Positions 1-64,000 of a DNA stretch of 64,000 nt are shown piece after piece. Source of the stretch: Candidatus Omnitrophota bacterium (GTDB taxonomy: Bacteria; Omnitrophota; Gorgyraeia; Duberdicusellales; 4484-171). Both the position numbers and the translations under genes were made by a program. The notes below the pieces were generated by a model. It was not told the origin of the DNA. It did not search any database and saw only the letters and a list, made by a program, of their open reading frames with translations. The DNA lies in the NCBI GenBank assembly GCA_037146775.1, contig JBAWWL010000003.1:133956-197955 (forward strand). The letters run 5' to 3'. Numbering within the stretch: the first letter of the stretch is position 1; each line of letters begins with the position of its first letter.

Positions 1-2
1 TT

Positions 3-377
3 TTAAAGCCAGGAGCGCCAAAGCTTATCCGCGCGCAGGGTTCGTATATTGAAGATGAAGATATTGATAGCCTGACAAAATTTATACGTAATCAGGGCGG
101 CCCCATATATGAAACTGGTATCGTGGAAGGGGAAAAAAGGGCGGCGATGAACGTGCAGAGTGACGAATTACTTGACGATGCGGTAAAAACAATATTGCAG
201 GCGCGCCAGGCGTCGGCATCAATTTTACAGCGGCGTTTGCGCGTTGGTTATACCCGCGCTGCAAGGTTGCTCGATCTTATGGAACAACAGGGGATAGTCG
301 GCCCGTTCTGCGGTAGTAAAGCGAGAGAAATCCTGGTTGATCCCGAAGAATTTTTCAAGGAGAAAGAAAAAGTATGA
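3..377 (+). CDS. ftsK: DNA translocase FtsK/SpoIIIE, C-terminal end (3' partial; gamma winged-helix domain)
   Basis: An open frame runs in from the window edge. Its C-terminus 'DELLDDAVKTILQARQASASILQRRLRVGYTRAARLLDLMEQQGIVGP' matches the FtsK gamma (KOPS-binding) domain consensus. Confidence 0.8.
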   Translation, partial: LKPGAPKLIRAQGSYIEDEDIDSLTKFIRNQGGPIYETGIVEGEKRAAMNVQSDELLDDAVKTILQARQASASILQRRLRVGYTRAARLLDLMEQQGIVGPFCGSKAREILVDPEEFFKEKEKV

Positions 378-1126
378 CACTCGAAGAACTGTGCGCACGG
401 TTAGCCGCAAAGCGCCAAGAGCTTGGCTTAAGCATTGAGGAGGTAGTTGAGAAGACAAAGTTATACCCTTCAGTGATACGTGATATCGAGGCCGGCAGTA
501 TCGATAATATAAACTCCGCGTACCGCAAAGGTTTTATCAAGATCTATGCTTCATTTTTAAATATCAATGTTGAAGATTCCCTTGAACATATTTCTGTGTT
601 TGACACGAAGATCAATAAAACATTTCAGTCTCCCAAGGTAAAACAGCCTTCTTTAGAAAAAAAGATAAAGTTATCCATCAAGATCCCGCCCCACATAAAA
701 CGGTTGATAGTGATTATTCTTGTTGCTCTGTGCATAGTGTGGTTGGGCTTAAATTTTATTCGTCTTGTCGGCAAAAAAATAAAAGAATTACCCAAACCTA
801 AACATTCAGCGGTAAAACGAGAAACAGTACGCCCAAAAATTTCCCCGCCTTCCCAATTGAACCCACGAGAACTAAGTGTTTCGTTAACTGCCAAGCGGGA
901 GTGTATGATTACCGTAAAGGTTGACGGTAAGTCTCTTTTTCACGGCCCTTTTAAAAAAGGAGACAGGGAAACCTGGACAGGATATAAAGAAATAAACTTA
1001 AAGATCAGCGACGGTTCGTCCGTGTACATAGAAGTAAACGGTAAACCTCTTCCTTCTCTGACCACCACCCATAAAGCCATCAAGAGCCTCAAAGTGACCC
1101 CTTCCGGTGTTTCCGTCGATAAATGA
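374..1126 (+). CDS. rodZ: RodZ-like cytoskeletal protein (N-terminal XRE-type HTH, single TM, C-terminal DUF4115-like domain)
   Basis: It has an N-terminal HTH ('LGLSIEEVVEKTKLYPSVIRDIEAG'), a central hydrophobic TM helix, and a C-terminal beta-rich domain. Its start overlaps the ftsK stop (ATGA). Confidence 0.55.
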   Translation: MTLEELCARLAAKRQELGLSIEEVVEKTKLYPSVIRDIEAGSIDNINSAYRKGFIKIYASFLNINVEDSLEHISVFDTKINKTFQSPKVKQPSLEKKIKLSIKIPPHIKRLIVIILVALCIVWLGLNFIRLVGKKIKELPKPKHSAVKRETVRPKISPPSQLNPRELSVSLTAKRECMITVKVDGKSLFHGPFKKGDRETWTGYKEINLKISDGSSVYIEVNGKPLPSLTTTHKAIKSLKVTPSGVSVDK

Positions 1127-2379
1127 AGACGCTCGCAATAGTTTCTTTGGGTTGTTTTCGCAATACCTACGATTCGCAGGTAGTGCTGAAACGTTTTCTC
1201 GATCAAGGCTATAGCTTGCTTTCTCAGATATCCCTTGTTGATCCGGCTGCGCGCTGTGACACACTTCTCATTAATACCTGTGGTTTTATCGATAAAGCAA
1301 AGCAGGAAACGATACAATGCATTCGTGATGCCGTCGCGCTTAAGAAGAAAGGGAATATTAAAAAACTTATTGTGTTTGGCTGTCTTGTACAGCGTTACCG
1401 TAAAGATTTACAGCGTTCTTTTCCTCAGGTGGACCAGTGGCAAGGAGTAGAGCGTTTTGACTTGGCATCGTGCCATGAGAATACTCTATTACCCAGACAT
1501 ATCGGGTTTTTAAAAATTTGCGATGGTTGTATAAACAGATGCAGTTACTGCGCTATCCCGTTGATCAAGGGAGGGCTTATCAGTAAGCCCGCTCAGGAAA
1601 TCATCAAAGAAGCGCAATACTTAGATAAAAACGGAGTAAAAGAGCTCCATATTATCGGCCAGGATACCACTAGTTGGGGTGCTGATTTAGCAGGCCGTCC
1701 GGATCTTGCCCGGCTACTGAAAAGTATTATAAAAGCCACAAAGCATATCAGGTGGATACGCCTTCTTTATACGCATCCCCGGCATTTCACTAATTCCTTG
1801 CTTGACGTGATCGCCCAAGAGGAACGTATCTGTAAATATATTGATTTGCCTATTCAGCATATCAATGATAGAATTCTAAAGTTGATGGCGAGAGGAGTGA
1901 CTAAACAAGAGATAGTTAGTCTGATCGCTAAAATTCGTAAAAATGTGCGCAATTGCAGCTTGCGTACTTCGGTGATTGCCGGTTTTCCTACGGAATCAAA
2001 AATAGAATTTAAAGAGTTGCTTTCGTTTATCAAGGAAACAGAATTCGAAAAATTGGGAGCTTTTGTGTATTCCCGAGAAGAGGGGACCCTTGCGTATAAT
2101 TTTAAGCCGCAGGTACATTCTAAAACCAAAGAGAGCCGTTATCGGGAAATAATGCGTGTACAACAAGAGATATCGGCCAGATTAGGGCGGCGATATATCG
2201 GTAAGAGCCTGCCAATACTCGTAGATGGAAAAGAAGATGGTGTGTATATCGCCAGGACCCAGTATGATGCTTATGAGGTTGATGGCGTGGTGTATCTTGG
2301 CCGAAAAAATATCAAGGTAGGCGAATTTTATACGGCCTGCATAACGGATGCATACGAATACGATTTAGTAGGGGTGTAA
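1123..2379 (+). CDS. rimO: Ribosomal protein S12 methylthiotransferase RimO (MiaB-family radical SAM with TRAM domain)
   Basis: It has an MTTase N-domain ('IVSLGCFRNTYDSQ'), a radical SAM CxxxCxxC motif ('CINRCSYCAIP'), and a C-terminal TRAM-like domain. Its length is 418 aa. Confidence 0.85.
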   Translation: MKTLAIVSLGCFRNTYDSQVVLKRFLDQGYSLLSQISLVDPAARCDTLLINTCGFIDKAKQETIQCIRDAVALKKKGNIKKLIVFGCLVQRYRKDLQRSFPQVDQWQGVERFDLASCHENTLLPRHIGFLKICDGCINRCSYCAIPLIKGGLISKPAQEIIKEAQYLDKNGVKELHIIGQDTTSWGADLAGRPDLARLLKSIIKATKHIRWIRLLYTHPRHFTNSLLDVIAQEERICKYIDLPIQHINDRILKLMARGVTKQEIVSLIAKIRKNVRNCSLRTSVIAGFPTESKIEFKELLSFIKETEFEKLGAFVYSREEGTLAYNFKPQVHSKTKESRYREIMRVQQEISARLGRRYIGKSLPILVDGKEDGVYIARTQYDAYEVDGVVYLGRKNIKVGEFYTACITDAYEYDLVGV

Positions 2380-2380
2380 C

Positions 2381-2950
2381 ATGAATATTGCCAACCAACT
2401 GACATTTTTGCGCATTATTTTGGCTTTTCTATGTATAGGTTTTATTTTGGGTAACACCTTTTCCTCCATTCTCTTTGCTTTCGGTATTTTTATCGTTGCT
2501 TCGTTGACCGACTTTTTTGACGGTCTCCTGGCCAGGAAAAAAAATACGATTACGGATTTAGGAAAAATTCTCGATCCTATCGCGGATAAGATTCTTATTA
2601 TCGGAGTATTCCTGGCATTCTTGCAGCTGGACATTGTAGTGAACGCCTGGATGGTGAGCGTGATCATGCTTCGTGAATTCATTATCACCGGCATGCGCCT
2701 GTCCAATTTAAATAAGGGAGAGGTGTTGGAAGCAAAGCGTTGGGGTAAGCACAAGACGGTGTCCCAAATAGCGGCTATCATACTTATTTTTCTCTCATTA
2801 CTCTTGTCTATGAAATTTCCCCGCAACGAGTTTATTGCTTTCCTGTATACCAAGGTTACCTATGTAATTATGTGGTATGTGGTTGCGGTGACCTTGTTTT
2901 CCGGAGTGTATTATTTCTGGGTTAACCGGCGTTCGATAAAGACGTTTTAA
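2381..2950 (+). CDS. pgsA: CDP-diacylglycerol--glycerol-3-phosphate 3-phosphatidyltransferase (CDP-alcohol phosphatidyltransferase family)
   Basis: It carries the CDP-OH phosphatidyltransferase motif 'DFFDGLLARKKN...LDPIADK' and has multiple TM helices. Confidence 0.8.
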   Translation: MNIANQLTFLRIILAFLCIGFILGNTFSSILFAFGIFIVASLTDFFDGLLARKKNTITDLGKILDPIADKILIIGVFLAFLQLDIVVNAWMVSVIMLREFIITGMRLSNLNKGEVLEAKRWGKHKTVSQIAAIILIFLSLLLSMKFPRNEFIAFLYTKVTYVIMWYVVAVTLFSGVYYFWVNRRSIKTF

Positions 2951-2965
2951 AAAGCTTAGAGCAAG

Positions 2966-3445
2966 TTGTCGCGGGGGTATAGGAATATGGCAAAATTATC
3001 CGTTAACGATAAGATTTGTGTAATTATCACCAGCCTTTTTGGCGTTGGTTTTGCGCCGCTTTTCGGCGGCACGCTTGCTTCGGTTGTTGCGGTAGCCGTG
3101 TTTCTCCTGGTAAAAAGTCAGTTCTATTTTTCTCTGATTACTGTTTTTTCGATTATTCTTGCTTTTGCGTTATCCGGACACGCCGAAAAAATTTGGGACG
3201 AAAAAGATTCCAAGAAAATCGTTATTGATGATTTCTGCGGAATGCTTGTTTCGTTGCTGTTTATCCCGTACGACATGCGGATGGTGGCGTGTGGTTTTGT
3301 CGTATTTCGTTTGTTTGATGCTTTCAAGGTTCCGCCTATCGATAGAATCGAAAACCTCAAAGGCGCAGCCGGCGTAGTGGGCGACGATATAGCGGCCGGC
3401 CTGTATACCCTCGTTATTCTTCATATAACCAAACTTTTTATTTAA
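2966..3445 (+). CDS. pgpA: Phosphatidylglycerophosphatase A
   Basis: It has PgpA-family motifs ('DDFCGMLVSLLF', 'FRLFDAFKVPPI', 'GVVGDDIAAGLY'). It is adjacent to pgsA, as is common. Confidence 0.75.
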   Translation: MSRGYRNMAKLSVNDKICVIITSLFGVGFAPLFGGTLASVVAVAVFLLVKSQFYFSLITVFSIILAFALSGHAEKIWDEKDSKKIVIDDFCGMLVSLLFIPYDMRMVACGFVVFRLFDAFKVPPIDRIENLKGAAGVVGDDIAAGLYTLVILHITKLFI

Positions 3446-3448
3446 TGA

Positions 3449-3498
3449 GCACATTATTTTTTCTGCGTGTTTCCGCACTTAGAAAAAAATAATAGTGC
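3449..3498. repeat. About 48-nt AT-rich palindromic element (copy 1), immediately after the pgpA stop; terminator-like
   Basis: 'cacattattttttctgcgtgtttccgcacttagaaaaaaataatagtgc'. The arms are an inverted repeat (gcac-tattattttt / aaaaataat-gtgc). A near-identical element occurs at 37757-37806. Confidence 0.5.
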
Positions 3499-3585
3499 GA
3501 ATTATCCCGCCGTAGTCGCTAATAATTCCCTACGGTAATTCTTAGCGTATCTGGCGAAGGCGGGATAACGTCAAATCCACCGACT

Positions 3586-3704
3586 TATAGTCGGTGGTGG
3601 GGCTCAAGGGGGCGAAGTTCCCATACCCTATGTTGTCCACCAACAAAGTTGGTGGCAGGTATTCAAAGATATTTGGGAGAAACCACCGAAGAATTCGGTG
3701 GTAA
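3586..3704. other. Three consecutive hairpins with near-identical 8-bp stems CCACCRAM / KTYGGTGG (unexplained structured region between convergent genes)
   Basis: The hairpins are 'ccaccgacttatagtcggtgg', 'ccaccaacaaagttggtgg' and 'ccaccgaagaattcggtgg'. Upstream at about 3512-3572 is a nested pseudoknot-like set of inverted repeats (cccgcc/ggcggg, ccgtag/ctacgg, cgctaa/ttagcg). No ORF lies here on either strand. Confidence 0.4.
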
Positions 3705-3733
3705 TTCATGCGACTCGCTAGATACCCCCAACC

Positions 3734-4285
3734 TTATCCTTTTTTCATGGCTGCGGAGAATATTCTTTCATATACCGGGCCGGTAGGCTTGAGGGTGCTT
3801 TTAAAAAGAACAATTTCCTTAACAGGCATTTTTTCCTGAACGGAAACTTTTTTTAGTTCATTTTTTAAGGCTTCGATATTTTTTGTGCTTTTTAACCGGG
3901 CCAAGGTAATGTGCGAAGTGAATCTATTTTCTTTGGCAAATCCCAACTTCTCAAGCGCATCTTCCAGTTTCATTGCTATATGTTTTAATTCTTCTTCTCT
4001 GTTTGTTGCCACAAAGAATACGCGGGGGTGTTTTTCGTTGGGGAAGAATCCAAAGTTATTTAAAGTTGCTTCCAGGCAGCTAGACCAGTCGGCAGCCTCT
4101 TTAATAACTTTTTGAATCTCCGCTATCTTTTCTTCAGTTACTTCCCCTAGGAACTTGAGGCTGAGATGAAGATTTTTATCTTGAACCCATTTTGCATCCA
4201 AGTCGTATTTCGTAAACCCCTTTATCAATAAAGCGAGTTTTTGTTTGATTTCGTCAGGCAGGTCTATGGCGATGAATAAACGCAT
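3734..4285 (-). CDS. thpR: RNA 2',3'-cyclic phosphodiesterase (2H phosphoesterase, LigT/ThpR)
   Basis: It has two HxT/Sx motifs ('HLSLKFLGEV', 'HITLARL') and is 183 aa long. Confidence 0.8.
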   Translation of the reverse strand: MRLFIAIDLPDEIKQKLALLIKGFTKYDLDAKWVQDKNLHLSLKFLGEVTEEKIAEIQKVIKEAADWSSCLEATLNNFGFFPNEKHPRVFFVATNREEELKHIAMKLEDALEKLGFAKENRFTSHITLARLKSTKNIEALKNELKKVSVQEKMPVKEIVLFKSTLKPTGPVYERIFSAAMKKG

Positions 4286-4444
4286 AATGAGAATTAAATA
4301 ATTAACGAATTAACTTATTTATAGCACTTATAAATAGTTTACGGTTATCGGCTACGTCACCCGCTTCGTCTGAACGGTTACGTTATTGGTCTTTATATAT
4401 AAGCCGTTACCGTTAAACGTAACCGATACGAGCATCGTAACCGG

Positions 4445-4924
4445 TTAACGTACAACGCATATATTTAATTTTTTGTATAATAAATCTATTGCCAGTAGGC
4501 TTGCTTTTTTCCTGACCGTATCCCTACTTCCTTTGATAACTATTTTTTTTATTTTAACGGTGCCGGCGTATGCTATCGCGATATATACTGTTCCGGCTTT
4601 TACGCCTTTTATAGTTTGCGGACCGGCAAAGCCAACTATTGATACGCCGATATCCGAATCAAAAATGGTACGTATACCCAGAGCAAGTGTTTTTGCTACA
4701 TTGCCCGAAACTCCTTGTGTTTTTTCCAGCAGAGGATAGGGAATCTTGAAAAATTTCTCCTTCGCTTTCAAAGAATACACGATAATCCCCCCCCTAAATA
4801 CCTTAGAACTGCCGGGTATTTTCGTTACAAGATACGAAAGATACCCCGCACTGCAAGATTCTGCGGCAGCAAGGGTCAGTCCTTTATTTTTAAGGGTAAC
4901 TATAAGGTTTTGGGGTGAATGCAT
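4445..4924 (-). CDS. CinA C-terminal domain protein (nicotinamide-nucleotide amidohydrolase PncC-like)
   Basis: It has the motif 'LTLAAAESCSAGYLSYLVT' and 'GGIIVYS...VSGNVAKTLA'. It is 159 aa long, i.e. a stand-alone CinA_C domain. Confidence 0.75.
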   Translation of the reverse strand: MHSPQNLIVTLKNKGLTLAAAESCSAGYLSYLVTKIPGSSKVFRGGIIVYSLKAKEKFFKIPYPLLEKTQGVSGNVAKTLALGIRTIFDSDIGVSIVGFAGPQTIKGVKAGTVYIAIAYAGTVKIKKIVIKGSRDTVRKKASLLAIDLLYKKLNICVVR

Positions 4925-4983
4925 AACAGTATTATTCTACCAAAAATTGCCGTTTAATAAACAGTAAATCTCGTGTTATCTTT

Positions 4984-4999
4984 AATGATAACGATTATT
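4984..4999 (+). promoter_or_regulatory. Fur-box-like operator upstream of the fur-family gene; candidate -35 TTGACA about 5015 and -10 TACAGT about 5037
   Basis: 'AATGATAACGATTATT' compared with Fur-box consensus GATAATGATAATCATTATC. It sits just upstream of a sigma70-like -35/-10 pair in front of the Fur-family gene. Confidence 0.5.
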
Positions 5000-5051
5000 G
5001 TTTAATAATAATTATTGACAAAATATAAAAGCATGTTACAGTAACCTAATT

Positions 5052-5459
5052 ATGGAAGACTGTATAAAAATTTTAAAACAAAAGGGCGTTAAGGTAACCA
5101 GCCAGCGTACGGAAGTTTTTCGCGTGTTACGCAGCGTGCAGGAGCATTTGAGCGTTGAAGAGGTGTTCGATAAGGTACGTAAGAAATTCCCGGTAATTTC
5201 CCTGGCCACGGTATATTCTATTTTAGAAGCGCTCAAAAACAATAGTTTAATTGAGGAATTACGGATTATTCCCGAGAAGGCTTGTTTTAATGTGCGTACC
5301 GACCTACACCATCATTTTTACTGTAAAAAATGTAAAAAGATCAGTGACGTAGATATACCTTTTTGTGCTACCTTAGACAAGAAAGAAGTAGCCGGAAATC
5401 TTATAGAGGAATGCAAAGGTTATTTTTATGGCATATGTAAAGCGTGCAGAAAAAAATAG
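5052..5459 (+). CDS. Fur-family transcriptional regulator (PerR/Fur-like)
   Basis: It has an N-terminal winged helix ('TSQRTEVFRVLRS...HLSVEEVFDKV') and a C-terminal CxxC...CxxC zinc site ('HHHFYCKKCKK...CKAC'). Confidence 0.85.
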   Translation: MEDCIKILKQKGVKVTSQRTEVFRVLRSVQEHLSVEEVFDKVRKKFPVISLATVYSILEALKNNSLIEELRIIPEKACFNVRTDLHHHFYCKKCKKISDVDIPFCATLDKKEVAGNLIEECKGYFYGICKACRKK

Positions 5460-5460
5460 T

Positions 5461-6402
5461 ATGTTGAAACCAAAAATTTCCATTATAGGTGCGGGTAATG
5501 TGGGTATTCGTTACGCGTATAGTCTCATGATGTCGGGATTTGCCCGTTCCATTGTTATTGTCGACGTTGATGCCAAACGCGCACAAGGGGAGGTTTTGGA
5601 TTTAGCCAGCGGCCTGCCGTATGTTTCTCCGGTAGAGATATTGGCAGGCGATTATACAGACATAGTGTATTCGGACGTTGTGGTGATCACCGCCGGGAAG
5701 AAACAGAAACCCGGTCAAACTCGGTTAGAGTTGGTTAAAGATAATGTAGAAATTTTTAGAAGTATTATTCCTCAGATTATCCGTTACGCTAAAGAAGCGA
5801 TTTTAGTAATTGCGACGAATCCGGTGGATATTCTTTCTTATGCCACATACAGAATTTCCGGCAAACCCTGGCAGGAAATCATAGGTTCAGGGACGGTTTT
5901 AGATACAGCGCGCCTGCGCCTGCTGTTATCAAAACACTGTGATATTGACAGTCGCAATATTCACGCCTATATTTTAGGCGAACACGGTGATAGCGAACTT
6001 CCGGTATGGAGCAGTGCCATGCTTGGCGGCACATTCTTGAAAGACTATTGCCCGCTTTGCAATAAGTGTAACCCCCATGACACGCTTAACGCTATTTTCG
6101 AAGAGGTAAAAACTTTTGCTTATCGAGTGATAGAGCGCAAGGGAGAAACTTCGTACGGTATAGGGTTGGCCTTGACGAGAATCACCGAGGCAATCGTGAA
6201 AGATGAGAATTCGGTATTGCCTGTTTCCTGCCTTGCTCAAGATTATTATAAGATACACGAAGTATATATGGGATTACCAGCCGTGGTGTGCCGCAAGGGA
6301 GTAAGAGAAATATTGAAACTACAATTAAACAGCGAAGAGACAAAACAGCTAGAGTTTTCGGCACAAACCTTAAAATCGGTCATAAAGGAAGTGGGGCTAT
6401 GA
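5461..6402 (+). CDS. ldh: L-lactate dehydrogenase (LDH/MDH family; Gln at the substrate-specificity position suggests LDH)
   Basis: It has the Rossmann motif 'ISIIGAGNVG', 'ITAGKKQKPGQTRLELV', 'IATNPVD' and 'GEHGDSE'. An alternative in-frame ATG at 5428 would add 11 aa. Confidence 0.75.
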   Translation: MLKPKISIIGAGNVGIRYAYSLMMSGFARSIVIVDVDAKRAQGEVLDLASGLPYVSPVEILAGDYTDIVYSDVVVITAGKKQKPGQTRLELVKDNVEIFRSIIPQIIRYAKEAILVIATNPVDILSYATYRISGKPWQEIIGSGTVLDTARLRLLLSKHCDIDSRNIHAYILGEHGDSELPVWSSAMLGGTFLKDYCPLCNKCNPHDTLNAIFEEVKTFAYRVIERKGETSYGIGLALTRITEAIVKDENSVLPVSCLAQDYYKIHEVYMGLPAVVCRKGVREILKLQLNSEETKQLEFSAQTLKSVIKEVGL

Positions 6403-7109
6403 AAGAAGTGCGGGCAGTTTTTATCGAGCGTATCGACCGTACCCCGACAGTAGCCAGTTTCCGTTTTCAGCCGAACGAAAAAGTAACGTTTATTCCGGGG
6501 CAGTTCTTGCAAGTTATATTCGATGGGCAAAATAAGAACAATAAAGATCTGAATAAGTATTTATCTTTTTCGGCCTCTCCGGATAAAGCCTATATAGAGG
6601 TAACAAAACGACTAAGCACAAGCATGTTTTCTCAAAAATTATCCGGCCTAAAAAACGGGGATGAGGTAATGTTAAAATTACCGTTAGGCAATTGTACCTT
6701 ACGGCCGGAATATAAAAAAGTCGCATTTTTAATCGGCGGTATCGGCATTACCCCGGTTATCTCGATAGTAGAGTATGCGTGTCAGCGACAGTTGGATATT
6801 GATATAGCCTTGTTTTATTCAAATAAGAGCTACGAAGAAATCGCTTTTAAAAAAGAACTGGATACCTGGCAAAAACAATATGATCACTTGAAAGTTTTTT
6901 ATACCTTAACTGCTTGCGAATCGCAATATGACGATTGCCGTTTCGGCTATATTGACAGTCATTTATTGCAAACTGCCCTTGCCGATATATCCAGCCGGGT
7001 ATTTTTTATCTTTGGTCCGCCAAAGATGGTAGAAGCAATGAATAAGGTTTGTATTGAGGCGGGCTGCGGAAAAGAAAATATAAAAACCGAAAGTTTTCTT
7101 GGCTATTAG
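6399..7109 (+). CDS. FAD/NAD(P)-binding oxidoreductase, ferredoxin-NADP reductase-like (electron-transfer subunit type)
   Basis: The start overlaps the ldh stop (ATGA). It has an FAD-binding barrel ('RFQPNEKVTFIPGQFLQV') and an NAD-binding motif ('FLIGGIGITPVISIV'). Confidence 0.65.
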   Translation: MKEVRAVFIERIDRTPTVASFRFQPNEKVTFIPGQFLQVIFDGQNKNNKDLNKYLSFSASPDKAYIEVTKRLSTSMFSQKLSGLKNGDEVMLKLPLGNCTLRPEYKKVAFLIGGIGITPVISIVEYACQRQLDIDIALFYSNKSYEEIAFKKELDTWQKQYDHLKVFYTLTACESQYDDCRFGYIDSHLLQTALADISSRVFFIFGPPKMVEAMNKVCIEAGCGKENIKTESFLGY

Positions 7110-7150
7110 GCGTTACAAGGTTATAATAAAGCCCTAAAAAAGGAGGGAAG

Positions 7151-7378
7151 ATGCTTAAAGAACAAGTAGAAAAAGTTTTAGACCAGCTTCGGCCGTCATT
7201 ACAAGCCGACGGTGGAGATGTAGAGTTGGTTGAAGTTACCGATGCAGGCATAGTAAAACTACGTTTGAAGGGAGCGTGTGGTTGTTGTCCAATGAGTACG
7301 TATACGCTTAAATTAGGCATTGAGCAGAAGTTGAAAGAAGAGCTTCCTGAAATTAAGAAAGTAGAACAGGTTAAATAA
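7151..7378 (+). CDS. NifU-like (Nfu C-terminal domain) Fe-S cluster protein
   Basis: It is 75 aa with '[26 protein letters not shown]', the classic Nfu CxxC motif. A good RBS 'aaggaggg' precedes it. Confidence 0.75.
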
Positions 7379-7453
7379 GGGGTAAAATAATGGGAAAGAA
7401 CTTTAACTTTTCGGTTTTGCTGCGTACTATCTTGTATCAAAGCGAGGTGTAAT

Positions 7454-7849
7454 ATGGCATCAGTAAAAGATTTATTGCAAAGTGCAGATTGGAAGAAAGA
7501 AAAGCATGTTCCGGTGATTGAGGCTTTGGACAAAGTGCAAAAAGGTACGGCAGTATCAATTACGGTCAGCGTTGGGAAGGAGATAGCGCATCCTAATACC
7601 ACCGAGCATCATATCAGCTGGGTTGCGGTGTACTTTCTTGCTAAGGCAGAGAAGTTTACCTATCAGATAGGCAGATTTGACTTTGCTGCGCATGGCGCAT
7701 CAAGTCAGGGGCCGAACACAAGCACGGTCTATACTGAGCCGAAAGTGGTTTTAACCGTAAAAACGGATAAGCCGGGTACCATTATGGCCATTTCGTATTG
7801 TAACATTCACGGTCTTTGGGAGAACGCAAAGGAAATAGAGGTTGTCTAA
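7454..7849 (+). CDS. sor: Superoxide reductase (1Fe-SOR, neelaredoxin-type)
   Basis: It has the 'EKHVPVIE' motif characteristic of SOR, His ligands ('HPNTTEHHISW'), and Cys/His ('YCNIHG'). It is 131 aa with no N-terminal desulforedoxin Cys motif. Confidence 0.8.
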   Translation: MASVKDLLQSADWKKEKHVPVIEALDKVQKGTAVSITVSVGKEIAHPNTTEHHISWVAVYFLAKAEKFTYQIGRFDFAAHGASSQGPNTSTVYTEPKVVLTVKTDKPGTIMAISYCNIHGLWENAKEIEVV

Positions 7850-7863
7850 AAAGGAGGTTACCT

Positions 7864-8352
7864 ATGGATAAAAAGTTACAGCAGGCGTATAACGAGCAAA
7901 TAAAGAATGAACTTGCTTCCGGATATCTTTATCTTTCCATGGCTGCCTATTTTGAAGCTCAAAATTTACCCGGTTTCGCCCACTGGATGAAGGTACAGGC
8001 AAAAGAAGAACAGGGCCATGCAATGAAAATGTTTGATTTTCTTAACGACCGGGGTGTGAGGGTGATCTTGAAAGAAATTCCCCAGCCGCAGGTTGATTTC
8101 TCTTCAGCCAGAGAAATTTTCGAAGAAACACTCAAGCACGAGAAAAAAGTTACGGAGTTAATCAACAAACTTTATGAATTGTCACAGAAAGTTAACGATC
8201 ATGCTTCGGCGGTATTTCTGCAGTGGTTTATTAACGAGCAAGTAGAAGAAGAATCGAATCCCACGAAAATAATTATGGATTTAGAGGTTATTGGCGAGCA
8301 AGGCCCGGCATTGATTATGCTTGATCGAGAATTAGCCAAACGCGAAGGATAA
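7864..8352 (+). CDS. ftnA: Non-heme ferritin
   Basis: It has a ferritin-like di-iron site ('ELASGYLYLSMAAYFE', 'EEQGHAMKMFDFL'). The RBS is 'aaaggagg'. The track ORF starts further upstream with weak N-terminal residues. Confidence 0.85.
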   Translation: MDKKLQQAYNEQIKNELASGYLYLSMAAYFEAQNLPGFAHWMKVQAKEEQGHAMKMFDFLNDRGVRVILKEIPQPQVDFSSAREIFEETLKHEKKVTELINKLYELSQKVNDHASAVFLQWFINEQVEEESNPTKIIMDLEVIGEQGPALIMLDRELAKREG

Positions 8353-8362
8353 GATTATTCTT

Positions 8363-8412
8363 ACATCATGGGGGTATATATTCAAAATAGGATATATACC
8401 CCCATTATGGTT
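8363..8412 (+). terminator. Perfect 14-bp inverted repeat hairpin after ferritin (terminator or operator)
   Basis: 'atgggggtatatat'-tcaaaatagg-'atatatacccccat', followed by a T-containing stretch. Confidence 0.4.
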
Positions 8413-8447
8413 TTACGATCACAGAGAATAAAAAACAATACAAGAAG

Positions 8448-9191
8448 ATGGAAAACTTAGTCACAAGTCCGCTTGAGACACGTCTAAAGGCTTGGCATGG
8501 AGAAGATTGGCACACTTCCAAAGGCAGAATTATCCGCGACATCGTTTATGCTATAGATACTGGCCTGGTGACCACAGTTTCATTTATTGCCGGCATGTCA
8601 GCTTCTTTAACAGTGCGTAGCAACCTTCTATTGGCCGGTATGGTTCAAATTGCTGCCGGGACGCTTGCAATATTTTTTGGTTCATACATTTCAACCAAAG
8701 CTCAAAAGCATTTTTTTGAGAATCAGATTGAACGGGAAAGAAAGGAGATAGAAGAGGACCCCCGCAAAGAAACGGAAGAAATAAGAGCTATCTTTGCGGA
8801 TATGGGTTTTAACGAAGCCGAACGTGAAATCGCCGTCCGGCGCATCACTGCCGACAAAAACCTTTGGCTTAAATTCATGGCTCAAGAAGAGATAGGCGTC
8901 AGTCCTTCTTTCATTGATAACCCCCTGGAAATAGGATTTATTTCCGCTGTTTCTTTCTTGGTGGGATCCGTTCCGGCGATTACCCCTTTCTTTTTGTTCC
9001 GTGTGCCCGCCCAGGCATTACCTGCTTCAATTATTTCAGTATTTACCTTTCTTTTTATTTTAGGTATCGCGAAAACAAAAATTACTAAAGTGAACTGGTT
9101 TATCAGTGGTATGGAAACATTACTTATCGGCGCGTTATCCTGCGGTTCGGGATTCTTTTTAGGACATTTTGCTGCCCGCTATTTTCATTGA
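8448..9191 (+). CDS. VIT1/CCC1-family iron/manganese transporter
   Basis: It has the VIT-family motif 'DGLVTTVSFIAGMS', five TM segments, and a central acidic helix. Confidence 0.8.
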   Translation: MENLVTSPLETRLKAWHGEDWHTSKGRIIRDIVYAIDTGLVTTVSFIAGMSASLTVRSNLLLAGMVQIAAGTLAIFFGSYISTKAQKHFFENQIERERKEIEEDPRKETEEIRAIFADMGFNEAEREIAVRRITADKNLWLKFMAQEEIGVSPSFIDNPLEIGFISAVSFLVGSVPAITPFFLFRVPAQALPASIISVFTFLFILGIAKTKITKVNWFISGMETLLIGALSCGSGFFLGHFAARYFH

Positions 9192-9427
9192 TGCGCGAGA
9201 AAAAAATAACACAAGTAATCATGATATGGTTTTTACCCCTGATTGTTTTCGGCGGGCTCTTCTTGCCGCTGGTGGGATGCCTTGTTCTTTTTATGATGAT
9301 TTTCCCTTACACTTTCTTATTTTTGCTGGATGGTCAAAGAAGCCAAAAACCACTATTGATGATGTTTCAGGAGCAAAAAAAGCTTAATTATTCAACATTT
9401 TTTATCTGGGAAACAAGGGTATATTAA
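9188..9427 (+). CDS. Small hypothetical membrane protein (doubtful)
   Basis: The ORF overlaps the VIT stop. It is hydrophobic and has no recognisable family. Confidence 0.3.
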   Translation: MMREKKITQVIMIWFLPLIVFGGLFLPLVGCLVLFMMIFPYTFLFLLDGQRSQKPLLMMFQEQKKLNYSTFFIWETRVY

Positions 9428-9432
9428 AATGG

Positions 9433-9461
9433 TTGACAGATAAAACATGAAATGATAGAAT
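9433..9461 (+). promoter_or_regulatory. Sigma70-like promoter (TTGACA-17-TAGAAT) for the DUF4912-GH57 gene set
   Basis: 'ttgacagataaaacatgaaatgatagaat' lies about 25 nt upstream of the 9487 start. Confidence 0.4.
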
Positions 9462-9486
9462 CCCTACACCTCTAGAAGGGGTATAT

Positions 9487-10500
9487 ATGAAGAAAAACTC
9501 CTCCAAAACCTCTAAAAAAACGCCTGTAAAAAAAGAAAAAAAATCTTTACTTAAGCGTGTTGTGTCACGCATTTCCCGACGCAGTAAAAAAGCACCTATC
9601 CAAGAAGAAATCGTTTCTCCAAAACCCACCTATTCCTTAGAAGCAGAAAAAGAAGCGGTAGAGATTGAAAAAGTTAATTTTACCGCAGTCCAAGAGACTA
9701 AACCCGAATCGGCGTATAACTTGCCGCTGCGTTATGGCGATAACCGTATAGTGCTCCTGGCGCGTGACCCGTGGTGGTTGCACACGTATTGGGATGTTGC
9801 CGAGCAGAGGATTAACGAAGTTATTTCTTCAATACCGGTTTATGAGCGGGAAAATTTAAAGTGGATAATTCGCGTGTATGACGTAACAGGCATTAAGAAC
9901 TTTGAAGGTAATAATGCGAACGCTTTTTTTGATATCGATATCCGTTTTGAAGCAAATAACTGGTATGTTAACGTTAACCAGCCGGAACGTGACTGGTGTG
10001 TGGAAATAGGCTTAATCAATCCTTTCGGTAAGTTCTTTCCCGTTGCCCGTTCCAACATTATCAAGACGCCTTATTTCGGTATTTCGTCCGTTATCGATGA
10101 AGAGTGGGCTTTACCGGATGAAGATTATTATAAAGTGTTGGGAGTTTATGATTTGGGAAAGAGCTCTTTGGAGAGAAAGAAAAAGTTTGAAGAAATCATC
10201 AAGCATCAGATCTCATCACCGTTGGCTTCCTGGGGTATGAGCAGCTTGTTCAGCGAGCGGCCTCGCGTTGCGGATAAATTTTTCTTAGAAGTATGGACAG
10301 AGCTTATTCTTTACGGCCGGACCGAACCGGACGCTGACGTTACGGTAGAAGGCAAAAAAGTCCATCTAAAATCAGACGGTACGTTTTCGCTGCGTTACGC
10401 TCTTCCGGTGGGAGATTATACGTATCAAGTGGTCGGTGTTTCAAAGAACAAGAAACACAAGATTACCAAAACTCCCGCAGTAAAACGGTTCGATAAATAA
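9487..10500 (+). CDS. DUF4912 domain protein (Lys-rich N-terminus)
   Basis: It has the signature 'RIVLLARDPWWLHTYWDV'. This family is often found beside GH57 genes. Confidence 0.7.
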   Translation: MKKNSSKTSKKTPVKKEKKSLLKRVVSRISRRSKKAPIQEEIVSPKPTYSLEAEKEAVEIEKVNFTAVQETKPESAYNLPLRYGDNRIVLLARDPWWLHTYWDVAEQRINEVISSIPVYERENLKWIIRVYDVTGIKNFEGNNANAFFDIDIRFEANNWYVNVNQPERDWCVEIGLINPFGKFFPVARSNIIKTPYFGISSVIDEEWALPDEDYYKVLGVYDLGKSSLERKKKFEEIIKHQISSPLASWGMSSLFSERPRVADKFFLEVWTELILYGRTEPDADVTVEGKKVHLKSDGTFSLRYALPVGDYTYQVVGVSKNKKHKITKTPAVKRFDK

Positions 10501-10545
10501 ACCAGAAAACAGAAAACAGGGGACAGATAACAGAAAATCTGTCTT
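10501..10545. repeat. Heptad repeat element (RACAGAA)n ending in a 7-bp hairpin gacagat/atctgtc (site A)
   Basis: 'accagaa aacagaa aacaggg gacagat aacagaa aatctgt'. It has a 7-nt period. Confidence 0.5.
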
Positions 10546-10580
10546 TGCGTTATCCGCTGTATTCTGAATAAACAAAACTT

Positions 10581-12164
10581 ATGGAAAAAGGATATCTATC
10601 GTTTGTTTTACACGCACACCTGCCTTTTGTCCGTCACCCCGAATATAAAGAATTCTTAGAAGAACGCTGGCTGTTTGAAGCCATTACCGAAACCTACATC
10701 CCGCTGTTAGAGATGTTTGAGGGTTTGGTAAAAGACGGCGTTGAATTTTACATAACCATGAATCTGTCGCCGTCTTTATGTAATATGCTGGCGGACGAAC
10801 TTCTGTGCAACCGCTATATCGGCCATCTCAATAAGATGGTTGAACTGTGTGAAAAAGAAGTTGAGCGCAACAGATTCAATCCTGATTTTTATAAGGTTGC
10901 GCTTATGTATTATCATCGTTTTCATCGCACCAGAGACAAATTTCTTCATGTGTATAACAGGAATTTGATCAAAGAATTTAAAAAATATCAGGACAAAGGG
11001 TTTTTAGAGATTATTACCTGCGGAGCGACTCATGGATTTTTACCGCTCTTAGGGATACAAAAAGAAGCAGCAAAAGCACAGATCAGGGTAGGAGCGAATT
11101 CTTACCGTAAGTTTTTTGGATGCGATCCTAAAGGCATATGGCTGCCTGAGTGCGCTTATTACGAAGATCTGGATAAATTTTTGAAAGAAGAAGGTATACG
11201 TTATTTTCTTGTGGAGTCTCACGGTATTCTTTTTTCCAGGCCTCGGCCTAAATTCGGCGTGTACTCTTCATATTATACAAAAAACCGAGTGGCGGTATTT
11301 GGAAGGGACCACGAATCGTCAAAAAGCGTATGGTCTTCTGTTGAAGGTTACCCCGGCGATTATAACTATCGCGAATACTACCGCGATATTGGCTTTGATT
11401 TAGATTATGATTATATACGTCCGTACATATCTGACTGCGGCACGAGAATCTTTACCGGAATAAAATACTATCGTATTACCGGCGAAACCCCGCATAAAGA
11501 GCCGTATGTTCCAGAGTGGGCTCTTGACAAGGCTGTCTTCCACGCGAGCAATTTTATGTTTAACCGCGAAAAACAAATAGAATATCTCAGCTCTATCTTT
11601 GACCGAAAACCGATTATTGTCGCGCCATATGACGCGGAATTGTTCGGCCACTGGTGGTTTGAAGGAGTGCAGTGGTTAGGCCTTCTTATCCGCAAAATTC
11701 GTTATGACCAAAAAACCTTTCAGTTGACCACACCTTCACGCTATCTTTCGCAGTATCCGAAAAACCAAGTTATCACTCCTGCGGCGTCGAGCTGGGGCTG
11801 GAAAGGCTATTATGAAGTATGGTTGAACGGTTCTAATGACTGGATATATCCCCATCTGCATAGAGCGCAGGAAAAAATGGTGGAAGCGGTGAAACAATAC
11901 CGCTCGGCAGGGCCGATGAAGGAACGAATCTTAAATCAAATGGCGCGCGAACTGCTTCTGGCGCAGTCCAGCGATTGGGCGTTTATGATGAAGACAGGTG
12001 CTTTCTCGGAGTATGCATGCAAAAAAACCGTGACTCATCTGGAACGTTTTTATCTCCTCAAGTCCTATCTGGACAGAAGTTTCGTCAATAACGAAATGAT
12101 CGAAGATATCGAAAGTAAAGATAATATCTTTCCTGAGATTAACTATTCCGTTTTCCAACCTTAA
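10581..12164 (+). CDS. GH57-family 1,4-alpha-glucan branching enzyme
   Basis: Its N-terminus 'LSFVLHAHLPFVRHPE' is typical of GH57 branching enzymes. It is 527 aa. Confidence 0.8.
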   Translation: MEKGYLSFVLHAHLPFVRHPEYKEFLEERWLFEAITETYIPLLEMFEGLVKDGVEFYITMNLSPSLCNMLADELLCNRYIGHLNKMVELCEKEVERNRFNPDFYKVALMYYHRFHRTRDKFLHVYNRNLIKEFKKYQDKGFLEIITCGATHGFLPLLGIQKEAAKAQIRVGANSYRKFFGCDPKGIWLPECAYYEDLDKFLKEEGIRYFLVESHGILFSRPRPKFGVYSSYYTKNRVAVFGRDHESSKSVWSSVEGYPGDYNYREYYRDIGFDLDYDYIRPYISDCGTRIFTGIKYYRITGETPHKEPYVPEWALDKAVFHASNFMFNREKQIEYLSSIFDRKPIIVAPYDAELFGHWWFEGVQWLGLLIRKIRYDQKTFQLTTPSRYLSQYPKNQVITPAASSWGWKGYYEVWLNGSNDWIYPHLHRAQEKMVEAVKQYRSAGPMKERILNQMARELLLAQSSDWAFMMKTGAFSEYACKKTVTHLERFYLLKSYLDRSFVNNEMIEDIESKDNIFPEINYSVFQP

Positions 12165-12175
12165 GTACGTGACCC

Positions 12176-13759
12176 ATGAATAGTTCGCCTACCAAAGTAA
12201 TATTTTTATGGCACATGCATCAGCCGTGCTATAAGATTCCTGGCACAAACCATTATTCACTTCCCTGGGTACGGCTTCACGCGATAAAAGATTATTATGG
12301 CATGGCAAGAATCATCGCCAACTTTACCAAGGTGAAAGTTGCCTTTAATTTCAGCGGTGTTCTTCTGGAACAACTCCTCGATTATGTAAATGGTTCGAGT
12401 GATTCTTATCTGGATGTAACCGCCAAACAACCAGCACATCTCAGCCGCGAAGAGAGGGCATTTATTATCGATCGCTTTTTCTCCATAAATTTTGACCGAT
12501 TTGTTAAACCGCACCGCAGATATTTGCAGTTATATAATAAGAAGTTATCGCTTAAGAGTAAATTCAGCACACAGGATATATTGGATCTGCAAGTGCTCTT
12601 TAACCTCTTTTGGTTTCATACCTATACGTTACAGGAAGATAAAAATTTAAAGAAGCTTGTTCTTAAGGAAAAAAACTATAACGAAGCCGATAAAGCATAT
12701 ATTATTCAAAAGCAGTATAAAATCATGCAAGAGGTAATCCCTCTTTATAAACGGCTCGTTCATCATGGCCGGATTGAATTGACGCTTACGCCATATTATC
12801 ATCCTATCATGCCGTTGCTTTACGACAGCGATGTCGTCAAGGAATTTTCGTATTTGAAAAAGCCTACCTTACGTTTTTCTTCCCCCGATGACTGCCGCTG
12901 GCATCTGCGGCAGGCAAAAGAATTGTTCAAAAAAACATTCGATTATGAACCGTGCGGCAGCTGGCCGTCGGAAGGCAGTGTTTCTGAAGACGTTGTTTCT
13001 CTCTACGGCCAGGAGGGTTTTAAATGGATCGGGACAGATGAAGCCATTTTGTTTAAGAGCCTTACGACGGGATATGTTTCTTACGACATGATTAAAAATC
13101 AGCGGCACATTATCTATCGTCCCTATACGTTTAAAGACGTTAATATATTTTTCCGAGACAGAAATTTTTCCGATATGCTTAGTTTTGTATACCAGGGCTG
13201 GGATGATGCAACCTTTGCTTCGAACGATCTCATCGAGCATTTTAAGCGCACTCACAGCTACGCAAAGGATATTTTTAAGGAGCGCGCCATCACTATCATC
13301 ATGGACGGAGAGAACGCCTGGGAGTATTACAAGAATAATGGTGTTGATTTCTTGGAGAGGCTTTACAGCGCGCTTGAAAAAAGCGATGTATTGACCACCT
13401 CAACGCCTTCGGAATTCTTAAAACACAGCAGCAAGCGAACGCTTGAGCGGCTTTCCAGCGGTTCCTGGATTAACGGAGACTTTGGCGTGTGGGTGGGGTC
13501 AAAAAAGAACAATATATACTGGAATATTTTACGAAACATCAGGGACATGGTGGAGAAAAGTAAAGTTTCCGATATGGCACTTACTAAAATAAAAAATTAT
13601 TTTTATCTTATCGAGGGTAGTGACTGGTTCTGGTGGAATACTTTTGAAGATACAGTCGGAGAGTTTAAGAAAATTTTCTGTGCGTATATCGAGGAATTAT
13701 ACCGTCTCCTGGGTAAAACGTTGCCCGCGAGCATTAAGTCGATCAAGAACGCAAAGTAA
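12176..13759 (+). CDS. GH57-family glycoside hydrolase (alpha-amylase/amylopullulanase-like)
   Basis: It has the 'LWHMHQPCY' GH57 region-1 motif. It is 527 aa. Confidence 0.75.
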   Translation: MNSSPTKVIFLWHMHQPCYKIPGTNHYSLPWVRLHAIKDYYGMARIIANFTKVKVAFNFSGVLLEQLLDYVNGSSDSYLDVTAKQPAHLSREERAFIIDRFFSINFDRFVKPHRRYLQLYNKKLSLKSKFSTQDILDLQVLFNLFWFHTYTLQEDKNLKKLVLKEKNYNEADKAYIIQKQYKIMQEVIPLYKRLVHHGRIELTLTPYYHPIMPLLYDSDVVKEFSYLKKPTLRFSSPDDCRWHLRQAKELFKKTFDYEPCGSWPSEGSVSEDVVSLYGQEGFKWIGTDEAILFKSLTTGYVSYDMIKNQRHIIYRPYTFKDVNIFFRDRNFSDMLSFVYQGWDDATFASNDLIEHFKRTHSYAKDIFKERAITIIMDGENAWEYYKNNGVDFLERLYSALEKSDVLTTSTPSEFLKHSSKRTLERLSSGSWINGDFGVWVGSKKNNIYWNILRNIRDMVEKSKVSDMALTKIKNYFYLIEGSDWFWWNTFEDTVGEFKKIFCAYIEELYRLLGKTLPASIKSIKNAK

Positions 13760-13777
13760 AATCTCTGGGTGAATATT

Positions 13778-15820
13778 ATGGGAAAAATCTATTTGTTATT
13801 CGGTGCCCACAACCATCAGCCGGTAGGTAATTTCCCGCATATTTTCCGGCAGGCATACGAGAATTGCTACTCGCCTTTCTTATCCACCTTGAACGCGTTT
13901 CCAAAAATACGTTTTAGCCTTCATAATTCCGGACCGCTTTATGACTGGATTCAGGGTAATGCAAAAGAGTATCTCGGTATGCTGAAGCAAATGGTTAAGC
14001 GCGGCCAAGTAGAAATTGTCAGCGGAGGCTACTATGAGCCGATTTTACCGATTATATCGGATGACGATAAATGCGGGCAGATACGCCTCATGAACGGCTT
14101 TATTGAAAAGGTATTTGGTACAAAACCGCAGGGCAGCTGGACCGCGGAACGCGTGTGGGAGCCGTACCTGGCAAGGATCCTGAATCGATGTGACATACGC
14201 TATACTTTTTTAGACGATACGCATTTTCGCTTTTCCGGCTTAAAGGAAAAAGAGTTTTTTGGATACTATACTACCGAAGACGAAGGCCGTCCGGTTCATA
14301 TCTTTCCTATCAGCAAAACCTTGCGCTATAAAATTCCTTTCTCAAAAGCTAACGAAGCTATCGATCTTATCAATAGTTTCGGCTGCGAGGAGGACATCCT
14401 GATAAGTGTTTTTGACGACGGAGAAAAGTTCGGCCTCTGGCCCAATACCTATGACTGGGTATATAACCAGGGCTGGCTGCGCCAGTTCTTGTCGCTTCTG
14501 GAAGGCTCTAAAACGATCCAAACCATTACCCCGCAAGAGGCGATAAAGAAATTTTCTTCTTCAGGCATCGTATATCTTCCTACTGCTTCTTATGAAGAGA
14601 TGGGAGAGTGGGTGCTTGAACCCAAAAGATTTTTTGCGTATGAAGAGCTGAATAATTTCCTGAAAGCTCAAAATCGGCTTGATGAAGCTAAAGATTTTAT
14701 CCGTGCAGGCTTCTTTAGGAATTTTTACCGTAAATATAGCCGGCTTAATTATATGCACAAACGTATGCTTGCAACAAGCAAGGCAATCAATGCCCGCGCT
14801 TGTCCCCAGAAAGACAAAGAAATATTTACTTCGCTTTATAAAGCCCAGACCAATTGCGGCTATTGGCACGGCGTATTCGGTGGCTTTTATCTTGGCCATA
14901 TCAGGTCGGCGGTGTACGAGAATCTTATCCATGCGCAAAATCTCTTTGATAAAAAATATAGCAAAGAAGCCGTAACACTCGAAGAAGAGGATATCGATCT
15001 AGACGGCAATAAAGAGTATACGGTGCGTAACAATCATATGATATGTTGTTTTTCACCAAAAGGCGGGTCGCTCCTTGAAATGAGCCTGCGTAATTCCGGC
15101 TTTAATCTTTTGAATACCATTACGCGCCAGGAAGAATCCTATCATCAGAAGATACGGCAAAATGTCAATCAAACCGCTGAAGTTGCTACCATCCATAATA
15201 TCGTGCAACAGAAGGATAAGGATTTGGATAAATTTCTCGTCTATGACGCGTACGAACGCCTTGGCCTTATTGATCACCTGTTGGACAAGAAGCTGACGAG
15301 CGCGGCATTTAATTCAGGCGAGGGCGTGGTGAGTTTGAGCGGCGAGCAATACTCTATGGCTGCTAAAGGAGACAAGAAAAAGGCGGTTTTGGAGTGCCGT
15401 TTTAGCGATAAAAACCTTGATTTTACTAAGCAAATTGAATGCGGACAAGATTGCGGTTTTGATGTCCTTTATACGTTTCGCAAAAAAAATATCTTGAACG
15501 ATTATAATTTTGGTATAGAATTTAATATATCCTTGCCGTCGCCAAACGATATATACAAGAAAGACAAGGCTAAGGAAATATCGTTGAACGAGCCGCGGCA
15601 ATGGCAGGAACAGGGCTCTTTGACTATTGTTGATCATTTTAAAAAGATAGCGATAGAATTTTGTGTCGATACCTGTGATATCATGACCATGCCGTTATAT
15701 TCGGTATCTTCTTCGGAATCCGGATTCGAGAAAGTGTATCAACAGCTTGTCGTACTTTTTATTGCGAAACATAAGAAAGATACCTTCCGGCTGGCTTTAC
15801 GTATACACGCAAAGAAGTAA
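13778..15820 (+). CDS. GH57-family 4-alpha-glucanotransferase-like enzyme with C-terminal extension
   Basis: It has 'LLFGAHNHQPVGNF' (GH57 region 1) plus a long C-terminal domain. An alternative GTG start lies at 13769. Confidence 0.75.
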   Translation: MGKIYLLFGAHNHQPVGNFPHIFRQAYENCYSPFLSTLNAFPKIRFSLHNSGPLYDWIQGNAKEYLGMLKQMVKRGQVEIVSGGYYEPILPIISDDDKCGQIRLMNGFIEKVFGTKPQGSWTAERVWEPYLARILNRCDIRYTFLDDTHFRFSGLKEKEFFGYYTTEDEGRPVHIFPISKTLRYKIPFSKANEAIDLINSFGCEEDILISVFDDGEKFGLWPNTYDWVYNQGWLRQFLSLLEGSKTIQTITPQEAIKKFSSSGIVYLPTASYEEMGEWVLEPKRFFAYEELNNFLKAQNRLDEAKDFIRAGFFRNFYRKYSRLNYMHKRMLATSKAINARACPQKDKEIFTSLYKAQTNCGYWHGVFGGFYLGHIRSAVYENLIHAQNLFDKKYSKEAVTLEEEDIDLDGNKEYTVRNNHMICCFSPKGGSLLEMSLRNSGFNLLNTITRQEESYHQKIRQNVNQTAEVATIHNIVQQKDKDLDKFLVYDAYERLGLIDHLLDKKLTSAAFNSGEGVVSLSGEQYSMAAKGDKKKAVLECRFSDKNLDFTKQIECGQDCGFDVLYTFRKKNILNDYNFGIEFNISLPSPNDIYKKDKAKEISLNEPRQWQEQGSLTIVDHFKKIAIEFCVDTCDIMTMPLYSVSSSESGFEKVYQQLVVLFIAKHKKDTFRLALRIHAKK

Positions 15821-15863
15821 TGCGTCTGGGTGGGCGCATTTTTACATAAAAAAGGAGGCTACA

Positions 15864-16061
15864 ATGGCATTCCCAACAAGAGGTTTTTCCAAGAGTCCCG
15901 CGAGCAAAAACAATACGTGCAAAATTGACGAAGGAAAACTGAATCAGATGATCAAAGAGCGCGCGTATTACATTTGGGAAAGTAAAGGCAAACCCCAAGG
16001 CCAGGATAGAGCTATTTGGTTCCAGGCAGAAAAAGAAGTTCTTGCTAAAGTAAAGAAATAA
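15864..16061 (+). CDS. DUF2934-like small protein
   Basis: It has 'ERAYYIWESKGKPQGQDRAIWFQAEKE' and a strong RBS 'aaaaggagg'. Confidence 0.55.
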   Translation: MAFPTRGFSKSPASKNNTCKIDEGKLNQMIKERAYYIWESKGKPQGQDRAIWFQAEKEVLAKVKK

Positions 16062-16175
16062 ACATAGTTTATAGCGGCTACAGGTTTTATGAGCTGGATT
16101 GTGGTGTTAGCGCAAAACGTTGCTTGTATTTTTCTGTAGTCGTTCTGTATCCCGGACCTTTCTAAAAGGAGGTGA

Positions 16176-16574
16176 GTGATGAAGGCAGTAAAAGGCGAAG
16201 AGATTATACTCACCATGGAAAACAAAGTTGGCGCATTAGAGGTAATAGCCAAGTTAGTCACCGATGCCGGCATTAATTTAAGGGGTATAAGCGCGTACGT
16301 TATCGATAATAAGGCTATGTTCAGGATTATTGCCTCGGATAATGCTAAAGCGAAAGACATCCTCAAGAAGGCAGGAACGATACAGACAAAAGAAGTAATT
16401 ATTGTAGATGTACCTGATGAAATAGGCCAGTTGCAAGTCCTCGCTACAAAGCTTAAGGATGCAGGTATAGATCTTACTCATATCTATGGCACTACCTCGA
16501 AACCGCACCAGTCAGCGATTATTGTATTTGCTTCAAACAATAATAATAAAGCGTTGGAAGTCATTGCTTCTTAG
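16176..16574 (+). CDS. Tandem ACT-domain protein
   Basis: It has two repeats of the form 'ILTMENKVGALEVIAKLVTDAGINL' and 'IIVDVPDEIGQLQVLATKLKDAGIDL'. Confidence 0.65.
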   Translation: MMKAVKGEEIILTMENKVGALEVIAKLVTDAGINLRGISAYVIDNKAMFRIIASDNAKAKDILKKAGTIQTKEVIIVDVPDEIGQLQVLATKLKDAGIDLTHIYGTTSKPHQSAIIVFASNNNNKALEVIAS

Positions 16575-16580
16575 CTTTTA

Positions 16581-17795
16581 ATGCGCATCCAATTTCCCTC
16601 TTCGTTTCTATGGGGGGCAGCCCTTTCTAGTTATCAGACCGAAGGGAATATTTTCAATACCGATTGGTCGCTTTGGGAACAAGAAAAAAAACTGGAACAA
16701 GCTGGCCGAGCCTGTGATCATTATCATTTATTTAAAGAGGACTTCAATTTAGCCAGCCAGCTACACCTCAATTGTCTGCGAATCTCGTTGGAGTGGGCGC
16801 GTATCTGTCCCGGTCCAGGCGTGTATCAGGAAGAGGAACTCGCGCATTACCGAGAGGTGATCGATACATTAAAGGCCTTGGGTCTTAAACCTATCATTAC
16901 TCTGCATCATTTTACCAACCCCCTTTGGTTTAGCCAGCGCGGCGGCTGGGAAAATTCAGAAAATGTTGATTTTTTCCTCGCCTATTTGAAAAAAACCGCT
17001 GGTTGTTTTAAGAAGGATATAACGTATTGGTTGATCCTTAATGAACCGCTCGTGTATATCTATAACAGTTTTGTCGCCGGGATTTGGCCGCCGGGAATAC
17101 GTTCTCTTAAAACAGCCAAAAAAGTTCTTAACAATCTCCTTTCTGCGTATATAACGGGCTACCAGGAAATAAAACATATATACAGACAAGAAGGTTTAAC
17201 TGCGCAGGTTTCTTTTGTAAAGCACATGAGAATATTTTCGCCCTGCCCCAGTTTCAGTTTCGGTCTAAATAATCTTTCAGCTTGCGTCCGGCATTACCTG
17301 TTTAATACGCAATTTCTTGATAAGGTAATTCGCGGCCGCTACCTTGATTTTATTGCCATTAACTATTATTGTAAGGAGTATGTCGCGTTTAAGGGTTTAG
17401 CCGGAGTAGAGTGCACACACAATTCTCATTCTGAAAAGAAAAATGCGCTTGGCTGGTATACTTACGCTTGTGGGCTATATAAGATACTGGTTGCCATGAA
17501 ACGTTTCAAGCTTCCCATTATTATTATGGAGAATGGGACTGCCGAAGTTTCCGATATATCATATCGCCAATTCTTACTATCCCACTTAGAAGCTTTAGGG
17601 AGGGCGTTACAGGAAGGAGTTGATGTACGGGGGTACCTTTGGTGGTCGCTCATCGATAATTTTGAATGGGATAAAGGTTTCGGCCCCCGTTTTGGCTTGA
17701 TTTCGGTCGATTATAAAAACTTAGCACGTAACGTCAAGCCATTCGCTCACACGTATGCCGGTATCTGTAAAGAGAATGCAATAGACGTTTTGTAA
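16581..17795 (+). CDS. GH1-family beta-glucosidase
   Basis: It has 'FLWGAALSSYQTEG', the catalytic acid/base 'LNEP', and the nucleophile 'IMENG'. Confidence 0.85.
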   Translation: MRIQFPSSFLWGAALSSYQTEGNIFNTDWSLWEQEKKLEQAGRACDHYHLFKEDFNLASQLHLNCLRISLEWARICPGPGVYQEEELAHYREVIDTLKALGLKPIITLHHFTNPLWFSQRGGWENSENVDFFLAYLKKTAGCFKKDITYWLILNEPLVYIYNSFVAGIWPPGIRSLKTAKKVLNNLLSAYITGYQEIKHIYRQEGLTAQVSFVKHMRIFSPCPSFSFGLNNLSACVRHYLFNTQFLDKVIRGRYLDFIAINYYCKEYVAFKGLAGVECTHNSHSEKKNALGWYTYACGLYKILVAMKRFKLPIIIMENGTAEVSDISYRQFLLSHLEALGRALQEGVDVRGYLWWSLIDNFEWDKGFGPRFGLISVDYKNLARNVKPFAHTYAGICKENAIDVL

Positions 17796-17810
17796 CCATT
17801 GTGTAATACC

Positions 17811-19661
17811 ATGGATAATAAAGACGTACAGTTTATCATTACCAACACCCCGCCTTTTAATAAACTAAAACCGGAGGAGCTCGCCCAGTTTATTGCTCTT
17901 TCCGAAGTCAAAGCATATAGAAATGGGGATATTATTTATCATAACGGAGATGCCGGAGAATATTTTTATTTTCTGTTGGCCGGCCGGGTAGCTATTCTCA
18001 ATAGCGATTATAGCCGGGATGCGGAAATAGAAACTTTAAAACGCGGTACCTGCTTTGGTATTATCTCCCTTTTTAACGATGAACCGCATTCGGTAACCGC
18101 CAAATCTACCGGCATCTCGTGGGTTCTCTTAGTTAAAAAAGATGCTTTCAAGGAATTCTTGCATGCCCACGCGATGCTTTCTCTTGAATTTTACCGGATT
18201 CTTTCGCAGCGTATACGTACAAGAGCCAAACCAAAAAAAATATTTCAATGTAAGCGCATAGCCGTGTTTGGATTCCCTTTGTCGGGCAAGACCACCTATG
18301 TGGTTCATCTGGGGCGTGAACTTATTGAGCAAACCAAAAAAAAGGTTATCTGTGTAGAATTTTCCTTAGAAAATAATTTCAGCCTTCCCGAGGTGCTCGG
18401 CAAAGAAGCTAAGCCGCTTGAACTGGAGGCATTTAGCGAAGAGCAGATCGAAGAACATATTGTACATGACAGCGTTGATGGCCTTTTGGTAAAGATAGTC
18501 AACGGAAGCAATATTCTTTCTTTATTAAATTGCCTTTATGAGCGGTATCACTTTATTGTCTACGAAATTCCTTCTGTGTTGGGCGATATGTATCTTTACG
18601 ATATGGTTGAACCGTGTGATTATTTGCATATTCTTCTTTCCGGTCACAACGAAGAGTTTACCGCTTTAGCGCATACTATCGCGGCGTTAAAAGAAAAAAG
18701 CCCGATTAACCAAGAAAAGATAAAGATTATCGTGAATGAGTCAGCCACAAAAGACATGTCTTCGCAGGAAATGGTACGTTTACTTCGGCATCCTCTCTAT
18801 GCTACCTTGCCTGTTCTCGCCAGCGATGACTATATCAAGATGATGCGCCGCATTGCGCGTCAAACGGCAGAGGTGGTGGTAGGTTTGGCGCTTGGTTCCG
18901 GAGCAGCCTACGGATTATCCCATATCGGAGTATTAAAGGTCCTTGAAGCGCACGAGATCCCCATTGATATCATCTGTGGCTCCAGTATTGGTGCGGTCAT
19001 CGCGAGCCTGTGGGCATGCGGTTACGCCGTGAGTGACATTGAAGCGATATGTAAAGATTTTGCCAAGCGTGGTAATCTTTTTTCCTTCTCTGGTATATCA
19101 TTTCCGTTTCGAGGCTTCTTTCGGATAAAACGTTTGGAGAAGGTGCTCAGAGATATTTTTAAAGATAGAACTTTTTACGACGTGAAACGAACCTTAAAAA
19201 TAGTGGCATTTGATTTCTATAAAAGAGAAACACGTGTGCTTGAAGAAGGACTCCTGTATAAAGCGCTGGCAGCCAGCTGTGCGATGCCCGGGATTTTTGA
19301 ACCCGTGCGGTTTAAAGAAGACATACTTTTAGACGGAGGTATTTTGAACCCGCTTCCTACGAAAGTGCTTCTCGGCTATGGGGTCAACAAGATAATCGCG
19401 GTCAACATCACGCCTTCAAAAGAGGAAATCTTTAATACTTACAGGAAAAAAAATAGTTTACACATTCTTGATTTCATTTTTGGCAGCATCGAAACTATGC
19501 AGGGGGAATTTGTCCAGCAGGCAATAAGCGTTGCGGATGTGGTCATTCATCCAAAACTTAACGGTTTAGGCTGGATGGAGTTTGATAAGATAGGGCCATT
19601 TATCCAGCGGGGAGAGGAAGCAGCAAGAGAAAAATTACAAGATATGAAGCGCTTATGCTAA
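17811..19661 (+). CDS. Cyclic-nucleotide-binding domain / degenerate P-loop domain / patatin-like phospholipase (NTE-like architecture)
   Basis: It has an N-terminal cNMP-binding fold ('YRNGDIIYHNGDAGEYFYFLLAGRVAIL...GTCFGIISLF'), a middle 'FGFPLSGKTT' deviant Walker-A-like segment, and a C-terminal patatin domain ('GLALGSGAAYGLSHIGVL...CGSSIGAVIASL' with GxSxG). Confidence 0.8.
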   Translation: MDNKDVQFIITNTPPFNKLKPEELAQFIALSEVKAYRNGDIIYHNGDAGEYFYFLLAGRVAILNSDYSRDAEIETLKRGTCFGIISLFNDEPHSVTAKSTGISWVLLVKKDAFKEFLHAHAMLSLEFYRILSQRIRTRAKPKKIFQCKRIAVFGFPLSGKTTYVVHLGRELIEQTKKKVICVEFSLENNFSLPEVLGKEAKPLELEAFSEEQIEEHIVHDSVDGLLVKIVNGSNILSLLNCLYERYHFIVYEIPSVLGDMYLYDMVEPCDYLHILLSGHNEEFTALAHTIAALKEKSPINQEKIKIIVNESATKDMSSQEMVRLLRHPLYATLPVLASDDYIKMMRRIARQTAEVVVGLALGSGAAYGLSHIGVLKVLEAHEIPIDIICGSSIGAVIASLWACGYAVSDIEAICKDFAKRGNLFSFSGISFPFRGFFRIKRLEKVLRDIFKDRTFYDVKRTLKIVAFDFYKRETRVLEEGLLYKALAASCAMPGIFEPVRFKEDILLDGGILNPLPTKVLLGYGVNKIIAVNITPSKEEIFNTYRKKNSLHILDFIFGSIETMQGEFVQQAISVADVVIHPKLNGLGWMEFDKIGPFIQRGEEAAREKLQDMKRLC

Positions 19662-19686
19662 TATGCCGGCGTCTTGTGGCAGAATA

Positions 19687-20712
19687 TTACTCGATTACCA
19701 GCAAAGAATTTTTTCCGCCAAAATGATCGTCTTCTTCAAGCTTGTTGTGGGGATCGGAAATCCACGAATCTCCTGCCAGAAACTTATAGCGATATTTACC
19801 TTTTTCGGATAGCGGTATATTGATGGTCCAAATATCGTTTCCGACCTTCTTTAATTTATACTGTTCTTCTTTTTTCCAGTTGTTAAAATCGCCGATGGCA
19901 TACACTTCGTTAAACTGCTCGCCTTTTAAGAAAAGCGGTTTCCAGGTTGTTTGGGAAGTGATCCGTTCTAATTCCGTCGCCAGCGCCAAGAAATCTTCAG
20001 CGCCTCGGGAATCGGGCATATATTCGAAAATTGTCTTTCCGGCCGAAGAGGCTTCTTTAAGATGTACGTTGGTACGTATACTGCTTTCCAGAACCAAACT
20101 TCCCAGCTGTTTTTTTACCTTCTCCGTGAATTCTAAAGAGAACCGGTAACGTTTATCCAGTTGATTGAGCAAATAGAACGAAACAGGAGCTTTGCCTTTG
20201 AACTCTTTGAGCATAATAATAATATCCTTCAATATTTCAACCCCGCGCAGAGAGAAGTCGCACATATTTAAGGGAATGATTGAATACGCGCTTGCTTCGA
20301 GTGCGTTGAGTGTAAGAACTCCCAAGTTAGGAGGGCAGTCTAGTACGCAATAATCAAAATTCGCCGATATGGTTTGCAGGAAAGAGGATAGAATGCTGAA
20401 CCGGTCTTCCCGCTGAGAAACTTTATATTCTAAAGACGCCAAGCCGATACGTGAAGGTATAAAGTAGAAATTGTCTGCGATTGACACATAAAGATTATCC
20501 TGCGGCAGCGCTTCTTCCAGGTACATCTTCTCTAGGATATCAGTGATGGTAGTGGTATTGTCTTTTCTTAAGGCGAACGTAGCGTGTGCCTGGGGATCCA
20601 TGTCTATCAAAAGCACCTTAAAACCTTTCTTGCTTAAGGCAGCTGAAAGGTTAACCGCCGTTATCGTTTTTCCGCAACCGCCTTTTTGATTAACCACAGA
20701 AATGATTTTCAT
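19687..20712 (-). CDS. ParA/MinD-family ATPase fused to a C-terminal CBM48/AMPK-beta-type glycogen-binding domain
   Basis: It has a deviant Walker A 'NQKGGCGKTITAVNLSAAL...LLIDMDPQ'. The C-terminal approximately 85 aa ('VYAIGDFNNWKKEE...GKYRYKFLAGDSWISDPHN') matches the CBM48/AMPK-beta GBD consensus (FNNW...YKF..DG.W..DP). Confidence 0.8.
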   Translation of the reverse strand: MKIISVVNQKGGCGKTITAVNLSAALSKKGFKVLLIDMDPQAHATFALRKDNTTTITDILEKMYLEEALPQDNLYVSIADNFYFIPSRIGLASLEYKVSQREDRFSILSSFLQTISANFDYCVLDCPPNLGVLTLNALEASAYSIIPLNMCDFSLRGVEILKDIIIMLKEFKGKAPVSFYLLNQLDKRYRFSLEFTEKVKKQLGSLVLESSIRTNVHLKEASSAGKTIFEYMPDSRGAEDFLALATELERITSQTTWKPLFLKGEQFNEVYAIGDFNNWKKEEQYKLKKVGNDIWTINIPLSEKGKYRYKFLAGDSWISDPHNKLEEDDHFGGKNSLLVIE

Positions 20713-20726
20713 CTATTCTACCCTCC

Positions 20727-21425
20727 TTAATTCATCGTTATATCTTTGATCAATACCCACTGTGTTTTATCGGTGGCTGTCGGATAAAAAGAAAACGTAA
20801 TCTGATTTATGCGATATAGATTGGCGTTTTGCACCCCAGCGCTTTTAAGGTCGACGGGCACCTTTACGTAAGAAACTGTTTCGTCCGTAATTTCGCTCGT
20901 GGCGGGATGCAAAGAATTAGAAAAGAAATTACTGTCGCGTACTGTTACTGCCATCGTAAGCGGCGTTGATGATTTTTGCAGATGAACCATTAGCGTCCCG
21001 GACGCAAGGTCGATTGGTTTCTTCAGCGTTATGATAAACGTTGTCGAATTGCGCGGTGTAATGGTAATATGTATAGCCGATGAGCCTTTTTTTATTTTCT
21101 GTGTATCGGAAGAATCAAGAGAAGAAAAGATTTCCCCGTGTAGCAACGAATTGGCATTGTTATCTATTATGGCTGTCTGGCGGGCGATGACCATGAATTC
21201 GTATTTCGTTAAAAAGAATATCAGCGTAGCGGTTAAGGCGAAAACCACCATTACTATCGAGAGAATAAGCAGATTTCTATGGTGGGGTTTCTTTTTTCTT
21301 TTTTTCTTGGGCGGAGAGAAAAAAGTATCTTTTAACCGCTGAGAATCGAGATAGCTGTATGATGCAAAAGGATTATCTCGTTTGTCCACAAAAAATATAT
21401 TAGCATTGAATTTTAGAAAAATCAA
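20727..21425 (-). CDS. Hypothetical membrane-anchored protein with poly-basic N-terminal tail; co-operonic with the ParA-CBM48 gene
   Basis: It has 'PPKKKRKKKPHHR' followed by a TM helix and an approximately 150-aa beta-rich extracytoplasmic domain. It lies 14 nt upstream of the ParA-like gene on the same strand. Confidence 0.5.
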   Translation of the reverse strand: MIFLKFNANIFFVDKRDNPFASYSYLDSQRLKDTFFSPPKKKRKKKPHHRNLLILSIVMVVFALTATLIFFLTKYEFMVIARQTAIIDNNANSLLHGEIFSSLDSSDTQKIKKGSSAIHITITPRNSTTFIITLKKPIDLASGTLMVHLQKSSTPLTMAVTVRDSNFFSNSLHPATSEITDETVSYVKVPVDLKSAGVQNANLYRINQITFSFYPTATDKTQWVLIKDITMN

Positions 21426-21491
21426 CTATATAATTTGAATCAAACGGCCATATATCTAAAAATATAGCCGTTTTAGGGCAATAGGATACGT

Positions 21492-22517
21492 ATGGCAAAA
21501 GAAGCTTCTTTTTATAGCAAAGAACCACACCAGTCAGTGCGTTGTTTTCTCTGCGCGCACCGCTGCTCTATTAAGAACGAATCTACCGGTATCTGCGGTG
21601 TACGTAAAAACCAAGAAGGTATCCTTTATGCTTTAAACTATGGCCAGGTTGTTGCCGCGCATATCGATCCGATCGAGAAAAAACCATTGTTTCATTTCTT
21701 TCCCGGCACAACGTCTTATTCGCTCGCCTGTGTGGGGTGTAATTTTAAGTGTTCTTTCTGTCAAAATTGGCAGATTTCTCAAACCGCCTTCTCCCGTGCC
21801 GTCGGTGTCGACGGTTTTGGAGTAACGCCCGATAAAATTGTGCAGGAGGCCAAGCTCCATAACTGTCCCAGCATTTCGTATACGTATACCGAACCAACGA
21901 TATACTTCGAATTTGCCTATGATTGTGCGAAACAAGCCAAAGAAAACGGGCTCTATAACGTTTTTGTTACCAATGGATATATGAGCAAAGAGGCACTTGT
22001 CTCCATTAGCCCGTATCTTGACGCGGCTAACGTAGATTTAAAATCATTCCGGCAAGATTTTTATCACACTTTTTGTAAAGCTTCTTTGCAACCGGTTTTA
22101 GAGAGTATTGCTCTTATGCATAGCCTAAATATTTGGCTGGAGATAACCACGCTCATTATTCCCGGCGCAAACGACAGTGAAGATCAATTGCGGGATATTG
22201 CCCGTTTCTTATGTTCGATTGATGCGTCTATTCCCTGGCACCTAAGCGCGTTTCATCCTGACTATAAGCTTACCGATGTTTGTTCTACACCAGCTAAAAC
22301 GCTTGAGAAGGCTTATGGCATCGGGAAAGACGAAGGTTTGAAATATGTATATATGGGCAATATCTATACGCCGCGCGGAGAAAATACGTATTGCCCTTCC
22401 TGTAAACAGCTTTTGATTGAGCGTGAAGGGTTTTTGGTGAAACAGCAGAAAATAAAAGAAGGCACTTGTCCGTATTGCGGGATACGCATAGAGGGTTTAG
22501 GTCCCCCTTTTCGATAG
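21492..22517 (+). CDS. amrS: AmmeMemoRadiSam-system radical SAM enzyme (PFL-activase-like)
   Basis: It has an N-terminal Cys cluster 'CFLCAHRCSI', a radical SAM motif 'CVGCNFKCSFCQNW', and a C-terminal 'CPSC...CPYCG'. Confidence 0.7.
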   Translation: MAKEASFYSKEPHQSVRCFLCAHRCSIKNESTGICGVRKNQEGILYALNYGQVVAAHIDPIEKKPLFHFFPGTTSYSLACVGCNFKCSFCQNWQISQTAFSRAVGVDGFGVTPDKIVQEAKLHNCPSISYTYTEPTIYFEFAYDCAKQAKENGLYNVFVTNGYMSKEALVSISPYLDAANVDLKSFRQDFYHTFCKASLQPVLESIALMHSLNIWLEITTLIIPGANDSEDQLRDIARFLCSIDASIPWHLSAFHPDYKLTDVCSTPAKTLEKAYGIGKDEGLKYVYMGNIYTPRGENTYCPSCKQLLIEREGFLVKQQKIKEGTCPYCGIRIEGLGPPFR

Positions 22518-22543
22518 TAAACTAAATTAACTCAATAAGCTCA

Positions 22544-22954
22544 ATGAAATTATCCAGCATATTATATAGATGTGTTTTATTTCTCTTTTTTGCGGGGATT
22601 ATTTTTATTCTGTTTTTTTACTATACCGCGATATACAGGCTGCCTCTGAAAAAAAGAAAGATTATTCTTGGAGGAAAAGAGTTTATAGTTTTTGTTGCGC
22701 AGACTGAAACAGAGCGGGAGAAGGGGTTGCAGCGCATTATTTGGATGCCTAAAAATATGGGAATGCTTTTTTTATTCCCCCGGGCGGATAGGTATTGTTT
22801 CTGGAATAAAAATACTCATATACCGCTAAAGCTTATCTTTCGGCGCAAAGAAAAAGTTGTACAAGAATCATTTCTGCCGCCCATATCCAAAGGGGCAATA
22901 ACCGTATGCCCGCAAGAGCCGGTTGATTCGGTTATTGAGGTGGGTGTTAACTGA
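22544..22954 (+). CDS. DUF192 (COG1430) family protein
   Basis: It has an N-terminal TM and 'GLQRIIWMPKNMGMLFLFP...YCFWNKNTHIPLKLIF', typical of DUF192. Confidence 0.65.
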   Translation: MKLSSILYRCVLFLFFAGIIFILFFYYTAIYRLPLKKRKIILGGKEFIVFVAQTETEREKGLQRIIWMPKNMGMLFLFPRADRYCFWNKNTHIPLKLIFRRKEKVVQESFLPPISKGAITVCPQEPVDSVIEVGVN

Positions 22955-22975
22955 AGACATGGGGAGTGAGTTACG

Positions 22976-23479
22976 ATGAAACACACATTTTTTAAAGGAA
23001 GATTGCTCAATGTTTCAGTGAAAAAAGTAACATTGCCTAACGGATATGTGGTGCCCTTGGAAGTAGTGAAACATCCGGGGGCGGTATTGGTAATTCCGTT
23101 TCTGACGCAAAGAAAAGTAATTATTTTAAAACAACTGCGGCCGGTAGTAAAAAAGTACTTGTATGAGTTGCCTGCGGGAACCCTGGAAAAAGGGGAGCAG
23201 CCGATGCGTTGTGCCCGGCGGGAAATTATCGAAGAGACCGGTTATAGTGCGGGGGCTTTAACGCGGTTGGGGGTTATTTTTCCGGTTCCCGGCTATTCCA
23301 CAGAAAAGATCGTTATTTACAAAGCAGAGCACTTACGTAAAGTAACGCAGCAACATCAGGCAGACGAAGTTATCCAGGTCCAGACGATTACTAAATCACG
23401 CCTGAAATATCTTTTTAGCCACGGCAAAATAGTAGATGCCAAAACAATTTGCGCTTTTGCGTTGTGTGGTTGGCTATGA
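22976..23479 (+). CDS. NUDIX hydrolase (ADP-ribose pyrophosphatase-like)
   Basis: It has the Nudix box 'GTLEKGEQPMRCARREIIEETGY'. Confidence 0.8.
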   Translation: MKHTFFKGRLLNVSVKKVTLPNGYVVPLEVVKHPGAVLVIPFLTQRKVIILKQLRPVVKKYLYELPAGTLEKGEQPMRCARREIIEETGYSAGALTRLGVIFPVPGYSTEKIVIYKAEHLRKVTQQHQADEVIQVQTITKSRLKYLFSHGKIVDAKTICAFALCGWL

Positions 23480-23637
23480 CGTTGATGTGTATTTTATGGC
23501 GACAGTTTTTTTAGAATATGTTACAAGCGTCCAGGTTGGCAAATAAAAAGATTGATTATCTTTTTGTTTATTAGATAATAAAAAGATTAAATCTCGCAAT
23601 TTTAAAGTGGTACACATATTATGTACGTGGAGAAAAA

Positions 23638-25290
23638 ATGACAAATAAAAAGATATCTTTGCAACACGTAGCAATTTTGCTCATCTGTTCTTACGCATTA
23701 TTTGTACTGGGTAACGGTATCTTGGGCTTGACTAATGATAACGAAGTTTTTTATGCCCAAACCGCGAAAGAAATGATTCAGCAGAAAAGCTGGGCGACTC
23801 CCTATCTTTTTGGCCAGCCGCAGTTCGAAAAGCCGATTTTTACCTATTGGTTGCTACGAATTGGATTTTATCTCTTTGGAGTTTCTAGTTTTGGCGCGAG
23901 ATTCTTTCCTGCGCTGTTTGCTATTATTGGAGTCATAGCGGTTTATTTCTTAGGCTTGATCGGTTTTAAAGATGAGAAGAAAGCATTTCTCTCCGGTTTG
24001 ATCCTGATGTCTTCGGCTATGTATATTGGTTTGGGGAAAACGGTTTTTACCGACATGTTTTTCTCGGTGTTGATACTTTTGGCCTTGTTATTTTTCTTTT
24101 GGGGTTATAGCGATCAGCGCAAGAAAATGCTTGGGTTTATCTCTTTCGCCGTTTTTTCCGGCCTGGCGGTATTAACAAAAGGCCCCTTAGGGCTGATTAT
24201 CCCCGTGATTACGGTCGGTCTATTTCTATTATGCAAAAAAGATATTAAATTCTTGTTTTGCAAACATTTTATATTGAGTTTTTTTGTTTTCTTTTTGGTT
24301 GCCGGACCGTGGTATCTCTTGATGATTGCCAAATACGGAAATAATTTCATCCAAGAATTTATTTACAACGTCAATACCCGCAGGCTGGTTGAGGCGCAGC
24401 ATGTTTCCAACGATACCTGGTATTTTTATCCCCTTACTGTCATTACCAGCATGTTTCCCTGGAGTTTGTTTATCGCGGCCGCATTATTTTTTCTTCCTCG
24501 TTCTACCGTAAGAAAAGATAATCCTTTCTATCTTTTTTTAACCTGCTGGGCCGGGACTATTTTTTTGCTTTTTCAGCTTGCGCACTCCAAAGTCGCTAAC
24601 TACATTTTCCCTATATTTCCGGCCGTTGCCATACTTGTAGGCGGTTTTATCGTCGATATGTTAGCCGACAACAAACATAGGCGTTTACTCTTGTTTCTTT
24701 GCGGTGGTACATTATTTGTGATTCTACTTTTTCCGATAGGCTTTACGGTCAGTTTTAATATCTTCAAGGCATATATCGTATATAAATTGCCGGTTTACTC
24801 CTTAATTGTCGGGTTTGTCATATTAAGCGCGCTCATGCTTTTTTTCATGATCCGTAAGCGCATGCAAAACTTGGTATACGCTTTGGTGGCGGTTATGCCG
24901 ATTTTTTTAATTAATTTACCGCTGTTACATAAAAACTTCGAGGCCTATGTGTCTTCCAGGGCGGCTTGCGAATATTTACTCAAAAACTATCAAGTGGATA
25001 ACACTATTCTTTGTTCTAAGTTCTTTGTGCGCGGTATAAAATATTATACCGATAAAGATGTAGTTATAATTAATATCGGAGGAAAACCTTTTTTCAGTCG
25101 GCACGCGCTGCGTGCGTTAGATTCCCGGGAAAAAGTAAAGGATTTTTTATATACACAAGGCGTTACTTACTGCATCCTCAGTAAATCTTCCCTAAAAACC
25201 ATCAAGGATATCATTCCCGAAAAAAACATTACCGTACTCACACTTGCCGGAAATGAATACGTGGTGAAGGTAGAACTGCCTCGCAGCTAA
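23638..25290 (+). CDS. GT-C glycosyltransferase, ArnT/PMT family (GT83/GT39-like)
   Basis: It has about 12 TM helices, an early 'DNEVFYAQTAKEM' (DE-type) loop motif, and a C-terminal soluble domain. It is 550 aa. Confidence 0.8.
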   Translation: MTNKKISLQHVAILLICSYALFVLGNGILGLTNDNEVFYAQTAKEMIQQKSWATPYLFGQPQFEKPIFTYWLLRIGFYLFGVSSFGARFFPALFAIIGVIAVYFLGLIGFKDEKKAFLSGLILMSSAMYIGLGKTVFTDMFFSVLILLALLFFFWGYSDQRKKMLGFISFAVFSGLAVLTKGPLGLIIPVITVGLFLLCKKDIKFLFCKHFILSFFVFFLVAGPWYLLMIAKYGNNFIQEFIYNVNTRRLVEAQHVSNDTWYFYPLTVITSMFPWSLFIAAALFFLPRSTVRKDNPFYLFLTCWAGTIFLLFQLAHSKVANYIFPIFPAVAILVGGFIVDMLADNKHRRLLLFLCGGTLFVILLFPIGFTVSFNIFKAYIVYKLPVYSLIVGFVILSALMLFFMIRKRMQNLVYALVAVMPIFLINLPLLHKNFEAYVSSRAACEYLLKNYQVDNTILCSKFFVRGIKYYTDKDVVIINIGGKPFFSRHALRALDSREKVKDFLYTQGVTYCILSKSSLKTIKDIIPEKNITVLTLAGNEYVVKVELPRS

Positions 25291-25420
25291 GCCCAGCTCC
25301 GCTTTCCATGAGAATGGTCACGCCTTGTGGCTACAGCTACTCGCTGCGTTTCCGCTTTTGGTGAGCCTCGTCTTCGGCGGGAAACTTTGTCGAAGCGGGC
25401 GAACCCCCCTTTTACTTATT

Positions 25421-25565
25421 AAACCCGAAACACTAAACCCTAAATCCTAAATAAACTCAAAACGAAAAAATAAAAATTCAAAACGATACTATTTTGAGTT
25501 TGAAATATTTAAGTTTTTGGTTGTTTGTTTGTTTAGGATTTAGGGTTTGAGGTTTAGAGTTTATG
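25421..25565. repeat. Long AT-rich inverted repeat (about 60-nt arms) between convergent genes; bidirectional terminator-like
   Basis: 'aaaccctaaatcctaaataaactcaaaa' ... 'ttttgagttt...tttaggatttagggttt'. The arms are exact reverse complements over 17 nt or more. It is preceded by a short GC-rich segment at 25291-25400. Confidence 0.6.
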
Positions 25566-25638
25566 GTAAGAAGTTACTATTACATCTAGGCCAACGCGGG
25601 TATCGTTTTTGCTGTCACCAAAGAAGATTTTATTATGT

Positions 25639-26400
25639 TTAGATGCTTATTTTTGAAGCGAAGACAAGCCAGCCGGTGTGGCAGGGCATGTGCTGCTCGG
25701 GCCGGGTTTTCCCTCGGCGTACCAGGATTTTGCGTAGCAGTACTTCCATACTTTCGATATTCGTAAAACCTTTCTCTTCCAAAGTAAACACCATTCTGGT
25801 GAGTTGTTCAAAGGTAGGACAAATTGTCGCTAACCGCGCGCCGCCTTTCAGTGATTTATAAGCCGCATCTATCAAATCCCAGGGGCTGCCGATATCGATC
25901 ATAATAAAATCCACTTCTTTTTCGTCGTATGTATCAACTACTTCACGTAGCTTAAACTCCACCCACTCGCTTAAGCCGTATTTTTCCAGGTTTTTTTTCG
26001 CGTTTTCCAGAAATTCTTCGTTACGTTCGTAGCTGTATACTTTTCCGTTCGGTCGGACAAAATTAGCCAACGCCGTAGTTAATGCACCGCTGCCACCGCC
26101 CGACTCGATCACGGTTGCGCCGGGGAAAATATTAGCCCGGGATAATATCTCACCGATATCTTTGGGATAGAGAATCTGGGTTTTCCTTTTTATCTTCATT
26201 ACCATCTCATAGAGGTTTGGTCTCAAGATATAGAACTTTTCTCCCAGATTTGTTTCAATGCTCTGGCCAAACTCTTTGCCGACGACACTTTTAAGTTCCA
26301 TATAGCCCAGATCGGTATGTAGCCTGCCGCCCTGCGCTTTGATAAGGAAATTACGTCGTTCGTCTTTGTAAAGATAAAGTAAATCGCCTTCCTGAATCAT
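25639..26400 (-). CDS. trmI: tRNA (adenine58-N1)-methyltransferase TrmI (Gcd14 family)
   Basis: It has the SAM motif 'VIESGGGSGALTTALA' and 'FIMIDIGSPWD'. It is 253 aa. Confidence 0.8.
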   Translation of the reverse strand: MIQEGDLLYLYKDERRNFLIKAQGGRLHTDLGYMELKSVVGKEFGQSIETNLGEKFYILRPNLYEMVMKIKRKTQILYPKDIGEILSRANIFPGATVIESGGGSGALTTALANFVRPNGKVYSYERNEEFLENAKKNLEKYGLSEWVEFKLREVVDTYDEKEVDFIMIDIGSPWDLIDAAYKSLKGGARLATICPTFEQLTRMVFTLEEKGFTNIESMEVLLRKILVRRGKTRPEQHMPCHTGWLVFASKISI

Positions 26401-26674
26401 AGTGTATTATCATACAGGCTCGTATTGTTTTTTGCAAGGGTAATTCATGTCTTGAGTTACAATAAAAATATGTCTGTATTATATATATTAAGCAAGAATA
26501 TTTCAGCGAAAAAATATTCCGATATTATCTCAAAAGACCCTTGCAAGATAAAGAGTTTTGTAATAAACTTGCTTACACAGATGGCCACAGATTGATGTCA
26601 CAGATTATCTCAGATGTTTACCGGTGATCATCCGTAGTTCTTATTTGTGATTATCTGTGTTAAAATTAAATACA

Positions 26675-27874
26675 ATGAAATACATTTTTATTGTTCCTGA
26701 CGGCGCCGCGGATTATCCTATTGAAATGCTTGCCGGTAAAACTCCTCTGGAGGCAGCGGACAAGCCATTTATGGATTCATTGGCTAAGAAAGGGATCCTG
26801 GGCAGAGTGAAAACCGTTCCAAGTGGATTTACTCCCGCCAGCGACGTGGCTAATCTTTCGCTTTTGGGTTATGAGCCGGAGAAATACTATTGTGGAAGAG
26901 GGCCTCTTGAAGCGGCGAATTTAGGCGTAACGTTAGAAGGGGGCGATGTGGCGTTTCGCTGTAATCTGATCACCGAAGCAGAAGGAAAAATTTTGGATTA
27001 TAGTGCCGGGCATATCAGTGACCACGAGGCAAAGCTGCTTATCGAACATATCAATACTAATGTAGGCACCAAAGAGATCGAATTTTATCCGGGTAAAAGT
27101 TACCGTCACCTGATGGTGTTTCGCCAGGGTGCCGGGCTTGGTCTTGAGAAGCTTACTTGTGTTGCTCCCCATGATATCATGGGCAAGCCTATAAAAAAAC
27201 ATATGCCGCAAGGTAAAAACAACGAAGTAATCGCAAAACTTATGCAGCGTTCGCAGGAGCTTCTCAAAGAGCATGAAATTAATAAGGTACGTATTGATTT
27301 GGGCGAAAATCCCGCTAATATGATTTGGCTCTGGGGTAGCGGGAAAAAGCCGGCGATCCCTCTGTTTCAGGAAAAATTCGGCTTACGCGGAGCGGTTATT
27401 TCCGCTGTTGATCTCATTAACGGGATTGGCAAAATTATCGGTTTGAAGGTTATTAAAGTGGAAGGAGCGAACGCTTATTATGATACCAATTATCAGGGTA
27501 AAGCCTTGGCTGCACTCGAAGCTTTGGAAGAGGTTGATTTTGTGTTTATCCACATAGAAGCAACGGATGAAGCCGGCCACAACCAGGATTTACGCATGAA
27601 AATTGCATGCATCGAACGCATCGATAAACTGGTGGTGGGAACGATTATCCAGAAAATGCAGGAAGGTACGTATCGGATCCTGATTGCTCCCGATCATCCT
27701 ACGCCGGTTTCAAAACGCACCCACACGGATGAGCCGGTGCCGTTTCTTATGGCCGGTAGCGGCATATCCAGCGGTGGTTTCTCTGCGTATTCGGAAACCG
27801 ATGCGGCAAATTCCAAGCTCTATTTGAATAGTGGTATAGAGTTGATGAAGTATTTTTTAAACCCGTCTCGTTAA
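26675..27874 (+). CDS. apgM: Cofactor-independent phosphoglycerate mutase, archaeal-type
   Basis: It has 'YIFIVPDGAADYP', 'FIHIEATDEAGH' and 'APDHPTP'. Confidence 0.85.
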   Translation: MKYIFIVPDGAADYPIEMLAGKTPLEAADKPFMDSLAKKGILGRVKTVPSGFTPASDVANLSLLGYEPEKYYCGRGPLEAANLGVTLEGGDVAFRCNLITEAEGKILDYSAGHISDHEAKLLIEHINTNVGTKEIEFYPGKSYRHLMVFRQGAGLGLEKLTCVAPHDIMGKPIKKHMPQGKNNEVIAKLMQRSQELLKEHEINKVRIDLGENPANMIWLWGSGKKPAIPLFQEKFGLRGAVISAVDLINGIGKIIGLKVIKVEGANAYYDTNYQGKALAALEALEEVDFVFIHIEATDEAGHNQDLRMKIACIERIDKLVVGTIIQKMQEGTYRILIAPDHPTPVSKRTHTDEPVPFLMAGSGISSGGFSAYSETDAANSKLYLNSGIELMKYFLNPSR

Positions 27875-27899
27875 AGATAAAAAATAATATTACGAAATA

Positions 27900-29468
27900 A
27901 TGAGCACATTTATTTTTTTAATAGTTTTGCTGGTGATGGTGGCCGGCTATTTTGTGTACGGACGATGGGTGAGCAGGTTCTTCGGTATCGACGTGTACCG
28001 CAAAACCCCCGCATATACGCATTATGACGGTATTGATTATGTCCCGTCGAAAAACTGGCTTATTCTTTTCGGTCACCATTTTGCTTCGATTGCCGGCGCC
28101 GGCCCGATTGTTGGACCGATATTTGCGTACATCTATTGGGGATGGTTCGGTGTGCTCTTGTGGATTATTTTTGGTTCGATTTTTATCGGAGGAATTCACG
28201 ATTTCGCGGCATTGTTTTTGTCGTTACGGGAAGGTGGCAGCAGTATCGGAGATATTGCAAAGAAATATATTTCTAAACGCGCAAGTATCATCTTTTTGAT
28301 TTTCCTCTGGATGGCTCTTATCCTGATAAACGCGGTGTTTGCTGCTTTATGTGCGCAGAGCTTTGTTGATGAGCCGAAGATTGTTTTTCCTTCTCTGGGG
28401 CTCATTCCGGTGGCAATGGTGGTAGGAGTGCTTCTCTATAAAATGAAAGCGAACACGCTTTTATCGACCGTTTTTGGTTTGTGTGCCCTGCTGTATTTGG
28501 TTGTTCTGGGTAACGGATTTCCCGTTGCGATAAGTAATAACGCGTATTATTTTTGGGTGGCCATACTTTTTATTTATTGCTTTCTGGCATCTGTGCTTCC
28601 GGTGAACATATTGCTTCAACCGCGCGATTATCTTTCCAGTTTTCTTTTATTTTTTGGCCTCGCGGTTTCTTGTTTGGCAATTGTAGTTAAGCCGCTTCCT
28701 CTGGAATCGGCTCATTTTTTTAAATTTTCTTCCCCGATCGGTTCTTTTTTCCCTTTACTTTTCATTACCGTTGCCTGCGGGGCGGTTTCCGGATTCCATG
28801 CCTTGGTTTCCAGTGGCACCACCTCCAAACAGCTCGCTTCGGAAAAAGACATACAAAAAATAGGTTACGGCGCAATGATTGTAGAGGCTATATTGGCGGC
28901 GGTGGCGCTATTTTGTGTTGTATTCGGCGTAAAAAAAATTCCGGCAGGAAAGACCCCCATAGACATTTTTGCTCTCGGTTTTTCAAATGTGGTATTTTTC
29001 TTGGGTAGTTACGCTAAACCGTTCGCGTTTTTATTGTTGAATGCGTTTATTCTGACCACTCTTGATACTTCAACGAGGATTACCCGTTATCTAACCCAGG
29101 AACTGTTTCATATCAATAATAAATATCTGGCGACGTGTGTAGTGGTGCTTTTTTCCGGCTATCTGTGTTTGAGCGGCCAATGGCAGATGCTTTGGCCGAT
29201 CTTTGGCGCATCGAACCAGCTGGTTGCGGGCTTGACGCTTTTGGTGGCAAGCGCGTATCTCCTGCAGCATAAAAAAAGTTGCCGTATAACCCTTATCCCT
29301 GCAGGCATTATGTTTGTTATCACCGGTTGCGCATTGGTGATACAGGCAATGGAATTTTTCAGCAAAAGAAATTATTTTCTCTTTGTAATCAATATAATAC
29401 TTATAGCGCTTGGTGTATTCATTGTTATGGAATTTTTTAAAAAAAGAAGGAGCATATATGCAGGCTAA
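27900..29468 (+). CDS. cstA: Carbon starvation protein A family transporter
   Basis: It has 'HHFASIAGAGPIVGPIFAYIYWGW' and multiple TM helices. It is 522 aa. Confidence 0.85.
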   Translation: MSTFIFLIVLLVMVAGYFVYGRWVSRFFGIDVYRKTPAYTHYDGIDYVPSKNWLILFGHHFASIAGAGPIVGPIFAYIYWGWFGVLLWIIFGSIFIGGIHDFAALFLSLREGGSSIGDIAKKYISKRASIIFLIFLWMALILINAVFAALCAQSFVDEPKIVFPSLGLIPVAMVVGVLLYKMKANTLLSTVFGLCALLYLVVLGNGFPVAISNNAYYFWVAILFIYCFLASVLPVNILLQPRDYLSSFLLFFGLAVSCLAIVVKPLPLESAHFFKFSSPIGSFFPLLFITVACGAVSGFHALVSSGTTSKQLASEKDIQKIGYGAMIVEAILAAVALFCVVFGVKKIPAGKTPIDIFALGFSNVVFFLGSYAKPFAFLLLNAFILTTLDTSTRITRYLTQELFHINNKYLATCVVVLFSGYLCLSGQWQMLWPIFGASNQLVAGLTLLVASAYLLQHKKSCRITLIPAGIMFVITGCALVIQAMEFFSKRNYFLFVINIILIALGVFIVMEFFKKRRSIYAG

Positions 29469-30687
29469 ATTGATTATACAAAAATATGGGGGAACCTCGG
29501 TGGGGGATGTCAAACGCCTTGAGGCGGTTGCCGAGCGTATTGCTTCCTGTGTCAAGAAAGGGCACAGGCTGGTGGTGGTAGTCTCGGCCATGGGGGATAC
29601 CACTGATGAATTGATCGATCTGGCGAGAAAGATCAATCAACATCCTTCGGAGCGGGAGATGGACATGCTTATTTCTACCGGAGAACAGATTTCGTCGGCG
29701 CTTTTGGCAATGGCGATACACACCAAAGGTTGCGAGGCTATTTCTTTTACCGGCCCGCAAGTCGGCATTATTACCGATACCTATCATACCAAGGCAAAAA
29801 TTTTAAAGATTGAAACAAGCCGGATAAAAGAAGAGCTCGCTCGAGGTAAAGTCGTTATCGTCGCTGGTTTTCAGGGAATCAGCACCAAATCAGAAATCAC
29901 TACATTGGGTAGAGGCGGTTCGGATTTAAGTGCGGTCGCTTTGGCGGTTGCCCTTGGAGCCGACATGTGCGAGATCTATACGGATGTTGAAGGCATTTTT
30001 ACTGCCGACCCACGCATTGTTCCCGGGGCGCGTAAACTTAAATACATTACTTTTGACGAAATGTTGGAGCTGGCTGCTCGCGGTGCACAGGTGATGCAAA
30101 CCAGGGCGGTTGAGGTTGGTAAAAAATTTAACATGCCTATTTATGTACGTTCAAGCTTTAGCCAAAAGGAGGGAACGGTAATCATGAACAAAAAACCACA
30201 CATTGAAGAGCCCGTGGTTCGCGGAGTTGCTTTAACAGAAAACGAAGCCAAGATCACTATTTGTGACGTTCCCGATCAGCCGGGCATCGCGGCAGAGATT
30301 TTTAATGATTTAGCTTCCCAGAATATTAACATCGATATGATCGTACAAAATGTCAGCCATCGTAAAATGACCGATGTTTCTTTTACTGTGCCTAAGGATA
30401 ATTTGCAAAAGGCACTTAAAACCGCCAAAAAGATTTCGGGAAGTATTTCTGCCGGTGGTGTGCTTTCTGACGAAAATGTGGCGAAAGTTTCAGTCGTGGG
30501 AGTGGGTATGAAATCGCAATCTGGTGTTGCGGCGAAGTGTTTTTCGGCCCTGGCAAAACATAAAATTAATATTGAGATGATTTCGACCTCCGAGATCAGT
30601 ATTTCCTGTGTGGTAAAAAAAGAGTTGGGGAAAGAATCTTTGAGGGTGCTGCATAAAGAGTTTGGATTGGAAAAAATAAAAGGATAA
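29458..30687 (+). CDS. lysC: Aspartate kinase with C-terminal ACT domains
   Basis: It has 'LIIQKYGGTSVGD', 'VVVVSAMGDTTDELIDL' and two ACT repeats. It overlaps the cstA end by 11 nt. Confidence 0.9.
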   Translation: MQAKLIIQKYGGTSVGDVKRLEAVAERIASCVKKGHRLVVVVSAMGDTTDELIDLARKINQHPSEREMDMLISTGEQISSALLAMAIHTKGCEAISFTGPQVGIITDTYHTKAKILKIETSRIKEELARGKVVIVAGFQGISTKSEITTLGRGGSDLSAVALAVALGADMCEIYTDVEGIFTADPRIVPGARKLKYITFDEMLELAARGAQVMQTRAVEVGKKFNMPIYVRSSFSQKEGTVIMNKKPHIEEPVVRGVALTENEAKITICDVPDQPGIAAEIFNDLASQNINIDMIVQNVSHRKMTDVSFTVPKDNLQKALKTAKKISGSISAGGVLSDENVAKVSVVGVGMKSQSGVAAKCFSALAKHKINIEMISTSEISISCVVKKELGKESLRVLHKEFGLEKIKG

Positions 30688-30859
30688 ACGAGGTTTTATA
30701 GGTTTAGTCTTTATTTCTCCGGTGAGAATGTATCAATGTCATCACAGGCGAGTGTGCATCGCCTTGCCGCAGGGGAAAGAGGCATACGGATTGTCTGTAA
30801 TGTGTGAGGGGTATATTGTTTCGGTTGAGACATAAAGACTTTGCAGGGGAGTATTGATA

Positions 30860-32437
30860 ATGAAAAAAATAGCCATATACGACACGACATTACGTGATGG
30901 CGCACAGACAGAAGGAATCTCTTATTCGCTGCACGACAAAATTACCATCACCAAACGTTTGGATGAGTTTGGTGTAGATTTCATTGAAGGAGGCTGGCCG
31001 TACTCAAATCCTAAAGATAAAGAGTTGTTTAAGTATTTTAAGAAAAACCCTTTACGCAATTCCCAGCTTGTTCCTTTTGGTTCTACCGCTCATCCCGCGC
31101 ATGCAGCTTCGGAAGATAAAAATTTGCTCAGTCTCATTGCTGCCGGGACAGAGTGGGTGACTATCTTTGGCAAAACGTGGGATTTGCATGTCGAGGAAAT
31201 CTTAAAAATAAAGCCAGAAGATAATTTAAAAATTATTTATGAAAGTGTAAAATTCTTAAAGAAGAAAGGAAAAAAAGTTTTTTATGATGCTGAGCATTTC
31301 TTTGACGGCTACAAAGCCAACCCCTCCTATGCGCTTAAGACCGTAGAAGCAGCCATATCCGGCGGTTGTGATTTGCTTGTGTTTTGTGATACTAACGGCG
31401 GCACGCTTCCCTGGCATGTACAGGAAGTCGTTAAGGGCGTGAAAAAACAGCTTTGCTTGGAACATTTTGGTATCCATTGCCACAATGATTTAGGTCTTGC
31501 CTTGGCGAATTCGCTTATCTCCATACCCGATGGCTTAGAGCAAATTCAAGGTACTATTAACGGCTATGGTGAGCGCTGTGGCAACACCGATTTGATACTG
31601 GTGATGGGAATATTGCAGCTGAAAATGAATTACGAACCGTTATTTCCCAAAAAAATGGCAGAGCTAACCAAACTCTCTCATGTTATAAGCGAAATCAGCA
31701 ATATGGCTCAGCGAGATAACCATCCTTTTGTGGGAAGCAGCGCCTTTGCCCATAAGGGCGGTATCCATATTGATGCAGTTATTAAGAATCCTCTTGCCTA
31801 TGAACATATTGATCCCGTATCGGTGGGTAATAAGCGCCGTTTTCTCGTTTCGGAATTAGCCGGGAAATCCACACTGGTCATAAAAGCAAAAGAGCTGGAA
31901 TTTGATTTGGATAAGAAATCTGCTCAGGCAAAGAAGATACATAAACTAATTCAAAAATTAGAGAAGCAGGGATATCAGTTTGAAGCCGCCGAAGGATCAT
32001 TCAAACTACTTCTGCAAAAGGAATTTAAAAAGTATAAGAAATTTTTTGATTTGTTGGGTTTTCGGGTCAGCGTGGAGAAACGAGAGGATGGCAGATTGAT
32101 TTCCGAAGCGGTGGTGAAACTGAAGATACAGAACAAACTGGAACATAGTGCCGCCGAGGGAGATGGCCCGGTAAACGCGCTTGATAACGCCCTACGCAAG
32201 GCGCTTAAGAATTTCTATCCAACCTTGTCTAAAATGCACCTCACTGATTTTAAAGTAAGGGTTTTGGACGAAAAAAGCGGAACTGCCGCCAAAGTACGGG
32301 TATTGATTGAATCCCAAGATGAAAACGAAGACTGGTCAACCATTGGCGTCTCCGAAAACATTATTGAGGCTTCTTGGAATGCGCTGGTTGACTCGGTAGA
32401 GTATAAACTGTTGAAAGATTTACACGCCCAAGAGTGA
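30860..32437 (+). CDS. cimA: (R)-citramalate synthase (LeuA-family)
   Basis: It has 'IAIYDTTLRDGAQTEG' and 'HCHNDLGLALANSL'. It is about 525 aa with a C-terminal LeuA-dimer regulatory domain, distinct from the true leuA at 37912. Confidence 0.75.
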   Translation: MKKIAIYDTTLRDGAQTEGISYSLHDKITITKRLDEFGVDFIEGGWPYSNPKDKELFKYFKKNPLRNSQLVPFGSTAHPAHAASEDKNLLSLIAAGTEWVTIFGKTWDLHVEEILKIKPEDNLKIIYESVKFLKKKGKKVFYDAEHFFDGYKANPSYALKTVEAAISGGCDLLVFCDTNGGTLPWHVQEVVKGVKKQLCLEHFGIHCHNDLGLALANSLISIPDGLEQIQGTINGYGERCGNTDLILVMGILQLKMNYEPLFPKKMAELTKLSHVISEISNMAQRDNHPFVGSSAFAHKGGIHIDAVIKNPLAYEHIDPVSVGNKRRFLVSELAGKSTLVIKAKELEFDLDKKSAQAKKIHKLIQKLEKQGYQFEAAEGSFKLLLQKEFKKYKKFFDLLGFRVSVEKREDGRLISEAVVKLKIQNKLEHSAAEGDGPVNALDNALRKALKNFYPTLSKMHLTDFKVRVLDEKSGTAAKVRVLIESQDENEDWSTIGVSENIIEASWNALVDSVEYKLLKDLHAQE

Positions 32438-32612
32438 AAAGGTTGCCAGGAAAAATAAATTCCTGATTATTTGTTTATCTTTCCTGCCGGTAGCCGTTGG
32501 GCAAAAAGAAATTTACTTGCTGCGCCGCATATTCAGCCGAGTCGGGAATATCCAGAGAAACCACGGGCTAAAGCCCGTGGAGGTTCATTTGGCGTATCAA
32601 AATAACCCGCAC

Positions 32613-34250
32613 ATGAAATATTATATTATTTATATAGCGGTACTTATGACAGCATTCATTACTCGTAGTGTGTATGCTGAAACGGTTACTCTTAAGTCAG
32701 GAAAAATCGTGCAAGGCAAGGTTCTTGAACAAACCGATGTGTACCTTGTTATGGAAATTTCTGGATTAGAAATAAAATACTATCTCGACGAGATAACAAG
32801 TATAGACGGTAAAGTGCTTGCTTCTGTTATTCCCGGAACCCAGCCACCGGACTCTTCGCAGAATATACCCGGCTTAGAGCAAACATTCCAAGATGCAGAC
32901 GTGGGATACTCGCTCGGTTATCCGTCCAGTTGGGAACTTGTACCTGATGCGGAGAAGAAAAAAGGTTGTAGCGTGAGCCTGCGTTCAAAGAAAATCAGCC
33001 GTAGCGAACCGGCGGTATACCTGTCTTTACAACAAGGCAATTACAGCGAAGATAAACTAAAAGATAAAAATACCATGAGTGATCTGTTGAGCCTTTTGCC
33101 TTTGCCGCGGGAGTTAAAACAAGAATCAGCGGATGCCGTTACCATACATCAGGATTCCTGGCTTTTTATGCGTTACACGCAAAATATTCCCTATACCCTT
33201 ACCAACGTCGACGAAAAAGGAAATAGCTTGAACGGTTTTATGACCAGCTATTATGATTATTATTTCTTTTCTCCGGTATTTGTTTCGCAAGGCAAAAACA
33301 AAAGATTTTTTCTTATCGAGGTGTATTATCTTAAATTCAATCCGTTGGCCGAAGACAGTAACAGCAGCATAACCAAAACGATTATTGAGAAACACATGTT
33401 ATCTAATGACCGTTATAATGAGAACGTGGATACGCGCAGCAAAGAAGCCAGGATGGTTGTTGACTCATTTCGTTACCGGCCAAGCGATTCGTCGCCGGAG
33501 CAGGCTGTGTCTTCGGCTGTAGAAAAGAAGGCGTCTCAAGTTCCTTCGGTCAGCGTAAAACTTTCTTTAGGTAAACTTAAGGAGGCACAGGATTATCTGC
33601 AGCGCGGCAGAAACTATCTGATAGATAAGAAATATCAGGATGCGATTATACAGATCCAGAAAGCGCTTGCTATTAACCCGCAGGATGCGTTTGCTTACGT
33701 TAGTTTGGGCGAAGCCTACGGAGCCTTAGGGAATAATAAGCAAGCCGTAGAGTATTTTCGAAAAGCCATGGATATTATTCCTAATTACCTTGAAGCCTAT
33801 GCGGGTTTAGGGTATGTGTATATCGCTTCCGGACAACAACAGGAAGCAGTTGCTGTGTTTCAAAAAGCTACCGAAATTAACCCCAAGTATGCCGAAGGTT
33901 ACCGGGGGTTGGGATATATCTATTCAAGACTTGGCCAATACGATCCGGCCATCACTCAATATCAGAAAGCTTTGAAGATAGACCCGAACAACGTCTATTA
34001 TAATAAAGAAATAGGTTTTCTGTATGTTTCCCTGGGTCAATACCGAGAAGCGATCACCTACTTCCAGAAGGCAATCAAACTTAATCCGGAATATGCCGAA
34101 GGTTACACCGGTTTAGGGTTTGTATATTATTCTCTTGGCCAGAATCAAAATGCAAAAGAACACTTTCAGAAGGCCAGGCAGCTTTTCAGAAATAAACAGG
34201 ACATGGAAGGGGTAAAAATAATAGAGGAATACCTCAAAAAGATCCCCTAA
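32613..34250 (+). CDS. Secreted TPR-repeat protein with conserved N-terminal beta-domain
   Basis: It has a signal peptide, then 'AETVTLKSGKIVQGKVLEQ...YYLDEITSIDGK'. It has C-terminal TPRs ('AFAYVSLGEAYGALGNNKQAVEYFRKA' and similar). The N-domain is paralogous to the 49480 gene. Confidence 0.7.
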   Translation: MKYYIIYIAVLMTAFITRSVYAETVTLKSGKIVQGKVLEQTDVYLVMEISGLEIKYYLDEITSIDGKVLASVIPGTQPPDSSQNIPGLEQTFQDADVGYSLGYPSSWELVPDAEKKKGCSVSLRSKKISRSEPAVYLSLQQGNYSEDKLKDKNTMSDLLSLLPLPRELKQESADAVTIHQDSWLFMRYTQNIPYTLTNVDEKGNSLNGFMTSYYDYYFFSPVFVSQGKNKRFFLIEVYYLKFNPLAEDSNSSITKTIIEKHMLSNDRYNENVDTRSKEARMVVDSFRYRPSDSSPEQAVSSAVEKKASQVPSVSVKLSLGKLKEAQDYLQRGRNYLIDKKYQDAIIQIQKALAINPQDAFAYVSLGEAYGALGNNKQAVEYFRKAMDIIPNYLEAYAGLGYVYIASGQQQEAVAVFQKATEINPKYAEGYRGLGYIYSRLGQYDPAITQYQKALKIDPNNVYYNKEIGFLYVSLGQYREAITYFQKAIKLNPEYAEGYTGLGFVYYSLGQNQNAKEHFQKARQLFRNKQDMEGVKIIEEYLKKIP

Positions 34251-34414
34251 CACAGCTTCTAAATCTCAATTCTATCATCATTTATCTGATATATTTACAT
34301 GGTTTTTGAAGAGAAAAAGCAGTTGTTGTCTTTTCGTTTTGAAGTGATATAATTGGATATTTATTAGCCGGGATATAGGCACAAGTATACCCCATTATTA
34401 AAGGATTAATCCAT

Positions 34415-36079
34415 ATGAACGGAGCACGAATACTCATTGAGTCGCTTTTAAAAGAAAAGGTAGAGGTAATGTTTGGTTATCCTGGCGGCCAGGTTTTGCC
34501 AATTTTTGACGCGTTATACGATGCTCCGATCAGGTTTATCTTGACGCGCCACGAACAAGCTGCAGCCCACGCTGCCGATGGTTACGCCCGGGCAACGGGT
34601 AAAGTGGGTGTGTGCCTTGCGACGAGTGGCCCTGGCGCGACTAATTTGACCACAGGCATCGCTACCGCCTACATGGATTCTATCCCGATGGTCGCTATTA
34701 CCGGCCAGGTGAAGACGTTTTTGATCGGTAACGACGCTTTTCAGGAAGCAGATGTTACCGGTATTACCCGGCCTATAACGAAACACAATTATTTAGTTAA
34801 AGATATAAAAGATTTGGCGCGTATTATACAGGAAGCTTTTCATATTGCTTCTACCGGCAGGCCCGGCCCGGTATTAATCGATATCCCCAGTGATATCCAA
34901 CAGCAGAACTATGAATTTATTTGGCCGGAGGAAGTTAATATTAAAGGCTATAAACCAACATATTTCGGCCATCCCGGACAAATCAAAAGAGCGGCAAAAT
35001 TAATCGTTCAGGCAAAAAGGCCTATTATTTATGCCGGTGGAGGGGTTATCACTTCCGGTGCCCATCGGGAATTAAAAATATTGGCAGAAAAGATAAAGGC
35101 TCCGGTGACCATGACCTTGATGGGTTTGGGAGGATTTCCCGGTACCCACGAACTTTCTTTGGGAATGCTCGGTATGCACGGCACCGCATATGCCAACCAC
35201 GCTATTATGGAGTCAGACTTGATCATTGCCGTCGGCGCGCGTTTTGACGACAGGGTTACCGGACGGCTTGACGCTTTTGCGAAAGGCGCAAAGATAATAC
35301 ATATTGACGTTGATCCGTCGTCAATCAGCAAAAATGTCGGTGCGGAAATTCCGGTCGTCGGCGACGCGAGAAATATTTTAGGCCAGTTGCTAGAAGAAAT
35401 AAAAAAAGTTCCCGATACAAAAGAATGGCTTAAGACTATAGAAGGCTGGAAGAAAAAATATCCTCTCTCTTATAAAGATAAAACGAAAATCAGCCCCCAA
35501 TATGTCATGGAACAAATTTATAGTATAACTGCCGGTGACGCTATTATAGCCACCGAGGTCGGACAACATCAAATGTGGGCAGCGCAATGGTACAAATATC
35601 TTTATCCGCGCACGTTTATTTCCAGCGGCGGATTGGGCACTATGGGGTTTGGTTTTCCCGCAGCCATGGGTGCGAAGATTGCTTTTCCCGAAAAATTGGT
35701 TTTTGATATTGCCGGCGATGGCTCTATTCAGATGAACATACAGGAGTTGGCTACCTGTGTGTGTAATAAGATAAACGTGAAGGTAATTATATTTAATAAT
35801 GGTTATTTAGGCATGGTGCGGCAGTGGCAGGAATTGTTTTATAAAAAGCGCTATTCTCATGTGTGTATTACCGCGCCAGATTTTGTGAAGTTGGCGCAAA
35901 GCTACGGTGCCGAAGGAATCCGCATTACTAAAAAAGAAGAAGTGCGCAAAGCTTTGGAGAAAGCCATGAGTATAGATAACACGGTGTTTGTCGATATTCA
36001 GGTTGAGCCGGAAGAGAATGTATTTCCGATGGTTCCGGCAGGAGAAGCTATCAACCGGTTCATCGGCGGGTTGGCCTAG
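34415..36079 (+). CDS. ilvB: Acetolactate synthase large subunit
   Basis: It has TPP motifs '[14 protein letters not shown]' and '[14 protein letters not shown]'. It is 554 aa. Confidence 0.9.
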
Positions 36080-36137
36080 GAATATTAAGAATCAAAAATA
36101 AGATATAAGTTTTTTATTTTTAGAGGTATAAAGACGG

Positions 36138-36608
36138 ATGAGACATACAATTTCAGTTATAGTCGAAAATAAACCGGGAGTATTGGCACGCATTTCAGGA
36201 TTATTCAGCGCGCGAGGTTACAATATTGCTTCTTTAGCGGTGAGCGAAACATTGGATCCTACCATATCCTATATGACTATGGTGGTGGACGCAGAGGACG
36301 AGCGTATTTTAGAGCAGATAAAAAAACAGCTTAATAAGCTTATCGACGTTATCACCGTTACTGATTTTACTAAAAAAGAACATGTCGAGAGAGAATTAAT
36401 TCTAGTAAAAGTGAACTATGCTGCAAAAGAGAAGAGTAAACTGACAGCTATTTTAAATAAATATATGGCGAAAATAGTGCTTCATAATGCGGATACGGCT
36501 ATTATTGAGGCAGTAGGTGAGCAGGAAGTTATCAAGCAATTGTTGGTCGTGTTGGATAAGATTGGAATAAAAGAATTAATTAGGACAGGAAAAATAGCCA
36601 TCGCTTAG
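36138..36608 (+). CDS. ilvN: Acetolactate synthase small (regulatory) subunit
   Basis: It has an ACT domain ('ISVIVENKPGVLARISGLFSARGYNI'). It is 156 aa and directly follows ilvB. Confidence 0.85.
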   Translation: MRHTISVIVENKPGVLARISGLFSARGYNIASLAVSETLDPTISYMTMVVDAEDERILEQIKKQLNKLIDVITVTDFTKKEHVERELILVKVNYAAKEKSKLTAILNKYMAKIVLHNADTAIIEAVGEQEVIKQLLVVLDKIGIKELIRTGKIAIA

Positions 36609-36609
36609 G

Positions 36610-36693
36610 AAACAGAGGACAGATATCAGAGGTCAGAGGACAGAAGTCAGACGTCAGGTGTCAGAAGACAGAAAAAAGAAGTCAGAATCATAA
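36610..36693. repeat. Tandem heptad repeat (GNCAGAN) x about 12, 7-nt period (site B) in the ilvN-ilvC spacer
   Basis: 'aacagag gacagat atcagag gtcagag gacagaa gtcagac gtcaggt gtcagaa gacagaa aaaagaa gtcagaa'. Confidence 0.7.
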
Positions 36694-36718
36694 CAGTTGA
36701 ATAATAAGGAGGTAGAAG

Positions 36719-37711
36719 ATGGCACAGGTGTATTATGACAAGGACGCGGATCTTGATTTATTAAAAGGCAAAACCATCGCTATCATCGGCTACGGTATTC
36801 AGGGTCGCGGCCAGGCGTTGTGTTTACGCGATACGGGCTGTACCGTAATTGTTTCGGAGCTTTCAGGTACACCGAACTATGAGCAGGCAAAGAAAGATGG
36901 TTTTAATCCTGTTTCTGCCGCTCAGGCCGCTACAGAAGGAGACATTATCCAGATTTTAACTCAAGATCATGTACAGGCGAAAGTGTACGCAGAACATATT
37001 AAGCCAAACCTGAAAAAAGGAAAAGCGCTTTGTTTTTCGCACGGATTTAATATCCGTTTTAAACAGATAAAACCGCCAAAAAATGTAGACGTCTTTATGG
37101 TTGCTCCTAAGGGCCCAGGAGCTTTGGTGCGGCGTATGTATGAGGAAGGTAAGGGTGTTCCTTGTTTAGTCGCAGTTTTCCAGGATGGATCAGGCCAGGC
37201 AAAACAGCTTGCGCTTGCTTATGCGAAAGCCATCGGCGGTACTCGCATGGGAGTTATTGAAACAACTTTTGCGGAAGAGACCGAAACCGATTTATTTGGT
37301 GAACAGGCGGTGCTTTGCGGTGGTGTCAGTGAGCTGATCAAGGCTGGTTTTGATACTTTGATCGAAGCAGGATATCAACCGGAGATTGCTTATTTCGAAG
37401 TACTACACGAATTAAAGCTCATTACAGATTTAATACAGGAATTTGGTATCAGCGGAATGCGGCGCCGAGTTTCCAATACTGCGTGTTACGGTGATCTCAC
37501 CAGGGGGCCGATGGTAGTTAACGAAAAAACACGTAAAACCATGCAAAAGATTCTTAAAAGTATCCGCTCGGGAAAGTTTGCGCGGGAATGGATCAAAGAA
37601 AATGAAGCCGGCAGAAAGAATTTTGATAGCCTTTTGAAGAAAGGCGATGAACACAAAATAGAACAAGTAGGAAAACAGCTTCGGGAAATGATGCCTTGGA
37701 TGAAAAAATAG
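36719..37711 (+). CDS. ilvC: Ketol-acid reductoisomerase
   Basis: It has '[23 protein letters not shown]' and '[12 protein letters not shown]'. The RBS is 'aaggagg'. Confidence 0.9.
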
Positions 37712-37756
37712 ATCCTTCGGTTGCTTTGCAGCCTCAGGATTAATTCGCACTATTAT

Positions 37757-37806
37757 TTTTTTGCGTGCCTTTGACACTTGGAAAAATAATGTGCTTATTA
37801 AAATGA
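37757..37806. repeat. About 48-nt AT-rich palindromic element (copy 2), 45 nt after the ilvC stop
   Basis: 'gcactattatttttttgcgtgcctttgacacttggaaaaataatgtgc' is near-identical to 3449-3498. Confidence 0.5.
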
Positions 37807-37827
37807 TGCCCTGGATGAAAAACAAAT

Positions 37828-37898
37828 AACAGAAGACAGAAAACAGAAGTCAGATAATTTTTTTCTGACCTCTGTCATCTGATATCTGACTTCTGAAT
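37828..37898. repeat. Heptad repeat element in hairpin configuration (site C): four direct RACAGAA heptads, a T-run loop, five inverted heptads
   Basis: 'aacagaa gacagaa aacagaa gtcagat aattttttt ctgacct ctgtcat ctgatat ctgactt ctgaata'. Confidence 0.65.
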
Positions 37899-37911
37899 AA
37901 CTTTGATGCCA

Positions 37912-39408
37912 ATGGAAAAGATTATAATATTTGATACGACATTGCGCGACGGAGAACAGGCGCCGGGCGCTTCCTTGACCTCAGAGCAAAAACTTGAGGT
38001 GGCATGTCAATTGGAAAAGCTTGGGGTTGATATTATTGAGGCCGGTTTTCCTATTGCCAGCCCCGATGATTTTAAAGCGGTAAGTACCATTGCCCGGGTT
38101 ATTAAACATTGCGCGGTATGTGGTTTAGCGCGCTGCGTCAAGGCGGACATTGAAGCAGCGGGCAATTCTTTAAGGAAAGCGAAGCGTCCGCGTATCCACA
38201 TTTTTCTTGCCACTTCCAAGATTCATCTACAATATAAATTTCACAAAGTTGAAGAAGAAATTTTAACATTAGCTAAACAGGCAATTCAAATGGCAAGAAA
38301 GCATTGTGATGATATAGAATTTTCTCCCGAAGACGCCACGCGTACCGAACGAGATTTTCTTTTCCGTGTGATAGAAACCGCTATCAAAGAAGGGGCGAAA
38401 ACGATCAATATACCCGACACTGTCGGTTATAGCTATCCGCAAGAAATTCATTCGTTGATTATGGATATTATCAACAACGTTCCCAATATAAACCAAGCCA
38501 CCCTTTCAATTCATTGTCATGATGACTTAGGAATGGCAACTGCGAATTCTTTATCGGCCATTTTAGCCGGTGTGCGCCAGGTACATTGTACGATTAACGG
38601 TATAGGCGAACGTGCCGGAAACGCTTCGTTGGAAGAAATTGTTATGGCGCTTAAAACCCGGCGCGATGCATTTGAACATTTCAGCAACGGTATTAACACA
38701 AAAGAATTGTATCGTACTTCGAGATTGGTTAGTGTTTCAACCAGCTTTGTGGTGCCTCCCAATAAAGCCATTGTGGGCGAAAATGCCTTTCGCCATGAGT
38801 CGGGGATTCACCAGGACGCAATGCTTAAAAAACGCACCACTTACGAGATTATGGATCCCAAAGATGTGGGAATAGAAAGCAGTGAACTGGTATTAGGAAA
38901 GCATTCCGGAAGACACGCTCTTTGTGCGCGGCTCAAACATCTCGGTTTGCAGTTGGATGAAAGAAGAGTTGAGACAGTTTTTAAGAAATTTAAAGAACTT
39001 GCCGATAAGAAGAAAGAGATATTTGACGAAGATTTGGTTACGTTAGCCGAGGAAGAAACGCGGGAGCATAAGAAAGGTTTCGAACTGGTCTCGGTACAGG
39101 TTATGACCGGTACGGATATCGTTCCTGATGCAACCGTGAAGCTGAAATACAAGAAAAAAATCTATCAAGCTCATTCAGGCGGAGACGGCCCGGTGGATGC
39201 TTGTTATAAGGCGATTGACAAAATTACCAAAATAAAGACGAAGCTGGTAAGTTACAAACTTGAAGCTATTACCAAAGGAAAAGACGCGCAAGGGTTAGTG
39301 AGGGTAGAGTTAAAAGTTGGCGGTAAGGCGGTGAGCGGCCGTGGTGCAAGTACCGATATTTTAGAGGCATCAGCCCGTGCGTATCTTGACGCGTTGAATA
39401 AGATTTAG
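37912..39408 (+). CDS. leuA: 2-isopropylmalate synthase
   Basis: It has 'IIIFDTTLRDGEQAPG' and 'HCHDDLGMATANSL', with a C-terminal regulatory domain. Alternative starts lie at 37903 and 37906. Confidence 0.9.
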   Translation: MEKIIIFDTTLRDGEQAPGASLTSEQKLEVACQLEKLGVDIIEAGFPIASPDDFKAVSTIARVIKHCAVCGLARCVKADIEAAGNSLRKAKRPRIHIFLATSKIHLQYKFHKVEEEILTLAKQAIQMARKHCDDIEFSPEDATRTERDFLFRVIETAIKEGAKTINIPDTVGYSYPQEIHSLIMDIINNVPNINQATLSIHCHDDLGMATANSLSAILAGVRQVHCTINGIGERAGNASLEEIVMALKTRRDAFEHFSNGINTKELYRTSRLVSVSTSFVVPPNKAIVGENAFRHESGIHQDAMLKKRTTYEIMDPKDVGIESSELVLGKHSGRHALCARLKHLGLQLDERRVETVFKKFKELADKKKEIFDEDLVTLAEEETREHKKGFELVSVQVMTGTDIVPDATVKLKYKKKIYQAHSGGDGPVDACYKAIDKITKIKTKLVSYKLEAITKGKDAQGLVRVELKVGGKAVSGRGASTDILEASARAYLDALNKI

Positions 39409-39428
39409 GCAACATGAAAGAGGGTAAT

Positions 39429-39893
39429 ATGCGTTATGTGCTAAATATTATCGCGATTCTTATAGTGGTTGCGATTACAATCGGGATAATCCAGTACCGA
39501 CAACATTCTTCAACGTATCCTTTCGAGGGTACCTTCAAGCAGGCTTACAAAAATCTGGGCAAAACTCTGCGGGCAAAAGAAAAAGAAGTCCTTGTTTCTG
39601 TTTCTCCGGACAGGAAACGAGCTCTTACTTTTATTACCAAGGAAACGGCACTGCGAGAGCTTGTCCCGGAGTTATTCGGCACGTTTGACGAGCAGGAGTG
39701 GGAATACTTCTGGGGACTTCTCTATGATCCAATGGCTATTAAAAAGGGGAAGAAACCCGTTAAAACCTATCGTTCACGGGATGAAATTGAAAGCGTTTTA
39801 CGCGACCGGTATTCCGAGACTCTCGGTTACTATGATGACGCTAAGTGGTTTGCGTTGTGGAAAGCCGCCGGCGTGGATTGGTCACAATGGTAG
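39429..39893 (+). CDS. Hypothetical membrane-anchored protein
   Basis: It has an N-terminal TM 'VLNIIAILIVVAITIGII' and an aromatic-rich soluble domain. It has no family match. Confidence 0.45.
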   Translation: MRYVLNIIAILIVVAITIGIIQYRQHSSTYPFEGTFKQAYKNLGKTLRAKEKEVLVSVSPDRKRALTFITKETALRELVPELFGTFDEQEWEYFWGLLYDPMAIKKGKKPVKTYRSRDEIESVLRDRYSETLGYYDDAKWFALWKAAGVDWSQW

Positions 39894-40726
39894 ATAGTCA
39901 GACAGCATGTTTAGGGTTATTTGGTTTTCCCGTCAAACATTCTCTATCGCCGCGCATTCATCGCTATTTCTCGAAACTGCACCGTATTAACGCCACCTAT
40001 CTTTGTTTTGAAGTTTCACCAGCCCATTTGGAAAAAGCAATTACCGGCGCTAAGGCGCTCGGCCTAAAAGGTTTCAACCTCACCATTCCCCATAAAGAAA
40101 GTATTATCCGTTATCTCGACTGCATTGATCCTGGAGCCAGGCTTATTGGTGCGGTGAATACGGTAAAAATCGAAAACGGTAAGACATTCGGATTTAATAC
40201 TGACGGAGAAGGTTTCCTGCGGCATCTTCAGGAAGAATTGTCGTTCGACCCTCGTCATAAGGATATAGCGATGCTTGGCGCCGGTGGAGCGGCAAGAGCG
40301 GTTTCGGTATATTTGGCCAAAATGCACCCGGCCAGCCTTGCAATATACGATATTGATAAGGCAAAAGCAAAAGCGTTATTGGGTCATCTGAAAGCAAATT
40401 TCAAGCATACCACGTTTCGTTTTGCCTCAAGCGTTATCGCGCTGGATATAGCGCAGTGTGATTTGTTAGTGAATACAACGCCTGTAGGTATGAAGCCGGG
40501 GGATCCTTGTCTTGTTGCCCCCGAACTTTTACATAAAAAGCTCTTTGTATATGATTTAATTTATAATCCCGGAGAAACCAAACTTCTTATGCGTTCACGT
40601 TTGCATGGTTGCCGCATTTCGAACGGTTTAGGAATGTTATTACATCAAGCCGCGCGGTCATTTGAGATTTGGACCGGTAAAAAGATAGCGAAAAGCAGTA
40701 TACAAAAATTACAATCTGCGATATGA
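39887..40726 (+). CDS. aroE: Shikimate dehydrogenase
   Basis: It has 'LFGFPVKHSLSPRIH' and 'MLGAGGAARAV'. The track ORF starts at 39845, but the canonical N-terminus fits the ATG at 39887. Confidence 0.85.
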   Translation: MVDSQTACLGLFGFPVKHSLSPRIHRYFSKLHRINATYLCFEVSPAHLEKAITGAKALGLKGFNLTIPHKESIIRYLDCIDPGARLIGAVNTVKIENGKTFGFNTDGEGFLRHLQEELSFDPRHKDIAMLGAGGAARAVSVYLAKMHPASLAIYDIDKAKAKALLGHLKANFKHTTFRFASSVIALDIAQCDLLVNTTPVGMKPGDPCLVAPELLHKKLFVYDLIYNPGETKLLMRSRLHGCRISNGLGMLLHQAARSFEIWTGKKIAKSSIQKLQSAI

Positions 40727-40748
40727 TACTGGTAAGGATGGATCAGCA

Positions 40749-41582
40749 GTGATAGAAAGCGTAATTGTTTTTATTTTTGGAAGTATCGTCGGCAGTTTTC
40801 TTAATGTATGTATCCACCGTCTGCCCAAAGACCTTTCTGTCGTAAAACCACGTTCATTTTGCCCGCACTGTAAAGTCCCGATATGCTGGTATGATAATAT
40901 TCCATTTATCAGTTTTATCATCCTTGGGGGCAAATGCCGCAAATGCCAAGGAAAAATTTCTTTTCGTTATCCGCTCGTTGAGCTGGTAACCGCAGTTTTT
41001 TTTGTTATTCTTTATACACAGCTTGGTCTTTCTTCCGTCTTACTGAAATATTTGTTTTTCTTTTGTTTGCTTATTGTCGTTTCATTTATTGATATCGATT
41101 ATCACGCTATTCCCGCATATCTTTGTTTTGTCGGCGTGATATTCGGTTTACTCTATGACGTGGTGATTACCGTTAGGCTTCTTGAGCGTGGGATGATCAC
41201 CAGTTGGCAGTTTTTACCGATACTCAGATCGCTGAAGGGGCTCATTTTTGGTCTCGGATTCACTTATCTTTTTAAATTCTTCGGTGATATAGCTATCGGT
41301 TTATATTTAAGCTGGCGAAAAAAAGAATCTATCGAAGGAGAAAAAGAATCTCTTGGCCTGGGCGATGTTGATTTTATGGGCATGACCGGCGTATTCTTGG
41401 GTATGCAGCAGGTAGTGCTTGTATTTTTCTTGGCACCGTTTTTTGCGCTTCTTTATTCTGCAGCGGCATTATTTTTAAAAAAATCACACGTCATTCCCTA
41501 TCTGCCGTATCTTTCGCTTGCTTCGATAGCGGTATTTTTCTGGGAAAAGCAGATTTTGAAGATAGTTGGTTTTGGATTTTAA
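40749..41582 (+). CDS. pilD: Prepilin peptidase (A24 family, type IV leader peptidase/N-methyltransferase)
   Basis: It has a zinc-binding CxxC...CxxC ('CPHCKVPI...CRKCQGKI'), the catalytic 'IDIDYHAIP', and 'GLGDVDFMGM'. Confidence 0.8.
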   Translation: MIESVIVFIFGSIVGSFLNVCIHRLPKDLSVVKPRSFCPHCKVPICWYDNIPFISFIILGGKCRKCQGKISFRYPLVELVTAVFFVILYTQLGLSSVLLKYLFFFCLLIVVSFIDIDYHAIPAYLCFVGVIFGLLYDVVITVRLLERGMITSWQFLPILRSLKGLIFGLGFTYLFKFFGDIAIGLYLSWRKKESIEGEKESLGLGDVDFMGMTGVFLGMQQVVLVFFLAPFFALLYSAAALFLKKSHVIPYLPYLSLASIAVFFWEKQILKIVGFGF

Positions 41583-41594
41583 GAAGGAGTGTCC

Positions 41595-42728
41595 ATGCGT
41601 CTTTTAACCGCCGGCGAATCTCATGGTTCTTATAACGTTGCGATACTTGAGGGTTTCCCCAAAGGTGTCCGGATAGAGCAACGGTTTATCAATGAAGAGC
41701 TCAAAAGAAGGATGACCGGTGTCGGCCGCGGTGGCCGGATGCTGATAGAGGAGGATAGTGCGGAAATTGTTTCTGGGCTGCGCAATAAAATTACCTTAGG
41801 AAGCCCCATAGCGATTTTAATAAAGAATAAAGACGCAAAGATTTTTGCTCAAGCCTCGGACAACCTTGCATCTTTATCCATTCCGCGCCCTGCGCATGCG
41901 GATCTGTGCGGTGCGCTGAAATATGGCGAGAAAGACCTACGAAATATTTTAGAGCGGGCTTCGGCGCGCGAAACAGTAGCGCGGGTAGCTGTCGGCGCAA
42001 TATGCAAACAGTTTCTCTCTTTATTCCGTGTGCGCATCGCAAGTTTTACTGTGGGCGTTGGGAGAGTTTTGTCCGGAGTAAAACCGAAAGATATCTCGGA
42101 AATTATTGCTTCCAGGAAACAAGAGCTTAATTGTATCGATGCTGTCGCAGGGAAACAGATGATTAAAGCGATCAAACAGGCTCAAAGTTCTGGTGATAGT
42201 CTTGGTGGAATAGTAGAGGTATGGGTTGATGGGCTTGTGTGCGGTTTGGGCAGTTTCATGCACTTTGATAAGCGTTTGGATGCAAAACTTGCCGGCTATC
42301 TTATGAGTATCCCGGCAGTAAAAGGTGTGGAGATTGGGCTAGGATTCAAGTATGCACAAGAGAGGGGTTCTCTCTCTCACGACGCAATATATTACTCTCC
42401 GTCAAAAAAGTTTTATAGAAACACGAATAATTCCGGCGGTATTGAGGGCGGTATTTCGACCGGCTCACCCGTAGTGATGCGTGTGGCGATGAAACCTATT
42501 GCGACACTCTGTAAGCCTCTGGAATCCGTCGATCTTATGACCAAGAAGAAAGAAAAAGCAATGGTAGAGCGCTGCGATACTTGTGCTATTGTGGCTTTGT
42601 CGGTTATTGCGGAAGCCATGAGCTCACTAGCGGTTACCGAAAGCTTCCTGGAGAAGTTTAGTTGTGATAGTTTACCGGAGATCAAAAGGAATTATCAAGG
42701 TTATCTGAAAAGCATTGACAATTTATAA
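41595..42728 (+). CDS. aroC: Chorismate synthase
   Basis: It has 'MRLLTAGESHG' and 'GRGGRMLIEEDSAEIVSG'. The RBS is 'aaggag'. Confidence 0.9.
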   Translation: MRLLTAGESHGSYNVAILEGFPKGVRIEQRFINEELKRRMTGVGRGGRMLIEEDSAEIVSGLRNKITLGSPIAILIKNKDAKIFAQASDNLASLSIPRPAHADLCGALKYGEKDLRNILERASARETVARVAVGAICKQFLSLFRVRIASFTVGVGRVLSGVKPKDISEIIASRKQELNCIDAVAGKQMIKAIKQAQSSGDSLGGIVEVWVDGLVCGLGSFMHFDKRLDAKLAGYLMSIPAVKGVEIGLGFKYAQERGSLSHDAIYYSPSKKFYRNTNNSGGIEGGISTGSPVVMRVAMKPIATLCKPLESVDLMTKKKEKAMVERCDTCAIVALSVIAEAMSSLAVTESFLEKFSCDSLPEIKRNYQGYLKSIDNL

Positions 42729-42859
42729 ATTTTTTGTAAAATTTTTTATATTCCGTTATAACATCTTTTGTAAGAAAGGAGGTGCCCACACTTTGCGGCA
42801 TGAAGTTATGTGTGGTGTCCATTTTATAGAAGTATTACAGGGTTAAAAAAAGGAGTAAG

Positions 42860-43306
42860 ATGAAAAGTATAGCTTTTGTACTTGCCGTTCTTTTAGTGTG
42901 TGTAGCAGGGTGTGGCAGAAAAACTGAAAAAGTAGATACAGCCACCGAAACTGAAAATCTTACCAGCGAATTTGGTATGGTTACCGTAGAAAGTCCGACC
43001 ACCGAAACAACAGCTACAACGCAAGCTACCAGCGAAATACCAGTAGCCACTACTGAATCAGCGAAGGATGTTTTGAGCCAAGAAGCTCCCCTTACTGCTG
43101 TTGCTATGGAAAAACCTACGGTGAGCAATATTCAGCAGGCGCTTAAGAACCTCGGTTTATATGTCGGCAAACTCGATGGTACTCTTGGTCCCAAAACAAA
43201 GAAAGCTATCGAAGAATTCCAGAAGCAGAATAATCTTAAGGTAGACGGCAAGGTTGGCCCAAAAACCTGGGAAAAGCTGAAAACGCATCTCACGAAAGCG
43301 CAGTAA
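42860..43306 (+). CDS. Lipoprotein with C-terminal peptidoglycan-binding (PG_binding_1) domain
   Basis: It has a lipobox 'LLVCVAGCG', a Thr/Glu-rich linker, and a C-terminal 'IQQALKNLGLYVGKLDGTLGPKTKKAIEEFQKQNNLKVDGKVGPKTW'. Confidence 0.7.
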   Translation: MKSIAFVLAVLLVCVAGCGRKTEKVDTATETENLTSEFGMVTVESPTTETTATTQATSEIPVATTESAKDVLSQEAPLTAVAMEKPTVSNIQQALKNLGLYVGKLDGTLGPKTKKAIEEFQKQNNLKVDGKVGPKTWEKLKTHLTKAQ

Positions 43307-43437
43307 ATCGCTTTCAAATAGTTTAGGTGAGATAGGGGACTACGCGTGCAGTGTGTTTTATAGGACTATAGATTTCCTTCCAGGATTACTCTGTATCACT
43401 GTCTATATCCGCATAATTTGAGGTATAATTATTGAGC

Positions 43438-44709
43438 ATGGAGCTACGTTTTTTAACTCTTACGCTTTTTGTTTTTGCCTATCTTCTTTTCATTTTTTTA
43501 CCCGGTAAAAGAACATATATTGCTCTCATTGCCTCTTGCGCGCTTATCATAAGCCGCTGCATAGGCCTGCGGGAAGCATTTTTTGTCATTAACTGGAACG
43601 TGATGGGTATTTTTGTCGGCACCCTGGTAATCGCCGACCTTTTTATGGAAAGCCGCATGCCGGCTTATTTGGCCGAGCTGATTGTAAACCGCTCAAAAAA
43701 TACCTGTATCGCTATGCTTTTTATTTGTGCCCTTACTGGTTTTATCTCCGCATTTGTAGAAAACGTTGCTACTGTTTTGATTGTCGCACCTATCGCTTTA
43801 GCTCTGTCGAAAAAGCTTCATATTAGCCCGGTCAAGCTGTTGATTGCGATTGCGATAAGTTCAAATTTGCAGGGAACCGCTACGCTCATCGGTGATCCAC
43901 CCAGCATGCTTTTGGGCGGTTTTGCAAAAATGAATTTTATGGATTTTTTCTTTTATAAAGGAAAACCCAGCATTTTCTTTGCCGTTCAAGCGGGCGCGTT
44001 GGTTTCTTTTGTGGTGTTGTATTATATCTTTAGGAAGGAGAAGAAGCAGGTCGAGCTTTTACGGGTAGAAAAAATAAAATCATTGGTGCCGACGTTTTTA
44101 CTCGTCGCTCTTATTATAGCTTTAGCTATTTCATCTTTCTTTGATACTGGCTTTAGCTTCCTTGCCGGCACGATCTGTTTAATTACCGCTTTTCTCGGGC
44201 TTCTGTGGGATGCGTTCGCTAATAAAGGTAATTTCATCGCGCGCATAAAAGCGTTAGACTGGGAAACCACCTTTTTTTTAGTAGGAGTATTCATCTTGGT
44301 CGGCAGCCTCACTCTTACCGGATGGATTGATGTAAGCGCGGGATTCCTATCGCAACTTATCGGCCAGAATATTTTCCTGGGATTCGTTCTGCTGGTTACT
44401 ATTTCGGTGGTATTGTCCGCTTTTATTGATAATGTGCCATTCTTGGCGGCAATGCTTCCGGTTACCGTCAGTGTTGCACAAAAACTTTCTGTTGAGCCGA
44501 CCGTATTTTTATTCGGACTGCTTATCGGCACAAGCCTGGGCGGCAATATTACTCCCATAGGTGCGTCAGCCAATATCGTGAGCGTGGGCATTCTTAAGAA
44601 AGAGGGGTATCAGGTAAAATTTATGGATTTTGTTAAAATCGGTTTACCGTTTACCATAGTTGCAGTGTTGGCTGCCTGTTGTTTTGTGTGGGTTGTCTGG
44701 AAGCCATAA
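43438..44709 (+). CDS. ArsB/NhaD-superfamily ion transporter (citrate/arsenite permease-like)
   Basis: It has about 12 TM helices and duplicated 'GDPPSMLLGG' / 'GGNITPIGASANIV' half-transporter motifs. Confidence 0.7.
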   Translation: MELRFLTLTLFVFAYLLFIFLPGKRTYIALIASCALIISRCIGLREAFFVINWNVMGIFVGTLVIADLFMESRMPAYLAELIVNRSKNTCIAMLFICALTGFISAFVENVATVLIVAPIALALSKKLHISPVKLLIAIAISSNLQGTATLIGDPPSMLLGGFAKMNFMDFFFYKGKPSIFFAVQAGALVSFVVLYYIFRKEKKQVELLRVEKIKSLVPTFLLVALIIALAISSFFDTGFSFLAGTICLITAFLGLLWDAFANKGNFIARIKALDWETTFFLVGVFILVGSLTLTGWIDVSAGFLSQLIGQNIFLGFVLLVTISVVLSAFIDNVPFLAAMLPVTVSVAQKLSVEPTVFLFGLLIGTSLGGNITPIGASANIVSVGILKKEGYQVKFMDFVKIGLPFTIVAVLAACCFVWVVWKP

Positions 44710-44781
44710 CAATGAATTGTTTGCTTACGAATAAAATGATTGTAAAATAAGATGGAACCATAAAGATATCTTATCACCATC

Positions 44782-45357
44782 ATGAAAAATTTCTTTTTAG
44801 CTTTTATTCCCATATTTGTGGCTGTCGATGCTGTCGGTGTCCTGCCTATTTTTATTTCTCTTACTGAGGGGCTTAAGAAAAAAGAAAAAACGAAGGTTAT
44901 TTTGCAGTCTCTTTTTACTGCCACTTGCCTGGCGCTCGGGTTTATCTTTTTAGGGAAAGCAATATTTAAGTTTTTAAATATCACCGTAAGCGATTTTATG
45001 ATCGCAGGAGGAAGTATACTTTTCTGTATCGCCATCAGTGATATTGTGAATCCGGAAAAAAAGCGCCGCATTCCAGGTCAGGAGTTAGGGGCAGTTCCTT
45101 TAGGGACTCCCTTGATCGTCGGCCCGGCGGTGCTTACCACCTCGTTGATAATTATAGAAGAATATGGGTTATACCCAACGATTGCATCAGTGGTAGCGAA
45201 TGTTGCAATAGCAGGGTTAATTTTTTCTCTCTCCGGCGTCTTGATACGGCTTATCGGTGACGCAGGAGCTAAGGCGCTTTCCAAGGTAACAAGTCTGCTT
45301 TTAGCCGCCATCGCCATTATGATGATGAGAAAAGGTATAATGCAGCTCTTAAGGTAA
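44782..45357 (+). CDS. MarC-family (UPF0056) membrane protein
   Basis: It has 'FIPIFVAVDAVGVLPIFISLT' and six TM segments. It is 191 aa. Confidence 0.7.
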   Translation: MKNFFLAFIPIFVAVDAVGVLPIFISLTEGLKKKEKTKVILQSLFTATCLALGFIFLGKAIFKFLNITVSDFMIAGGSILFCIAISDIVNPEKKRRIPGQELGAVPLGTPLIVGPAVLTTSLIIIEEYGLYPTIASVVANVAIAGLIFSLSGVLIRLIGDAGAKALSKVTSLLLAAIAIMMMRKGIMQLLR

Positions 45358-45478
45358 TTTACCTGCCCAATCTTGCGGTATTGACTTTTGTCAAGAAATG
45401 TATAAAATTTTATGGTAAACTTCGGTTATTTTTTAAAGCAGTTTTGTCTGCTGTGATATCAATAAAGGAGGTGTCCAG

Positions 45479-45901
45479 ATGTTTTTACGGTTACTTTGCA
45501 TTGCCATGTTAGTGATAGGCATTAGCGGTTGCGCGACGGCAAAAAAGAGCGCATCATCATCACAAATCGAAGAATTTAACGGTAAGATCAGTGACTTAGA
45601 AAAGCAGTTGCAAGAAAAAGACAGTGAAATTCGCGACTTAGAAGACCGATTATCCAGAACGCAAGGCGTAGAAGAAATGGTGAATGTGACAGAGGTAGAT
45701 ATTTCTAGCGCTACGCCTATACGGATTCAAACCGCGCTTAAAAACGCCGGTTTTTATAATGAAGCCGTTGACGGAAAGTTAGGAAGAAAAACAAAAGAAG
45801 CAATCAAGGCATTTCAGAAAGAGAACAGTTTAAAGGCCGATGGCGTAGTGGGAAAGCAAACGTGGTCAAAATTGCAAAAGTTTTTAGGACAGTCTCGTTA
45901 A
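45479..45901 (+). CDS. Lipoprotein with coiled-coil and C-terminal peptidoglycan-binding domain (paralog of the 42860 gene)
   Basis: It has a lipobox 'VIGISGCA', a coiled coil, and 'IQTALKNAGFYNEAVDGKLGRKTKEAIKAFQKENSLKADGVVGKQTW'. Confidence 0.7.
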   Translation: MFLRLLCIAMLVIGISGCATAKKSASSSQIEEFNGKISDLEKQLQEKDSEIRDLEDRLSRTQGVEEMVNVTEVDISSATPIRIQTALKNAGFYNEAVDGKLGRKTKEAIKAFQKENSLKADGVVGKQTWSKLQKFLGQSR

Positions 45902-46020
45902 GGAATCGTGATAGTCTTTTCCTGCCTTCTCGCAGGCCGCTATCACGCGCTCATAAAGATTGAGCAAACTTTTCACGGGGAAGTATTTTTGTGTTTCGAT
46001 GTGTGATAGTAAAGAGCGAG

Positions 46021-46057
46021 CCCTAAAAAGGCTCGCTCTTTTTTTGGCAAACCCCAG
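46021..46057 (+). terminator. Rho-independent terminator
   Basis: 'agagcgagcc-ctaaaaa-ggctcgctct' followed by TTTTTTT. Confidence 0.7.
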
Positions 46058-46176
46058 GCATCTTTAGATATTTTTTGTGGTGAACCGCGTTTTTTACAAA
46101 TAGAATAAGCGATTATTGTTTAAATTGATCACAGAACTTCTTGTAGCTGTCTGTTCTCACAGGCAAGGAGAGGGCT

Positions 46177-46506
46177 ATGAAGACAATATTTCTTTTAACT
46201 CTGTCGAATATTTTTATGACGTTTGCCTGGTATGGCCACCTCAAGTATAAAAATTCTCCCCTATGGATAGCAATAATCGTAAGTTGGCTTATTGCGTTTG
46301 TCGAATATTGTTTTCAGGTACCTGCCAATCGTATCGGGCACTATCGATTTACGACGGTACAGCTTAAAACTATCCAGGAAGTCATTACGTTAGTTGTTTT
46401 TTGTTTCTTTTCGGTGTTTTACTTAAGAGAAAATCTCAAACTAAATCATATCGTTGGCTTTGTTATGATTATTATCGCGGTATTTGTCATTTTTAAAAAA
46501 TGGTAA
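46177..46506 (+). CDS. Small DMT-superfamily-like membrane protein (DUF486-like)
   Basis: It is 109 aa with four TM segments. The assignment is by overall shape only. Confidence 0.45.
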   Translation: MKTIFLLTLSNIFMTFAWYGHLKYKNSPLWIAIIVSWLIAFVEYCFQVPANRIGHYRFTTVQLKTIQEVITLVVFCFFSVFYLRENLKLNHIVGFVMIIIAVFVIFKKW

Positions 46507-46576
46507 GGTAGTATTGGTATGCAATGACAACATGTGGTTGACTGATGCCAAGGGTGGTAGTATCATCATAGTATAC

Positions 46577-46999
46577 ATGAAAAGAAAATATATATTGTTG
46601 GCGGCAGTATTGCTTGTCTCGATAATGGCTATTCATAGCGGTGTGGTGTGGGCTATTGCCGAGAAAAAAGTAGGCACAGTCACGATTAAGGCCAGCACGG
46701 GAACCAGGGATATTATGCCATTTTTAGAAGATATGGTTGTTCGCTGGGGAAAATACTTTCGGTTACTTTACGGTGAATATAAGAACGATAAGATAGTAAT
46801 CCAGATAGATACGAATGGGAATTATTTTGTTTTTGATGAAATTTCCAGGGTTGGCCATGCGGTTGCATACGAAGTGGCCACGCTTTACCCTCTGGCTGAA
46901 GCAACTATTGTTATGCGCGCGCCTGAATCCGAGGGGGCGTGGCATACGCTGGAATGGACTGTTATAGAAGGCGAAATAACCAATTATACCGAACGTTAA
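46577..46999 (+). CDS. Hypothetical secreted protein
   Basis: It has a signal peptide 'KYILLAAVLLVSIMAIHS'. It has no family match. Confidence 0.4.
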   Translation: MKRKYILLAAVLLVSIMAIHSGVVWAIAEKKVGTVTIKASTGTRDIMPFLEDMVVRWGKYFRLLYGEYKNDKIVIQIDTNGNYFVFDEISRVGHAVAYEVATLYPLAEATIVMRAPESEGAWHTLEWTVIEGEITNYTER

Positions 47000-47282
47000 T
47001 CCTTCCTGTCTCTGATTTTTTCCCCGCACTATTTTTCTTGGCGTATAGGAAAGTATAAAAAAGGCAAATCATTTATACAAAATATTTACTTTCCAATTGT
47101 AACAACGCTAAGGAACCTCGAAATACAGGGTGGACCCTTCGCACTAACCTAAAATAGTTGTAAGCTTCGCCTCAGGATGAAGCAAGATTTCTTGAAAACG
47201 CTTACAAAAAACAGGCACTTTCGCTGGTTTTTACCATCGCTTATATGGTACTATCTAAATTAGGTGAAAGAGGGGGGTGTTT

Positions 47283-47681
47283 ATGAAGAAAAAGATAGTG
47301 TTTATAGCCTTTATTTTCTTGTGTTCTTCTCTTATATGCGTGAGTTCCTTTGCGAAGTATGCAGAATTAGTAGGTAAAAGGGCAGAGATCCACGGGCCTT
47401 ATTGCTGGGATACTCTGGGCGTAGCGCTAAGCGAAGAACATTTTGCTTTAATGCGCTCGGCACTTGAGACTAAGGATGAAAAGCTTTTTTCGGAAGTTCT
47501 TAAGTGCTATAACATCTTGCGTATTGAGAAAAATACCAAAGTATTTGTGTTATACACCGAAACGCTTGCCCGCCGGGCGCAAGTGGTAATCCTTACCGGT
47601 ATATATAGAGGTATGTCGGGGTGGATTCCGCTCGAGTGGCTCGACGGTAACAACAAAGTATCTTCTTTCCGCGACAGTTAA
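47283..47681 (+). CDS. Hypothetical secreted protein
   Basis: It has a signal peptide 'IVFIAFIFLCSSLICVSSFA' and a good RBS (gaaagagggggg). Confidence 0.4.
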   Translation: MKKKIVFIAFIFLCSSLICVSSFAKYAELVGKRAEIHGPYCWDTLGVALSEEHFALMRSALETKDEKLFSEVLKCYNILRIEKNTKVFVLYTETLARRAQVVILTGIYRGMSGWIPLEWLDGNNKVSSFRDS

Positions 47682-47685
47682 TCTC

Positions 47686-47756
47686 ACAGCGCCTGTATTT
47701 TAAGAAAGCAGCATAACAGTGTGTTTCTTAAGCCAGGCGCTGTTTTTATTTTTTGA
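47686..47756 (+). terminator. Rho-independent terminator (long hairpin cagcgcctg...caggcgctg plus a T-run)
   Basis: 'cagcgcctgtattttaagaaagcagcataacagtgtgtttcttaagccaggcgctgtttttatttttt'. Confidence 0.6.
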
Positions 47757-47893
47757 CCGGTTACTCCGGCGTTTGGGTACTGAAAGCCAAAAACTATCCT
47801 TCCGCGTCACCTCCCATAAAAAAAATGAAAAAGCTAATTTAGCTTCTCGTCGTTTTAATTAATGGTATAATAAACCAATCATTACACACTACC

Positions 47894-49045
47894 ATGCGGT
47901 ATATCTATAAAAAAATATTTGTGTGCACTATTCTTTTCTATTTTTTTACTGCCAACACTTACACTCAAACTACCAAAAACCCCTTCTTTGACAAGGCAAA
48001 AGATTATTACGAAAAGCAGATGTATCTTCAGGCGATTTCTGAGTTTACCAGGGCATTGCAGCTGGAACCGAACAGCGCCGAGCTCTATTATTGGCGCGGC
48101 CGTTGTTTTGTTGAGGAGCGCAATTATGGGCATGCCTTCAGCGATTTTGATAAGGCTTTAATGCTTAACCCTCGTTTTTTCGAAGTCTATAATGCCCGAG
48201 GGGTGGTTTATCTGCGAGCGGAAGCTTTTGAACAGGCGATTGCTGATTTCAATAAAGCCATCGCGATAAATCCCGAGTATGTCGACGCGTATAACAACCG
48301 AGGATTTGTCTATGCGAAGAAAGGTAATTTTGAGCTCGCCATTATCGATTTTAATAATGCAATTAGAATTAATCCTTATAGTGCCGATGTGTATTATAAT
48401 CGGGGTTTTGTCTTTGCGCAAAAAGGCGACTTAAGCCAGGTAATCACATATTTAAATAAGGTAATAGAACTCAATTCCGCGTATGCGCCTGCTTACTATA
48501 ACCGGGGACTTGCGCATGCTAAACGGGGCAATCTTGACCGGGCTATCCGCGATTTTAATGAGGCGGTAAATATCGACCCCTACTACGCCGAAGCTTACTA
48601 TAACCGTGCGGTTGCATACGCCGAAAAAGGTAATTACGATGAAGCCATCGCTGATTATGATAAAACGCTCCAGCTTAATCCGGATCTTACCCAAGCCAAG
48701 GATAATAAAGTGTTAGCTCAAACCAAACGGGACAATCTCACCAAGGCTATTGACCAGTTCGATAATTTAATACAGAAGAATCCCCAATATGTACAAGCTT
48801 ACTATAACCGTGGCGTCGCGTATCTAAAGAAAGGTAATTTTAAGCACGCCATTGAAGACTTTGATAGAGCATTGTTTTTGAGTCCTAAGGAGCCGTTGGT
48901 GTATCGCGAGCGCGCAATTGCGTTTTTTTATATCCAGAATTACGATGACGCCTGGCAAGATGTGCGTAAGGCTAAAACATTAGGAGCGGCAATAAGCTCT
49001 ATATTTCTAGAAGAACTTCAAGAGGCTTCCGGGAAGCAAGAATAG
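47894..49045 (+). CDS. Secreted TPR-repeat protein (about 9 tandem TPRs)
   Basis: It has a signal peptide and repeated 'A..YYNRG.....G....AI.DFN.A' units. Confidence 0.75.
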   Translation: MRYIYKKIFVCTILFYFFTANTYTQTTKNPFFDKAKDYYEKQMYLQAISEFTRALQLEPNSAELYYWRGRCFVEERNYGHAFSDFDKALMLNPRFFEVYNARGVVYLRAEAFEQAIADFNKAIAINPEYVDAYNNRGFVYAKKGNFELAIIDFNNAIRINPYSADVYYNRGFVFAQKGDLSQVITYLNKVIELNSAYAPAYYNRGLAHAKRGNLDRAIRDFNEAVNIDPYYAEAYYNRAVAYAEKGNYDEAIADYDKTLQLNPDLTQAKDNKVLAQTKRDNLTKAIDQFDNLIQKNPQYVQAYYNRGVAYLKKGNFKHAIEDFDRALFLSPKEPLVYRERAIAFFYIQNYDDAWQDVRKAKTLGAAISSIFLEELQEASGKQE

Positions 49046-49078
49046 CCATAAATCTGCATATATAAAAAGGAGGTGCGT

Positions 49079-49480
49079 ATGAAAATATTAGTGTGTCTAT
49101 GTGCACTAACCATGGCTTGTTTATCTTTGTCCTATACTCTTTCGGCAGCCGATACTGCTGACGGAGGAGACTGGAAATTGTTCGGCAGATATATAGAAGC
49201 CAATCGTATGCGGGCATTTTTTGTGCAAGGTATTTACGAAGGCGCATTAGCGATGAATCAGGCGAAGGCGCGCGAGGTTTTTTATTATACCGATTATACT
49301 ACACTTGCTTCGGCTGTGAGCGAGTTTTATAGCGATGACGACGATAATGCCGATATCCCCGTCACGCACGCTCTATATATTGTTTCTATGCGCATGAAAG
49401 GAAAATCAAAAGACGCGGTCGACGATATGATTAAAAAATTCAGAGGCGGTCTACGTTTAGAGTTTTTAGCCAAACAATAA
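49079..49480 (+). CDS. Hypothetical secreted protein
   Basis: It has a signal peptide 'ILVCLCALTMACLSLS' and a strong RBS 'aaaaggagg'. Confidence 0.4.
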   Translation: MKILVCLCALTMACLSLSYTLSAADTADGGDWKLFGRYIEANRMRAFFVQGIYEGALAMNQAKAREVFYYTDYTTLASAVSEFYSDDDDNADIPVTHALYIVSMRMKGKSKDAVDDMIKKFRGGLRLEFLAKQ

Positions 49481-51447
49481 TGTCGCCAAACTTACTCACT
49501 ACTTTCTTTATCTTTCTGTGTGCCGGGGCCATGCCCTGCACGCTTTTTGCCGAAACGATCCTGCTTAAGTCCGGTAAAGTCATCGAGGGCAAAATTCTCG
49601 AACAGAGCCCCGCGGGCATAAAAATAGACTTTGCCGGCGTGACGCTTTTCTACTATACCGAGGAAGTTCAGGCTATCGACGGTAAATCTGTATCTTCGGC
49701 TATCCAGCAGACAGGTATACAGGCCGTATCTTCGGATAAAAAGTTTTTTGCTCAGAATATCGAAGCCGCACTAAAAACCACCAAGAGGATACATGTTATA
49801 TCTAACGAAGCATTGCATGTGTCGGAGGCTGTTTCTTCCGCTTCAGAATATATCGTTGATATTGATTTTACTAATAAAATAATGAAAATTAGCTCGCACA
49901 TACGCACGCTGACTTTGCCCACGCACATTCTTGAATTCTACAAGAAATTGATATTACAAAATCAGCTCGCACAAGCACGTAAAAAGGGATTATCAGAGCA
50001 GAAACAGAAAGAACTGCGGGATGCATTTGAATTGAAATTCAAAGAGATCGTTGAGGTATTCAAAACAAAGATAGAAAAATTACAAAATACCATTATTGAT
50101 ATGTATGTATTCCAGGACTCGTTAGTATTGAATGTGGCAGATAAGTGGGCAAAAATCAAAGATCCTTCGTTCCTGCGTTTTTGGAGTGAAGCGTCATTCT
50201 CTTCCGCCGTCCAAGACCCCCTGGTATTAAGCGACAGCTTGCGTACCATAACAAATCTTGATATAAAGAATTTATTGCCCTTAAGCTTGTTGCGAGAGGA
50301 AGCCGCCTTTACTGTCAGCGACAGCAATATGTCGGTGGAAGATTGCTATGTTCTGGATGTAGATCAAAAGGTCGTCGAAGATAAGATGAAAAAAAGTTTT
50401 TTGATGTCAGTGTCGGAAAAAACGCAGCACCGCCAACTCCAGCCAGAATTAGTATTTGATGCCGCAACGGTTAGATTTTTCATTTCCAAGAAAAATTTCT
50501 TGCCGTTACGCTACGAAGCACAAACTCAGTTTGCGGCAGTTACCAAGGAATTCGTGGCGGTGCGCAAGCAGGACATGTCATTTGAAATCACATCGGATTT
50601 TAGCTATCCCAGCGAATCGCTTGTTTTACCGCAAGAGGCACAAACCGCCATAGTTGTTTCAAGTCCCATGGAAGCGCTTAATAAAGTTACGGGTGATTTA
50701 TTCAAGCTGGATGCGCCGGCCATCGAAGCTCTCAGTCGGGGGGATAAGTTAGCCGATGAAGGTAAATACGATCTAGCTATCACCGAATATAAATCCGCGC
50801 TTGCACAAGTACCGGAAGGCTCGATAGATAAAGTTTTCATCTTGAATCAATTGGGTTATATGTATCGAAACATGGAAGAATTTGACCAGGCGCTTGCGAC
50901 CTTTCAACAAGGGTTAGATAGTGTTGGCAAATTACGGTTGACACATTCTCCCGTTACGGAATTTATTGCGCGTTTGGATAAAATCGAAGCTACCCTGCAT
51001 TATCATGTTGGCGATGTGTATATGGCAACCGGCAAATTTTCCCAGGCTCTCGCCGCGTTCGATAAAGCAATCGCTTTACATCCGCTCGTAGACGCCTACC
51101 AGAATAAAGCCGTGGTATACAGGCTTATGGGCAAATATAAAGAATCCATCGAGGCATGCAAGGAAACGTTGAAAGTAGATCCAAGTTTTGGTAAAGCTTA
51201 TTCAAGTATGGGTTGGGCTTATGGGTCGCTTGGTGATTTTAAAAATGAAATAGAATGTCAGAAGGAGGCTATTAAGCGTTGGCCAAACTTTATGTTTGCT
51301 TATTATCGGCTGGGGGAAGCTTATGAGCGTCTCGGAGACAACGCTGCGGCCGCGAAAACTTACGAAACCGCCTTGGCGGTAGAGCCTGATAATATGTCGT
51401 TGCGTCAGGCTTTGCAGAAAGTAAACTCAAAGTTTGGAAAAGAATAG
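49480..51447 (+). CDS. Secreted TPR-repeat protein with the same N-terminal beta-domain as the 32613 gene
   Basis: It has 'AETILLKSGKVIEGKILEQSPAGIKIDFAGVTLFYYTEEVQAIDGK' and C-terminal TPRs ('AYQNKAVVYRLMGKYKESIE' and similar). Confidence 0.7.
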   Translation: MSPNLLTTFFIFLCAGAMPCTLFAETILLKSGKVIEGKILEQSPAGIKIDFAGVTLFYYTEEVQAIDGKSVSSAIQQTGIQAVSSDKKFFAQNIEAALKTTKRIHVISNEALHVSEAVSSASEYIVDIDFTNKIMKISSHIRTLTLPTHILEFYKKLILQNQLAQARKKGLSEQKQKELRDAFELKFKEIVEVFKTKIEKLQNTIIDMYVFQDSLVLNVADKWAKIKDPSFLRFWSEASFSSAVQDPLVLSDSLRTITNLDIKNLLPLSLLREEAAFTVSDSNMSVEDCYVLDVDQKVVEDKMKKSFLMSVSEKTQHRQLQPELVFDAATVRFFISKKNFLPLRYEAQTQFAAVTKEFVAVRKQDMSFEITSDFSYPSESLVLPQEAQTAIVVSSPMEALNKVTGDLFKLDAPAIEALSRGDKLADEGKYDLAITEYKSALAQVPEGSIDKVFILNQLGYMYRNMEEFDQALATFQQGLDSVGKLRLTHSPVTEFIARLDKIEATLHYHVGDVYMATGKFSQALAAFDKAIALHPLVDAYQNKAVVYRLMGKYKESIEACKETLKVDPSFGKAYSSMGWAYGSLGDFKNEIECQKEAIKRWPNFMFAYYRLGEAYERLGDNAAAAKTYETALAVEPDNMSLRQALQKVNSKFGKE

Positions 51448-51545
51448 AATCTTTTAGCCTGCGCCGGTTTAAAACAGAATTTCCGGCAAAACGACTACCA
51501 AGAAATTATTTTACTTCAACCATATCGCAAGCGAATTATGTTATT

Positions 51546-53705
51546 ATGTTCCAGCGATTGATATATACTGGTCGATATGTGTGCTTCTTTGTGTGCAGCA
51601 TGATGGGTATCTCTCCCGCGTTTAGTCAAGTATCCAGCGTGACGGTACCTATCCAGGAGGACACTATGGTTAGAGATATCCAGCGTACCATCGCTGTTTT
51701 ATCCAACACTCACACGCATCTTTCGCCAAGCCATGTTGGGCATCCAGGTTATGGAGATCTTGCTTTTCTCTACGATAAAGCCGTGGACGCACTTGTTTTA
51801 AAGGCAGGAGGATATCAAAAAGAAGCCCAAGCCATTCTTGATTATTTTGCAGCCCGCCTGAAGATTCCTTTCGAGGAAATACGTATGCATGCTGATACGA
51901 ATGATACTTACGGAATTATAAAGATTTTTTCTCCATTTTCAGCCTCCGGCATGCCCACCAAAGCATTAATGAATGCTTTGGATATTACCTCAAACCGCAG
52001 GCAGGGGAAAGCTACCCTTGAATTTTTTACCACACCTGGACCGACCTCATTTCTTATCTTTGCTTTTCTTCAGGTCAACCCAGATATTTATAAAAACGAG
52101 GCGCTGCTGCTAGGAGAGGTTTTACTGGCGATGCAAAACGCAGACGGAGGTATCCGGGATGGTGACCGGTCGCCGGAGAAGGTTCATACCGAACCGCACA
52201 TGGATAGTTATGCCGCATTCATGATGCTGTATCAAATAAGCGGGGATAGTAAATGGGAAATAGCCGCTCATAGAGCTCTTGAGTGGTTTAACGCAAACGT
52301 GTATCATCCCAATGAGGCGGCAATCGATCAAGGTGTGTGGGCACACGCTCCTAATCAGGCGTTTGCTACCGACGCCTACTCCTGGACTATGGCCGGCCCC
52401 TTGGGTGACACGATTTCTCCCGAGATGCTTAAGCGTTTGAGCGAGCGGATGCTTGAAGAGAGTTTAACAAAAATCACCCTTCCGGTTCCTGACGGTACCG
52501 TAAGAACTGTAACGCTCTGTGATTTTAGTAACCCTGAAAGCCAGGTCGTAAAAAATATACGCCAGGGATTCCATCCGATGGGTTCGGTAGAATGGACTGC
52601 GGGGGTAATTCTTGCCCTGCAAAAGAACGCGGTGAGGTTTTGGAATACCGGCGATCGCAAGGCCGCCAGTTTCTATAAAGCCATTGCTCAGATACTTTCT
52701 GGCGAAACAAAAAAATGTTTTTATCGGCTCGATAATACATATATGACATTTTATGCCACAGGCCAGGGTGTCTGCGTTGGCCCTTTCGGTTCAATCTCGG
52801 GGGTAAGTATAGAGGGTTGGAAGACGCCATTTTTCTATGTAAAAAGTAAAGATAACCAGGTGCTGATAAAGGGTGGGAGTTGCGTGGGCGCCTGGATCAT
52901 CCTGCCACATCTTGGCTTCAACCCGTTTATTCTCAATGACCGGTACCATGAAACGTACGGGAAAATACCGCTGACACAAGAAACAACGGATCAGGCTAAA
53001 ATATTTGTAGATAAAATCGCAAGCAAACGTTTTTTTACCGAGGGTGTTATCCGCGAAGCGCCCAGCCCCGACAGCCAGATCGTCGAGCCGGCTTTGTTTA
53101 ATGAAAAAATGTGGGATGCCTTAGAAAAAGGATATGCTCAGCGTACAAGAGGTGATTACGTAAAGGCAGAAATATATTTTCAAAAAGCAGCTTTTTGGGC
53201 ACATAAGGTTGTGGATAATTCGGCTTGGTGCCAGCGCGCGCGGGCCGACAATGCACAGAAAGAAAAAGAAATCGGCGGTATTGTTTCATATCCGTGGGGC
53301 GCTGTCTATCGAGATAATGATCACCCGTTGCATTATGCGGTATTGAGATACCCTTTATTAAACGAAGTTGCTGCTGCGATGTGGGCTTTGGCCACGGTTA
53401 ATTTCGAGCTAGGCCATCCGGAAGAAACAAAATATTGGATTCGGCGTATCATCGATGAGGTTTCTCTGCATCAGATCGCGGATATTAAAAAAGACGGCCA
53501 ACAGGAGGCGCCTGATTTAATCCAGGGATATTGGAATGCGCTTGTTTCTTGGGAAGATAACCCTGGTGGATACGAGCGGGACAAGAAAATCGGCGTGCTT
53601 TATCGGGAAGTATTGCGGGAGAAAAAACTTTCTGGTGCCAAGCCAAAAACAGTAATAGTTCCTGATTTTGTCACAAGAGCCCCCGGGGTTGGGGATCGGC
53701 AGTAA
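51546..53705 (+). CDS. Large hypothetical secreted protein, possibly alpha/alpha-toroid fold
   Basis: It has a signal peptide and repeated helical 'LL.GE.LLAMQNADGGIRDG'-type segments. It is 719 aa and the fold guess is weak. Confidence 0.45.
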   Translation: MFQRLIYTGRYVCFFVCSMMGISPAFSQVSSVTVPIQEDTMVRDIQRTIAVLSNTHTHLSPSHVGHPGYGDLAFLYDKAVDALVLKAGGYQKEAQAILDYFAARLKIPFEEIRMHADTNDTYGIIKIFSPFSASGMPTKALMNALDITSNRRQGKATLEFFTTPGPTSFLIFAFLQVNPDIYKNEALLLGEVLLAMQNADGGIRDGDRSPEKVHTEPHMDSYAAFMMLYQISGDSKWEIAAHRALEWFNANVYHPNEAAIDQGVWAHAPNQAFATDAYSWTMAGPLGDTISPEMLKRLSERMLEESLTKITLPVPDGTVRTVTLCDFSNPESQVVKNIRQGFHPMGSVEWTAGVILALQKNAVRFWNTGDRKAASFYKAIAQILSGETKKCFYRLDNTYMTFYATGQGVCVGPFGSISGVSIEGWKTPFFYVKSKDNQVLIKGGSCVGAWIILPHLGFNPFILNDRYHETYGKIPLTQETTDQAKIFVDKIASKRFFTEGVIREAPSPDSQIVEPALFNEKMWDALEKGYAQRTRGDYVKAEIYFQKAAFWAHKVVDNSAWCQRARADNAQKEKEIGGIVSYPWGAVYRDNDHPLHYAVLRYPLLNEVAAAMWALATVNFELGHPEETKYWIRRIIDEVSLHQIADIKKDGQQEAPDLIQGYWNALVSWEDNPGGYERDKKIGVLYREVLREKKLSGAKPKTVIVPDFVTRAPGVGDRQ

Positions 53706-53754
53706 ACTTAAAAATGATTTGACAGAGATATCTCAGATGGTACATTGACAATTG

Positions 53755-54120
53755 ATGAGCGAGCGTCGGAAGAATATACGGATACATAAATCCCTGATTG
53801 TACGTTTCAAACTTCCCAAGGGTTATCTGGGTATGTCTTCGCGCAGCGACAATATCAGCGAAGACGGAATGCGTATGGGTGCCTTGCAACGGTTTGAGCC
53901 GGGAATGTCTTTGCAGCTAAATTTTAATCTGCAGGAGTATACGGACCCCGTTATCGTTAATGCAACGGTGGTATGGGTGGATTACAAAAAACAAAGTTAT
54001 TTTCCATTTGTCTTAGGTTTACGGTTTATTAATCTCGCTGATTCCGATCGCCCTCGCTTACGTGATTATATTAGCCATGTCGTTAGAGAAGAAAACCTTT
54101 CTATCTCTCCTGGCGCCTAG
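53755..54120 (+). CDS. PilZ-domain protein (c-di-GMP receptor-like)
   Basis: It has 'RRKNIR' (RxxxR) and 'NISEDG' ((D/N)xSxxG) motifs. It is 121 aa. Confidence 0.65.
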   Translation: MSERRKNIRIHKSLIVRFKLPKGYLGMSSRSDNISEDGMRMGALQRFEPGMSLQLNFNLQEYTDPVIVNATVVWVDYKKQSYFPFVLGLRFINLADSDRPRLRDYISHVVREENLSISPGA

Positions 54121-54134
54121 CGATTTTTCTATTC

Positions 54135-54165
54135 TCGTAAGACCTTCTTGAGCCGTTATGTACCC
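54135..54165 (+). terminator. Perfect 10-bp hairpin after the PilZ gene, followed by a second inverted repeat at 54185-54230
   Basis: 'cgttatgtac-ccag-gtacataacg', then 'tttaaaccg...cggtttaaa'. Confidence 0.45.
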
Positions 54166-54479
54166 AGGTACATAACGAAGCCTGATTTTTAAACCGATCG
54201 TCAGGTGTCTCAATAGCGGTTTAAAAATAAAACCCTATCTTTAGTGTTGACCGCGCTTGGCCCGCGTATTATTATAATTTATAACGGTAAAATTGATTTA
54301 GAACCGATTGTCTCAGTTAAGAGGCAGCAATATTTAAGAGAGTAGAATTTTTATGTACGGTGTTATTTTTTAGTCTTTATTGCGAAAAGTATTTTCTTAT
54401 CAGTTTGACGGTTTAGCTTAAGAGGGCTTATTTACAAGGTTCTGCGGGCATAATATAATACCGTTAAGGGGAGGTAGTA

Positions 54480-54968
54480 ATGAAGAGCGAACGGCTACAA
54501 TATTTAATTAATGAATACAGACTTGTCCAAAAACGCTTATATGAGATCAGGGCTGATTATGAGCGTATGAAAATAACGTTTGAGATTCTTAAAGAGGTTG
54601 AGAAAGAGTTAGGTGAACGCGCGAAGCACGCATCTGATGGCGCAACCGGACAGTATTGGATGGACATTGCCGCCGGGTGTTTTACGGGTGATCAAGACCG
54701 GCCCAACGAAGCGGATTTTAATAAAGCAAAAGAAAAAGTAGAGAAGAACGAGAAATTAATTCTTTACTATGAAACAAAGCTAAATATGATTCGTAGGTTC
54801 TTAGGTGTCCGCGAGACAGACCTGTTTGAAAGCTTTCAGGAGAAAAACATTCTTATGGGAAGTGAGCAGTCTTCTTCGACGAATATGCGCAATGTTCTTC
54901 AGAAAACAGAAGAAGAAGACAAGCTTCGAGATGAACGCAAGAACGACGTTAATTTTAACAAAATGTAA
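54480..54968 (+). CDS. Hypothetical coiled-coil protein
   Basis: Its RBS is 'aaggggagg'. It is helical and charged, with no family match. Confidence 0.4.
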   Translation: MKSERLQYLINEYRLVQKRLYEIRADYERMKITFEILKEVEKELGERAKHASDGATGQYWMDIAAGCFTGDQDRPNEADFNKAKEKVEKNEKLILYYETKLNMIRRFLGVRETDLFESFQEKNILMGSEQSSSTNMRNVLQKTEEEDKLRDERKNDVNFNKM

Positions 54969-54981
54969 GCTTGGGGAGGCC

Positions 54982-55317
54982 ATGGCTATCGAAAGGCATC
55001 TCACGAAAAAGTATCGGTTTCGGCATGTCGGATGTGCACGCGTGTTGTCATTTATTGTTCTGTTATTGTTCTTACATTCGACCATGCAAGTTTATGCTGT
55101 TACTATTCCCGCCGCCTTAGAAAAACTCGGGTTTACCGAAGATGATCTTTTGAATTATCGCCGTCAGGATGAGCAAGAGTTTTTTACTTTTTCCGATAAA
55201 CGGACTCGCGAGAGGCAGGACGTTATTACTTTTGTAATCGAAAATGGTGAAATTATTGCCTATCCGAACCCGATGGTCGAGAAGAAAGAGGATAAACGCG
55301 ATAGCCTAGATATGTAA
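54982..55317 (+). CDS. Small hypothetical secreted protein, paralog A (EFFTF...ITFVIENG family)
   Basis: Its RBS is 'ggggagg'. It has a signal/TM 'VLSFIVLLLFLHS' and 'LEKLGFTEDDLL...EFFTFSDKRTRERQDVITFVIENGEII'. It is paralogous to the 57575 gene. Confidence 0.5.
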   Translation: MAIERHLTKKYRFRHVGCARVLSFIVLLLFLHSTMQVYAVTIPAALEKLGFTEDDLLNYRRQDEQEFFTFSDKRTRERQDVITFVIENGEIIAYPNPMVEKKEDKRDSLDM

Positions 55318-55497
55318 AAAAGCACTCCCTTAATGCAAGCGTATTATAGCTGCCAAAACGATCTTCGTCCGTTTTCCCATAAAACCTGCGGTGTTATTTG
55401 AGGTTTTTGTCTATCATCCATTCGGTTTTAATGGAGTAGGCAGGTACAAAAAACTTTATAATATTGGAAAAAAATAAGAGGCTATTTTTGAGCAGGA

Positions 55498-55725
55498 TTA
55501 TCTTTCGTCGGTAGCCTCATCGACAGACTGACCTTTTTTAAGCGGGGATCCTTCCTGGAGCGTATTTTCTTTTTCGTAGGTTTGGCAACTTTTAGAAGCG
55601 AACGAGAGAACGGCGAGTAACACAATTACAAGGATTATTACAAAGAAATAAGGGTATATCGTTACGTTTTTAATTTTCATATACCAGATTATATCAAACA
55701 TACATTTTTTGTCAAAATATATCAA
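55498..55725 (-). CDS. Small hypothetical membrane protein (doubtful)
   Basis: It is the only ORF in a 550-bp gap. It has one TM 'YPYFFVIILVIVLLAVLSF'. Confidence 0.3.
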   Translation of the reverse strand: MIYFDKKCMFDIIWYMKIKNVTIYPYFFVIILVIVLLAVLSFASKSCQTYEKENTLQEGSPLKKGQSVDEATDER

Positions 55726-55888
55726 TTTTATGACTGCGCGGTACCTGGCAGGGCGGCAGTTTATTAAACTGCTATAATTTTAATAAGGGGAATGGTATAA
55801 TTAAAAAGTACGTACATGATAATCACGATTTCATTATTAAACTACAGCGTCTTTAATTTTATTCTTGGCCGAAACGATTATTTTTAAA

Positions 55889-56314
55889 ATGAGTTTATTA
55901 AAAAAAATAGCATGGTTGGTTCTGGGGGTAATTTTTGTCCCGCTGGCTATGTTCCTGCTTTTACTGATAGTGCGTACTTTTTTCCCCACGCTGCGGTATG
56001 CGGCAGAACAGGTATTTTTGGTAATATGGATCGGTGTGCTAAGCGCTACAATTCTTTTAGCAATAATTGTTAGGAAGAAAAAAGAATCGTTTTCAAACGG
56101 ATTATTGGTTTCGGCAGCCATCGCCCTCATCGTAAGTTTCGTGGCCTTGCTTTTGCATGTATACAATTATACAAAACTGAATTATCTAAAAGTGGAGAAT
56201 GAGAGTCTTATGTTAAAAACTAAAAGTCTAAAAGAAGAAATATCCGGCTACAAGAAAAGAATTAAAGAATACGAAGAAAATTCTGACTTGCGAAGAAAGC
56301 TTCCGGGTGATTGA
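55889..56314 (+). CDS. Hypothetical two-TM membrane protein with C-terminal coiled-coil
   Basis: It has hydrophobic segments followed by 'LKVENESLMLKTKSLKEEISGYKKRIKEYEE'. Confidence 0.4.
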   Translation: MSLLKKIAWLVLGVIFVPLAMFLLLLIVRTFFPTLRYAAEQVFLVIWIGVLSATILLAIIVRKKKESFSNGLLVSAAIALIVSFVALLLHVYNYTKLNYLKVENESLMLKTKSLKEEISGYKKRIKEYEENSDLRRKLPGD

Positions 56315-56532
56315 GGTCTTTGGCCGGGTGAGCGATGCATTCTTGATGCGTTCGTTGGTGCGTTCCTTCGGCAGGCTCAGGACGCTCAAGTAATGTCGGA
56401 GCGAAACCACGCCTTTTAAGGCGCGAAACATACGCTCGCCGCTTGGTATGGTTTCGGCTATGGCTCAGCCAAGTGCCCAGTCTCCCGTGCAAACCCCTGG
56501 ATTAAAACTTGGGGAAAGTCGAATGGGTTGAT

Positions 56533-56567
56533 TTTTCTTTCTTGACCAATCTTTACTATGGCAGTAT
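56533..56567 (+). promoter_or_regulatory. Sigma70-like promoter TTGACC-17-TATTAT, copy 1 of a duplicated promoter
   Basis: 'cttgaccaatctttactatggcagtattatttttt' is near-identical in its 3' half to 58998-59032. Confidence 0.4.
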
Positions 56568-56707
56568 TATTTTTTCGATCGCTTACGAAAACAGATCGGT
56601 AGGAAAATTTTATATCAGTCAGGTATGATCCGGACGGCGGTTTTATAATTCTTGAAAATAAGCTTCTATAGGAGTAATTTCTTCTAACTTTTAAGGAGGG
56701 TATTGCG

Positions 56708-57019
56708 ATGAGAAAAGCCAAAATTTTAGGTTCATTGGCCGTGATTATGTTGTTTTGTCCGCTCGTCATTTTTGCCCAAAGTTCCGGAGAAAAAAATGAG
56801 CCTGTGATGGGGGATGTTAAAAAAGACAAGCAGATAGAGAAAGAACGTATGATTGGTATGGCGATGAATATGTTGGGGATGATGCAAAAACAAATAGTCG
56901 CTACCGGTGACGGCGGAGCTATTGTTTTATTGGGTAATAAACTTCTCAAATATGATAAAGATTTAAACCTTATAAAGGTAGTTGAATTAAAGGCCGACGT
57001 TGCGCCTGTGCAGAAATGA
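56708..57019 (+). CDS. Small hypothetical secreted Met-rich protein
   Basis: Its RBS is 'aaggaggg'. It has a signal peptide and 'MIGMAMNMLGMMQKQ'. Confidence 0.4.
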   Translation: MRKAKILGSLAVIMLFCPLVIFAQSSGEKNEPVMGDVKKDKQIEKERMIGMAMNMLGMMQKQIVATGDGGAIVLLGNKLLKYDKDLNLIKVVELKADVAPVQK

Positions 57020-57158
57020 TGAAAACCAAAGCCGAAATTAGGCAAAAGGAAAAAAGAGTAATATTGGCTCTTTCTGCAGAAGGTTTTGATGGGTCTGCAA
57101 CCAGATTAAGACAATGCTCGCAGGGCGAGGTTATTTTTTAGCCATGGAGGTAGCCGAC

Positions 57159-57578
57159 ATGAAAACCTTTTTACTCGCAGGATTATTTTTCTTCATCAGT
57201 TTCGTGTGTTTTGCAAAAGATATTCCTGCGAAAGAATACTACCATCGCGGCGGAACTTACATAAAACCAACCTATCGTTCTAATTCCGAAGGGGATGCGC
57301 CCCGTAGCCGTAGCAGGCCGAGTTATCAACAACAAAAAGCATATCAAACCTTGCCGGTCACGCCTGCTTATAAGAGCGATTATGATAATGATGTGCTTAC
57401 CGAAAAGGACGAGAAAGAAGAGGATGATAGTACAAACGAAGATAGTGTGGGTGATGACAGAGATTCTTATCCTTACGGCACGCATAGATCTTATAGGTAT
57501 AGAGAATCAAAGGATAAGAGTAATACGATCGGCAGTTTTTCTGATAGCAACGATACCGAAACTAAACAAAAGGAATGA
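57159..57578 (+). CDS. Hypothetical secreted acidic low-complexity protein
   Basis: It has a signal peptide followed by Ser/Asp/Glu/Tyr/Arg-rich sequence. Confidence 0.35.
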   Translation: MKTFLLAGLFFFISFVCFAKDIPAKEYYHRGGTYIKPTYRSNSEGDAPRSRSRPSYQQQKAYQTLPVTPAYKSDYDNDVLTEKDEKEEDDSTNEDSVGDDRDSYPYGTHRSYRYRESKDKSNTIGSFSDSNDTETKQKE

Positions 57579-57859
57579 GGAAGTTTTTATTGCTGCTAAT
57601 CTTCATTTTTCTTCCTTTTTTTTCGGTATTCGCCCAAAAGATACCCGATAGACTGCGCATACCGAAAGAATTGGAAGAGTTAGGATTTACCCGTTCCTTT
57701 CTTGTTGAATACAAAAAGATTGCCGATAAAGAATTCTTTACTTTTGATAATTGGAGAACAGCGCAAGGCCTGGACACTATAACTTTTGTGATTGAAAATG
57801 GTAAGGTGAAAGATGTATTCAAAGGTAAGAGAATAAAATTAAAGGAGAGAGGCACATGA
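57575..57859 (+). CDS. Small hypothetical secreted protein, paralog B (EFFTF...ITFVIENG family)
   Basis: It has a signal peptide and 'LEELGFTRSFLV...EFFTFDNWRTAQGLDTITFVIENGKV'. Confidence 0.5.
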   Translation: MRKFLLLLIFIFLPFFSVFAQKIPDRLRIPKELEELGFTRSFLVEYKKIADKEFFTFDNWRTAQGLDTITFVIENGKVKDVFKGKRIKLKERGT

Positions 57860-58287
57860 AACCTTTAACCAAAAAAATCATAGCGAGAGAGGGGCTGATT
57901 TTGCTGGGTTTGCTCCTTGTGGGAGTTATTTTACACTTATGTTTACCAATCATAATCCCTCCGTTTGTTTTTCCTAAGGTTCCTTATTCTTGCACATCAT
58001 TACCGAACAAATCAAATTCGAATAAAGCACTATACGAATTATCCATTTTGGGTAACAAATATGAATTAGAGTACGATAGCTATAATCCCACGGAAGAGGA
58101 GCTAAGCGAAGTTGCAACCAGCATAGCAATAAGAGAAAAACTTATCCAACCTACCTTAAAGTGGCGAATGCATTGTTTTTTTGCGGATACTATTAATATA
58201 ACTTTCTTAATTATTTTTTTAGTTAGCTACTCATTCTATCTTCTTGTCCGTTTCATTCGTTGGGCAATTAAAACTTTGGTAGGTTAG
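57856..58287 (+). CDS. Hypothetical membrane protein
   Basis: It has an ATGA overlap with the previous gene and N- and C-terminal TM helices. Confidence 0.4.
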   Translation: MKPLTKKIIAREGLILLGLLLVGVILHLCLPIIIPPFVFPKVPYSCTSLPNKSNSNKALYELSILGNKYELEYDSYNPTEEELSEVATSIAIREKLIQPTLKWRMHCFFADTINITFLIIFLVSYSFYLLVRFIRWAIKTLVG

Positions 58288-58540
58288 GAGTGAATAGAGA
58301 ATGAGGCATGAAAGACGATATTAGGTTTGGTTTGGGCGTATGTATAATTTTGCGCCAGTTTTGCTTGGAATTTTGTTATTGATAATTTTGGTTTGTTTCA
58401 GGCATCTTACATCCGGGTTTACCTCGGCTTACGGTCAAATAAAAAAGTAGCGCACCTGACCCACACAAACGAAGTTTCAATCTCTCTTTCGTTAGGAACA
58501 CACGACCTTAAGAAAAATATGGTATAATTCAAAGGACGAA

Positions 58541-58957
58541 ATGACAAAGAAAAGAATAAAAGTAATTCTTAATTATATAACTGCGGCTTGTTTCTTTGTG
58601 TGTTTTGCGGGCTGTATGACAATTTCAGAGAAGCGCTTGGATGCCCTGAGAGAGACCTTTTCGCCGTTGACGCACATTATTAAGATCAGTAATGATTATT
58701 ATAGCCAGAATTTAAAATGGCCGGAAAGTAAAGAAGAGATCAAAAAGTTTATCATAGAAAAGAAAATTGATTTCAATATAGAACAGTTCAAAGTGCTCAT
58801 TTTTAACCCTCAGCCGGACGGCACATTGCTTGTTACGTATGAAGTGAAGCCGTACGGATTTTTAGAGCAACTTAAATTCAGAGATATAATAAAAGGCAAG
58901 ATCAAGGTCGGTAGATCCGATAAACAAGGATCTTTGAAAGAACCCATAAAAAAATAA
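58541..58957 (+). CDS. Hypothetical lipoprotein
   Basis: It has a lipobox 'FFVCFAGCM'. It has no family match. Confidence 0.45.
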   Translation: MTKKRIKVILNYITAACFFVCFAGCMTISEKRLDALRETFSPLTHIIKISNDYYSQNLKWPESKEEIKKFIIEKKIDFNIEQFKVLIFNPQPDGTLLVTYEVKPYGFLEQLKFRDIIKGKIKVGRSDKQGSLKEPIKK

Positions 58958-58997
58958 TTTGTTATTTTCTTTGATATCGTCAAACCTTACCTTTTTT

Positions 58998-59032
58998 GCT
59001 CTTGACGCATGTATGGTATAGCAGTATTATTT
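58998..59032 (+). promoter_or_regulatory. Sigma70-like promoter TTGACG-17-TATTAT, copy 2 of a duplicated promoter
   Basis: 'cttgacgcatgtatggtatagcagtattatttttt'. Confidence 0.4.
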
Positions 59033-59176
59033 TTTAATCATTACTCGAATTGCCGAGTACCTTGGCCCCGGTTATTACGGGCTGTATCACGAAGTAGGGG
59101 CGTGATATCTTTAAGGCAGTGTAATGGAAAAATATTTTCGAAATAGCTAAGGACATAATTTGTAAACGGGGGCACA

Positions 59177-59557
59177 ATGGAAAACAGAAGAAAATTTCCC
59201 AGAGTTAACACGGCTAAAATGATGGTTAGTTGGAGGAAGGTTAAAGCCTACGACAATTTGAATGAAACAAAAGATATCTCTGGAGGGGGTATTTGTTTGA
59301 TGGTTGACGGCGAAGGCTTGGTGAGTGTCGGAGACATATTACAACTCGAATTTAGCTTACCTTTGGGAAAAACCATTTATTCAAAAGGAAAAGCGGTGTG
59401 GCTGGACAAATTTACTATCATAGGTGACCTGAAGGAGGAAACGCGCTATGAGGTAGGAGTAGAATTCTTAGATATCAACGATAAAGACAGAGCAGCAATT
59501 GAACAATTTGTTTTTTTGCACTTGCCTTTGAACAAAAAAACAACTCAACAAATATGA
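59177..59557 (+). CDS. PilZ-domain protein
   Basis: It has 'RRKFPR' and 'DISGGG' motifs. It is 126 aa. Confidence 0.6.
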   Translation: MENRRKFPRVNTAKMMVSWRKVKAYDNLNETKDISGGGICLMVDGEGLVSVGDILQLEFSLPLGKTIYSKGKAVWLDKFTIIGDLKEETRYEVGVEFLDINDKDRAAIEQFVFLHLPLNKKTTQQI

Positions 59558-60087
59558 GAGAAAAAATGAAAATTGGTACTTACCGCTTATTCTCGTGTGT
59601 GTGCAAACATTTCGTGATCATCTTATTCGGTATTCTCTTTATCTAAGAATTATGTTGTGCCGAATAACCGCGCTAAGGTATCCAGGAAAACCGGTAGTAT
59701 TTCCGCCAGACACGAACTAATCATTATCGCGATGTAGATATAACACGTAAGATGCGGCGTATTTTTTCAGTGTTCGTTTCGCTGAGCGCATAGCAAAAAA
59801 ACATTAATAACACGATTGTTCCCAGCCACTCATCTATTTTTGAATGAAATGTATTTAGCACATGTAATGTACGCATAAGCGAAGTAACACGTACGTTCGT
59901 AATAATGATTATTAAAATAATAAGGCAACTCTCTAAACGGGGGGTTGCCTTTGTTGATTTAATGTCTTAATATATTTTAAGGCATGCTGGTTGTATCTAT
60001 CCGTGATTACGATAGGCACGCACAAGAAAGTGGTTTTATGAATTTTGAGCCGATAAAATGCGAGTAAACTGGCTAAGAACATAAGTA

Positions 60088-61527
60088 ATGGCACGTCTTT
60101 ATCTAATTTCACCACCATACCAGGATGTCTATAAAAAAATAAATTATAAGAACTTTGGAGTTCTCCAGCCCCCTTTAGGATTGGCTTATATTGCCAGTTA
60201 TGTAAAACGTCACGGGCATTCCGTAATGCTTTTTGACGGCAGCTTTAGCAGGGATATTTTTAAGGATATAAAAGCCAATATCGCCGCATTTAACCCAGAC
60301 TTTGTGGGCATAACCGCCACCACGCCGCAAATTGCAAGCGCACTGAAAATAGCGGAATATATAAAGAACCTTGCTCCGGATATAAAGATAATTTTAGGAG
60401 GATTTCACGTATCGGCTTTGCCGGAACAAACCCTTACTCATCGGTATGTTGATATTGTGGTTTGCGGAGAAGGCGAAATAACGATTTCCGAAATTATAGG
60501 AGGAAAAGACATATGTGATATCAAGGGGATTTATTTTCGGCAGATGGATAGTATCAGAAAAAATGCGCCGCGGCCACTCATAGAAGATTTAGATTCGCTC
60601 CCTTTTCCGCTCTGGGAGGGATTACCCGTACGGTCGTATTACTACTTTCCGGAACATACCGTTGGGATAATAAGCGGGAGAGGATGCCCTTATGGCTGTA
60701 GTTTTTGTGCCTCGGCAGTCATACATGGTAATCGTTATAGAATGCGAAGCCCAAATAACTTCGTCGACGAAATCGAACTTCTGCGGAAAGACTATGGGGT
60801 TGAATATCTTTTTTTTGTTGACGAAACCTTTACTATTAATCCTCAAAGGACAGAAGAGATTTGTAGTATAATACAAAAGAGGAAAATTTCTGTTAAGTGG
60901 ACATGCGATACCCGGGTAGACCATGTGACGAAAGACATGTTACGCATTATGAAATCCGCTGGTTGTCGATCGTTGAGAATAGGAGTAGAATCCGCTGACG
61001 AGAGAGTGTTGAAAATGACAGGAAAAAATATAACTTTGGCAGAGGCAGAAAGGGCCATATCATGGGCAAACGAATTAGGAATAAAAACTACAGCATACTT
61101 TATATTGGGCCTTCCTTACGAAACCCCGGCCAGCCTGGACAAGACATTAGTATTTTCTAAAAAATTAAACACAGACGTAGCTCAATTTTCCATGCTTGTT
61201 CCGCTTCCTGGCACTAAGATCTGGGACATCGTACAAGAGGGAAAAATACTGCGATGTACGGCTAAGGAATGGGATGAGTATGTCCGGTATGACAAGGCGA
61301 TTGTGGAATCCGATTTACTTTCTGCAAGCCAACTATTAGCATATCAGCGTCATATAGTAAAGAGCTACTATTTAAGCCCGTTATATATATTGAAAAGATT
61401 GGGTGGCATTAGATCTTTTAGGGAATTATGGGAAGTTTTACGAGGTGGCATGGCTGTATTGATAATGATTTTCTCCAAAAAAAATGTACTTAGAAAGAAT
61501 TCTTCTTGGCAGGAAAGGTGTCAATGA
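60088..61527 (+). CDS. B12-binding-domain radical SAM protein (class B)
   Basis: It has an N-terminal cobalamin-binding Rossmann region ('GLAYIASYVKRHGHSVMLFD') and a radical SAM 'CPYGCSFC'. It is 479 aa. Confidence 0.8.
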   Translation: MARLYLISPPYQDVYKKINYKNFGVLQPPLGLAYIASYVKRHGHSVMLFDGSFSRDIFKDIKANIAAFNPDFVGITATTPQIASALKIAEYIKNLAPDIKIILGGFHVSALPEQTLTHRYVDIVVCGEGEITISEIIGGKDICDIKGIYFRQMDSIRKNAPRPLIEDLDSLPFPLWEGLPVRSYYYFPEHTVGIISGRGCPYGCSFCASAVIHGNRYRMRSPNNFVDEIELLRKDYGVEYLFFVDETFTINPQRTEEICSIIQKRKISVKWTCDTRVDHVTKDMLRIMKSAGCRSLRIGVESADERVLKMTGKNITLAEAERAISWANELGIKTTAYFILGLPYETPASLDKTLVFSKKLNTDVAQFSMLVPLPGTKIWDIVQEGKILRCTAKEWDEYVRYDKAIVESDLLSASQLLAYQRHIVKSYYLSPLYILKRLGGIRSFRELWEVLRGGMAVLIMIFSKKNVLRKNSSWQERCQ

Positions 61528-62528
61528 AAAGAGTTTTTATTACCGGTGCGCCTGGATGGCTTGGCACGCGATGCGTTGAGACGCTACTAAAAAAAGAATT
61601 TCCTTTCCAGAAGTACGATTATTCCTGTACATGTTTTGTCTTGCGTGGGGTCGATGCATCAAAGTTGGAAATCATGGGCGCGAAGATTATTTACGGAGAT
61701 ATAAGGGATCAGGACAGCCTTAAAGGCGCGATGGAAGAATGTGACTGTGTTATTCATATGGCGGCAGTGGTTCATCCAAAACGGATTAAAGACATGTATG
61801 ACACGAATGTTATTGGAACCAAGAATGTTCTTCATGAAGCCATTTTGTATAAAGTGAAAAAATTTATATATATCAGCAGCAATTCTCCGGCCGGCTTCAA
61901 TATAGACGGTAAGCTTTTTTCCGAAACAGACCCCCCTCGCCCGTATATGAATTATGGAAGGAGTAAGTATCTTGCGGAAGAGTTTGTGAGAAAAGCGGCG
62001 AGAGATACGCCGATAGAGGCGATTATATTAAGACCTTGCTGGTTTTATGGGCCAAGGCAACCTGCAAGACAGACTAGGTTGTTTAAGATGATCAAAGGCG
62101 GCACGCCTATTTTATTCGGCGATGGAGGCAATCTGCGAAGCCTTTCTTATGTCGACAATACGGTGCAGGGAATTATTTTAGCGCTTGAGAAAGAAGGTAT
62201 TAACGGGCAAACGTATTGGATTGCGGACGAAAGGCCCTACACAACACTTGAGATCTATAAGGCTATAGCCGAGATGTTGGGTGTAAAAACATTGAAACCG
62301 AGAAAAATCCCTGCATGGTCGTCTTCTGTTTTTGGAGCAATGGATTTGGCAGTGCAAGCTGCCGGCTTGTATATACCGGAGATACATGTTGTGGGAGAGA
62401 TGTCCAGAAATATCGCATGTAGCATAGAAAAAGCAAAAAAAGAATTAGGGTATAGGCCTCAAGTTTCTTTAAGGGAGGGGATGAGAAGGTCAATAGAGTG
62501 GTGCAGGGCTAACGGGATAGAGATATGA
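61523..62528 (+). CDS. NAD-dependent epimerase/dehydratase (extended SDR)
   Basis: It has 'VFITGAPGWLGTRCVE' and 'YGRSKYLAEE' (YxxxK). It has an ATGA overlap with the upstream gene. Confidence 0.8.
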
Positions 62529-63568
62529 ACGCTAAAGTTTTGATTACCGGCGGATCGGGATTCTTTGGCACTTCGTTAACAAAGGGGTTGCTTGAGAAAG
62601 AGTATTCCGTTAGAATCCTTGACCCGGAGTATCCCGCTAGCGCCGACATTAGACCGCGAATAGAATTTATACAGGGCGATATTCGTAATAAGGAGATCGT
62701 AAGAGAGGCGTCTAAAGGAATAAGTATTGTTTTCCATAATGCCGCGATATTGCCGATTTCCAGGTCACATAAGAAAATTTTCTGGGAAGTAAACGTCGAG
62801 GGGACGCGTACTATTCTGGAAACGGCTTTAATAAACAAGGTACGCAAAGTCATTTTTATATCTTCAAGCGCACCATACGGTATTCCAAAAGATACTCCCG
62901 TGACAGAGAATACACCATTTAACCCGGTCTGTGATTACGGCCGCTCGAAAATAGCGGCAGAAGAAATATGCAACGAATATAGAAGCAAAGGGTTGGATGT
63001 GGTAATATTACGTCCGCGAACGCTTGTGGGAAAAGGAAGATTGGGGCTTTTCCAGATCTTGTTTAACTGGATAGCCGATAATAAGCGGATATATCTTATC
63101 GGTAAAGGAAACAATCCATTTTCTTTCTTGAGCGAAAGAGATTTTGTAAAAGCATGTATTGTCAGTATCGAAAAAGATTGTAAGAACGGAGATTTTAATT
63201 TAGGGACGGATAAGTTTAATACTGTCAAAGAGGATTTAGAAAGCCTCATACGTTCTGTTGGTAGTTCATCGAAGATAGTTCCCCTGCCCGCTTCGGCCAC
63301 CAAGTTATTGTTGAGCGTATTCGATATGTTCAGCGTGGTGCCTTTTACGCCATGGCACTATAAAACTTGCGATAAGCCGTTTTATTTTGATATTACCAAA
63401 GCTCGGAAGACATTGGGGTGGTTCCCGGAAGTAAGCAATTTCGAGATGCTTAAGGACGGTTACAACGATTATATATCTCATAGAAAGGATATTGATTCCG
63501 ATTTCGGCACCATACATACAAAATCCGTAAGGCAGAGAATACTAAGAGTTTTAAAAAGCCTGTCTTAG
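62525..63568 (+). CDS. NAD-dependent epimerase/dehydratase (extended SDR), second copy
   Basis: It has 'VLITGGSGFFGTSL' and 'YGRSKIAAEE'. It has an ATGA overlap. Confidence 0.8.
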   Translation: MNAKVLITGGSGFFGTSLTKGLLEKEYSVRILDPEYPASADIRPRIEFIQGDIRNKEIVREASKGISIVFHNAAILPISRSHKKIFWEVNVEGTRTILETALINKVRKVIFISSSAPYGIPKDTPVTENTPFNPVCDYGRSKIAAEEICNEYRSKGLDVVILRPRTLVGKGRLGLFQILFNWIADNKRIYLIGKGNNPFSFLSERDFVKACIVSIEKDCKNGDFNLGTDKFNTVKEDLESLIRSVGSSSKIVPLPASATKLLLSVFDMFSVVPFTPWHYKTCDKPFYFDITKARKTLGWFPEVSNFEMLKDGYNDYISHRKDIDSDFGTIHTKSVRQRILRVLKSLS

Positions 63569-63614
63569 GCCGCGTGGTTTAAGAGATACGAAATGATTCT
63601 TTAAATAAGGTGTT

Positions 63615-64000
63615 GTGAAGAATAAGCTATGTAAACATTATCCTCTCATTATCAGTGTGTGTGTGTTGGTTTTCTTGGTGGCGGTATGCCTGATATTTTC
63701 TGTCAAAAAAAATCAAGGCCATCTCATTTATGCTCTCGACGATGCATACATTCATATGGCGATAGCAAAAAATTTTGTGCAACATGGAGTCTGGGGTGCA
63801 ACAAAATATGATTTCAATTCATCATCTTCTCCGATACTCTGGTTGTTGCTGTTGTCTTTAGACTACTTTTTCTTTGGCGTGAATGTGGCGGCCCCTTTTC
63901 TGTTAAATATTATCTGCGCAATATTGGTGTGTGTCGTCTCGTATGTTTTCCTGAAGAAACAAAAGGTGCATCCTTTGCTTGTGTGCATTGTTTTACAGGG
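63615..64000 (+). CDS. GT-C (ArnT/PMT-like) membrane glycosyltransferase, 5' partial (runs off the window)
   Basis: It is an open frame to the window end with a TM helix, then a 'YALDDAYIHMAIAKNF' acidic loop, then further TM helices. The start codon is uncertain (GTG about 63615). Confidence 0.45.
   Translation, partial: MKNKLCKHYPLIISVCVLVFLVAVCLIFSVKKNQGHLIYALDDAYIHMAIAKNFVQHGVWGATKYDFNSSSSPILWLLLLSLDYFFFGVNVAAPFLLNIICAILVCVVSYVFLKKQKVHPLLVCIVLQ

Follow-up and report, generated by a model that had tools for sequence, protein, structure and literature searches.

A lineage-specific GC-rich island between two genes of a small-protein cluster in an Omnitrophota bacterium

Within the 64,000 nt of Candidatus Omnitrophota DNA analysed here (the window), a short intergenic stretch differs sharply in composition from everything around it, is present in this lineage but absent from the relatives sampled, and carries no RNA-family, structural, coding or repeat signal. 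The most plausible explanation, to which we would assign a probability of roughly 0.55, takes this island to be a relic without function, peculiar to this lineage, at the junction of an indel or rearrangement in a gene cluster of fast turnover. The junction would then have captured filler or foreign DNA, or else the island would be a decayed leftover that has become unrecognisable. Its visible effects are passive: it donates the last 11 codons and the stop to the upstream ORF and, together with a conserved promoter and leader, separates two genes that overlap in a related genome, the downstream gene having its own promoter here. We infer both that the island lacks a function and that its origin is foreign or relic. 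If this explanation is correct, the island is a routine case of spacers being turned over in a cluster of small orphan proteins that evolves fast, in a poorly studied phylum. A gene pair that overlaps in one lineage and is split by about 390 nt with a conserved promoter in another would point to operon architecture that is being rewired. The case also carries a caution, namely that an island of high GC content without ORFs is insufficient to call an RNA gene when the genome as a whole has about 42% GC.

Composition and boundaries of the island

The host DNA is ordinary chromosome, in which the window encodes ilvB, leuA, a branching enzyme, and TPR and PilZ proteins. The island belongs to a cluster of 38% GC whose genes encode small secreted or membrane proteins, mostly orphans, and the cluster genes around the island have 35-40% GC compared with about 57% in the island itself. 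Its two neighbours, separated by a 393-nt spacer, are listed with the other features of the locus in Table 1. The upstream 149-aa protein belongs to a family with only two members among 5.8 billion proteins, and all members of the downstream 103-aa family that carry a source name come from Omnitrophota/Omnitrophica.

GC content at 56300-56499 is 0.575, which is at the 99.9th percentile of 200-nt windows across the 64 kb (mean 0.420, sd 0.046), and the maximum over 150 nt is 0.587, where crudely chosen non-coding segments of 150 nt have 0.39 +/- 0.06. In a 50-nt profile GC climbs from 0.30 at 56250 to 0.56 at 56300 and sinks again from 0.52 at 56475 to 0.30 at 56525, so that the edges, near 56295 and 56520, are sharp and enclose a GC-rich stretch of about 230 nt. 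The shift exceeds the usual local variance and is statistically unusual for the window. The initial annotation, made from the letters alone, had described about 200 nt as markedly GC-richer than the flanks, and this is borne out, with the strings it quoted found where it placed them; that the contrast might be normal local variation, which it had named as a possible refutation, is not borne out. Peaks of at least 0.55 occur at three other places (18816-19048, 34454-34784 and 52263-52462), all three of them inside long ORFs, one of which is ilvB, and the island is the sole such peak outside long ORFs when the 64-kb window is read in 200-nt windows.

The second-ranking non-coding peak reaches 0.547, at 25291. 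There a non-coding GC-rich part of about 120 nt (0.55-0.58) lies directly 3' of the stop codon of an ArnT-like gene (23638-25290) and is followed, within 25291-25560, by an AT-rich region; a long inverted repeat, aaaccctaaatcctaaa ... tttaggatttagggttt, lies in the same interval, between convergent genes. The GC-rich stretch at 25291-25560 has no sequence similarity to the island at 56281-56530.

The ORFs that touch the island are, as first described, all short, overlapping and implausible, those of 76, 67 and 30 aa being on the minus strand and one of 39 aa on the plus strand. The complementary GCGAAAC/GTTTCGG blocks noticed at the outset were recovered by a repeat search, as CGAAACCA at 56402-56409 and TGGTTTCG at 56449-56456, along with a direct repeat, GG[A/C]GCGAAAC, at 56398 and 56420. 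The sigma70-like promoter reported to follow the island at 56533 does exist, but its true site is 9 nt further to the right.

Table 1. Features of the island and its flanks, in window coordinates
Feature	Position	Strand	Remarks
Upstream ORF, 149 aa, membrane and coiled-coil orphan, WCI77_03830	55865-56314	+	last 11 codons and stop (56281-56314) from island-side DNA
Lineage-specific segment	~56281-56530	.	no counterpart in L002 or L003; GC-rich core ~56296-56520, 55-58% GC
Predicted hairpin 1, irregular stem of ~15 bp	56342-56390	+	-17.4 kcal/mol, z = -0.68, no better than shuffles
Predicted hairpin 2, GCGAAACCA/TGGTTTCGG blocks	56400-56459	+	-23.1 kcal/mol, z = -2.11, 4/200 shuffles as good
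AT-rich promoter and leader of downstream gene	56531-56707	+	missing in L002; promoter part kept in L003
Sigma-70-like promoter TTGACC-17-TATTAT	56542-56570	+	L003 version TTGACC-17-TATCAT
Shine-Dalgarno AAGGAGGG of downstream gene	56693-56700	+	AGGAGG-type kin before the start in L002, L005-L007 and L009
Downstream ORF, 103 aa, small secreted protein, WCI77_03835	56708-57019	+	74-member protein family

Comparison with related loci

A search with a 719-aa protein as anchor retrieved a single contig from the JGI metagenomes, 5016 bp in length (L002); the same anchor found nothing in GTDB. L002, the one relative with this gene order, is collinear with the window from 51716 to 57247 in seven aligned blocks of 68-80% nucleotide identity (about 75% in the main blocks), and it carries homologues of the 719-aa protein, of a PilZ protein, of the 162-aa and 164/128-aa proteins and of a minus-strand small ORF, together with homologues of both genes that border the spacer, the upstream one being 139 aa long with 47% identity to the 149-aa ORF and the downstream one having 62% identity to the 103-aa ORF. 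In L002 these last two genes overlap by 4 nt (ATGA, 4374-4377) and are presumably translationally coupled. The 393-nt spacer is entirely missing from that contig: homology stops at 56280, the offset of the alignment shifts by 403 nt, the window having about that many extra bases from 56280 to 56769, and no island-like sequence was found anywhere in the 5016 bp of L002. The C-termini of the upstream proteins diverge after a common '...YEE', with SDLRRKLPGD* in the window and HNSNQEGQ* in L002, and so the 149-aa ORF draws its last 11 codons and its stop from window-specific DNA. Indels are frequent in the neighbouring spacers, where the offsets between the window and L002 amount to +45, +114 and +49 nt, and a large spacer indel therefore fits the habit of the region.

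The second informative relative is a Logan contig (SRR22387928; L003) in which a PilZ gene and then 361 nt of AT-rich spacer precede the orthologue of the 103-aa gene. Window positions 56531-56575 match L003 414-458 with 80% identity over 45 nt (E ~1e-5 to 4e-6), and the L003 spacer contains no GC-rich island, its GC content being at most 0.37 throughout. The right edge of the island can be set at about 56530 because the promoter homology with L003 begins at 56531 and L003 has no island upstream of it. The L003 Shine-Dalgarno is AAGGGAGG. Eight further loci with members of the 103-aa family (L004-L011) also have no island, and their upstream genes and spacers differ again, L004 having an additional 83-aa gene directly upstream of its 103-aa homologue; nor does a second copy of the island occur among any of the relative loci fetched. 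A resemblance between the L005 leader GGGATGGTTTCGCTAAAGG and the island's GGTATGGTTTCGGCTATGG was rejected as chance (E = 1.4). Judged from these alignments, the 393-nt spacer is composite: its right part, 56531-56707, with promoter, leader and Shine-Dalgarno, is native to the downstream gene, and its left part, 56281-56530, is the island, which is in no sampled relative. Nor is the island a conserved 3' UTR of the upstream gene, an outcome that the initial annotation had named as fatal to its own reading.

The informative relatives are two only, L002 and L003, and both are distant, at about 62% amino-acid identity for the shared gene, a comparison that leaves room for a young RNA confined to the window's lineage. 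That gene puts the three genomes at equal distances from one another (62%, 62% and 61% amino-acid identity), and gene order places the window with L002, these two supplying the only members of the 149-aa family. Since the promoter is common to the window and L003, the simplest history, as far as these sequences allow one to be drawn, would be that the promoter-bearing stretch of the spacer, if not more of it, disappeared from L002; the island may either have gone with that stretch or have been acquired later in the lineage of the window. A microhomology deletion in L002 between GAAAAT repeats at 56276 and 56655 was considered and rejected, having no support beyond the Shine-Dalgarno, and beyond that element 585 of 2000 shuffles align as well with the right side of the spacer as the L002 tail does.

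It might be asked whether the island is an assembly artefact in the form of a chimeric insert, given that the genome was assembled from a metagenome and that the composition of the insert is foreign to it. Its sequence is, however, 100% identical in Logan SRR12676968, in NCBI GCA_964613555.1 and in the NCBI MAG with WCI77 tags, three assemblies from different pipelines; both flanks are syntenic with L002, which makes the segment internal to a correctly joined contig; and the right-hand extra DNA, with the promoter, is independently confirmed in L003. Because the same DNA recurs without a difference in these assemblies, an artefact is unlikely, and on all these grounds we consider it very improbable indeed.

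Two other features came to light in these comparisons. In L009, at 2338-2455, upstream of a 98-aa homologue of the 103-aa gene, a perfect 12-bp inverted repeat, gattacacagat / atctgtgtaatc, surrounds a CAGCC-UUCG-GCUG hairpin; this other lineage has at the equivalent position a GC-rich structured spacer element of its own, different from the island. On the other side of the 103-aa gene, a 41-aa ORF (57016-57141), called as a gene in public assemblies, shares an ATGA overlap with the stop of the 103-aa gene and runs up to a terminator-like hairpin, CTCGCAGGGCGAG, with a T-run after it (57117-57139); alignment with L002 resumes only at window position 57143, and the stretch of the 41-aa ORF is accordingly without a detectable match in L002.

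RNA, protein and mobile-DNA explanations

A structured RNA was one of the two interpretations originally proposed for the island. No family emerged from the Rfam scan. The 4227 models of Rfam 15, which cover 6S, SRP, RNase P, tmRNA, riboswitches, ribozymes, group I and group II introns and HEARO, gave no match anywhere in the window at gathering thresholds, and a search at E<=10 with lax filters over stretches of 651 nt and 251 nt produced chance matches only, to models of human lncRNA and insect miRNA (E 0.29-5.4). ARAGORN found neither tRNA nor tmRNA in the whole window. Compared with dinucleotide shuffles, the minimum free energy of 226 nt gave z = -0.46 on the plus strand and -0.74 on the minus strand, that of a 169-nt core gave -1.31 and -0.75, and the island folded as DNA gave -1.05. 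In the predicted fold, 56314-56478 forms a closed three-helix shape. Among four sub-hairpins only hairpin 2 has a mildly low z, insignificant given the approximately eight folds tried, and an irregular hairpin at 56479-56533, before the U-rich tract, has -14.8 kcal/mol and z = +0.34. A terminator scan of 56300-56540 found none, a compact GC-rich hairpin abutting a U-run being absent, and no promoter-like site for a separate island transcript was found on either strand. L002, L003 and L004-L011 hold no homologous island sequence from which an alignment showing conservation and compensatory changes could be built. A search of the literature for noncoding RNA in Omnitrophota found no paper. The structured-RNA interpretation is thus left with no Rfam match, no tRNA or tmRNA, no significant fold z and no conservation in the nearest relatives, and the island is probably not a working RNA gene.

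The resemblance to known RNA genes is nevertheless instructive. GC-rich islands are said to have flagged noncoding RNA genes in AT-rich genomes in the compositional screens of Klein, Misulovin and Eddy in 2002 and of Schattner in 2002. An ORF-free stretch of about 200 nt, with GC well over that of the flanks and with sharp boundaries, is the very signal of such screens. The host here, however, is only moderately AT-rich (42% GC), the island belongs to no Rfam family and shows no excess stability, and it is missing in the nearest relatives, whereas the RNA genes that such screens bring up are conserved. There is likewise a partial likeness to an intrinsic terminator or structured 3' UTR, in that the island starts at the upstream stop and ends at a U-rich tract, TTGATTTTTCTTTCTT (56527-56542), but no compact GC-rich hairpin stands at the U-tract and the candidate hairpin has the stability of shuffled sequence.

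Nothing in the island points to a protein. GC by codon position is flat (0.59, 0.53 and 0.54), with no periodicity, and stops occur in all six frames at about the rate of chance, for which the calculated expectation is about 2.7 stops per 75 codons. Ten six-frame peptides from the island gave no Pfam match and no meaningful NCBIfam match, and when 1283 ORF peptides, taken from the window and from the relatives' loci L002-L006, were run against the island by tblastn, the best score was about 20 bits, which is insignificant after correction. The 76-aa minus-strand ORF (56265-56492) was examined as a zinc-finger protein and dismissed as a false positive, its Cys ligands being missing. HMMER against 1.84 billion representative proteins matched it to eukaryotic C2H2 zinc-finger arrays only (E = 2e-10), with scores inflated by repeats, as the sum of 5-16 weak repeated stretches; the ORF resembles a C2H2 linker and helix (GTWLSHSRNHTKRRAYV vs GHLKSHQRTHTGERPYV). 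Two independent sets of gene calls place no gene in the island. PGAP locus tags are numbered in steps of 5, and because the tags of the flanking genes, WCI77_03830 and WCI77_03835, are consecutive, the spacer carries no NCBI annotation of a gene, a pseudogene or an RNA.

With regard to mobile or imported DNA, comparing the island by self-BLAST with the window and a further 17 kb of flanking sequence (81 kb) brought up no second copy, and a repeat search with 6-nt seeds for terminal inverted repeats or a target-site duplication found only short AT-rich chance pairs near the boundaries. A blastn search in 'distant' mode of 72,556 plasmids and 50,697 phage records gave no match to the island. Three exact seeds had no match among viral contigs, and an 18-mer seed had 13 matches in 596 Gb of GTDB genomes, with about 17 expected by chance and none extending past 18-23 nt; exact seeds are, it should be said, insensitive in both searches. 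Integron attC sites are imperfect palindromes of 57-141 nt bounded by an inverse core, RYYYAAC, and a core, GTTRRRY. By inspection the GCGAAAC/GTTTCGG blocks do not fit this consensus, and the cluster holds a single such island.

Small non-autonomous insertion elements include MITEs, Correia, ERIC and RUP elements and the IS200/605-derived PATEs. The island is like them in several respects, such elements being 200-400 nt long, intergenic, present or absent between relatives, and able to alter the expression of a neighbour; it is unlike them in lacking terminal inverted repeats, a target-site duplication and a notable subterminal hairpin pair, and in being single-copy in 81 kb, with no copy in the collections searched. 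A further comparison is with intergenic indel relics and with filler DNA at rearrangement junctions. Like these, the island is lineage-specific, has no detectable function and lies in a cluster of orphan small proteins where gene order and spacers vary in all relatives sampled and other spacers carry indels, although its GC content is unusually high for filler derived from the host.

How, then, should the alternatives be weighed against the relic explanation? An origin as a MITE-like or IS-derived fragment, or as a horizontal scrap from a GC-richer genome, would account for the presence and absence between relatives and for a composition foreign to the host. The size is typical of MITEs, and a weak, imperfect terminal complementarity exists between CTTTGGC..TGAGC at 56316-56331 and GCTCAGCCAAG at 56461-56473, which is the closing stem of the predicted fold. 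Terminal inverted repeats and a target-site duplication are not convincing, however, the island is single-copy in 81 kb, plasmids, phages and viral seeds gave no match, and the GTDB seed stayed at chance level, so that this origin seems unlikely. The proposal, made from the sequence at the start, of an acquired fragment or gene remnant fits the pattern of presence and absence with respect to L002 and L003 and is in that part supported, but neither a donor nor translated similarity was found for it. That a native protein gene once stood between the two genes and decayed, or that the upstream protein had a longer C-terminus, would be in keeping with the fast gene turnover of the cluster, with the extra 83-aa gene that L004 has at this spot and with the orphan status of the neighbours; a GC content of about 57% is nonetheless far above the 35-40% of the cluster genes, codon-position signal is absent, stop density is that of chance, and Pfam, NCBIfam and local tblastn give no similarity, and we regard such a gene as quite improbable.

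The island could also be a young, lineage-specific RNA element, either a small RNA, independent or derived from the 3' UTR, or a cis-acting structured 3' end, which could stabilise or terminate the upstream transcript and insulate it from the downstream promoter. It is GC-rich, ORF-free and sharp-edged, it runs from the upstream stop codon to just before the U-rich tract and the next promoter, and it has the predicted three-helix fold over 56314-56478 with the hairpin at 56400-56459 (z = -2.1). Yet Rfam is blank at E<=10, overall z values of -0.5 to -1.3 are insignificant, the terminal hairpin has z = +0.34 and goes with neither a match in the terminator scan nor a promoter of the island's own, and the element is missing from L002 and L003; a young RNA is accordingly doubtful. 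The more specific proposition of an orphan structured RNA in no described family, which arrived or arose recently in the lineage and serves as a small RNA or as an insulator splitting a coupled gene pair, strikes us as something of a long shot. Two points do weigh against regarding the island as a relic. Its GC content, 15-20 points over the flanks, and its sharp edges are what would be expected of a structured RNA or a recent import, and the predicted hairpin at 56400-56459 folds somewhat better than its shuffles. None of the rival explanations, for all that, has positive evidence beyond composition.

Promoters and other elements of the cluster

A sister of the promoter of the 103-aa gene, TTGACG-17-TATTAT, lies at 59002-59030 and has in common with it a block, GCAGTATTATTTTTT. 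The two belong to an extended design, TTGAC[C/G], a 17-nt spacer ending in GCAG, and TATTAT followed by TTTTT, which is seen at 56542-56570, at 59002-59030 and in L003 at 425-458, and which in the window stands upstream of both the 103-aa gene and a PilZ gene (~59177) of the cluster. Judging by these motifs, the recurrence suggests that the small-protein cluster uses a common type of strong promoter.

PilZ genes flank the small-protein cluster on both sides, at 53752-54120 and ~59177-59557. Paralogous small secreted proteins with the motif EFFTF...ITFV(I/V)ENGE recur in the cluster and in relatives, at 54805-55317 and 57575-57859 in the window and at 10-306 in L004. Elsewhere in the window, a single intergenic region (3578-3703) contains three hairpins of one design, CCACC, 9-11 nt and GGTGG, namely ccaccgacttatagtcggtgg, ccaccaacaaagttggtgg and ccaccgaagaattcggtgg.
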